The translations under genes and the position numbers were made by a program. A stretch of DNA of 32,000 nucleotides from Nitrososphaeraceae archaeon (GTDB lineage Archaea; Thermoproteota; Nitrososphaeria; Nitrososphaerales; Nitrososphaeraceae), in NCBI GenBank assembly GCA_036555705.1, contig DATBKT010000014.1, positions 2,040-34,039 on the forward strand, given 5' to 3'. The notes beneath the pieces are model-generated. The model searched no databases and was not told the DNA's origin. It saw only the letters and a program-made list of their open reading frames with translations. Below, piece by piece: positions 1 through 32,000 of this stretch (within the stretch, counting starts at the first letter, position 1; every line of letters begins with the position of its first letter).

Positions 1-2
1 CA

Positions 3-518
3 CTATCCTGGCGCGATTGTAAATAATCCACTATCCTTGAATTTTTTGAATGCCTCAAATTCGTAATTGGATGAGTCAGACAACAATTTAGTAGACAACT
101 TATTCTCAGTAGCATTATTGGTAGCTAAATAACTTCGGTAATGATTATTGCTTTGAAGCTGTGATTCAAGACTCTTGATATATAGATCCGTTGCATTTTG
201 GAGTTGTTTTGGAGGCTGCAGCGCTTTTGCTTCGTTTATTAAACTTTGAAATTTCGGTTTAAAGCTATCGGTTATTGCTATTTTCGTCTTATTATCTACT
301 TGTCCTTTTCCTGATTTACCAGTCTCATTGGTGTAACTCAGACTCACGTCATGGGCCTTCTTTACCAAACTTGCGATTGAGTTAGCAAAAGATGTATTAT
401 CTTGAGCATATGTTGTTAGGGTAGGATTTGAAAATGGAGTGGCAAAAGCCAGAGTGACAAGCAATAAAGACAATCCTATTCCTAACAAGCGTACATTATC
501 TTTAATCATTGTGTTCAT
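3..518 (-). CDS. Exported hypothetical protein (N-terminal signal peptide or membrane anchor)
   Basis: Complete 171-aa ORF with ATG at 518 and TAG at 3-5. The N-terminus MNTMIKDNVRLLGIGLSLLLVTLAFA has the charged-then-hydrophobic signal layout. The rest is polar, Asn/Ser/Lys-rich, with no family motif I recognise. Confidence 0.5.
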   Translation of the reverse strand: MNTMIKDNVRLLGIGLSLLLVTLAFATPFSNPTLTTYAQDNTSFANSIASLVKKAHDVSLSYTNETGKSGKGQVDNKTKIAITDSFKPKFQSLINEAKALQPPKQLQNATDLYIKSLESQLQSNNHYRSYLATNNATENKLSTKLLSDSSNYEFEAFKKFKDSGLFTIAPG

Positions 519-589
519 TCTATCCTATTAAGAAATTGTTATACGGATTTCTGACATTATAGCAGACAACTAAGGTTAATGTAGGCTAT

Positions 590-1027
590 TTAGTGTGTCA
601 CTACTACTGGTTCGGACATTGTTGCTTTAGCGCTTCCGATTTCTGATAATGTACTTTTTATAAAATCCCAGAATTTTTTCTCGAATGAATGGGCTCTATA
701 AGTTGATACTGCGGCAGCAGGAATTGCAGCGACTCCAGCAGTCAAAACGCCTGCAATTGCTGTTGGAACGATAATGTCTTTACCCCAAGCACCTGTTCGT
801 AAGACCAAGTCATAGTTACCTTGAGTGCCACTTATCATTACCTCAACATCGCGCACATTTCCAATGACAACACTGCTAAGAGTACCTTTATGTGCCTTTA
901 TATCCCAATAGTTATCTTCTTTTCCTTCATGAATAATGTCCAATTTTAAATCTTTGAGATATTTCTTAATTTGATCATATAGTTGAGAAACGTCGACTTC
1001 TTGTAGAGTTACATGTTCTTGTCTCAT
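590..1027 (-). CDS. Hypothetical protein with a C-terminal Gly/Ala-rich hydrophobic segment
   Basis: The maximal ORF is 590..1096. Its first 23 codons (MMKFSAKPRKTNSLYISFCFHQL) look like read-through, so the ATG at 1025-1027 (MRQEHVTLQEV...) is the more plausible start. IIVPTAIAGVLTAGVAAIPAAAV looks like a TM or amphipathic helix. No family recognised. Confidence 0.4.
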   Translation of the reverse strand: MRQEHVTLQEVDVSQLYDQIKKYLKDLKLDIIHEGKEDNYWDIKAHKGTLSSVVIGNVRDVEVMISGTQGNYDLVLRTGAWGKDIIVPTAIAGVLTAGVAAIPAAAVSTYRAHSFEKKFWDFIKSTLSEIGSAKATMSEPVVVTH

Positions 1028-1845
1028 TAATTGATGAAAACAAAAGGAAATATATAAAGAATTAGTTTTCCGAGGCTTTGCAGAAAACTTCATCAATATT
1101 ACGAGAAAGTTAGTCTATGCATGTTATAGGTTCTGCATTTGAATGATAATTCCATGTTCCGTGTTATAACTAATCTAGCATTAGATGCTTTCCGAAAATC
1201 TCTTTATGGCTGAGACTATAGTTTCACCTTTGTTTCATTGGTTGTACAGTAATATGGAGTAGCCAGATACTGTTGCTGATATAGTAATGTGACCAGCACA
1301 GGTGGTAGCTGAGGCGCCTTGGCTAGATGCTGGCAGCACTACTAGCACCATAATTTCTATATATAGTAAAACAATAGTCCGATCTCAATTGATCATGCTA
1401 GGCAAAAAGATCTCGGTGGGCCCTATCAATATATGAATACGGCTGTTTTGAGCGAATGAATAATACACTTCCCTATGTATTAATATTATAAATTTGTGTT
1501 ACTTACCCACTGTACCATAAAGTGTTAATATCCACAATCTGTCATATCAAATAGTATCAAAATAGAGGATAAATATTAAGACGAATAAGATACAATAGAC
1601 TACAATACAAGACACCAATGCCATAACCAAAAATCAGCACATGTCGGGTTGCTTTGCTAGACTGGTTGATTCAACCACAAAAAGCCTGGCAAACAGCCTT
1701 ATTTAATATTATATTTGGCGGTCTGCTAATGTGAAGAATCTCACATTATAAATATTATCTTAAAACTAGACATCGAAGTATAGAGTCTGTAGTTCTGTGT
1801 TTCATACTTGTTATTCTTTTTATAGTTTCTTGTAAAAAAAGTCCT

Positions 1846-2130
1846 TCAACGCTTTTCATTTTGCTGTTGCTCCCAAGATTTTGTAAAGACATCAAGCCAC
1901 TTCTGATTCATTCTCTGAATATTCTCAAATTGCTGTTCATATGATCTGTTCATTTTTTCGTAATTTATAATGGACTGATTATAAAGATCATTTACCCTCT
2001 CAATGCCCCTAATAGATTCATTATACAAGTAGTTTATCCGTTCTAGGTTTGTAATATAGTCCCGCTGTAGTTGGTTTACCTTCTCAAGGTTTTTGATAAA
2101 TTCATTATACATTTCAAACCATGTCATCAT
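1846..2130 (-). CDS. Small coiled-coil repeat protein, unknown function
   Basis: 94-aa ORF with an internal repeated motif: (E/I)R(I/V)N-x-LYN-x-SI occurs twice (NLERINYLYNESI / GIERVNDLYNQSI), plus a related KMNRSYEQQ / IQRMNQKW periodicity. Heptad-like and highly charged. Confidence 0.5.
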   Translation of the reverse strand: MMTWFEMYNEFIKNLEKVNQLQRDYITNLERINYLYNESIRGIERVNDLYNQSIINYEKMNRSYEQQFENIQRMNQKWLDVFTKSWEQQQNEKR

Positions 2131-2960
2131 TTGAGAATAATGTCGATGGTTATACTTATCAATTAGGCTACTTTAACCCGATGTCCCGGTTATATCAAGA
2201 ATGAAATGCAACATTTTCGGATCCAGGCCAACCAACCTATTATATGTCATCTCATGCCTTTATGCAACGATTTTTTGAGCAGTGAATTGCTCAATATACG
2301 TCATTATGCAAAATGCTTTCGGAGTAACATTTGTCATGAAAGAGATGAAAAGCACCTTAATGGCTGACTTGCTATTTGTCAATGGTCTATTCATATTCCT
2401 TGTTCGTAAAAGAACAAAATCAGGAACAGGGTACAATATCAAGTTAATTGGACAGCCGACCAACTACTCTAAAAATTGGTGCCGCCACAATCGGATTATC
2501 GTTTGCAGTATTTCAATTCTGATTGTAATGGTATTCATTTATGACAAGATATGATTCACCAACTTCTCTGGTAATAAGTACTAGTACAAGTAATGGTGCT
2601 CATTGTCTTGATCCTCACGCGATTAAGGATATCAACTTTGTCAAAGTCTCCAGTTATAAGATCGTTCAAGAATTGAGACCCACTGGAGCGATTGAATTCA
2701 TTCATGCTTATTGTCTCGGTACGAGTCTAGAATTTAAAAAGATAGATATGTGACCGTTTTAAATCAAGCCAGCTTTTAATTAGTGTTCACATTTTACCCT
2801 TGTCAAGGAAACAATAGCAGCATGTTTATCAATACGGACTAGCTAGGAGTAACTCATATTATGCAGTCACAGGCCCCAGACTCAAACGAAACTCCAAAGG
2901 CCGAATCTGTCCTGAGAATTATAGAAGTCAACAATAGAAAACATAGCAGGAGATCTCGAT

Positions 2961-4232
2961 ATGAGTAGTGGCGCAGAAGAATCGACATCGAAAGGCGGCT
3001 ATTATCGACTAATGCTCTATGCGGGGTTATTCGGTGGTCTTTTCTCTCTTATAACTACTGGATACATCACACTCGTTAATCAGGGTATCAAGTTCTTTGG
3101 GCAGCATAGCGTATACCTATTTAACATTAACTTTTGGCCGCTAATCCTGTTGGGTGTATCAGGTGTATTCATTGGTCTTGTAATCAAATTCTTAGGGGAG
3201 CATGGAGGACCAGGAATTGCTCAAATCCAATACGCGCAGACCGGTGGCATCAACTACCGTAACCTCCCAAGTATACTTTTTCAAGGATTTATAGCATTAT
3301 GGAGTGGTGCAGCAGTGGGTCCGGAGGGAACGCTTGTTTTTCTTACTGGTGGATTAGGTACCTTTATTTCTGAACGGCTGAAGCTCCAGAAAGACGATAT
3401 CCAGGTACTAGTGTACAGTGCCATAGCAGGTGCATTTGGTGGTTTCTTTGGATCTCCGATAGTTGGAGCAGTTGGTGCAGTCGAGTACATGTTGATCAAG
3501 GAGCTCAATTGGTATCGTCACTTGATCCCAGGACTCATTGCAGGAGCAGTGGGTTATGGTGTCTACTTTGCGATTTTGCATACGTCATATTTAGGTGTAT
3601 ACGACTTCCCTAACTTCGCAACTTTTCGTGTAGTTGATCTGGTCTGGGCATTGCTGGTGGGAGTTATTGCAGGGGCTATTGGGATTTTGCATAAGCTGAT
3701 ATTTGGTATTATGCATCGGGTCTTTGGCCGATTTAATAAGAGACCTGTCATCCGTCCTATCATAGGTGGCTTAATTATCGGCTTGATTGGTTCATTTCTT
3801 CCACTGACACTTTACTCTGGCCAGAGCCAGTTACTACAAATTGTTCATAATCCGGCTTCATTTGGTATAGGGATACTATTGCTGATGATGTTGGTCAAGA
3901 TGTTACTCACAGGTACATCGTTTGGTACAGGCTTTGTAGGTGGTCCTATCTTTCCGATACTATTTATAGGTGGTACGCTAGGACAGGTTCTATCAGAAGT
4001 TCTAACATTCATTCCGCAAGGCGTGGGTGTACTCGCAGGTATGGCAGCTGCTACGTGTGCTTTCCTCCCAATTCCTCTAACAATAGCCCTCTTACTGGGG
4101 ATCTTTGGAGGACAAATTGACCTTATCCCAGTCATTGTCATAGGAGCAGTGACTGGTTTCATGGTGTCCAAGGCACTCACTCCACTGCTTCCCAAACCTC
4201 GCCCACAGCCGATAGATAAGCCTTCTCGATAG
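2961..4232 (+). CDS. ClC-family anion channel/antiporter (short prokaryotic type, no CBS domains)
   Basis: 423 aa, about 10-12 hydrophobic helices. ClC signature blocks are recognisable: GGPGIAQ (GSGIPE position), GPEGTLVF (GKEGP block with the gating Glu retained) and GGPIFPILFIGGTLG (GxFxP block). Confidence 0.85.
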   Translation: MSSGAEESTSKGGYYRLMLYAGLFGGLFSLITTGYITLVNQGIKFFGQHSVYLFNINFWPLILLGVSGVFIGLVIKFLGEHGGPGIAQIQYAQTGGINYRNLPSILFQGFIALWSGAAVGPEGTLVFLTGGLGTFISERLKLQKDDIQVLVYSAIAGAFGGFFGSPIVGAVGAVEYMLIKELNWYRHLIPGLIAGAVGYGVYFAILHTSYLGVYDFPNFATFRVVDLVWALLVGVIAGAIGILHKLIFGIMHRVFGRFNKRPVIRPIIGGLIIGLIGSFLPLTLYSGQSQLLQIVHNPASFGIGILLLMMLVKMLLTGTSFGTGFVGGPIFPILFIGGTLGQVLSEVLTFIPQGVGVLAGMAAATCAFLPIPLTIALLLGIFGGQIDLIPVIVIGAVTGFMVSKALTPLLPKPRPQPIDKPSR

Positions 4233-4639
4233 GTGACATCTAATCATTATTGTTATTGCTGCTGATCAAATCTTTGTTGCTGCTTTCGTCCTCCTGATTG
4301 CCTTTCTTAATTTGTTTATTTGTATATAGTATTGCGGCAATTGTCGCAGCAAAGTAGGGCACGAATATCAATAATGCTGCTTCAGGTGGGGCCTCGGGCG
4401 GTAGTGATATATCTATGACTTGGTCACCAAATATAGTATATTATAACTTGCATTTTTCCTTTTTGGTCTTGCTTGCGGATACAATACATAATTATTACAG
4501 CGATTAATAATCGAAAATCTACTTAGTTGCAAGCAAAAACGTAGAAGTTATGACAACTTTGACCATGTATAATTGTAGATGTGTATAAATATTCCAATTT
4601 AATGTGCTTCAATATCTAAAACGAGTAAAGTTTTAGCTC

Positions 4640-5404
4640 CTACTTTTCCAAGATGTTCTCTTTTCCTTCTATAATCAGATTGTATCGAATATATATTCTT
4701 CTATTAATACCTGTTAACAAGCTGAGAGAGATTACTAACAAGAAATCAAATGCTATGGTCGCAAGCATTACTGTTGACTCATCAGCTGGGATCAATCCTC
4801 TTGGATTTGATGAGAACAAGCTGCCAATAAACAAAAGAGATATTATTATGCGTGATGCTGTTCCTACCACATATGTAAAATGAATGTGAGTTCCACCCTT
4901 TACATAAATGGAACCAGACTTGGATTCCTTCCAGAACGATATGAGCCGATTTGAATGTAGATATGAATACTGCTGTAGTCCTAAAAACAAAACTAGATAG
5001 GGAATAAGATATAATATTGGAACTCCAACATCATAAAATGAATCAAAGATAACAATAGAACCTAATATTGAAAAGAAAATAGTTTCGACTTTAAGCTTTC
5101 GCTTTGTTATTTTCCTCCCATATTTAGCCCACTTGAGTCTGGTAAGAATTAGAATAGCGATAACGATACTATAAAGTATAATTTTACCTATGTTGAGCCC
5201 ATATGGGGTTGTCGATTCTTGTACGTCTGACAGATGAAGCTTTGGATAAAGACTATTAACGGTATATGCGTGTGTAATTTGTGTTGTCGAGAGTCCAGCA
5301 AAAATAGCAACTATAGTAAATAAGAGTATCGACACACAATCTTTGCCATAGTCGCCATATCGCTTTGTTATTGTTTTATTGCACCATAGATAGACCAATA
5401 TCAT
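4640..5404 (-). CDS. Polytopic membrane protein, unknown function
   Basis: 254-aa ORF with about 6-7 hydrophobic segments separated by short basic loops (for example RLKWAKYGRKITKRKLK). No family motif recognised and the start is uncertain. Confidence 0.5.
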   Translation of the reverse strand: MILVYLWCNKTITKRYGDYGKDCVSILLFTIVAIFAGLSTTQITHAYTVNSLYPKLHLSDVQESTTPYGLNIGKIILYSIVIAILILTRLKWAKYGRKITKRKLKVETIFFSILGSIVIFDSFYDVGVPILYLIPYLVLFLGLQQYSYLHSNRLISFWKESKSGSIYVKGGTHIHFTYVVGTASRIIISLLFIGSLFSSNPRGLIPADESTVMLATIAFDFLLVISLSLLTGINRRIYIRYNLIIEGKENILEK

Positions 5405-5917
5405 CCAATTTTAGATTTTCTGCTACTTTATATTATACTGCGGACACAAGGATTGACAACATTAACCCATCTTTTCCTCCACATTGCCTAGTCTATTACA
5501 TTATATTATGATAAAAATGGCTGCAGACAGATTCACCTACTAACACTACTAATATTCACGAGAGAATGTATGCCTCAAATCTGTCATTCTTACGGCGTAT
5601 GTTCGCTTGGCCTCACGATTTTACAAACTTCTCTAGATATTCATGGTAACCTGTTCGATCGATTTAGATTAAATCTGACAACTTTAGAATTAAACATTAC
5701 GTTCGACTTCTAAGAGAATGATGCTTCACCTGAATATGCCTATCCTTATTCATGTCGTGTTACTAGTTTTCAATTTCGGAATTAGTATGAATAAACAACT
5801 ATTGACTACATCTATAGGAATACGTTTCTAGCTTAGAGGCATTACCCTCTAGAGTATTCTCCATATGACAATTACAATTAGAACAAGACTTATTACCGTC
5901 AATACACTTAGGCGACC

Positions 5918-6685
5918 ATGAAAAGGAAAAGAGGAGATATTTTAATTGGCATACTTAGTTTGGTGGATATAGTTCTGCTAATAAATATGGTTCAGTTTTC
6001 ACCAAAAGGTGCGGCAAGCATTGCCATTTATTCTTTTGACTTGTTGGTCGTCGCTCTTATCATATTCAGCTTCTGTCGAAGGATGAAAGAATCCAATCAG
6101 CGGAAGATATTCTTGTTACGGAATTGGTATGAGGTACCTGGAATGATACCAATTATCTTTTTTGTCTTAGCTGGTCAAGGCTCTACAATACCTGATGGAT
6201 TCATAACAATGGGTGTAATGCTACGAGTCTTAGCGATAATTTATCTTGTAAAGCTATCACGTTCTTTGGAAGAAAAATCAAGAGTTCTAGGAGGACATAC
6301 CTTACTGCAAATATTTATAGGCTTTTTCTTGGTTCTAACCATATCAGCTTTTCTATTTTATTCTGCAGAACATACCCTACCCAATTCTGAAATAACGAGC
6401 ATGGGTGATGCCCTCTGGTGGACGATCCAAACTGCGTCAACCTCCACATTTGGACCTAATCCAACCACATTTGCAGCAAGAGTAGTAGGAAGCATTATCA
6501 TGCTTGTTGGTATTGGAATTACTAGCTCATTTATCTCCACACTTGCTGCTGGATTGACGAGATCAAGGATGAAGGGCAATACTTCAAACGAAAACGACCC
6601 AAAACAAATACTAAGGATTCGACTGGCAAAGGGAGAGATCACTAAAGAAATTTTTCTTGACCTACAAAAATTGCTATCACAGTAA
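5918..6685 (+). CDS. 6TM voltage-gated-like cation channel homologue (Ion_trans type) with a non-canonical pore filter and C-terminal SHOCT-like domain
   Basis: Six hydrophobic helices. Helix 4 (MLRVLAIIYLVKLSRSL) carries spaced basic residues. The pore-helix/filter block is GDALWWTIQTASTSTFGPNP, where K+ channels have ..WW..vTlTTVGYGD. The C-terminal ILRIRLAKGEITKEIFLDLQKLLSQ matches the SHOCT short C-terminal domain pattern. Confidence 0.75.
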   Translation: MKRKRGDILIGILSLVDIVLLINMVQFSPKGAASIAIYSFDLLVVALIIFSFCRRMKESNQRKIFLLRNWYEVPGMIPIIFFVLAGQGSTIPDGFITMGVMLRVLAIIYLVKLSRSLEEKSRVLGGHTLLQIFIGFFLVLTISAFLFYSAEHTLPNSEITSMGDALWWTIQTASTSTFGPNPTTFAARVVGSIIMLVGIGITSSFISTLAAGLTRSRMKGNTSNENDPKQILRIRLAKGEITKEIFLDLQKLLSQ

Positions 6686-7109
6686 CAGTAGTTTATATGG
6701 TATCAAAACGAATGGATATTCCATTTATGCTATTCTTCAAGGATACTAGATTTGGGTAAAACAAGATATAGCCTGAATAAAAGTACATATTTCAAAGTAA
6801 TGTCTATCAATATCATAAAATTGAATTATGATTCCATTTTAGAGCAGCTTCCACTTTGAACATATTTTGTCGGGTTCAAAGCAACACACCATCATAGATA
6901 ATCTTCCAAAACAATCATTGTCATTATTCTTATCGCTTACTTTGCTTCCTCGATATAATCGAGACTGATATAAAATGTATGCAAACTATGCAAAAGATGA
7001 TACATAAAAAAACGTTTGTATTATAAAGCAGGGTTTGACATTGGTGATCTTCACTATTCCTCTAGGCGTAACCGGAAACATATATCTGTCATATATAGCA
7101 TAGAATGTC

Positions 7110-7463
7110 ATGTCCAAAGCTAATCTTCGCCACAGACTTGCTAGTGCTTATGAGATCACACTCAGCGTTAAAGGCAGAAAGTCAGGCAAGGATATTGCTA
7201 GACCGGTATGGTTTTCGTACGAAGGTAACACTCTATATTTGCTACCTGTACAGGGTTCTGACACTAATTGGTACAAGAACCTGCTAGCCAATCCATCACT
7301 AAAGATTTCTATTGATGACGTTGAAACACTCACAAGAGGCAGAATACTAAAAGAGATTCACATGGTCGATGAAATAGTCAGAAAATTCAGATCTAAGTAT
7401 GGTGAAGGAGATATGAAGAAGTATTATACAAAATTTGATGTAGCCGTTGAAGTAGTACTCTGA
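7110..7463 (+). CDS. Deazaflavin (F420)-dependent nitroreductase / PNPOx-like split-barrel family protein
   Basis: 117 aa. The pattern GRKSGKDIARPVWFSYEGNTLYLLPVQGSDTNWYKNLLANPSLKISI is typical of the DUF385/Ddn-like family (GRKSG..r..PV...., dWYrNLlAnP.v.v). Confidence 0.7.
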   Translation: MSKANLRHRLASAYEITLSVKGRKSGKDIARPVWFSYEGNTLYLLPVQGSDTNWYKNLLANPSLKISIDDVETLTRGRILKEIHMVDEIVRKFRSKYGEGDMKKYYTKFDVAVEVVL

Positions 7464-7496
7464 AATGTTAGGTTCTATTCCATAAATGATTAGGTT

Positions 7497-8942
7497 TTAT
7501 TGATCGATAGGTGCTATTCTATAGATTGTCCCTTGGTCAAATGTTAGAACGTATAGATAGCCATCATAAGGATTTACTTTAAGATCAGTAATTCCGCCAA
7601 AGCCTTTTCCAAATTTTATTTGATCTAGATGATCGGTTCTATTTGCTACTAAATCTCTTAACGGACCAGATGGTAGCATTAGTCCTGTTCTTTGTGAATT
7701 TAGCTTAAAGTGATAAATATTTCCATTCAGATCATCTGCAACAAACATATCATTTTCATACTGACTTCCCAACTTCTTAGAATTCATGAATGTAATCCCA
7801 GTCGGAACTACTTTGTTAAACCATGTAAATTGTGGTGGATGATATTTGCCTCTTCCATTAAAATCTGCCAAGTTGTTCGGATGAAGAGGAGCAATATCAT
7901 ATTTCTCAGTCTGATCGTTACCATAGCCATGCAGCCAAATGCCATCGATCTTATTATATCCACTGTTAAAGCCTGGATTGACAAGGTTAATTTCATCGCC
8001 AAATGGTAGACCAATTTGTGTATCCCATAGAATTTTTGTTATTGGATCAAAAGCAATTCCAAAGCTATTCCAAATTCCATATGAGTAATAGAGGTCTGAT
8101 GGATAGGTATTTCCCAATATGCCAGGTGTTACTGGCTTACCATCCTGGTGAACTCGAAGAATTCCACTAGTTCCGTCAGGTTCACTCCCATTCTGAATAT
8201 TTTGTGCCTTAGTATTATGGCCATTAATGCCAACATCACCTATTGTAAGATACACATTGTCGTCAGGTCCAACAATCACCTTGCCACCATTTCCAATTGC
8301 ACCGGGAATTGCTGGAAGGTCTAACAACAGTTGTGGGTTCACTAACCTGTTGTCCACCAGTTTATACTTGTATAGTCGGTTACCTGCTGGTATTTTTCCC
8401 TCAGTAATATCATCACTAGTATGTGTCTTAGCTTGGGTATAATATAGAAAAATGGATGTAGTAGTGTTCCGACTCCCATAGCTACTAGAGGAGGTTGTGG
8501 TAGGTTGAAAAGTGGGAGAGACGGCTATGCCTAATAATCCCCTATGACCATAGGTTGCAACACTTACATCGAGCAAGGGTTGCTTTAGCACTGTACCATT
8601 CATTACTCTTCTTACCGTGCCAGCATCTTTTTCCGTGACCAGGAAATCGTTAGGGCCCAAAAAAGTCATACTGGTTGGATATCTTAATCCTCCGGATACT
8701 ACTTTTGCCATAAGATGTGGATCAATAATAATTGGGCCTCCTGGAAATGGTATCCCAACATCATGATATTTTGTGGCCAGGGCTTTTACGAGATGATAGT
8801 CGTTATTTTGACTAGGATATAGAATTTTGTTGGTTACAGAAATAGCACCGGTGCTCAATACTGTGAATATCAAAACTAAACTGACCAATAGTAATAACGA
8901 GAGTGATAATAAAGATCCAAAGAAACGTATCAAAAGAATCAT
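7497..8942 (-). CDS. Membrane-anchored soluble-glucose/sorbosone-dehydrogenase-like (PQQ-type) beta-propeller protein
   Basis: 481 aa with an N-terminal TM anchor (FFGSLLSLSLLLLVSLVLIFTVL). GSDH-family blocks are present: FLVTEKDAGTVRRV, GHRGLLGIAVSP, GGKVIVGPDDNVYLTIGDVG, SGILRVHQDGKP, YGIWNSFGIAFDP, DEINLVNPGFNSGYN. Confidence 0.75.
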   Translation of the reverse strand: MILLIRFFGSLLSLSLLLLVSLVLIFTVLSTGAISVTNKILYPSQNNDYHLVKALATKYHDVGIPFPGGPIIIDPHLMAKVVSGGLRYPTSMTFLGPNDFLVTEKDAGTVRRVMNGTVLKQPLLDVSVATYGHRGLLGIAVSPTFQPTTTSSSSYGSRNTTTSIFLYYTQAKTHTSDDITEGKIPAGNRLYKYKLVDNRLVNPQLLLDLPAIPGAIGNGGKVIVGPDDNVYLTIGDVGINGHNTKAQNIQNGSEPDGTSGILRVHQDGKPVTPGILGNTYPSDLYYSYGIWNSFGIAFDPITKILWDTQIGLPFGDEINLVNPGFNSGYNKIDGIWLHGYGNDQTEKYDIAPLHPNNLADFNGRGKYHPPQFTWFNKVVPTGITFMNSKKLGSQYENDMFVADDLNGNIYHFKLNSQRTGLMLPSGPLRDLVANRTDHLDQIKFGKGFGGITDLKVNPYDGYLYVLTFDQGTIYRIAPIDQ

Positions 8943-10630
8943 CCAAGGAATCGTTGAAGATAATATATAATAAGTAGTATACGCTTGAAATAGCTAAAAG
9001 TACATATTTGTTGACTACGTATCATCATTGCAAAGGTACTTCATAATGATATAAAGTCAATTCATGTCAAACAAGCAATTCATATTTTAGGTATGAATGA
9101 TTCGGATGTCAGCTGGTACGAATTTACTCTGCACTGATTCTAAGAAAGTATACAAGTGAAATATCTAATCCCAATTAAATAACTTCTTTTGACAGGACCG
9201 CTTTGGAATCCAGCGGTCATAGGGGATTATGCCTACCAACCTACGATTGCCGGCTGGATTCCTTAGCAGATATGAATCGAACAGTCATTACTTTATATAC
9301 GTAAAACCTATTAAAGATTGATTAACAAAATTATTCCATTTACTTGTTTAACTGTTCTTCACTATTTCACTAAACTAGATAGCGGTAATGAAAATGACAA
9401 TATTATACAACTCCTTCTATTATTAGACATCATGAGTGTTACACTAAATAGATTTGCAGATGTTGCGGCCTGTATGCATATTGCGAGGTAGTAGTCTTCA
9501 GGTGCCAACCGAGTTTGGTTATTCCTCAGAATCAGTTCTAATTCACTTGTAGTGTACTCCGTCTCACGACCGGCAATAATCAAAAAGAAGTTTGAAATTA
9601 GGTCGACAACAACGACAAAAAAACTACAGATTAGGTTTCAATAATTGTTAAAATCAAAGTAAAATTTTCAAATTCAAACCGGAGAAAGTTTATCAAAGTA
9701 GAACTGCTCAGTTAATACTTGAAACAAGACATACGATCCCCTAAAGTCAGAAATGGCCACAACTAGTTCTACATAGTGTTGATGAGACGATATTCTTCTA
9801 TATAATCTCGATATGATTGACAATATGCATAGTATATAGGTCTATGCAAAAATTGATGATGACAAATCATAATCCGTACTTATTATCATAAATATACCTC
9901 GCTGACTAATAAAAGACTACTAACCAAGCAAGCAATCCATAGGAATTGGTGCTAGGCACAAACTTTTAAAAAGCCTCAACCATTTGGGTCTGTACCTGTC
10001 GCAGGGTGCAGACCTATACTTCATAAAGTAATCTTATTCGATCTAATAGTACCAGAACATATATTCGAAATACGGAACAGAAAGTTCGAAGTCTGATTTG
10101 AAATAATAATTTGCCAGTCATAGAATCTAGTCTAGTTTTATAACTGCATGTATAATCTTCAAAATATTGCAAAATGTGTCGCACCTAAACTTAAAGCAAC
10201 GGAGGTTTGTGTCAAAAGAAGAATCAACCTACACAACAAATCACGAGACAATAACCTTAACAGAACATAGACATAGGTCGACAATAGTCTGAGTTTATTT
10301 GACAAGATGTTATTATAGTATAAATACGAAAATTCGAAAGGGCATATACGTAGCAATAAGATAGCCATATTATCTCTCTTTAGAAACCATTGACCAATAC
10401 TGGGTAGTGCAGTCGGTTCGACCTATCACTTATACCGATACATTCGTGTAATCTAATCTTGAACCAGCTGTCATGATGAAGTTGTTAACCAAAGATCCAA
10501 CATCATAATCTAGATTTACAACTACGCTGAAATATCGTCGCTGACCCTATGGTAAATTGAATTATCTCTAATTCGCACAATATACTCTAACATTTCATGA
10601 TTCAGGGATGGTGTAGATACTTCACATAGA

Positions 10631-11194
10631 CTAACTGGAAATCTGTCCTCTAATTTCTCCATCTGGGTATTGTTTTGTCTGAATATTAACATAGGCATTG
10701 TTATCTTGAAAAAGTTTAACCAAATCCGATACTTGCATTCCTTTCAGTGGTCCTGTCAGATCGATAGATGATATATTACCCTGTGCTAACTGTCCATTAA
10801 TTTGACCAGTGGGTGTTAGGTTCTTGAAACGAATAAGAGTCACTACAATAGGTCCATTATTGCCTTTCTTGCCTTGGTTTAAAGTTACCATGGTAACCTT
10901 ATCTATATTAGTAGCATTTACACTGTAGCTCATGATCTTCCCATTGCTATGAATGACAAAATTGGCAATTCCTGTAGATTTAGTATTGGTTGGCGGCACT
11001 TCATCTTGACTACTCAAATTTGCAGCAAACTTTCCTTCTGCTTGTGCAAACGCGAGATTGGGAAATTTAATCGAGGGCTGCATCATTGTTATGGACGATA
11101 CTGCTGCTGCTAAACCCAAGGAAAGAACGATCATGGATGCGAATTTGTATGGATTATTTCTTTTATATTCAAATCTTTCAAGATTAATTTTCAA
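10631..11194 (-). CDS. CHRD domain-containing exported protein (paralogue 1)
   Basis: 187 aa with a signal/anchor (FASMIVLSLGLAAAVSSI). CHRD pattern: F.A.LSSQDEVPPTNTKSTGIANF....NGKIMSYSV, NGPIVVTL, AYVNIQTKQYPDGEIRGQI (consensus YVNvHT...P.GEIRGQi). Confidence 0.8.
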   Translation of the reverse strand: MKINLERFEYKRNNPYKFASMIVLSLGLAAAVSSITMMQPSIKFPNLAFAQAEGKFAANLSSQDEVPPTNTKSTGIANFVIHSNGKIMSYSVNATNIDKVTMVTLNQGKKGNNGPIVVTLIRFKNLTPTGQINGQLAQGNISSIDLTGPLKGMQVSDLVKLFQDNNAYVNIQTKQYPDGEIRGQISS

Positions 11195-11910
11195 CGAGAT
11201 ATTAAATAAAACGTATTATATATGGATTTTTGAATTCACCGTCAACGTATAATGTATATTTTGTGTCAATATTAGTCTCAATTAATTGTTAGATTCTCAA
11301 TAGTATAATCTCTTTACAACATGTTGAAATAATAAGTCTACTAGAACTCATGATATGCAAAACACAGACACACTAAGTAAACAAGATACTACAAATAATC
11401 CTTTCAGAACTCATTCATCGTATAACTTACGATGGGATTTCCATCCACAATAGATTAACTTTACAATGCCTTAGAGCCCATGTCGAAAAAGATCTATCGA
11501 AGAAAATACTGAAAGAATCCGATTCCGACGTAAAGGCTAATTCAATTATCTCACGGTGCACCTTAGTTATTCTGATAGGTCGTAAAGATTAGTTAATCGG
11601 TGATAGTGTTTCTATTGGGTGTATGGTGATATGGTTATCTTTCCACAGATATCGACATTGAATAAGAAGCCTAAGATCTTATTTTATTTGTCTAGTATAC
11701 ATATCATTCATAATCAAAGTCATGATATAGAGGAGAAAATTACAAATAATTCAGATAGCTGACTTAATCCAATGCAACCGATATCAGACCGAAGCAAGTA
11801 CTCTATTGTCGACATATTTCTCAGATGACGATCGTCAGTTCATTCAATCTGTTTTTGACAAAAGTATTAAAAAAATTTATTATTGTCAGACATATTAGTG
11901 TTTTAGATAA

Positions 11911-12477
11911 ATGGATAACAATAAAGGAAACGATAGATTCAACGGAGTAAATACTCAGATACTAAGCAAAGTATATGATTCTATCCAAAATCATCCAGAG
12001 ATGTCAAAGGTAACATTTTCTGTAAGGTCAGAGTGGAATGGCGGATTTAGTGTCACGTCTCGCTCCAAAGATTTTCGCGTTGGCGACCAACATATTGAAA
12101 GAAATACCGAATATACAATGCAATATGATTTTCCAAACGAACTCTCAGGTCAGGGAAAAGGTCCAACTGTATGTGAGGGTTGTATGAGTAGCTTAGCAGC
12201 ATGTTTAACACAAACCATAGTAGCTCATGCTACGTCAAGAGGTATTCACATTGATAGCATCAATGTCGATGTAGAAGGCTATGTTGATCTACGAGGATTC
12301 ACAGGCATATCCAATGATGTAAGACCTGGTGCTCAGCAATTTAGAGTAAATATGAATATCAAAAGCAAAAGTGCCTCACAAGAACAAATATCCGAACTTC
12401 AGGAAATTGGAAAGAAATTTTCGCCAGCGTTTGATACATTGACAAATGGGACTTCAGTTATTTTAGTTAACCCTTGA
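11911..12477 (+). CDS. OsmC/Ohr-family peroxiredoxin-like protein
   Basis: 188 aa. GQGKGPTVCEGCMSSLAACLTQTIVAHATSRGIHIDSINVDVEGYVDLRGF fits the OsmC-fold core (G.g.gP.P.e.l..alaaC...... gi.i.s..v.v.g..d). Confidence 0.7.
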   Translation: MDNNKGNDRFNGVNTQILSKVYDSIQNHPEMSKVTFSVRSEWNGGFSVTSRSKDFRVGDQHIERNTEYTMQYDFPNELSGQGKGPTVCEGCMSSLAACLTQTIVAHATSRGIHIDSINVDVEGYVDLRGFTGISNDVRPGAQQFRVNMNIKSKSASQEQISELQEIGKKFSPAFDTLTNGTSVILVNP

Positions 12478-12670
12478 TTTGGTAGAGCTTTTGTGTGCAG
12501 TAGATTTGAAAGTCTTAGAGCAGTAGTAAAGAATTCTTGTGAATAGAAAGAGTTAAAGCTTCCAACTAATAAGTATACTTATCTGGGGTTCTGATACTTA
12601 ATTGAGGATCAGGCTATTTTGTCATTCTGACCATTGAAGTGCACTGGCTTGAGTTGGTATTACAGAAGAA

Positions 12671-13718
12671 TTAATTAGAGATCGACTTGTTATCAATTAC
12701 AAATCTATATCGAACATCACTATTGACTACACGCTGATAAGCCTCATTTACTTGCTGAATTGGGATGCATTCTATATCACTACTGATATTGTGTTTACTA
12801 CAAAAATTAAGCATTTCCTGGGTCTCTCTGATTCCCCCTATAGATGAGCCTGCAATGCTACGACGTCCACCACCCAACGCTGCAAATCCAAGTGGTGACT
12901 TCTTTTCAGGAACTCCTACTAAGACCATGGTACCGTCTAGAGCAAGCAGATTCAAATACCGATCCCAGTCAATCTCGATTGAAATTGTATTTATAATCAA
13001 GTCAAAATTGCGTTTCAACTTTTTAAAAGTCTGTGGATCTGACGTGGCATAGAAATTATCTGCTCCTAACCTTTTACCGTCCTCTTGTTTTCTGAGTGAG
13101 TGACTTAGTACAGTCACTTCAGCACCTAATGCATCTGCTATTTTTATTCCGATATGTCCCAAGCCTCCTAGACCCATAATTCCAACCTTTTTTCCAGGAC
13201 CAGCATTCCAATGCATCAGAGGCGAATACATAGTGATACCCGCACATAGTAGAGGTGCTGCCTGATCGGATGGAATATTATTGGGAATTGAAAGTACATA
13301 GTTTTCGTCTACCACTATTTTTTCTGAATATCCACCCTGCGTAGGAGTCTTGCCATCCTTTTCTAAGGCATTGTAGGTCAAATTGGGTCCTTCAAAACAA
13401 TATTGCTCAAGCCCCTTGAGGCAGGCCTCGCATTTTCTGCATGAATCAACAAAACAACCAACACCAACTTTGTCCCCTATTTTGTAACGTCCTACCTTTG
13501 AACCAATTTTGTTCACTATTCCTATAATTTCATGACCAGGAACCATGGGAAAGCTTGATCCTCCCCACTCATCATGTACCTGATGTATATCAGAATGGCA
13601 AATCCCACAATATTGAATATATCAGAACATCATAATCACGTGGATTTCTTCTCTCAAAAGTATAAGCAGCAAGTCCACCTTTAGCGTGTTGAGCTGCATA
13701 TCCACTAACTTGGATCAT
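12671..13718 (-). pseudogene. Zn-dependent NADP alcohol dehydrogenase (cinnamyl-ADH/YahK-like MDR), interrupted by a frameshift near 13617-13622
   Basis: ORF 12671..13546 starts at MVPGHEIIG. This lacks the N-terminal ~60 aa, including the catalytic-zinc Cys. Upstream ORF 13590..13805 contains [33 protein letters not shown] from the ATG at 13718. The missing segment [24 protein letters not shown] is present in the downstream frame. The two frames join within the minus-strand sequence CTGATATATTCAA (an AT-dinucleotide run). Confidence 0.8.
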
Positions 13719-14004
13719 ATTTGCTAGTTGCTCCCAATTATTTAATAATGTTACAACATAGTGAAAGACCTGAATGATTAAGTTGAGTGATTGATAAGTG
13801 TACACAGATTAAGAATAAACGTTAGACTACATTCGTAATTTTTCTTGATTCATAGCTACATAACTGAGAAAAAGTGATGTTCATGTCTGAACAAATAAAA
13901 GGAAAGGGGGGAGAGAAGCAAAGCAAATAACGAACAGGATGTTGGATTAAAACCTAACGGCAACATAATGCTTATTTTGAAAGTTATCAGGAATAGATTA
14001 AGCC

Positions 14005-14523
14005 TTGTCTCAAGGTATCAATATAAGACCATTCCAAGAGAACGATTTTGATAATGTCAAAGAATTTATTTCAGACGTTATAGTTAATGAATTTAAATTT
14101 AAGCTTGAGTTTGATACATTGGATTCTGATATTCTAGCTATTGGCAGGGTATATAACAAACTTAATAGAGGTTGCATGTGGATTGCAGAAACCTTTGTTG
14201 ATGATTTCAATCCTTACCTGCAACTACAAAAAATAGTTGGTACTACTGCAGTAAGAAATTTGGATGAGTTTGAATATACATGTGAGCTAAAGCGCATGTA
14301 TGTATCAATCAATTTCAGACGGTTAGGATTAGGTCAAAAGTTACTTGATAAAGCATTAGATTTTGCAATAAACTGTGGTTATTCACGAATGGTCTTGGAT
14401 AGTTCAAGAACATTGTATGCAGCTAGATCACTATATCTAAAGAATGGTTTTGTTGATGTCCCTAGATATAACAATAACTATAGAGCTGATGTGTTTATGG
14501 AAAAAAAGATATCATCATCTTGA
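14005..14523 (+). CDS. GNAT-family N-acetyltransferase
   Basis: 172 aa with a TTG start at 14005. The acetyl-CoA binding motif is LKRMYVSINFRRLGLGQKLLDKALDFA, followed by YSRMVLDS....A..LYLKNGF. Confidence 0.85.
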   Translation: MSQGINIRPFQENDFDNVKEFISDVIVNEFKFKLEFDTLDSDILAIGRVYNKLNRGCMWIAETFVDDFNPYLQLQKIVGTTAVRNLDEFEYTCELKRMYVSINFRRLGLGQKLLDKALDFAINCGYSRMVLDSSRTLYAARSLYLKNGFVDVPRYNNNYRADVFMEKKISSS

Positions 14524-14564
14524 TAAGATGTATTAGTAACTGATGATCCAAAAGTAAGGTAGGT

Positions 14565-15746
14565 TTAAAATCCGGTTAATGCAATTTTTCCAATAGCAGT
14601 TCCAGATTCCAACTTCTGATGTGCCTTACGCAGATTTTCTGCATTAATTGGTGATAGTACTTCAGTCAAGGTAGTTTTTATTATCTTGCTATCAATGAGA
14701 TAGGCTACTGCATTGAGCAAGTTGTGTTGTATGATCATGTCTGGCGTTTGAAAAAGTGATCTGGTAAACATGAGCTCCCAAACAAATGTGGCACTTTTCT
14801 GACGGAAAGTACCCCCAAGATCCACGTGATTCTTTGTTTCAACAATTGAGCAAATCTTGCCTTGCGGTGCGACTAGATCCTTCATAGTCTCAAAATAATT
14901 ATCAGTATTATTCAAACAAAGAATATAGTCTGTATGGTCTATACCGACAAGTTCAGTGATTTGGGATTTAAGCTCTTTATGATGGTTTATAACATAATCT
15001 GCACCCATCCTCTTACACCAGTCAATTGATTCGGGCCTTGAGGCAGTAGCGATTGTATTAATTCTTGATAATGTGGATACTGATGCCGGTGAGAATGATG
15101 ATGATAAAATGGCAGAATCATTTACAAGATTTTTTGCAAGTTGAATGGCTATGGAACCAACTCCTCCAGCGCCACCTAAAATAAGAATAGATGGGTGATG
15201 CTGCCTGCGTTTTGTTATATTACCCGCAGCGTCAGCTGGTGTGATCGACTGCGAGATATCTAGGGCCAATCTTCTTGTAATATCTTGATATAAAGTTAGT
15301 CTATCATACAAGGCCTCCCATGCTGTTATAGTCGTTAGTGGCAAAGCAGCAGCTTCTGCAAAGCTTAGCGAGTCAGGTTTTCTTCCGACAATACGTTCGT
15401 CTACCAAATGAAATTCGCAGTTTGTTCCTAGTGGTCTAGAAATGCTACCGGCATAGTAAACTGCGTCTCCTTTCTTAAAAAGTGTACATTCCGAACCTGT
15501 CTCCAATACTTCGCCAGCGCCATCCCAACCCAATACACGTGGTGTACTTCTATTTTTTTCAGCATCAGGCGGCTGAGGAAACAATCCTTTTCTTACTTTA
15601 GTATCGACAGGATTTACGGATATTGCCTTTATAGCAACTAATAGATCATGTCCTGTAGTAGGCGGATTTGGTGCTGTAATATCTAAGTCAATTAACGATT
15701 GAGGATCTTCTATTGGTAAGTATTTGTATAAACCAACTGCTTTCAT
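14565..15746 (-). CDS. Medium-chain dehydrogenase/reductase (zinc-binding ADH / quinone-oxidoreductase-like) with insertions
   Basis: 393 aa. MKAVGLYKYLP..DLLVAIKAISVNPVDTKVRKG, GWDGAGEV...G.....FKKGDAVYYAG and the Rossmann motif ILILGGAGGVGSIAIQLAK are present. It is about 50 aa longer than typical members, with Ser-rich insert(s) such as SSSFSPASVSTLS. Confidence 0.8.
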   Translation of the reverse strand: MKAVGLYKYLPIEDPQSLIDLDITAPNPPTTGHDLLVAIKAISVNPVDTKVRKGLFPQPPDAEKNRSTPRVLGWDGAGEVLETGSECTLFKKGDAVYYAGSISRPLGTNCEFHLVDERIVGRKPDSLSFAEAAALPLTTITAWEALYDRLTLYQDITRRLALDISQSITPADAAGNITKRRQHHPSILILGGAGGVGSIAIQLAKNLVNDSAILSSSFSPASVSTLSRINTIATASRPESIDWCKRMGADYVINHHKELKSQITELVGIDHTDYILCLNNTDNYFETMKDLVAPQGKICSIVETKNHVDLGGTFRQKSATFVWELMFTRSLFQTPDMIIQHNLLNAVAYLIDSKIIKTTLTEVLSPINAENLRKAHQKLESGTAIGKIALTGF

Positions 15747-16513
15747 TTTGTTTATCGGGAAAAGTCGATATATAATGATATATATAAACGCTAAATTTGT
15801 TCATATTTCGATCAGTCTTAATGGAAATTTCTACTCATCAATTCATTCTTTCGATATTGAATTAAATCAAAAACCAACATAATACATCATTGCTTAATTG
15901 AATATAATTTCTGGATTTTTTTAAAGTCCCGTAATCATCATTTTAGGCGATCTACTTCATGAAAGAGGCGGGATTATATGCTTTGCGAATGACATCGATG
16001 AATGGAATACCGGACTGCTAGGACAGAGCATATCTTGCGTCGACATCCAGGTCGTATCGAGATGCTATATTCTAATAATGCAACCGCTTCAGTTATTTTC
16101 AGCTTTATGTGACTAGAATTATTTTTCTCCATTGCTAGAGCTATCTCGCCGACCTCTTTAGCCAAATGTATAAATGCAGAAGATCGATTTTCTCCGAATC
16201 ATTTCTTATAATAATCTATTGCAACAAAGCTCTATCATTACTATGAGATAAAGATCTAAAACCCTTTCATCCACTCATACTCAGATTTCACTTTCAATCG
16301 TTGTTGGTATTCCGTTAGAATTCCTTTCATTGAGCAGGATTGTCGGAACTCTGGAATTAGATCTCCTTTATTGATCTGGGTAGTATTTAGTGATGAGTCC
16401 AAACTCATTTCAGCCTTAGTTTACTAGAAACAAAATAAAGACAAACCACGGCTCTGATTTTTCACACAAAATATCTGAGTTATGGAACTAAGCAAATTCA
16501 TAATGAACTACAA

Positions 16514-16578
16514 TTATATAGACTGTGCTAAAATGATTAGCCTAGGCTAACATTTATTAGATAGGCTAACCAATTAGC
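16514..16578 (+). promoter_or_regulatory. Candidate promoter (TATA TTATATA at 16514-16520) plus two iron-box-like operator sites upstream of the multicopper oxidase gene
   Basis: A perfect 14-bp palindrome TTAGCCTAGGCTAA lies at 16537-16550. A second inverted repeat GCTAA-CCAA-TTAGC lies at 16565-16578. The 9-mer TAGGCTAAC occurs twice (16543-16551 and 16562-16570), 19 bp apart. All sit between the TATA-like box and the ATG at 16589. Confidence 0.5.
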
Positions 16579-16588
16579 AATTACTCGT

Positions 16589-17791
16589 ATGTTAAGTTCA
16601 CGACTAGTCTTAATATCTGCTGTAGCAATAGCTATCTTAGCTACAGTATTTGCTATTTCTTCTTCATTTAGTATTTATTCATCGAACATTACATACGATG
16701 ATTCTAAGAAGTCGGTGAGCGGCAGTGGTAATAATGATAGAACAAAGATTGCTACTATTAATACTCCGCATGGTGTATATCAAACAACAGGCGATATTTT
16801 AGATCCAACAAGCCAGGTTATTGATGACAGAAATAAAATAGTTATTGATCCCATGAAATATTTACGTACTTTTAACTATGGTCGGGTATCTACTTTGCCG
16901 AATGGTACTATACTTAGAGAGTTTACACTAATAGCCTCAGACAATAAGGTAATGGAAATATCTCCAGGTATGTTCTACAATGTATGGACATTTAACGGAA
17001 CTGTGCCTGGACCCACGATAAGAGCTACTGAAGGAGATTTAGTCAGAATTAATTTCATTAATAATGGATCAAAACCCCATTCCTTGCACACTCATGGCAT
17101 TCATCCTGCAGATATGGATGGCTCTTTAGATATGGTTGGTCCACATGGTGGAAGGTTTGTTTATGAGTTCTATGCTAAACCATTTGGAGTATTTCCGTAT
17201 CACTGTCATATGCAGCCTCTAGAAGAGCATATCTCCCATGGTCTATATGGTGTATATATTGTAGATCCAAAGAAACCAAGACCTATTGCGGATGAAATGG
17301 TAATGATGATGAATGGATATGATACCGATAATGATAAAGAAAACAACTTTTACACTGTAAATGGTATACCCTACTATTATATGCACCATCCTATCCAAAT
17401 TCAAAAAGATAAATTAATACGCGTATATCTGGTCAACATGCTGGAATTTGATCCCATAAATAATTTTCATCTGCATGCCAATATGTACCAGCTCTACAGA
17501 TCTGGGACCAGCTTGACGCCTAGTGAATATACCGACATGGTAACTATGAGCCAAGGTGAAAGAGGAATACTAGAATTTACTTATAACTATATTGGAAATT
17601 ATATGTTCCATGCTCACAAAACAGAATTTGCAGAGAAAGGATGGATGGGCCTATTCTTAGTCAAAGGCAAAAGTGAATTGGATAAAATATTTGATGATGG
17701 CAGTAATAATAATTTCGCACAAAGAAATTTGGTAACAACAACAACACAAGAAACTCTACCAGGGGGAAAAGGAGATAGTGGTAGATATTAA
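16589..17791 (+). CDS. Two-domain multicopper oxidase (NirK-like fold, type-1 Cu site in domain 1), membrane-anchored
   Basis: 400 aa with an N-terminal anchor (LVLISAVAIAILATVFAI). Four HxH-type copper motifs are present: HSLHTHG, YHCHMQPLEEHISHGL (His-Cys-His then His), FHLHANMY and FHAHKTEF. The cupredoxin-like context is GPTIRATEGDLVRINFINN. Confidence 0.8.
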   Translation: MLSSRLVLISAVAIAILATVFAISSSFSIYSSNITYDDSKKSVSGSGNNDRTKIATINTPHGVYQTTGDILDPTSQVIDDRNKIVIDPMKYLRTFNYGRVSTLPNGTILREFTLIASDNKVMEISPGMFYNVWTFNGTVPGPTIRATEGDLVRINFINNGSKPHSLHTHGIHPADMDGSLDMVGPHGGRFVYEFYAKPFGVFPYHCHMQPLEEHISHGLYGVYIVDPKKPRPIADEMVMMMNGYDTDNDKENNFYTVNGIPYYYMHHPIQIQKDKLIRVYLVNMLEFDPINNFHLHANMYQLYRSGTSLTPSEYTDMVTMSQGERGILEFTYNYIGNYMFHAHKTEFAEKGWMGLFLVKGKSELDKIFDDGSNNNFAQRNLVTTTTQETLPGGKGDSGRY

Positions 17792-19226
17792 TAAAACAGA
17801 TAAAGGGGGAGAAGAAACGATAGATAAACCGCAGCAGCATTACCATCTAATAATAGAGAAGATCAAAGAGCAGTTGTTGAACAAAAAAATGATACTTATT
17901 GCTTTAATTCCTATTATTGTCTTGGGTGGAATGATTGTATTTCTTTTTAATCCTGCTGGCCAATTATTGTTGCAAAACTCAGGAAATTCATTACCTGAGA
18001 TCACTATCGAAAGAATAGAATTCCAGGACGCTAAAATAGTGGCATTTCTGCGCAATACTGGTTCTAAAGACATCGCTATAGCTCAGGCAGATATTAATGA
18101 TAGAATACAGCCAGCAGCAATAGAACCAGGCAAAACACTATCCAGATTAGCGATAGCAAAAGTCATTATACCATTTTCTTGGAACCCCGGAGAACCATAC
18201 GAAATAGGAATAACTACATCTGATGGGATAAGGTTTCATAAATCTATCGAAGCCGCTGTATTAACACCTACCCCGAATCTTGAACAGGTCTCATTTTTTG
18301 CAATTATAGGCACGTTAGTAGGAGTGGTACCTGTAATGATTGGACTTCTTTGGTTTCCTTTCATCAAAAGGCTAAGTACAAACAAATACATATTCTTTCT
18401 CTCCCTTACTGCCGGGTTGTTGCTCTTTTTAGGAATAGATGCGCTAGTGGAAGCTAGTAAAATTGCCGCTCAAGATGTTGCAGGAGTCTTTAATGGCCAG
18501 ATGCTAATTGCAATGGTTACCATAGTTGCCTTCCTAGCTTTATTATACATATCTGAAAAACTTGTTGAACGCGCTGCTACCACTACCAGTTCAGTAAAGT
18601 CTTTAAAATTGTTAGAATCATCATCATCTTTAGCATCTGCTGCAGATTCTAGATTTGAAGAGGAGGAGAGAAAACAGCACGAGCTGCAGCATCGCAAGCG
18701 ATTATCAAGTTCTCTCTTTACAATAGCATTTATGATCGCAATAAGTATCGGATTGCACAACCTAGGCGAAGGTCTAGCAATAGGCGCAGCAGTCTTACTG
18801 GGAAATGTCGCTTTTGGTACCTTTCTAATAGTCGGATTTACACTACATAACACAACAGAAGGGCTAGCAATAGTCGCACCAATAGCTAAAAGTAATAGTA
18901 AAGTTAGGCTACGAAGATTAATGATGATGGGAGTAATTGCTGGAGCTCCAGCAATAGCTGGAATGTGGATAGGAGGATTTCTATACTCTCCGATTGCCGC
19001 AATAATATTTTTATCTGTTGGTGCTGGTGCAATATTCCAGGTAATATATTGCATAATGTCTTGGATATTAAATAATAGTAACGATAAAAATGACATTGTT
19101 AATGATGATAGTAATATAAAAAATAGAAAAGGAAGAAAAAATGTCTGGTTAAATCCACCCTTAATTGCAGGATTTATAGTCGGAATGATTATAATGTATA
19201 TAACATCCTTGATGGTATCATCTTGA
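17778..19226 (+). CDS. ZIP-family divalent metal transporter with an extra N-terminal TM + extracytoplasmic domain
   Basis: ZIP signature helices IGLHNLGEGLAIGAA and FTLHNTTEGLAIVAP (HNxxEG motifs), with a charged/Ser-rich variable loop between them. The N-terminal ~160 aa form one TM plus a beta-strand-rich segment. Start is either GTG 17778, which overlaps the oxidase stop by 14 nt, or ATG 17889. Confidence 0.8.
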   Translation: MVDINKTDKGGEETIDKPQQHYHLIIEKIKEQLLNKKMILIALIPIIVLGGMIVFLFNPAGQLLLQNSGNSLPEITIERIEFQDAKIVAFLRNTGSKDIAIAQADINDRIQPAAIEPGKTLSRLAIAKVIIPFSWNPGEPYEIGITTSDGIRFHKSIEAAVLTPTPNLEQVSFFAIIGTLVGVVPVMIGLLWFPFIKRLSTNKYIFFLSLTAGLLLFLGIDALVEASKIAAQDVAGVFNGQMLIAMVTIVAFLALLYISEKLVERAATTTSSVKSLKLLESSSSLASAADSRFEEEERKQHELQHRKRLSSSLFTIAFMIAISIGLHNLGEGLAIGAAVLLGNVAFGTFLIVGFTLHNTTEGLAIVAPIAKSNSKVRLRRLMMMGVIAGAPAIAGMWIGGFLYSPIAAIIFLSVGAGAIFQVIYCIMSWILNNSNDKNDIVNDDSNIKNRKGRKNVWLNPPLIAGFIVGMIIMYITSLMVSS

Positions 19227-19266
19227 TAATGCCCTACTTTTTGTTTATACACCTCTGACTTCGTGT

Positions 19267-19743
19267 ATGACAAAAATAGAAGGTGAGAAACCAAGAGGAG
19301 GATTAAACTTGACTGTCGAGCCGATGAAAAAAGAATATTACACAAATATCAAGAATATAGATCAGTTAGAATCTAGTCGTCATGCCCACAATGTAAAAAG
19401 AGAAGAGCGTACTGATAGAATGGAAGACTACCTAGAAGTCATATTTGAATTGATTAAACAAAAAAGCTACGCTTCATCTATAGACATTTCAGAATCTCTT
19501 AATGTAAGTCCTCCAAGTTTGACTAAAATGATACGGCGGTTATATGAGCAAGGTTATCTAAAATACAAATAATATCGAGGTACAAGTCTTACCCAGCAAG
19601 GAATCATAGTTGCAATAAGTATTCATGTAAGACACAGCTTACTAACTGAGTTTTTGATAATAATAGCTGCACATCGTATTTAGAAGCACAATTTCCGAGA
19701 TAACCAAAACAGTCTTAGTCAGATGTTATCGGATACATTATAA
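19267..19743 (+). pseudogene. DtxR/MntR-family metal-dependent transcriptional repressor, disrupted by two in-frame stops and an internal deletion
   Basis: RMEDYLEVIFELIKQKSYASSIDISESLNVSPPSLTKMIRRLYEQGYLKYK-TAA(19570-19572)-YRGTSLTQQGIIVAISIHVRHSLLTEFLIII..AAHRI-TAG(19681-19683)-KHNF.. tracks B. subtilis MntR as I recall it (SMEDYIEQIY...YLIYEKYRGLVLT..G......YRHELLEQFLRIIG....GIEHHLS). The stops fall where Lys and Glu are expected. About 9 residues after FLIII are missing. Confidence 0.7.
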
Positions 19744-20061
19744 ATTGCCTGATGGATCTAAGTACTTCAATTGCATTTATTAGTTGATACAACCTATAGA
19801 TATAATGAATTTATAGGGTCGTCAGATTTTGTTTGTGATTTCATAAAGTCTGGCAGTTTTACCTATATGTAGAATAAGCTAGTTAACACTAAGTTTAGGT
19901 AACCTAATTAGTTCTAATTTATCTTGTATAACCTGTTAGGCACGAGTCTCAAGTAACTGGAACGATCATTGTAGGATTCAATCATGCAAGAGGGTTTCTA
20001 GCAGTACTCAATTCTGGCAATGACCTACCAATCGCCGATTGATGTTGTGGATTCGATTTTG

Positions 20062-20697
20062 TTAAGGTCCGAAGTTACTGGCTGCTGGCGTAGTAGGCGG
20101 TGGATAAACAAATCTCATGCTGCTAAGACATGCTACATGAGTGTTTGTTGGATGTATTTGTCCTTGAATCTCTCCATTTTCATGTGATGTCGTTCTGATA
20201 GTGACATATGTATTTTTACCATCAATCACTTTGTCCAGATCCGTAACGTTCTTTCCAAGTAACGGCCCTGTTAAACTTCCTGGAGCTGAACTAAATGGTG
20301 CCTCGGCATTTCCACGTGCTTTGATTTCCCCACTTCCCAAAATTCCATCGACTGGCCCTGTGGGATAAGAACCGATTGTCGCTACATCGGCATATGGATT
20401 AAGTAATTGTGCTAATTCAGTTCCATTTTTAAGACCGATATGAGCTCCAATAGCGCCTGTGATATTTTTGACATCTATATAATAACACAAAGTCCCATTC
20501 GAATTCATATGGAACCTAGCTGTACCTGATGCTTTTGTATTTACTGGAGGTACCATGTCTTTGCCAGTTAAAATGGCTACAAAATTCTTTGGCTGTGGTA
20601 CCAGTCGTTGGGCATAAGATGAGCTTGGAATGATTAGTACTAAAGCTATTGTGGCAATAATTGAATATGGTAATAATCTATAGATATTCTTATTCAT
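20062..20697 (-). CDS. CHRD domain-containing exported protein (paralogue 2)
   Basis: 211 aa with a signal/anchor (LLPYSIIATIALVLIIPSSSYA). CHRD pattern: FVAILTGKDMVPPVNTKASGTARFHMNSNGTLCYYIDV, GAHIGLKNG, TYVTIRTTSHENGEIQGQI. Confidence 0.8.
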   Translation of the reverse strand: MNKNIYRLLPYSIIATIALVLIIPSSSYAQRLVPQPKNFVAILTGKDMVPPVNTKASGTARFHMNSNGTLCYYIDVKNITGAIGAHIGLKNGTELAQLLNPYADVATIGSYPTGPVDGILGSGEIKARGNAEAPFSSAPGSLTGPLLGKNVTDLDKVIDGKNTYVTIRTTSHENGEIQGQIHPTNTHVACLSSMRFVYPPPTTPAASNFGP

Positions 20698-21646
20698 TAT
20701 TTAGATAATAGGAGGACAATTATTTAAGGATTATCTGATTAGATGTCATTTTATGATATTATTGTAGTAAATATTTTATAATTAACCAAAATTGGAGTGG
20801 GATAAATTTTATTTCAACAATTTTTACTCTTCTCAGATATTTGCAGCAGCGATATTTGTGTTACTCGCTATAGATATCAGACGTGGCAAGACAACTACTA
20901 ATCTTTCTTATACGTTCAAAACTGTGATATTATTAGTATGCATTTTTGGTATAGCAAGTCATATCACATATTTTTAAATGATATATCAGGATAATAATGG
21001 CTAAGTTAGTTGCTTGCAGCACATTCTATGAATGTGCTGATGTAGAGTAACGATGTCAGTTCACTTGGTTAAATTAATTTAATATTAGTCAATATCTAAT
21101 ACGTAGGTGATGAAAACTCAAGCCAATACAAATCATCATAGTAGTAGCAATGATAGCTGCACTATCTCTTGTTGCCACAGCGCCCATTCTAACTGACAAC
21201 GCATTTAGTTACTGTTTAAGCTGGATATACAAATCTAAGTGCTTTTTGTTCCTAAACCTAACATATACTGAACTATATTCTTCCTTCTTTTACTATTCTC
21301 TTGTAATTACTCGCACTTGAAGGATCCAGTTACTCAAATTAGTTTGTTTGATCTCTTCTTTTTCAGCCATTCCTTCAGCATGTGAAATCAGCAGGGTTTT
21401 CAAAGTTTCGTCGGGCTACCCAGACACCATTCAACTTAATATTTGAAGCATATTCGTGACCAAAATCATATTATATTTCACATTGTTATTACGAGACGCT
21501 ATTTCCGATATGATTGTAGGATTTCTAAGAATCCAGTGTTGCCCGACATTAACTAGATGCTAGCTTAACTTATCTATTATGTAGATGAATATGAACAACT
21601 GGCTAATACGAAATCAGGCTTAGATAATGGGGCCTTCACCAGTTGA

Positions 21647-21898
21647 TTAGTCTGGTTGTGAATCATACTGATAAAGCTTCAATACTTCTTCTTTATATTT
21701 GACATCTCCATGCACTGGAGTTTGCTCTCTTTTATAGTAGTCACTTTCATGATCATGTTCACCATTCGGTTTAGTAGACCCATTAAGAAATCTACCGTAA
21801 ATACTGTTATCCGAGAGAAGATCGCTGCGTCCAAAGATCGAGACAACAATCGCTCCTATTGTGAAAAAGAAATCATTTAATCTATTACCTAAAGTCAC
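21647..21898 (-). CDS. Hypothetical small protein (one hydrophobic helix, acidic/His-rich tail)
   Basis: 83-aa ORF with a GTG start. FFFTIGAIVVSIFG is a possible TM helix. There is no family motif and coding status is uncertain. Confidence 0.3.
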   Translation of the reverse strand: MTLGNRLNDFFFTIGAIVVSIFGRSDLLSDNSIYGRFLNGSTKPNGEHDHESDYYKREQTPVHGDVKYKEEVLKLYQYDSQPD

Positions 21899-22044
21899 AG
21901 AATCACATATGAATTTATTTTTAATAGGTGGTTTGTAAGATAGTACAATTTGTTATACCATTTAAAATGTTTCTAAAATATTATATTGTGCAATTAAACT
22001 TAGAAGTCTTATACATTAATTGTTCATGAGTCTGACCTAGTAGA

Positions 22045-23208
22045 TTGTGTGCATTTATTAAAAAGTACGGACGTCGCCTAAGTATTGTACGATTGAAAAT
22101 CCTGCACTTGTCGTATGCCGGTCTGCCGGATTGGAGAATTGAAAAATCAGCAATCAGTGCATCCAATTGTGGCCATGAGGTCATATTTGCAGGAAGAGAT
22201 TCGAAAAACTACCAAACTAAAACTTTCTCCAAAATATATGAGATTAAATGGACATTTAAAGCAAGAATTGGAATTCCTTTTTACTGGCATTCTGTCAAAA
22301 AGCAAGTTGAGAGAGTATTAATGGACGTAAGGCCGGATATTGTTCATGCACATGATCTATTCCCAGCAAAAATGATTTCTGAATTTGGATTGCCTTTTGT
22401 ATATGACAACCATGAATATTGGTCCAAGCTTGCCCGACTGTTAACTGAGGTGGTTAGATCGTCAGCTAGTAGTTTACCGAAAAAAGTAAAACAAATGCTT
22501 TTAAGTTATTATGCCATACATTTATGGACAAAGTGGGAAAAAGAGCTCGTTTCATCATGTCCTACAATTACAGTATCTGACAATATTGCTGAAGAACTAA
22601 AATCAATAGGTGATACTAATAAAGTATTTACTGTTCCAAATTTCCCAATGAAGCATGAAGTAGAAAGTTTTGAACAACCACATTTTCATACCAAATTGTC
22701 ATCGGTCTATGCGGGATCGGATGGGCATAACAAACAGAAATATCCAAGTAGAAATATAGATGGTCTAGCTGATAATTTCATTAAGAGAAATATTGGCGAC
22801 CTTGTCATAGTTGGCTGGAATGAAGAATCATTATCACCAAAGATACAATATACAGGTATTCTCTCTAGACAGAATATGTTCGGAGAAATGTCTAAGCACT
22901 CTATTGGATTGATACCGTTTAAAAAGCATTGGGCTCACTCGTTTATGAGTCCTAACAAAGCTTATGAGTATGTGCATGCAGGTCTTTATGTTATGTGCTC
23001 ATCCTCGATAAAGCCAGTGGCACAAACTCTAAAACATAACTGTATCACATTCGACGATTACAATGAGATGGCATCCCAATTAGAGTACTTTAGAGATAAT
23101 CTAGAGGACCTCTATAAGAATAGGGTAAGGATATTTGATTTTGCAAGAAATAACCTAACCTGGGAAAAATATGAGAAAAACATATTTAATGCGTATCAGT
23201 TATGTTAG
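22045..23208 (+). CDS. GT-B fold glycosyltransferase (GT4/group-1-like)
   Basis: 387-aa maximal ORF opening at TTG 22045. A more typical start is TTG 22093, giving (M)KILHLSYAG. Motifs are DIVHAHDLFPAKM in the N-domain and SPNKAYEYVHAGLYVMCS in the C-domain (EX7E-like region). Confidence 0.65.
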   Translation: MCAFIKKYGRRLSIVRLKILHLSYAGLPDWRIEKSAISASNCGHEVIFAGRDSKNYQTKTFSKIYEIKWTFKARIGIPFYWHSVKKQVERVLMDVRPDIVHAHDLFPAKMISEFGLPFVYDNHEYWSKLARLLTEVVRSSASSLPKKVKQMLLSYYAIHLWTKWEKELVSSCPTITVSDNIAEELKSIGDTNKVFTVPNFPMKHEVESFEQPHFHTKLSSVYAGSDGHNKQKYPSRNIDGLADNFIKRNIGDLVIVGWNEESLSPKIQYTGILSRQNMFGEMSKHSIGLIPFKKHWAHSFMSPNKAYEYVHAGLYVMCSSSIKPVAQTLKHNCITFDDYNEMASQLEYFRDNLEDLYKNRVRIFDFARNNLTWEKYEKNIFNAYQLC

Positions 23209-23768
23209 AATCATAATGCTTTCTAGGGAACCATTGAAATTTATATGAATTGCAAGAACACACGAACCCAAATTTTCAGTATCTTAAAATAAAATGGCCA
23301 CTAAGATTATTCCCAAGAATAGGACTAGATAATGAACAGGGTTGATTGTACCGTTACTAAATTATGAAATATATTAGATCTTCTCCCTATAAATCTAATC
23401 AAAAGCAAAACCTTAGTATGGTTTCTGCTCTACCTCAGTTAAGTCCTGGCTATTAATTGGGTATATTTCGTTCAGAGCAGATTCTACTGGTATCATCGCT
23501 GAAAGAAAAACTATCACCTAAATTATGAGATAATATTTTATCGTCTGTCAGAATAAATACCCAAAACCGACCACTGCGCGCTCTATTCATGATAAGACTC
23601 GAGCTAGACGTGCAATTTTATCATCTGATAGAAAAAATGTAGATTACTAAAGGATCTGAATTTATATCTTAAAAATATACCTGTTTTTATCAAGAATGAA
23701 GATTCTATGACAATCTCGCAGATATAATTTGCACAATACAAATAACCAGTTATAATTTGTAAGATATA

Positions 23769-24077
23769 GTGCCAAGTACCACTTTCGATAAAGGCATACT
23801 AGGAGAATTAAGTCCATTTAGAAAAGACAACAAGAGATCTAATCCAGAAAAACAGTTCAAACTTGACGAGGAAAAGAAAGGCAAAATTTTTGACACAATT
23901 ACAACAGTCACTTGTAATAATTGTAATGTGACAGTTCCGGTCATTCATTGGGACAAGCACAAAACTGAAGTGCACATGAAGGGTATTTCTTTTTTCCGTC
24001 TGCTTAAAGAAATAGATACTGCAGACGATGGTCTAGATTTAAAAATGAGTATAAGGTATATGTTTAAGAAACTTTAA
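23769..24077 (+). CDS. Small basic protein with a single C2H2-type zinc-finger motif
   Basis: 102-aa ORF with a GTG start. CNNCNVTVPVIHWDKHKTEVH gives C-x2-C-x11-H-x4-H. The N-terminal half is Lys/Arg-rich. This is the only sizeable ORF in an AT-rich gap. Confidence 0.4.
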   Translation: MPSTTFDKGILGELSPFRKDNKRSNPEKQFKLDEEKKGKIFDTITTVTCNNCNVTVPVIHWDKHKTEVHMKGISFFRLLKEIDTADDGLDLKMSIRYMFKKL

Positions 24078-25480
24078 TCTGCTCAAAAACCAATGAGATG
24101 CTTTGTTGCATGATTCAGAAAAATCATTATAAGATAACGACTTGAGCAAATCTCAAGAATGGACCATAATGAATCCCTCTCTTTTGACCGGTGGTTTCAA
24201 ATTTAGTTGACTGATATTAGATTCATGAAACAAAGTACAACAACATTAAACTGTGCATAGTATTCATGCGTGAGTTAAGGTGCCGAATATGTATTACGAC
24301 GTATCAGAATGTAAAAAGTTATGATTCCGAGTAATCGATTTTAGTTGTCATTTTATGACAAATATTGAAACACCTTCATGCTCATCCCCTTATTTCACTC
24401 CTGAACGATTTGTTCAGAAACATGTAAAGAGAGACTCTTCGTCAAGAATTAGATAAATTAAAGAAAATGACTATTCATTATCATGATGACATTATAAAAA
24501 CAAAAATATGATAAAAATGCTCGATTTTTTGCATAACATCAATATTCCTTGCAGTCAATATTGGAGCGAGAAGCTCCCTTAAAACTAAGTATCCTAAAAG
24601 ACAAAAATTGGCTGATACAGTTATTGTTTTCTATCATGATCTCTTACCTCCAGATAGACAGCACAATCATACAATAATATACAAACAGCTAAGCATACGT
24701 CGTCGGCTACTTAACTATAATGAATAATATCCTAACGATCAATGCCTAGGCACACTCTATATACATAACGAAGAACGAACACAAAAATTTCATTCCGTGA
24801 CCGCTGCAGACAGTACATGTATATCTGGGAATCCCTATATTATGAGCGCATTAAACACTAGACATATGGACAATGTATTTATCGATCCCATGATTTATTT
24901 TAGACGCTATTCTGGTTGCAACAGATGAGAATAAGATGAAAAGTTGAAGTTGTGGATACAGCTAATCCTGACTCTTTTGGTATTTGTTTATTCTTTAAAT
25001 TTTGTCATCTATTATATTCTGAATTGCTTGACCTTTAAAGATTAGAGCCACCACCATTGTATGACCAAATATGCGCCATATAGTAGCAATAGACATCAAA
25101 CAAGCCCATTCTTATGCATGCTAAGTTGGTATAATAATTAAATTGCAATCTGGACTAAATTAAGCTGAAGTCTATAGTATTTTGCTTTTATCAAATTCCG
25201 ATGTTTTGTTACATATATAAAAGTAATCCTGACGCTATTTTAGAGAATGTTCATCTTTGCAATATTATGCCTTTCTAGATCTATTCCCCATCATGATTAG
25301 GGAAGCAAAGCTTCTGATTTATTTAGCACTAAATTGATATGATTTTTCTTTGATCATTCTGCGATATATTTTTCTCTCTTCAACTTATTTGTTCCAGCTC
25401 GTTTTATTGATGTGGATTGTTAAGAGAAAAATCATGTAAATCTGACTTACATTGCTACTGGAAAGTATTACCGCTGGAAA

Positions 25481-25684
25481 CTATTGTCTCGGAGTCGCCG
25501 TTTTCCCAAACATCGCCGTAACCAAGCCGCCTGCAAATCCAATGAGGCCGGTTGCAAATGGTAATACGTCCTTGACTGCACTGGCCATCGGACTGGTAAC
25601 GCCATTTGAGGTTGCTTGAAAGAATAAACCTAGCACCAAGATGCCTGTACTTGCAACGATTGTCCATTTTAGAATCTCACTCAT
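25481..25684 (-). CDS. Small two-helix membrane protein
   Basis: 67 aa with two hydrophobic helices (WTIVASTGILVLGLFF and LPFATGLIGFAGGLVTAMF). It is locally more GC-rich than its flanks. The overlapping ORF 25455..25667 looks like a frame shadow. Confidence 0.45.
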   Translation of the reverse strand: MSEILKWTIVASTGILVLGLFFQATSNGVTSPMASAVKDVLPFATGLIGFAGGLVTAMFGKTATPRQ

Positions 25685-25689
25685 GTACT

Positions 25690-25818
25690 TTACTGGTTGG
25701 AGGAAAGGCTATCTGCTTTTAAATCCTCTAACGATTCTTCGATCTTATTTAGATCCGACGAACTAATTGATGTCGTTGGAGGAATGATCGATTTAGCCGA
25801 TATGGACGGATCAGACAT
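25690..25818 (-). CDS. Possible 42-aa micro-ORF immediately upstream of the small membrane protein gene
   Basis: My own translation is MSDPSISAKSIIPPTTSISSSDLNKIEESLEDLKADSLSSNQ. The stop lies 5 nt before the ATG at 25684 on the same strand. It is below the ORF-track cutoff and the support is weak. Confidence 0.2.
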   Translation of the reverse strand: MSDPSISAKSIIPPTTSISSSDLNKIEESLEDLKADSLSSNQ

Positions 25819-26271
25819 CGTTTAATACTATATCATCCAGGTTACTTATGAGATACGATTGAATACATTCTAATTAAAAGCAGGTATTTTTTATGTGCAT
25901 GTGAATCTAAGGGATTATTATTAGTTTTATATCTATACGATATTATATAGGAATTATACATAAGACAAGCGTTAAGCACAATATAATTGGCAAGACTAGC
26001 AAATTGAGATTCATTAGGCACTAAAAATCAGATATGGACTTGCTATATTATAAAATGTCGTGGCAAAGGATATTTAATTTTACTTACATATGATGTCTTA
26101 ATTGGAGGTACGTGCTCAATATATTGCAACTAAATAGTTGAATAGAGATTAAAAGAAATAAGGTAAAAAGACTATCGTTAGAAAAACATACATTCACTCT
26201 TAAATAAATATCTATCTAAAGGCATTACGAATGATAAATGTTAATCTTAATCTTACGAAAAATACTTTTCA

Positions 26272-27510
26272 TTACAAATAATATTGCTTATGAATATAGC
26301 ACCACTTCCAACATGTGGCTGATAATGCAGCTATCGCCACATGACCTGTTCGTTTAAAGTGTTCAAACGCATGATCTATCTTTGAACTTGCACAGGATAT
26401 ACGATTACATACTAAGCATTTGCGTAAAGATTTTGTTTCTCCGCATTCTTCACAAACAGAATTGTCAATATTAACATTGTTTAGTTGAACATTCGAAAAA
26501 TGCTCGCATGTTAGACGCATTGGTCTTTTAGGTAATTCTGTAGATATGTGATAAACTCCGTTACTACACTTTTCGCAATGTATTTCTGCAACATTCATCT
26601 TGTCTTCATAGATGAACCAATTCGTTTGTATGGGTATAGCATCCTCAAACCCACACTCATTGCAAACACCATAAAGAACTGTGAATGTAGGATCGCCTAT
26701 ATTCAATCGTCGTTTGAGATGCCATACTTCAGGAGGATATTGCTCAAATATTCTATTCTCTAGTTCTGATTTTATGTACGCTAACTGTGAATTTCGAGTC
26801 TGTTCATCTAAACTATAGAATAGTCGAGTCGAGATGTTGTGTAATTTTCTATTTAGTTCTTCATTAACGGAATATTTGGTATTTGGAATTGGAATTATCT
26901 CAATTGCTTTTAACACTGTTCTTATATTAGGGTCATTCTGCAAAATTGATTCTACTAGATCAAAGACAACATCTAATAATCCCTCTTGCTTGTATTGCTC
27001 ATAAAATTTTGATAGAAATTTTGCCTGATGAGAATTACATATCTGCAAGGTAGATTGAATAAGATCATATAGTGTAATGGTATGTTTACGATGTCCAGTA
27101 TCATTCCGTTCAAGTAAGAGTGAAATAAAGTAGCCATCTCCAGCAGTTAAATATAAAGGGATTTGTGCATTAACTTTCGTTGCTCTCACACTTCCTGAGG
27201 ACAATAATCCAAGTTGTATTAGATTATTAATTTTTGCCTCAAGACGATCTCTTATATTTGCAAAGCGTTTAATCTTGGGTATGTTCTTTTCAGATGAACG
27301 CATTTTATCAAGACCATATCTTTTAATCAATTCATCATTGTTTTCTAAAAACCAATAACCCACATCTGTGAGTTTAAATTCCATTTTTCCTGTTTTGATC
27401 GAATATTTCAACAAGTCCTGATAAAACAAAGCATCTTTTGTAAAAGAATTATTGTCGTCTTTTTCAAATATTGATTGAATAGATGGTATTTTCGAACCCG
27501 TTTTTCCCAT
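26272..27510 (-). CDS. Element-encoded protein with a C-terminal ZnF-UBP-type zinc finger preceded by a zinc ribbon; N-terminal region possibly winged-helix
   Basis: 412 aa. The last 60 aa are CEECGETKSLRKCLVCNRISCASSKIDHAFEHFKRTGHVAIAALSATCWKWCYIHKQYYL. This gives C-x2-C-x8-C-x2-C-x4-C-x6-H-x3-H-x5-H-x9-C-x3-C-x2-H, the spacing of ZnF-UBP domains (compare HDAC6 CQDCG..[21 protein letters not shown]..SGHPL....WCYYC). Upstream is a ribbon CNEC-x25-CEKC. Confidence 0.75.
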   Translation of the reverse strand: MGKTGSKIPSIQSIFEKDDNNSFTKDALFYQDLLKYSIKTGKMEFKLTDVGYWFLENNDELIKRYGLDKMRSSEKNIPKIKRFANIRDRLEAKINNLIQLGLLSSGSVRATKVNAQIPLYLTAGDGYFISLLLERNDTGHRKHTITLYDLIQSTLQICNSHQAKFLSKFYEQYKQEGLLDVVFDLVESILQNDPNIRTVLKAIEIIPIPNTKYSVNEELNRKLHNISTRLFYSLDEQTRNSQLAYIKSELENRIFEQYPPEVWHLKRRLNIGDPTFTVLYGVCNECGFEDAIPIQTNWFIYEDKMNVAEIHCEKCSNGVYHISTELPKRPMRLTCEHFSNVQLNNVNIDNSVCEECGETKSLRKCLVCNRISCASSKIDHAFEHFKRTGHVAIAALSATCWKWCYIHKQYYL

Positions 27511-27569
27511 ATAGGGTAGATACTAATACATGACTTTCATATAAGTCTATTTTCACTATACATAGTAGA

Positions 27570-27752
27570 ATGATACTATATAGCAAGAATTCACACATAG
27601 AAGTTAGAAAAGTGCAAGCACTCACAGGGGAAAGGAGTCTGACACTCGTTTTACCCAAGGTATTTGCAACGGAACTCGGGATAACAAAGGGAACGATATT
27701 GAAGTGCAAAATCGATGAAGGGCATTTGATAGTAGAGAAAGCTGAACTTTAA
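27570..27752 (+). CDS. AbrB/SpoVT (MazE-like swapped-hairpin) DNA-binding protein
   Basis: SLTLVLPKVFATELGITKGTILKCKIDEGHLIVEK fits the SpoVT-AbrB pattern (..vtIPk.....lgi..Gd.v.....dg.iii.k). An alternative GTG start at 27612 would give a 46-aa single-domain protein. Confidence 0.7.
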   Translation: MILYSKNSHIEVRKVQALTGERSLTLVLPKVFATELGITKGTILKCKIDEGHLIVEKAEL

Positions 27753-27935
27753 AAGAAAAAAGAAAGAAAAATGAGTCCAGTTAATAATATTCACGCTCAT
27801 TCTGATAAGTCTTTGCACTATCTGAATTCTAATAAATTTAGGTATAGAACTATGTCTAATCATCATAAGTCTATCGATATAATAATCGATTTATCACAGA
27901 CTTGTTTTCCAGGGTACGTAAGAAAGTGATAAGAG

Positions 27936-30488
27936 ATGTCGTCAGCGTATAGAGATATTGATATCAGTAAAGAGCTATTGCAGTGTGGTGTTACTAAACT
28001 AGGCAGAGAAAATACAAAAATCTCTATGGAATTTCATTTCCCAGCTCATGATGGTCAAGAAATTACCAGAATGGTCATCTTTAATTTAAAACAAGATGGA
28101 TTTTTGGCTACTGTGGAAGAATTTGACAGGCAAGCAAGAGGGGGATGGGGTCATAATAGAAGATTACCTTTGCCTTCAGACATAATTGAGAAAACTAAAA
28201 TAGTTTTTGCAAACAGTACGTATTATCCTAGGGCATTTGAGTATTATGAGCACGACATCGTAAATGAGGAACAACTACGACAAGAGCAGAGTGTTGTTTC
28301 ATTATCAGAACCGACAGAAGGTGTTCAGATGGTAGCAGCAAACGAGGAGGAGCAACGTAAAAAGGAACAGGCATACGCCTCGGCAATATCAGATCCCGAC
28401 TATGATGATGTAAAAAGGAACGAGCGCCTGACACCAATATCAGTAAGCAATGCTATCAGAAAAGATCCAGGCCGGTATTGCGTATATGGTATAATTGATA
28501 CTGTGAGGAAACCGTTCAAATTAATGACAGAGGTTGGTTTCATATGTAGAGATCAAAAATGCACAAGTTACGGTAATCCAAAGTGGCAGATTTTAGACAC
28601 ACCGATATTTTCACTTGACGATATGCCAATTGCATTCAAAGCCGAAAGAGTTGAAAACGGTAAAGTCAAGAAAAACGGACAGCAAAGGTATCTAGAACTT
28701 TTAAGATGTCCATACTGCCAACATACTAGATCAGTAATTCCAAGCAACCATGGACACTTTGATAATGCTAAAATAATTGAATTAAAAAAGTTGGACAGAA
28801 TCACCAAAGTTTCAACCATGATCGCTAATAACACTCTGAACATGGAACGTCTAACTGTTCTGGTAATGGATACTCATACATGGAGTGTCGGATTTGGTGA
28901 GGAGGTCGAAATCATTGGTGATTTGCATATAGTTGGTTCAATGATGTCATCATCTCGTTTTGGTATCGGTTCCAGAAGTGGTGGCGGCTCATCTGATAGT
29001 GGTAAAGCGTATCCAATATTTTATGCTGATCGAATAAATTATACAAAGCGCCACAGGGAGATCGATACTGAAGACTACAATCAACTGATCCGACTGGATG
29101 CTTTTAACAAGTTCGCGTCATATCCAAAACTAATAGAAAGACTGACTTCTATGATGTCTCCCCAAATATATGGGCACGACGATGTTAAACTGGGATTATT
29201 ATTACTTGCAGCAGGGGGTGCACCTATTCAGAAAGATAATCCCAACGTTAGATACTGGATCAATGCTGGACTGTTTGGAGACAAGGGCACCGGAAAGACA
29301 ACTATGGCAGAAGATGCTACCAAACTGATACTAGGAAGCCAGATAGTCTCTGGTCAGCATTCTACGGGTAAAGGAATTGTAGCAGTTGCTGAGAGAGAAA
29401 GTGGGAATGGAACAGGCGCTCTACTACGAGCAGGTGCAGCCACGTTAGCAAATGATGCTATTTGTTTCATAGATGAGTTTGGGACTATGAATTACGAAGA
29501 CCAGAATCAATTCCTGAGTCTTATGGAAAAAGGCTATTTAAATTTTAACAAGCTAGGTATACGACAGAGGATAGATGCAAAGACCAGTTTCATTGTGACT
29601 TCTAATCCAATAGGGGGAGTATGGCAGAATCCAGGCAAGATATCTAAAGGTGATATACCACTAAAGGCTCAGATAATTGACAGGATAGACTTGTTCTTTG
29701 TGTTCAGAGAGCCAAAGACCGATGAGGAGATAGACGCCTTTAAGGAACACAGAAAGAAATTAAGAAGGAAGCACTTTAAGCCGTATTCAATAAACAAGTA
29801 TACTGGCGAGAGAAAGTATCTCGAACAGGATTTTCCATTTCTTAGATATTATCTATACTATATTCGCACACAGAGCGGATTCCGACAGATTGAATTCGAA
29901 GAATCATATCTGGTGGATAGATTAGCAGATCTCTGGAGTGAAATAAAGAAAGCAAGTCCAGACCAGATGACTAGTAGAGGATTCGAATCCATTTACAGAA
30001 TTGCTGAAGCCTTTGCCAGGTTAATGTGTAAGGACGTCATAGATTTAGAAGTTGTAGAATGGACTATCAAATTTGTAATAGAGATGTATCGTAGGTATGG
30101 TGCACAAATAGCTGAAACACCAGATTACCGTACTATTACATATCTTGAAATTGCTAAGATAGTAAAAGCTCATGCCAAAAATATATTCTGGACAGATGAA
30201 CAGGATAACCAACTAGAAGATTTAACGGAGATTGCATTCACTGCAGCTTGTGAAGAGGCTGCATCCAAGAATGAAGTGGTTCGAAATTACTTGGGTGACG
30301 ACTTCAGAAGTAGCTCGAATAAAGCTGCAAGGCATTTGAGAGATATGTTTAGGGAGGAAAGAAGATATGAACATGGTAGAATAAAAGTTGTATCAAGTAA
30401 TAAACATGCAGAGTTCAAGCTAAGATGGGTTCCTATAAATGAAGAGCATACCGATAAGAATAACGAGTGTGACGGTGTGACCGTGTGA
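27936..30488 (+). CDS. mcm: MCM-family (AAA+) replicative helicase of a mobile element
   Basis: 850 aa. N-terminal OB/zinc region with CRDQKC ... CPYCQH. MCM box MSPQIYGHDDVKLGLLLLAAGG. Walker A GLFGDKGTGKTT. Walker B AICFIDEFGTM. Sensor-1 SFIVTSNP. Arg-finger block IIDRIDLFFVF (consensus LLSRFDLIF). C-terminal helical/wH-like tail. Confidence 0.9.
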   Translation: MSSAYRDIDISKELLQCGVTKLGRENTKISMEFHFPAHDGQEITRMVIFNLKQDGFLATVEEFDRQARGGWGHNRRLPLPSDIIEKTKIVFANSTYYPRAFEYYEHDIVNEEQLRQEQSVVSLSEPTEGVQMVAANEEEQRKKEQAYASAISDPDYDDVKRNERLTPISVSNAIRKDPGRYCVYGIIDTVRKPFKLMTEVGFICRDQKCTSYGNPKWQILDTPIFSLDDMPIAFKAERVENGKVKKNGQQRYLELLRCPYCQHTRSVIPSNHGHFDNAKIIELKKLDRITKVSTMIANNTLNMERLTVLVMDTHTWSVGFGEEVEIIGDLHIVGSMMSSSRFGIGSRSGGGSSDSGKAYPIFYADRINYTKRHREIDTEDYNQLIRLDAFNKFASYPKLIERLTSMMSPQIYGHDDVKLGLLLLAAGGAPIQKDNPNVRYWINAGLFGDKGTGKTTMAEDATKLILGSQIVSGQHSTGKGIVAVAERESGNGTGALLRAGAATLANDAICFIDEFGTMNYEDQNQFLSLMEKGYLNFNKLGIRQRIDAKTSFIVTSNPIGGVWQNPGKISKGDIPLKAQIIDRIDLFFVFREPKTDEEIDAFKEHRKKLRRKHFKPYSINKYTGERKYLEQDFPFLRYYLYYIRTQSGFRQIEFEESYLVDRLADLWSEIKKASPDQMTSRGFESIYRIAEAFARLMCKDVIDLEVVEWTIKFVIEMYRRYGAQIAETPDYRTITYLEIAKIVKAHAKNIFWTDEQDNQLEDLTEIAFTAACEEAASKNEVVRNYLGDDFRSSSNKAARHLRDMFREERRYEHGRIKVVSSNKHAEFKLRWVPINEEHTDKNNECDGVTV

Positions 30489-30611
30489 CTATGGTATTTG
30501 TTGATTATGAAGCAAAAAATAGTTCTGATTCTCAAGAGGGAAAGGGCAATAAACAAATATTTTCTGCTATAATAAGAAATGAACCCGGTCACACCGTCAC
30601 ACCGGTCACAC
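30467..30611. repeat. Inverted arrays of a GC-rich heptamer flanking an AT-rich ~100-bp spacer; candidate replication origin or iterons of the element
   Basis: GTGTGAC occurs at 30467, 30475 and 30483 (8-nt period). Its exact reverse complement GTCACAC occurs at 30588, 30596 and 30605. The longest exact inverted match is GACGGTGTGACC (30471-30482) with GGTCACACCGTC (30588-30599). The arrays straddle the MCM stop and PrimPol start. Confidence 0.6.
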
Positions 30612-31663
30612 CTATTTCTCTAGAACACTTCTGTATCAAAGGTCTAGACTTCGTCTTGAATCATTTCCGGAGTTCACTCTGGCCCAGAACTATATCTACC
30701 AAAGCCACGCAAGGAAAGCAGGTTATTGTAAATAGTAGATATCAAGCACTTACATACTTTAAAGCCGCTGGGTATCTGGATTGTAGGATATGTGCCTACC
30801 ATTATTGGAGACCATCAATAATATCGGACTTTGCAGATATCAAAAACCCAATAGTTCCTGACATAATAATGATTGATCTGGATACACACAATTTTAACTA
30901 CGAGCACATAGCAATCAAAGCCGCATTACGAAAGATACTTAAAAGAATCAAAAATCTTTTGAATCTAACTACACCTACAGTTATTTGGTCAGGAAATGGC
31001 TATCATATTTACATTCCAATAAATGTTCCAATAGTATTGGAAGATATAAAGGAGTTCATCAATATCGAACATGTCTCAACTAAATTCTTGAGATTTGCAG
31101 AATGGTATCTATCGTCTGGAATGTCTGACTCTGCACATAATAGCACTGTCTCATTGAATAACTGCATGTTAAGAATTCCTTATTCTTATAACTCTAAGAA
31201 CAACGCTCAAGTTAGGATAATCAAGAAGTGGGACGGCAATAGGTCTAATATCAGCCTGCTTGTTGGTAGTTTCTGTGCATATCTTACAGATAAGAGATTG
31301 AAGGAAGAAGATAGAAGACAACAACTAAAGTATAATTCCAGGAATTTTAGGGAAATGAGTAATAAAGGTGATATTCACTGGATAGAAACACTACTTCTAA
31401 CTCCAATCCATGATTATAGGAAATATGCAATTTGGCGCATCCTGGCACCATATCTGATTAATGTAAAAAGATTGTCTTACGAACAGGCATATAGTATTAT
31501 CAAGCAATGGCTGAAACAATGTAGCAATTTAAGAAGGCTTGATTTTCATCCCGATGTAAGGATAAGAGAAGGTTTGACTGGAGCGTCTCGTGGATACCCT
31601 CCTGTAAGTTATCAGAAATTAAGGGATGAAAATATTATGCTATATGAGACACTGTATACATAA
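30485..31663 (+). CDS. Archaeo-eukaryotic primase superfamily primase-polymerase (PrimPol) with PriCT-like C-terminal domain
   Basis: 392 aa. AEP motif I is IIMIDLDTH (DxD). Motif II is VIWSGNGYHIYIPI (sGxGxH). The motif III region is SDSAHNSTVSLNNCMLRIPYSYNSK. The C-terminal YRKYAIWRILAPYLINVKRLSYEQAYSIIKQWLKQC resembles PriCT. Start is GTG 30485, overlapping the MCM stop by 4 nt, or ATG 30491. Confidence 0.8.
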   Translation: MTMVFVDYEAKNSSDSQEGKGNKQIFSAIIRNEPGHTVTPVTPISLEHFCIKGLDFVLNHFRSSLWPRTISTKATQGKQVIVNSRYQALTYFKAAGYLDCRICAYHYWRPSIISDFADIKNPIVPDIIMIDLDTHNFNYEHIAIKAALRKILKRIKNLLNLTTPTVIWSGNGYHIYIPINVPIVLEDIKEFINIEHVSTKFLRFAEWYLSSGMSDSAHNSTVSLNNCMLRIPYSYNSKNNAQVRIIKKWDGNRSNISLLVGSFCAYLTDKRLKEEDRRQQLKYNSRNFREMSNKGDIHWIETLLLTPIHDYRKYAIWRILAPYLINVKRLSYEQAYSIIKQWLKQCSNLRRLDFHPDVRIREGLTGASRGYPPVSYQKLRDENIMLYETLYT

Positions 31664-31692
31664 ACTAATAAGGAGAAAATAAAAGAAACTGA

Positions 31693-31983
31693 CTAATTAA
31701 TCTGTGTTACTTCGACTTCTTCTTTATCCTCACTTTCCATGTCCTGTTGTTGCCTCTTTTTTCGCTTCTTGCTATTTACAAATAATTTTCTAGCTTCCTC
31801 AAGCAATTGCCTCTTTGTTTCTTCAGGTAATTCCTTGAACTTGTCATCACATTCGATTCCATGGGCCTGCATTGCATCTTCGATAAATGCAGTAAATTCT
31901 TCCCTGTTTTCAGGCAGCTCTTCCTCTGCAGTCAACATATAACTTGCTCTAAAAGTATCGTATGCTAACCTACTCATTTCCAT
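31693..31983 (-). CDS. Hypothetical acidic protein with a basic KKRKKR patch
   Basis: 96-aa ORF, highly charged (EEELPENREEF, SKKRKKRQQQ, ESEDKEEVEV). It is convergent with the PrimPol gene. No family recognised. Confidence 0.45.
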   Translation of the reverse strand: MEMSRLAYDTFRASYMLTAEEELPENREEFTAFIEDAMQAHGIECDDKFKELPEETKRQLLEEARKLFVNSKKRKKRQQQDMESEDKEEVEVTQIN

Positions 31984-32000
31984 GTCCTCTCTATCTTTTC

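Follow-up and report, generated by a model that had tools for sequence, protein, structure and literature searches.

A winged-helix and zinc-ribbon protein of an integrated Nitrososphaeraceae element carries a UBP-type zinc finger akin to archaeal mini-proteins

The window analysed here, a stretch of 32,000 nucleotides from an ammonia-oxidising soil archaeon of the Nitrososphaeraceae, carries on its reverse strand (26272–27510, as given by the ORF list) a gene for a 412-aa protein that an exact-sequence look-up identified as NCBI entry HEY7569880.1, and which begins with a winged helix, continues with a helical domain and a zinc ribbon, and ends in a UBP-type zinc finger. A divergent control region of 59 bp (27511–27569), delimited by a four-locus DNA alignment and motif mapping, separates it from a replication operon on the forward strand. 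The first gene of this operon encodes a 60-aa AbrB/MazE-like (SpoVT-AbrB) protein (27570–27752; Pfam MazE_antitoxin, E=2.5e-5), and it is followed by the genes of an 850-aa MCM-type replicative helicase (27936–30488; Pfam MCM, E=1.9e-39, with MCM_lid, and a PHROG DNA helicase match) and of a primase-polymerase of 392 aa that carries a PriX domain at its C-terminus (30485–31663; Pfam PriX at 7.4e-7, a weak LigD_Prim-Pol match, and NCBIfam primase_PriX above its cut-off). An earlier note on this DNA had placed the gene divergently from the AbrB-MCM-PrimPol operon of a cryptic archaeal element, and this arrangement was borne out, the element being an integrated one. A gene-poor stretch of 3 kb (23.2–26.3 kb) lies downstream of the 412-aa gene.

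The N-terminal part of the protein (residues ~8–123; 27142–27489, reverse strand) folds in the AlphaFold (AF2) model, with pLDDT above 90, as a PadR/MarR-like winged helix-turn-helix (wHTH), in agreement with the winged helix that had been suspected in the N-terminal half; the model as a whole is confident for residues 6–330 and reaches a pLDDT of only about 50 in the finger. Local Foldseek matches of this domain include the QsrR–DNA complex 4hqe (probability 1.00, target TM 0.56) and PadR (5x11 and 3elk), as well as TFE-alpha and wHTH regulators of archaeal viruses, and ORC/Cdc6 was also touched. The likeness to PadR/MarR regulators (QsrR 4hqe, PadR 5x11) concerns the local fold of residues ~8–123 (probability 0.96–1.00), while the window protein is much larger than these regulators and possesses an extra helical domain, the zinc ribbon and the finger. 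Searches against PDB and BFVD returned no whole-protein match, but the wHTH only, with weak whole-query E-values; the Pfam PadR profile did not match the window protein and matched one of 61 family members, at E=0.009. As judged from the model, the PadR resemblance is structural only, and we presume from the predicted fold that the winged helix is the DNA-binding domain. It is followed by an all-helical middle domain (residues 124–270; 26701–27141, reverse strand), delimited by the AF2 model and the family alignment, for which no known-fold match was found in PDB or Pfam; within it, K247 is invariant and E251 nearly so across the family. The next module in the family alignment is a four-cysteine zinc ribbon (C283/C286/C312/C315; residues 276–323; 26542–26685, reverse strand). 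Its CNEC...CEKC pattern had been picked out earlier, and the ribbon is real: it is nearly invariant in the alignment of 61 family sequences, with C283 invariant and C286, C312 and C315 conserved in at least 90%.

Residues 1–345 were matched by 212 representatives at E≤1e-3 and by 76 at E≤1e-10. Almost all of the 212 are 315–380 aa long and end after the zinc ribbon, most full-length members just past the second CxxC, and the finger is present in a single cluster among them (P0001–P0003). This length distribution indicates that ancestral members of the family ended in the zinc ribbon and that the finger is an add-on to a core of residues 1–334, found in one small clade only. The two parts are joined by the linker STELPKRPMRL (residues ~324–334; 26509–26541, reverse strand), which, when the C-terminal sequences were compared and the relatives aligned, proved to be [ST]ELPxRP[IM]R[IL], the C-terminal tail motif conserved in the nearest relatives without a finger (P0007, P0010, P0011, P0014 and P0094). 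We considered this tail (...RP[IM]R[IL]) of the finger-less relatives as a ligand of the finger and retain it as an idea of low probability only: the residues that follow vary in number and identity, and hence do not agree with carboxy-terminus-specific recognition. No catalytic signature was seen among the conserved residues of the family. The family profile found no relative in PDB or Pfam, no match to the 412-aa protein turned up in PHROGs or NCBIfam, and a 5-sequence alignment run against metagenome and viral contigs retrieved no related loci.

The finger itself (residues 335–412; 26275–26508, reverse strand) was delimited by Pfam, phmmer against PDB, alignments and dN/dS. Since the structural model is of low confidence in this part, its identification relies on sequence profiles and on the conservation of the ligands. 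The Pfam zf-UBP profile (PF02148), which the earlier note had named for this domain, matched residues 353–410 (E=4.1e-7) and, at 30.6 bits, exceeded its gathering score of 22.7 bits. When residues 330–412 were compared with PDB sequences by phmmer, nothing but ZnF-UBP domains appeared at E≤0.013, namely USP49 (4e-9, 40 bits), the bacterial structure 2IDA (4.4e-7, 33 bits), HDAC6 (1.9e-5 to 2e-3), USP33 (1e-3) and USP20 (0.013). Aligned to HDAC6, all 12 zinc-ligand positions of the ZnF-UBP domain are occupied (C335, H337, C353, C356, C365, C368, C373, H380, H384, H390, C404 and H407), the last of them by His in the window finger and by Cys in HDAC6, and all 12 are kept in the three intact homologues. 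The zinc sites that we propose are presumably grouped as in HDAC6, that is C335/H337/C404/H407, C353/C356/C373/H380 and C365/C368/H384/H390. The placement of a ZnF-UBP finger at the C-terminus and the Cys/His spacing quoted for it had thus been read correctly at the outset. The length of 60 residues had not: the finger spans about 80, starting at the C335-x-H337 pair, which had been missed, is found in every ZnF-UBP domain aligned, and would make up, along with C404 and H407, the third zinc site. C400, which had been counted as a ligand, has to be removed, since P0003 has Asn at this position and the host relatives have Gln, Ile or Ser. On these profile and ligand grounds, we assign the finger to the ZnF-UBP family. 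Purifying selection maintains it: dN/dS is 0.13–0.17 (about 0.15) in the finger, against 0.17–0.19 for the whole gene, the latter measured against two homologues.

The finger had been introduced as eukaryote-type, and this label did not hold. The closest relatives among the matches listed, drawn from a metagenome sample that was chosen by the H-A-x2-H-F-x2-T-G-H core and outside which a nearer relative may lie, are stand-alone UBP mini-proteins of Thaumarchaeota, 83–87 aa long, with 44–46% identity and 62–76 bits (the best blastp matches listed being L112 with 46% and 76 bits, L030 with 43% and 71 bits, and L056 with 41% and 70 bits), whereas USP49 scored 40 bits. These mini-proteins form part of a large radiation in prokaryotes; among the matches listed, 108 of the 120 sampled metagenome loci encode a real UBP finger, and ZnF-UBP domains were reported from bacteria and Euryarchaeota as early as 2008. 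The eukaryotic domains (HDAC6, USP5, USP16; best in PDB, USP49, 9yc2) share with the window finger the Pfam family, the 12 ligand positions and the loop lengths, but are only 24–36% identical to it and end in a Cys ligand, whereas the window finger ends in His and is found without a deubiquitinase or deacetylase context. Bacterial stand-alone fingers (PDB 2IDA; Burkholderia WP_258285519.1) resemble it in lacking Arg-Tyr and in having W-x-W-C-Y, with 33–37% identity over at least 90% of the domain; they differ in an Asp at the last ligand position, in longer loops and in being single-domain proteins of 90 aa.

The mini-proteins, in contrast to the bacterial fingers, have His as the last ligand, as well as the whole signature of the window finger (CEHF ... 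LR[MK]C ... SS ... WKWCY[IV]H..Y-stop), that is the N-terminal CEHF, LR[MK]C, the Ser-Ser after the fifth Cys, the WKWCY[IV]H..Y ending and the position of the stop. Among the 87 scored fingers of the matches listed, the 'WKWCY.H..Y'-stop ending occurs in the low-GC group only, and the four members that were looked up are thaumarchaeal. Named relatives come from genomes of Nitrososphaeraceae (HZA08274.1), Nitrosopumilus (MCH1519064.1, Nitrosopumilus sp.) and Marine Group I (NMJ67453.1). The mini-protein clusters comprise 99–1799 members on contigs of up to 2 Mb with housekeeping genes around; the Nitrososphaeraceae gene has a glyoxalase/VOC gene on one side and one for a cupredoxin on the other, and the Nitrosopumilus-type loci have pyrophosphatase and M3 peptidase neighbours. 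Unlike these single-domain proteins, the window finger is fused to a 334-aa regulator, and it differs from them by a 4-residue deletion, with which a loop Trp is gone, and a 1-residue deletion (CCDSS to CASS); it is a derived, fused copy outside the mini-protein family proper. Most likely, to judge from these sequence comparisons, the finger was captured from the common host mini-protein. A tblastn search of phages with the finger gave no match, and six matches of a motif scan of IMG/VR were dismissed as chance, all of them containing stop codons and lacking the Cys/His pattern.

The surroundings of the core family are conserved in a characteristic way. A divergent small AbrB/MazE-like gene accompanies the family gene in nine of ten distinct loci (the window, L001, L004, L006, L008, L012, L013, L149 and L150), and in eight of these nine the adjoining AbrB-like partner is 55–80% identical, that of L006 being more distant; the exception is L007, in which the family gene lies by DUF2130 and ParE genes instead of replication genes. 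A convergent tyrosine integrase gene is found in five of six finger-less elements (L006, L012, L014, L149 and L150). In the finger-bearing clade, an integrase gene is not adjacent: there is only an integrase-like fragment ~5.4 kb beyond the window end, and tblastn detected no integrase remnant in the 23.2–26.3 kb stretch. The DNA common to the loci consists of the regulator gene, the control region and the AbrB-like gene only, while the replication genes differ by locus and encode an MCM helicase, a 1393-aa PolB, an AAA-like protein or an 871-aa Prim-Pol. We rejected a toxin-antitoxin reading of the MazE-like gene, because in no locus is it followed by a toxin gene; replication genes stand there instead.

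Within the control region, the TATA-like ATATAAGT (27539–27546) is invariant in the four-locus alignment, and between it and the start codon of the AbrB-like gene lies a 12-bp dyad, ACTATACATAGT (27555–27566). In L001, L004 and L005 the dyad reads ACCATnnATGGT, and in the window both arms are altered symmetrically; in L004, moreover, a 46-bp segment with TATA and dyad is duplicated in tandem. The window contains the dyad only once, which is not significant in itself (0.27 occurrences expected), and the dyad could belong to the AbrB-like protein instead.

On balance, and with moderate confidence, we favour the view that the 412-aa protein is the element's DNA-binding switch regulator, with a captured host finger as its docking or sensing module. 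The core (residues 1–334) would be a sequence-specific DNA-binding regulator of an integrated Nitrososphaeraceae element, sharing with the AbrB-like protein the 59-bp region with its one TATA-like box and candidate dyad operator, and the two proteins would most likely form a switch that sets the expression of the replication genes. One small clade would then have gained the C-terminal finger, copied from the stand-alone UBP mini-protein of ammonia-oxidising archaea, and the finger would most likely dock the regulator to the partner or signal of the host mini-protein, so that the switch becomes coupled to host physiology. The layout is analogous to that of the lambda immunity region (int ... 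cI <-> cro-replication genes), with an integrase, a regulator and a divergent small DNA-binding protein before the replication genes, and here too a short control region, with an operator-like dyad in it, is common to both sides. The analogy is one of layout only: CI and Cro are not homologous to the two proteins, the promoter is of the archaeal TATA type, the partner has an AbrB fold, and the switch function proposed here is an inference.

The tail-binding pocket of the finger bears on a different reading, in which it would bind the free Gly-Gly tail of a ubiquitin-like protein (Ubl) of the host, be it of the SAMP, Urm1, ThiS or MoaD type, and so let the element read a Ubl mark. Gly-Gly-ended Ubls exist in Archaea, the domain family is the right one, and three pocket aromatics, W403, Y405 and Y410, are kept, corresponding to HDAC6 W1182, Y1184 and Y1189. 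Tail binding needs, however, a key Arg, which steers the ubiquitin tail into the pocket (HDAC6 R1155, USP5 R221, USP16 R84), and up to five pocket aromatics; the HDAC6 R1155A/Y1184A mutant has lost ubiquitin binding, and Lys in place of the key Arg weakens it in USP45. In the window finger, as the earlier note had rightly observed, other residues stand in place of the Arg-Tyr in contact with the Gly-Gly tail: R1155/Y1156 of HDAC6 align with S375/S376 and W1143 with R363, so that the equivalents of W1143 and Y1156 are both lost. The WCY aromatic pair is indeed retained, as had been pointed out, but it loses its value as evidence of tail binding, since it is (nearly) invariant in all aligned fingers and present in the non-binder USP33, which also has the other pocket residues kept here. 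Human fingers without such a pocket do not bind ubiquitin (USP13, 20, 22, 33 and 39), nor does USP49 bind the tail peptide. Arg-Tyr occupies the gatekeeper positions in none of the ~98 sampled prokaryotic fingers among the matches listed, and the neighbours of prokaryotic finger genes encode pyrophosphatase, M3 peptidase, VOC proteins and FAD oxidoreductases, with no Ubl, E1 or JAB among them. A search of the elements for an encoded Ubl gene or a genuine Gly-Gly-ending product found neither. R363, which is invariant within the finger-bearing clade, could in principle supply the guanidinium group of the missing Arg. With the Arg-Tyr gatekeepers and a pocket Trp absent, the finger is not expected, on its sequence, to read ubiquitin-type Gly-Gly tails, and we regard the recognition of a ubiquitin-like mark, as first proposed, as unlikely.

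Three further readings concern what the finger, or the whole protein, might do otherwise. The finger may be a zinc or redox sensor, in which oxidation or metal stress frees zinc and alters the regulator, leading to induction of the element under host stress. Integrated elements are usually induced by stress, 12 Cys/His ligands are packed within ~80 residues, and the neighbourhoods contain FAD-dependent oxidoreductase genes (two bacterial loci), a VOC protein gene (one bacterial locus) and, in Nitrososphaeraceae, the glyoxalase/VOC and cupredoxin genes. Bacterial ZF-UBP domains were reportedly tied to cyclic-nucleotide-dependent redox signalling by Burroughs, Iyer and Aravind in 2011, a link that we did not find repeated in the literature searched. 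The neighbourhood signal is, however, thin and varies with lineage, as the pyrophosphatase and M3 peptidase neighbours of the Nitrosopumilus type illustrate, and structural zinc sites are seldom redox switches; we see in this reading a small chance. A similar chance may be given to the protein being a replication initiator or origin-binding factor, whose finger would bring to the origin a component of the replisome or of the host. The gene adjoins replication genes of whatever type, winged helices are typical of initiators, Foldseek touched ORC/Cdc6, and the gene-poor 3 kb could hold an origin. Against this, the family possesses no ATPase, nuclease or Rep motif and few conserved residues, none of them catalytic; the gene is flanked by an integrase gene and by that of a small divergent regulator, with which it shares a promoter and an operator-like dyad; no iterons were found around it; and the L007 member stands by DUF2130 and ParE rather than by replication genes. 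Finally, the capture of host domains as mimics is common among mobile elements, and a finger that is 44–46% identical to host proteins and keeps their end motifs might act as a decoy, titrating the partner of the mini-protein and disturbing a host pathway. Fusion to a DNA-binding regulator would be unneeded for such a decoy, and the two deletions that set its loops apart from those of the host proteins suggest an altered rather than an identical specificity, which makes a decoy very improbable.

Returning to the captured docking or sensing module, the fusion could also be taken as a Rosetta-stone clue, namely that the host UBP mini-protein normally interacts with element switch regulators or with their partner, that partner possibly being a free C-terminus arising from proteolysis or stress. 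We hold this extension to be rather improbable; if it were true, elements would tie their replication switch to an undescribed host pathway that senses peptides or C-termini. What the locus offers is a modest domain capture and not a eukaryote-like ubiquitin reader, and as the latter reading fails testing, we see no reason to follow it up as ubiquitin biology. Of wider use may be the large unannotated family with wHTH and zinc ribbon, which forms with a highly conserved AbrB-like protein a conserved regulator pair beside interchangeable replication modules in Nitrososphaeraceae-like elements, a likely control switch in elements whose biology is little known. The fused finger is, in addition, the first functional context that we could find for thousands of prokaryotic UBP mini-proteins. 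For specialists of archaeal mobile elements or of treble-clef fingers, this is useful and hardly surprising. The domain call itself is not new: it had already been made by the NCBI pipeline, in which HEY7569880.1 bears the name UBP-type zinc finger protein, Nitrososphaeraceae archaeon, and bacterial genes are likewise annotated as UBP-type fingers.

The putative 412-aa regulator, encoded on the minus strand at 26272-27510, does end, judging by sequence profiles and ligand positions, in a ZnF-UBP finger, as the earlier note proposed from the sequence. The Pfam search matched zf-UBP (PF02148) to residues 353-410 at 30.6 bits (E = 4.1e-7), above the gathering score of 22.7, and a phmmer comparison of residues 330-412 with all PDB sequences returned only ZnF-UBP domains at E ≤ 0.013, including USP49 (4e-9), 2IDA (a 'hypothetical protein', 4.4e-7), HDAC6 (1.9e-5 to 2e-3), USP33 and USP20. 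The finger comprises ~80 rather than 60 residues, since an initially overlooked N-terminal C-x-H pair (C335 and H337) belongs to it. In the alignments all 12 HDAC6 ligand positions are filled (C335, H337, C353, C356, C365, C368, C373, H380, H384, H390, C404 and H407), which upholds the ligand set first suggested save for C400, a non-conserved residue that is no ligand. Codon comparison with two homologues gave a dN/dS of 0.13-0.17 for the finger versus 0.17-0.19 for the whole gene; hence, the finger is under purifying selection and constitutes a maintained part of the protein.

The remainder of the protein belongs to a family for which Pfam, PDB, PHROG and NCBIfam yielded no match. Residues 1-345, used in a full HMMER scan against 1.84 billion representatives, recovered 212 proteins at E ≤ 1e-3 (76 at E ≤ 1e-10), and nearly all full-length members are 315-380 aa long and end a few residues past the second CxxC of the zinc ribbon. 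Among the proteins of this search, the UBP Cys/His pattern is restricted to the cluster of representatives P0001-P0003; thus, the family is older and the finger was added recently at the C-terminus. The CNEC...CEKC zinc ribbon recognized earlier is real, and no other feature of the wider family is as strongly conserved. The conserved family residues (K247, E251, the four ribbon Cys, plus some hydrophobic positions) do not suggest an enzyme. The AlphaFold model, built with a 67-sequence alignment (overall pLDDT 81.5), has high confidence over residues 6-330 and low confidence in the finger, and contains a winged helix (residues ~8-123), an all-helical domain (124-270) and the zinc ribbon (276-323). 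Foldseek found no structural match for the whole protein; the N-terminus matches PadR/MarR-type DNA-binding domains, e.g., QsrR on DNA (probability 1.00), as well as wHTH regulators of archaeal viruses. This wHTH-type fold bears out the winged-helix N-terminal half that had been considered possible. In the nearest finger-less relatives (P0007, P0010, P0011, P0014 and P0094) the C-terminus carries the motif [ST]ELPxRP[IM]R[IL] with 2-6 variable residues after it, and residues 324-334 of the window protein represent this tail turned into the linker to the finger. One double-length member (P0077, 656 aa) has CxxC pairs at 297/327 and again at 610/642, as if the entire regulator had been duplicated in tandem.

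The finger had also been described as eukaryote-type, a label that does not hold: its best relatives among the matches listed are thaumarchaeal mini-proteins, and prokaryotic UBP fingers are already known. Burroughs, Iyer and Aravind reportedly described in 2011 prokaryotic ZF-UBP radiations unrelated to ubiquitin. In a 2008 survey, zf-UBP mini-proteins were listed for Euryarchaeota and five bacterial groups. Using tblastn, we found seven bacterial megaplasmid/chromid genes matching the finger at 33-37% identity, four of them annotated as UBP-type zinc finger proteins, and no match in phages; IMG/VR contigs likewise gave none. The two bacterial genes examined encode stand-alone 90-aa proteins and adjoin FAD-dependent oxidoreductase genes; a VOC gene comes after the Burkholderia finger gene. 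A degenerate DNA pattern for the H-A-x2-H-F-x2-T-G-H core gathered at least 120 metagenome loci; among the matches listed, 108 of 120 contain a true finger, mostly in 85-130-codon ORFs on high-GC contigs, and the best relatives of the window finger all lie on low-GC contigs (L112, 46% identity, 76 bits; L030, 43%, 71 bits; L056, 41%, 70 bits; also L116 and L106). Exact look-up of four of these five relatives (L112, L030, L056 and L106) returned the name 'UBP-type zinc finger domain-containing protein' in Nitrososphaeraceae, Nitrosopumilus, Nitrosopumilaceae and Marine Group I thaumarchaeotes, with clusters of 99-1799 members, some on contigs of up to 2 Mb. These host mini-proteins (83-87 aa) share with the window finger a CEHF start, Ser-Ser past the fifth Cys, LR[MK]C and a WKWCY[IV]H..Y ending followed by the stop, whereas the window finger differs from them by two loop deletions. 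Among the 87 scored fingers of the matches listed, this ending, whose His is the last ligand, occurs only in the low-GC group, and outside it Asp is commonest at the last-ligand position. The host genes sit amid housekeeping genes: in the Nitrosopumilus-type loci an inorganic pyrophosphatase gene lies directly upstream (L030, L056) and an M3 oligopeptidase gene (~590 aa) directly downstream (L056, L106), with a gene of the same size downstream in L116, while the Nitrososphaeraceae locus L112 has a glyoxalase/VOC gene and a cupredoxin gene as neighbours. Since the stand-alone host protein is widespread and the fusion rare and derived, capture of the finger by the element from its host would be the parsimonious direction.

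In the window, the regulator gene is divergent from a 60-aa AbrB/MazE-like gene (27570-27752, plus strand), after which come genes for MCM and PrimPol-PriX, the operon order already read from the sequence. DNA comparison across loci delimits a conserved block of regulator, intergenic region and AbrB-like gene (window 26271 to ~27810). Homology stops at the regulator's stop codon, and the replication genes past the AbrB-like gene vary from locus to locus: the window has MCM and PrimPol, L001 and L005 have a 1393-aa PolB together with a PriX protein, L004 has a 752-aa AAA-like protein, L006 combines a 545-aa protein with PriX, and L150 has an 871-aa Prim-Pol. The divergent pairing itself is conserved, the small AbrB-like partner being present in nine of ten distinct loci (the window, L001, L004, L006, L008, L012, L013, L149 and L150); in eight of the nine it is 55-80% identical, with the core RRVQALTGERSLTLVLPK.FA.ELGIGKG, and in L006 it is more distant. 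The wHTH regulators, merely 25-45% identical across loci, are far less conserved than these partners; the slow AbrB-like protein may contact something conserved and the fast regulator may set specificity. A convergent tyrosine integrase lies directly downstream in five of six finger-less elements (L006, L012, L014, L149 and L150, of which L149 is within a 600-kb contig amid cellular genes). Hence, the usual layout is integrase, regulator, then divergent AbrB-like gene and replication module, which places the regulator between the integrase and swappable replication modules. No integrase adjoins the regulator in the window's element, and tblastn of 23210-26270 found no integrase remnant. Identical element copies on longer contigs (L019-L022) carry more element genes past the window end: L019 1-5510, which continues past position 32000, encodes proteins of 96 aa (acidic), 121 aa and 428 aa (the last without a match) as well as a 326-aa Vsr/DUF559-like endonuclease and a 283-aa PD-(D/E)XK nuclease, and an integrase-like fragment lies at L019 54-176, ~5.4 kb past position 32000 (E = 6e-7 against the L012 integrase). 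Cellular genes (multicopper oxidase, ZIP transporter, CHRD proteins, dehydrogenases, glycosyltransferase) occupy the left two thirds of the window and fit a Nitrososphaeraceae host. Between the host glycosyltransferase gene and the regulator, a 3-kb gene-poor stretch (23210-26270) with short ORFs only, including a 102-aa protein with a CNNCN...H...H motif (23769-24077, plus strand) and a 67-aa membrane-like ORF (25481-25684, minus strand), is probably the element/host junction.

The two start codons are separated by 59 bp (window 27511-27569) containing an invariant TATA-like ATATAAGT at 27539-27546, centred at a distance of ~27 nt from the ATG of the AbrB-like gene and ~32 nt from that of the regulator. 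Given archaeal promoter geometry, ATATAAGT can be read as a shared TATA box, and the arrangement would fit one TATA region serving two nearly leaderless genes. A 12-bp dyad lies between the box and the AbrB-like ATG; it reads ACCATnnATGGT in L001, L004 and L005, and the window version, ACTATACATAGT, is altered in both arms with symmetry preserved. In L004 (2883-2989, against window 27511-27569) a 46-bp tandem duplication yields two ATATAAGT boxes and an extra dyad copy, and at the corresponding position the distant locus L006 carries a perfect palindrome of another sequence. The dyad is unique in the window, although this count alone is not significant (0.27 expected; at least one in 26 of 100 shuffles). 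Its features are suggestive of an operator, for either the regulator or the AbrB-like protein.

Whether the finger would read a ubiquitin-like tail was judged from its aligned pocket residues. In HDAC6, the terminal glycine is hydrogen-bonded by R1155 and Y1184, the tail is covered by R1155 together with Y1156, and W1182 makes a stacking contact with the ligand; binding is lost in the R1155A/Y1184A mutant. Among human ZnF-UBPs, a 2026 survey defined binders by a key Arg and up to five aromatics; ubiquitin was not bound by six of 14 domains, including USP13, 20, 22, 33 and 39, USP45 has Lys for Arg, which may contribute to weaker binding, and USP49, the best PDB match of the window finger, did not bind the tail peptide. 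The ungapped HMMER alignments pair HDAC6 G1154-R1155-Y1156 with A374-S375-S376 of the finger and W1143 with R363; W1182, Y1184 and Y1189 are paired with W403, Y405 and Y410. The replacement of Arg-Tyr after the fifth Cys (CASS), remarked on from the sequence, is therefore real and the W-C-Y is indeed kept; however, W-C-Y shows little or no variation across all the fingers aligned, among them non-binders, and thus gives no information on tail binding. Moreover, none of ~98 prokaryotic fingers among the matches listed has Arg-Tyr at the R1155/Y1156 positions (CDSS is commonest), and neither the window nor related elements encode a Ubl gene or a real Gly-Gly-ending product. Hence, canonical Gly-Gly tail binding appears unlikely from these sequence comparisons, and the earlier note's candidate reading of the finger as a Ubl-tail reader, by which the element would sense a ubiquitin-like mark, is quite improbable, although R363 is invariant in the finger-bearing clade.

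We postulate instead that the 412-aa protein would be the element's specific DNA-binding regulator, whose fast divergence relative to the slow AbrB-like partner resembles that of an immunity or specificity determinant. The two proteins would jointly set expression of the replication operon, and through the captured finger this switch would be linked to the host mini-protein's own partner or signal. Taken as a whole, we give this model slightly better than even odds. Possibly the finger acts as a redox or zinc sensor, to which we assign a low probability, and similarly low is that of an origin-binding initiator for which the finger serves in recruitment; that the finger is a decoy of the host mini-protein seems highly improbable.

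The domain identification of the finger is already in public annotation, NCBI HEY7569880.1 being the exact regulator sequence under the automatic name 'UBP-type zinc finger domain-containing protein [Nitrososphaeraceae archaeon]'; a homologue with 83% identity occurs in another Nitrososphaeraceae MAG. The combination of an element regulator with a host-type UBP finger, and the regulator/AbrB cassette, appear undescribed so far, and a survey of thaumarchaeal integrated elements mentions neither UBP nor ubiquitin in its text or in the accessible supplementary tables. The main value of these findings lies in offering a way into the role of prokaryotic UBP mini-proteins and into how such elements are controlled.

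A second, unrelated fusion (at least 242 aa) was found on a low-GC contig (0.36; L115 881-1609, minus strand), with an N-terminus of ~178 aa without Pfam match and a C-terminal thaumarchaeal-type UBP finger (Pfam, 2.4e-11) ending WKWCYIHKVYG. A decayed copy of the finger-bearing gene lies at L008 7294-8848, with DNA homology over the full gene length, the frame broken into 56-, 82- and 228-aa pieces and a frameshift within the finger; the same contig carries a Cas6-like fragment (PF01881). In samples 3300036835 and 3300037153, elements that share the regulator cassette yet carry either a 1393-aa PolB-type (L001/L002) or an MCM-type (L019/L022) replication module occur side by side, which suggests module exchange inside one community. 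The 1393-aa family B DNA polymerase (L001 5530-9711, minus strand) has its polymerase domain limited to the last ~400 residues, with a weak AAA-like match near residue 350 of the ~1000-residue N-terminal region.

Follow-up and report, generated by a model that had tools for sequence, protein, structure and literature searches.

A 145-bp module at positions 30467-30611 of the window (the whole 32-kb stretch of DNA analysed here) is, with a probability that we put at roughly 0.55, the cis-acting origin from which a cryptic mobile element in a Nitrososphaeraceae genome replicates. The host is a soil ammonia-oxidising archaeon, and the element has a gene for an MCM helicase and, downstream of it, one for a PrimPol-like protein that contains a PriX domain (Table 1). 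Considering where the module lies and which characterised origins it resembles, replication initiation is its best functional reading. The module has a defined anatomy, is conserved in related loci with its two arms changing in concert, and is kept independently of whether it is translated.

Table 1 Coordinates of the module and of neighbouring features in the window.
Feature	Position	Strand	Remarks
MazE/AbrB-like ORF, 60 aa, upstream of MCM gene	27570-27752	+	Pfam MazE_antitoxin 2.5e-05; alternative candidate repeat binder
MCM-family helicase gene, 850 aa	27936-30488	+	Pfam MCM 1.9e-39 and MCM_lid; NCBIfam MCM
MCM C-terminal domain, aa 735-842	30138-30461	+	Winged-helix-like AlphaFold2 model; candidate iteron reader
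Left iteron array	30467-30489	+	GTGTGAC x3 at 30467, 30475, 30483; period 8 and 8
MCM stop TGA	30486-30488	+	Inside third heptamer
Spacer	30490-30587	.	98 nt, 30.6% GC; encodes PrimPol residues 1-32 in the window
PrimPol-like gene, 390 aa	30491-31663	+	AEP-like core, then C-terminal PriX helical bundle, aa 294-390
Inner spacer motif	30511-30526	.	AGCAAAAAATAGTTCT, family consensus AGCAGAAAAATAATTCT; from alignment
Inner spacer motif	30557-30568	.	ATATTTTCTGCT; approximate inverted copy of the 30511 motif
Right iteron array	30588-30611	+	GTCACAC x3 at 30588, 30596, 30605; period 8 and 9; codes GHTVTPVTP

All six heptamer coordinates given in a preliminary description of this DNA, which had been made from the letters alone, were borne out. 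When both strands of the 32-kb window were scanned, these six were the only matches to the heptamer, all inside the 145 bp, while a shuffled window gave about two matches, scattered, so the repeats are not due to chance. The perfect inverted repeat, described earlier as 12 bp, exists and is in fact 16 bp long (GTGTGACGGTGTGACC at 30467-30482 and GGTCACACCGTCACAC at 30587-30602). The arrays are very GC-rich for their surroundings, as had been noted, with 61-62.5% GC placing them in the top 1% of the window's 24-mers. Also as first reported, the left array holds the final seven MCM codons (ECDGVTV, then the TGA in the third heptamer), and PGHTVTPVTP is encoded across the right array in the ORF that opens at ATG 30491.

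The stop codon of the helicase gene lies before, within or past the arrays in different relatives, so its placement in the array of the window is incidental. A -1 frameshift or readthrough yielding an MCM-PrimPol fusion was considered and rejected, as the heptamer is not slippery and the MCM frame stops about 30 codons on. The downstream gene was assigned through its PriX matches (Pfam 7.3e-07, NCBIfam 4.2e-14, PDB 4wyh/5of3) and a weak LigD-pol (AEP) match at aa 115-190, and the DxD and SGxGYH columns are invariant in the PrimPol alignment. To judge from this alignment, the PrimPol start must be ATG 30491 (or GTG 30485). The TTG at 30656, proposed earlier as a start that would leave the whole structure intergenic, is excluded, being the codon of the invariant L56, past the conserved G51, L52 and I55, and there is no further in-frame start after 30491. 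With the start at 30491 or 30485, the module of the window lies wholly in ORFs, overprinted by the MCM C-terminus and PrimPol codons 1-40, and the intergenic scenario falls away.

The spacer between the arrays had been called strongly AT-rich. AT-rich it is, as its GC content compares with 36% for the whole window and 38% for the flanks, but "strongly" overstates a value that ranks at the 19th percentile when all 98-nt windows are compared, and at the 4th among those in the two genes. Among relatives, the GC fraction of the spacer lies anywhere between 0.23 and 0.50, while the flanks are near 0.40, and there is no consistent drop. This variation lends no support to a conserved AT-rich unwinding element; the AT-richness of the earlier description's easily melted core being modest here and unconserved elsewhere, no dedicated unwinding element is evident. 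The motif at 30511 is found in another reading frame in one relative (L129) and in non-coding sequence in two more (L045, L131), so what is conserved is the DNA sequence. It pairs with the 30557 motif in the predicted fold of the window, and this inner pairing is only partly conserved in relatives, as AGCAGAAAAAT / ATTTTCTGCT motifs. Spacer orientation is identical across all relatives.

The same architecture recurs in 23 related loci, each with about three short repeats, a spacer of 64-182 nt (lengths cluster near 98, 107 and 157) and about three inverted copies. In these loci the module begins where the helicase gene, which encodes either an MCM or an unrelated P-loop protein of 650-700 aa, reaches its 3' end, and the PrimPol core follows shortly downstream. 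The distance from the end of helicase homology to the start of the array is at most about 25 nt in 20+ relatives, in the MCM and P-loop classes alike. Regions upstream of PrimPol have at least five iteron copies, with both orientations present, in 17/95 cases, compared with 5/473 control windows, and an inverted-repeat score of at least 14 in 18/95 compared with 6/473, an association that is partly a collection effect because the loci were gathered through a PrimPol search. Under the criteria used, the triple-array form is absent from about 80% of PrimPol loci, some of which have one long inverted repeat and many nothing detectable. The preliminary description would have taken absence of the repeats from homologous MCM-PrimPol elements as evidence against an origin; the arrays are present there, and the left array is kept in relatives L001, L045, L047, L052 and L131. 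A protein search of IMG/VR for relatives returned none, and the 94 IMG/VR contigs that match the heptamer-array pattern are unrelated elements, none of them encoding MCM or PrimPol.

The sequence of the repeat changes from locus to locus. We distinguished at least 11 motif classes, including GTGTGAC, GTATGAC, GTGCGAC, CTGTACC, AGTGACC, TGAGTCG, TGGGGCG, TGGGACG, GCCGTTC, TGAGCAC and CCCGCA, among others, and both arms of a locus always switch motif together. On average, the consensus of a left arm is present in 2.8 copies in its own right arm, compared with 0.64 in the right arms of other loci. Repeat units are homogeneous within an arm, and deviant units occur without compensation on the opposite side (L047, L052, L129, L128, L116, L095). 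A hand tally over the arrays of the relatives gave 6 G.T, 9 A.C and 5 other mismatches between arms. Homogeneous arms with uncompensated deviants resemble the behaviour of iterons and not that of a stem.

Coding status is just as variable. The module is fully coding in the window, in L001, in L129 and in most loci with a P-loop helicase, and mostly intergenic in L045 and L131; in L052 it is fully intergenic by the assigned gene boundaries, though a 61-codon ORF nevertheless spans it. In P-loop helicase loci a period of 9 nt keeps the repeats in frame, so that they encode repeated tripeptides, and most of these loci have both arms within the helicase ORF and 25-390 nt between the right array and the conserved PrimPol core downstream of it. 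Distances of 230-390 nt between arrays and core occur in some loci, and in two (L008, L025) the arrays are about 345 nt upstream with other sequence intervening. One locus (L002) encodes an MCM-PrimPol fusion that retains a single array, showing that rearrangements happen at the arrays. Taken together, the co-variation of the arms, the uncompensated deviants, the lack of G.U bias, the variable coding status and the frame-independent spacer motifs point to a cis-acting DNA element of candidate protein-binding iterons, embedded in coding sequence.

If this element is the origin, the six 7-bp iterons, three per side and opposed, would be bound sequence-specifically by a protein that the element itself encodes. 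The likeliest reader would be the helicase, whose gene runs out within the left array, through its winged-helix-like C-terminal domain. Each array could then receive one helicase assembly and the approximately 100-bp spacer between the two assemblies would be opened, after which PrimPol may prime the exposed strands, giving bidirectional replication without Orc1/Cdc6. Such an origin would occupy the variable linker between helicase and PrimPol, translated or untranslated depending on the lineage.

Among known systems, the closest design is that of SaPI/PICI origins, which serve self-loading helicases, with the stem-loop origin of pRN1 next. In SaPIs and PICIs, 6-12 short iterons lie immediately 3' of the rep helicase gene (SF3 or MCM-like), split evenly into two opposed sets around a central region, a C-terminal winged helix reads them, and a primase gene lies alongside (PMC9371898, PMC6092414, PMC7581432). 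The module resembles this arrangement in several respects: the left array overlaps the last seven MCM codons and is thus at the 3' end of a helicase ORF, 3 + 3 inverted heptamers surround a spacer, the helicase is MCM-like with a primase gene adjacent, and the iteron sequence is element-specific, with arms that match within a locus throughout the motif classes. It differs in having an archaeal host, a primase of AEP/PriX type instead of bacterial type, the order helicase-ori-primase instead of pri-rep-ori, an overlap with coding sequence, iterons of 7-9 nt instead of 5-6, and a central region that is not consistently AT-rich. The winged-helix reader is known in SaPIs and PICIs, whereas the candidate here, the MCM C-terminal domain, is predicted only.

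That candidate was modelled with AlphaFold2 (pLDDT 76, pTM 0.67, topology H-b-H-H-H-b-b). The top Foldseek matches are the winged helices of forkhead, MukE and RPC34, none of them significant (E >= 0.6), and KAARHLRDMFR is the putative recognition helix. A cross-locus alignment showed no clean covariation that would give a residue-to-iteron code; word-indexed homologue searches with MCM fragments returned only 5 and 11 matches, which makes for a shallow alignment. One apparent pairing, of NxAARHL with GTGTGAC, was rejected as it is broken by L131, which has NKPARHL with GTGTGAC arrays.

The pRN1 origin, next to the PrimPol-helicase gene, is an inverted repeat spanning about 100 nt whose sequence varies while its structure is conserved, and experiments have shown that replication requires it (PMC4234260). 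It belongs to Sulfolobus plasmids that encode ORF904, a PrimPol-SF3 helicase, and the likeness to the module is that of an archaeal inverted repeat of about 100 nt adjoining PrimPol and helicase genes, poorly conserved in sequence among relatives and retaining its dyad symmetry. Folded as DNA, the module reached z <= -4 in 11/18 loci. Within the close family, double changes occur in only 3/15 predicted pairs; the arms co-vary as whole motifs. The pRN1 repeat consists of one 21-nt stem and a 58-nt loop and is intergenic, downstream of a fused PrimPol-helicase gene, whereas the module has three tandem units per arm, overlaps ORFs and accompanies separate proteins with an MCM helicase. The authors of the pRN1 study state that there is no iteron structure; here the triplets are tandem.

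Other origins share single traits. The phage lambda origin consists of four direct 19-bp iterons in the O gene with an AT-rich region on one side, and is bound by the N-terminus of the O protein. Like the module, it lies inside the coding sequence of a replication protein, at an inter-domain linker, but its symmetry, unit size and proteins are all different. The oriV of RSF1010 offers two inverted signals on opposite strands, ssiA and ssiB, and RepB', a primase of AEP fold with a helical-bundle domain (PMC8567376). There, ssiA and ssiB take the form of 40-nt hairpins and RepC is bound by iterons of its own, in contrast to the heptamer arrays described here. The preliminary description had compared the module with the ORB/mini-ORB design of archaeal origins, in which inverted recognition boxes likewise flank the region to be opened. 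ORB elements are 20-36 bp long and conserved in sequence, whereas the module has tandem triplets of 7 nt whose motif varies even between close relatives, and no Orc1/Cdc6 domain was found among the element ORFs scanned with Pfam (a subset of the window's ORFs). The ORB model was therefore set aside.

We weighed four other explanations against the origin reading. First, the arrays could be operator or centromere-like sites, where a small DNA-binding protein encoded by the element binds cooperatively and represses the replication genes or partitions the element, with replication starting elsewhere. Tandem sites with a period of 7-9 bp are typical of RHH/AbrB-type binders (MetJ 8-bp boxes, omega 7-bp heptads), and the 8-9 bp period in the window would suit a small regulator of this type; a repressor or partition protein, and not the helicase, could then be what binds the arrays. 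A MazE/AbrB-like ORF is indeed located just upstream of the MCM gene (Table 1), and concerted evolution of the sites suits any specific binder. Small ORFs also precede the helicase gene in two relatives (L009, L012), but these match no recognisable family. Considering that the sites are at the 3' end of the helicase gene, within the operon and away from its promoter, and that this position is constant over two unrelated helicase classes, we regard the explanation as unlikely, if still worth keeping in view. No promoter-like signal came out of a scan for sigma-70-type promoters, which is blind to archaeal promoters and weak as evidence; scans for tRNAs, promoters and terminators likewise returned nothing.

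Second, the arrays might be paired single-strand initiation sites, one per strand, read by PrimPol through its PriX-like helical bundle, which would be a variant of the origin model with a different reader. PrimPol is common to all the loci (it was also the search query) and carries the bundle, and in the window the heptamer, read 5' to 3', faces inward whichever strand is taken, and primers would accordingly run outward. The precedents are RepB', which primes on two opposite-strand inverted repeats (PMC8567376), and the pRN1 primase, which begins at GTG (PMC4234260). However, GTG is missing from most motif classes, the GTG motifs of the pRN1 origin are dispensable (PMC4234260), and priming does not need three tandem copies per strand, which makes this variant distinctly unlikely.

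Third, the arms could pair as a long-range mRNA stem that brings the MCM stop near PrimPol coding sequence and, through coupling or attenuation, adjusts how strongly PrimPol is translated, an alternative already raised in the preliminary description. The 171-nt region does fold strongly (-58.3 kcal/mol as RNA, z -6.9 compared with shuffles; z -6.5 as DNA), and in MCM lineages the left array overlaps both the MCM stop and the PrimPol start. A stem has no use for triple internal repetition, and the deviant units go uncompensated, with no excess of G.U on the sense strand in the mismatch tally. The layout of most P-loop loci, with both arms in the helicase ORF and the right array upstream of the PrimPol core, also speaks against a stem, as does that of L008 and L025 with their intervening sequence. 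The spacer alone is unstructured in most loci (z ~0), and nothing in Rfam matched the window at the gathering threshold, or 30300-30800 at E <= 1. We found no specific support for the stem and consider it improbable.

Finally, a by-product without function at the DNA level (peptide repeats of a disordered linker, slippage during replication, or what is left of an inverted duplication, a MITE or an invertible segment) would accommodate the in-frame tripeptide repeats of the P-loop loci and the rearrangement in L002, but is highly improbable given that reverse-complement copies are beyond the reach of protein selection, the arrays persist where intergenic, the period in the window is 8 nt, the arms co-vary over all the motif classes, the arrays hold a fixed place with respect to two genes, one array survives in the L002 fusion, unlike an empty MITE site, and the spacer never changes orientation. 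The last three observations were the grounds for rejecting a MITE insertion (fixed position to both genes, one array in the fusion) and an inversion switch (identical orientation).

We know of no described replication origin for thaumarchaeal mobile elements, nor of a reported genetic system for ammonia-oxidising archaea. A survey of thaumarchaeal mobile elements lists MCM and PrimPol genes and leaves an origin of replication unmentioned (PMC6563490). No integrase, no att sites or repeats bounding the element and no circular form were found for the element, which counts against the origin reading, since autonomous replication of the element is itself presumed. As a tentative generalisation, which we hold at somewhat less than even odds, Nitrososphaerales mobile elements use origins of SaPI design, in which an MCM, or in sister elements an uncharacterised P-loop helicase, reads its own iterons, loads itself without Orc1/Cdc6 and passes the opened DNA to a PriX-type PrimPol, the origin lying in the linker and being translated in some lineages. 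If so, the initiation design would be convergent or shared across bacterial satellites and archaeal elements, and a sequence-specific, self-loading MCM would be the archaeal counterpart of SaPI Rep, SV40 T-antigen and papillomavirus E1. The module and its two genes would then constitute a minimal replicon for ammonia-oxidising archaea, and, at about 150 bp, the module would together with the cognate helicase and primase offer a natural start for a shuttle vector for soil ammonia oxidisers.

The naturally swapped iteron specificities, at least 11 in number, would provide a ready set for mapping DNA recognition by the reader protein. The module is also a clean case of a DNA signal on which two reading frames are overprinted. 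For the right array, 10 instances from 9 loci were compared, chosen by a pattern that already fixes most heptamer positions, and third-codon synonymous sites within heptamers are invariant, whereas those between heptamers vary.

The six heptamers lie where the preliminary description had placed them and match it in sequence, and they are the only matches to the heptamer on either strand of the 32-kb window, for which dinucleotide shuffles predict about two scattered matches. The perfect inverted repeat described between the arms is present, but it measures 16 bp (GTGTGACGGTGTGACC, 30467–30482; GGTCACACCGTCACAC, 30587–30602) and not the 12 bp claimed. The arrays are GC-rich as described (61–62.5% GC, within the highest 1% of the window's 24-mers). 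Calling the spacer "strongly AT-rich" was an overstatement, as its 98 nt (30.6% GC) rank only at the 19th percentile window-wide and at the 4th when the comparison is confined to the two genes, and an AT-rich unwinding core is not supported.

Features in the window and at the loci compared with it (bare coordinates refer to the window; L-numbers denote compared loci)
Feature	Location	Strand	Details
MCM-family protein, 850 aa	27936-30488	+	Pfam MCM, 1.9e-39
PrimPol-like ORF, 390 aa	ATG 30491 to 31663	+	ORF directly after MCM
Left array, GTGTGAC x3	30467, 30475, 30483	+	Exact match
Right array, GTCACAC x3 (reverse complement)	30588, 30596, 30605	+ strand reading	Exact match
Block member: zf-UBP protein, 412 aa	26272-27510	-	C-terminal zinc finger; Pfam, 4.1e-07
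Block member: MazE/AbrB-like protein, 60 aa			
Block members: Vsr/DUF559-like and PD-(D/E)XK nucleases			
Block members: several unknown ORFs			
P-loop protein replacing MCM	L012:2010-3968; L009:1899-4004; ~20 other loci		
Arrays TGAGTCG / CGACTCA	L012, L116		Left / right
Arrays TGGGGCG / CGCCCCA	L022		Left / right
Arrays TGGGACG / CGTCCCA	L107		Left / right
Arrays GCCGTTC / GAACGGC	L083, L095		Left / right
Arrays AGTGACC / GGTCAC	L069, L072		Left / right
Arrays CTGTACC / GGTACAG	L127, L132		Left / right
Arrays GTGCGAC / GTCGCAC	L128		Left / right
Arrays GTATGAC / GTCATAC	L129, L133		Left / right
Arrays CCCGCA / TGCGGG	L008, L025		Left / right
Single long inverted repeat	L051:3332-3491; L055; L076:3314-3468; L027:3738-3928; L032:3832-3973; L049		
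Paired left arrays	L127:3858-3882 and 3946-3970; L132:2044-2070 and 2141-2167		
G-rich patch	L128:3986-4003; L129:4007-4020; also L047, L052		
Arrays in a viral contig	L163:520-647		IMGVR_UViG_3300038696_000506; GGGTGTGAC x3 / GTCACACCC x3 around a 75-nt T-rich intergenic spacer

Reading of the ORFs also bore out that MCM ends within the left array, which supplies the codons for its final residues, with the TGA inside the third heptamer, and that the right array lies within the PrimPol N-terminus, where it is read as GHTVTPVTP. A PrimPol start at TTG 30656, which would have made the structure intergenic, is rejected for the window. The only in-frame starts are GTG 30485, ATG 30491 and then TTG 30656; because the last is codon 56, an invariant leucine that comes after three residues (G51, L52 and I55) also conserved across 22 homologues, the start is placed at 30491 (or 30485). 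The segment N-terminal to the right array is hypervariable among homologues in both length (0–50 aa) and sequence. At its C-terminus, the 390-aa protein carries a helical bundle of the PriX type, with matches in Pfam, NCBIfam and PDB (4wyh/5of3), and its N-terminal core has invariant DxD and SGxGYH columns in the homologue alignment and a weak match to the polymerase domain of LigD, an AEP; "PrimPol-like" is a reasonable name, which no strong profile match confirmed. The 8-nt period of the left array places TGA triplets (30470, 30478, 30486) in all three forward frames, so translation is stopped in each of them. This is probably incidental, since the helicase stop of relatives falls before, inside or after the array.

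Loci encoding PrimPol relatives were collected from genomes (43) and metagenomes (80), with several more from exact protein look-up. When the arrays were sought in these homologous elements, the layout recurred, with about three tandem short repeats (period 8–9), a spacer of 64–182 nt and about three inverted copies, and the repeat sequence differed by locus. In L012, the inverted repeat is perfect over 25 bp, including the nucleotides between units. Across 23 loci, the left consensus 7-mer (at most 1 mismatch) occurs in 2.8 copies in its own right arm versus 0.64 in those of other loci. At least five copies in both orientations were found in 17/95 PrimPol-upstream regions versus 5/473 control windows from the same loci, and generic inverted repeats (gap 30–260 nt, score ≥ 14) in 18/95 versus 6/473. 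Under these criteria, most loci showed neither arrays nor inverted repeats; the triple-array form is a trait of a subset of PrimPol loci. One long inverted repeat replaces the arrays in some loci (e.g. L051, AGCCGTAAGAATTTTCCCCCC / GGGGGGATTTTTCTTACGGCT), a second class of module upstream of PrimPol with the common theme ..AAGAAAATTTTCCCCC ... GGGGGAAAAATTCTT.. around ~80–140 nt. All named loci are from Nitrososphaerales except L025 (JBAUAR010000301.1), a 1.7-kb contig binned as Streptosporangiaceae that carries PrimPol and a CCCGCA/TGCGGGG module. Its array region is almost identical to that of the Nitrososphaeraceae locus L008, and the assignment is probably a binning error.

The upstream partner of PrimPol belongs to one of two unrelated helicase classes, MCM or a 650–700-aa P-loop protein (Walker A GMPESGKS, Walker B CEDEAD), and in both the left array starts where helicase homology ends. 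The P-loop protein had no match in Pfam, PHROG, NCBIfam or PDB sequences and may represent an undescribed helicase family. Triple GTGTGAC arrays, mostly of period 9, were also found in 94 IMG/VR contigs (L134–L227), none of which encodes MCM, PrimPol or the P-loop helicase; about 23 have inverted GTCACAC arrays within 300 nt. One of them, L163, resembles a virophage or a polinton-like virus in having a V20-type capsid and an rve integrase. The same heptamer and design thus occur in unrelated elements.

Judged by sequence comparison, this is an iteron module at the level of DNA, both conserved and co-varying, with putative protein binding. Translation covers all of it in the window, in L001 and L129, and in most P-loop-helicase loci, the last of these having one frame open across 160–230 nt and 2–15 stops in the others. 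In the close relatives L045 and L131, it is mostly non-coding, with stops in the spacer and a PrimPol start only 12–33 nt before the right array, and in L052 it is intergenic by the assigned boundaries (MCM stop 3261, PrimPol ATG 3471), with a 61-codon ORF spanning it. Two spacer motifs of the GTGTGAC family, AGCAGAAAAATAATTCT and AAATTTCTGCTACAG, are mutual inverted copies; the frame in which they are translated differs between the window and L129, they are non-coding in L045 and L131, and on this comparison they are conserved at the DNA level. Third-codon synonymous positions are invariant within right-array heptamers and vary between them (10 instances, 9 loci), a contrast of little independent weight, as the instances were chosen by a pattern that fixes most heptamer positions.

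The whole module folds far better than shuffles both as DNA (z −6.5; z ≤ −4 in 11/18 loci) and as RNA (z −6.9), the spacer alone being unstructured in most loci, and a hairpin or cruciform is possible. A pure RNA stem formed by the two arms finds no specific support: units are identical within an arm, which indicates concerted evolution, and deviant units have no compensation in the partner unit (L047, L052, L129, L128, L116, L095). Moreover, a hand tally of 20 mismatches (6 G.T, 9 A.C, 5 other) gave no sense-strand wobble excess, and double changes affect only 3/15 predicted pairs in the close family. The pattern is rather what would be expected of iterons read by a protein. Protein-level selection as the cause of the arrays is excluded, because it could not keep reverse-complement copies and because the module's coding status varies.

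The best-supported reading, from position and analogy with experimentally characterised origins, is that the module is a replication origin, to which we assign a probability of about 0.55. Phage lambda has an origin embedded in a replication gene. The ORB/Orc1 model put forward with the original proposal does not fit, as the element genes that were scanned include no Orc1/Cdc6 and the repeats are units of another kind. The closest design is that of SaPI/PICI origins, where 6–12 short iterons directly 3' of the rep helicase gene, half on either side of a central region and in opposite orientation, are read by the C-terminal winged-helix domain of Rep, an SF3 or MCM-like helicase that self-loads as a pair of hexamers and has a neighbouring primase as its partner (PMC9371898, PMC6092414, PMC7581432). 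The closest archaeal precedent is pRN1, where an inverted repeat of ~100 nt adjoining the PrimPol-helicase gene is required for replication and is conserved in symmetry but variable in sequence; unlike our module, it is without iterons according to its authors (PMC4234260). On the origin reading, the module would have a SaPI-like design, carried by an archaeal MCM/PrimPol element and overprinted by coding sequence. A survey of integrated elements in thaumarchaea records ones that encode MCM and PrimPol and never mentions a replication origin (PMC6563490).

The iterons may be read by the C-terminal domain of the helicase, by the PriX domain of PrimPol or by small DNA-binding proteins. If PrimPol is the reader, the pairing of RSF1010 ssiA/ssiB with the RepB' primase may offer a parallel (PMC8567376). 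The predicted model of MCM aa 735–842 (pLDDT 76, pTM 0.67, topology H-b-H-H-H-b-b) had no significant Foldseek match, the best weak ones being forkhead, MukE and RPC34 winged helices (E ≥ 0.6). Its third main helix is KAARHLRDMFR. An apparent link between this helix and iteron type fails, as L131 has NKPARHL yet GTGTGAC arrays and the two CTGTAC loci differ in the helix (SKPTRHL and SRSARNL).

The identical PrimPol protein is recorded at NCBI for a Nitrososphaeraceae archaeon, and window neighbours (multicopper oxidase, ZIP transporter, CHRD) fit that family. MCM and PrimPol are embedded in a block of mobile-element-like genes, for which no integrase (Pfam) or flanking direct repeats were found. 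The zf-UBP protein, a domain unusual for an archaeal mobile element, is encoded just upstream of the replication genes. On the window's own contig (L124:15933–15984), a 26-nt AT-rich unit, CTATAATATTTAATCATCTTCACCTA, forms a perfect intergenic tandem duplication ~4.4 kb past the window end, near the far end of the element-like block.

Some loci depart from the basic layout. CTGTAC-type elements have only one right array but two left arrays, which are ~90 nt apart and each have a short G-rich/C-rich palindrome after them. Many loci of the MCM type show a G-rich patch (for example GGGGGTATAGGGGGTATG) immediately behind the left array, and in some a C-run ahead of the right one mirrors it; its window counterpart is weak (GACTATGG). 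The patch might either serve PrimPol as a Shine-Dalgarno-like signal or extend the dyad. In L002, a Nitrososphaerales MAG locus from a long-read assembly with MCM split across frames, MCM runs in frame into PrimPol via a lone right array (3999–4022), the left array and spacer being absent. A second, complete module (5464–5654; GTGTGAC, GTATGAC, GTGTGAC ... GTCACAC x3) lies ~420 nt downstream of the PrimPol gene, with the decayed 5' remains of a further PrimPol gene after it, an arrangement suggestive of elements in tandem or of recombination at the arrays.
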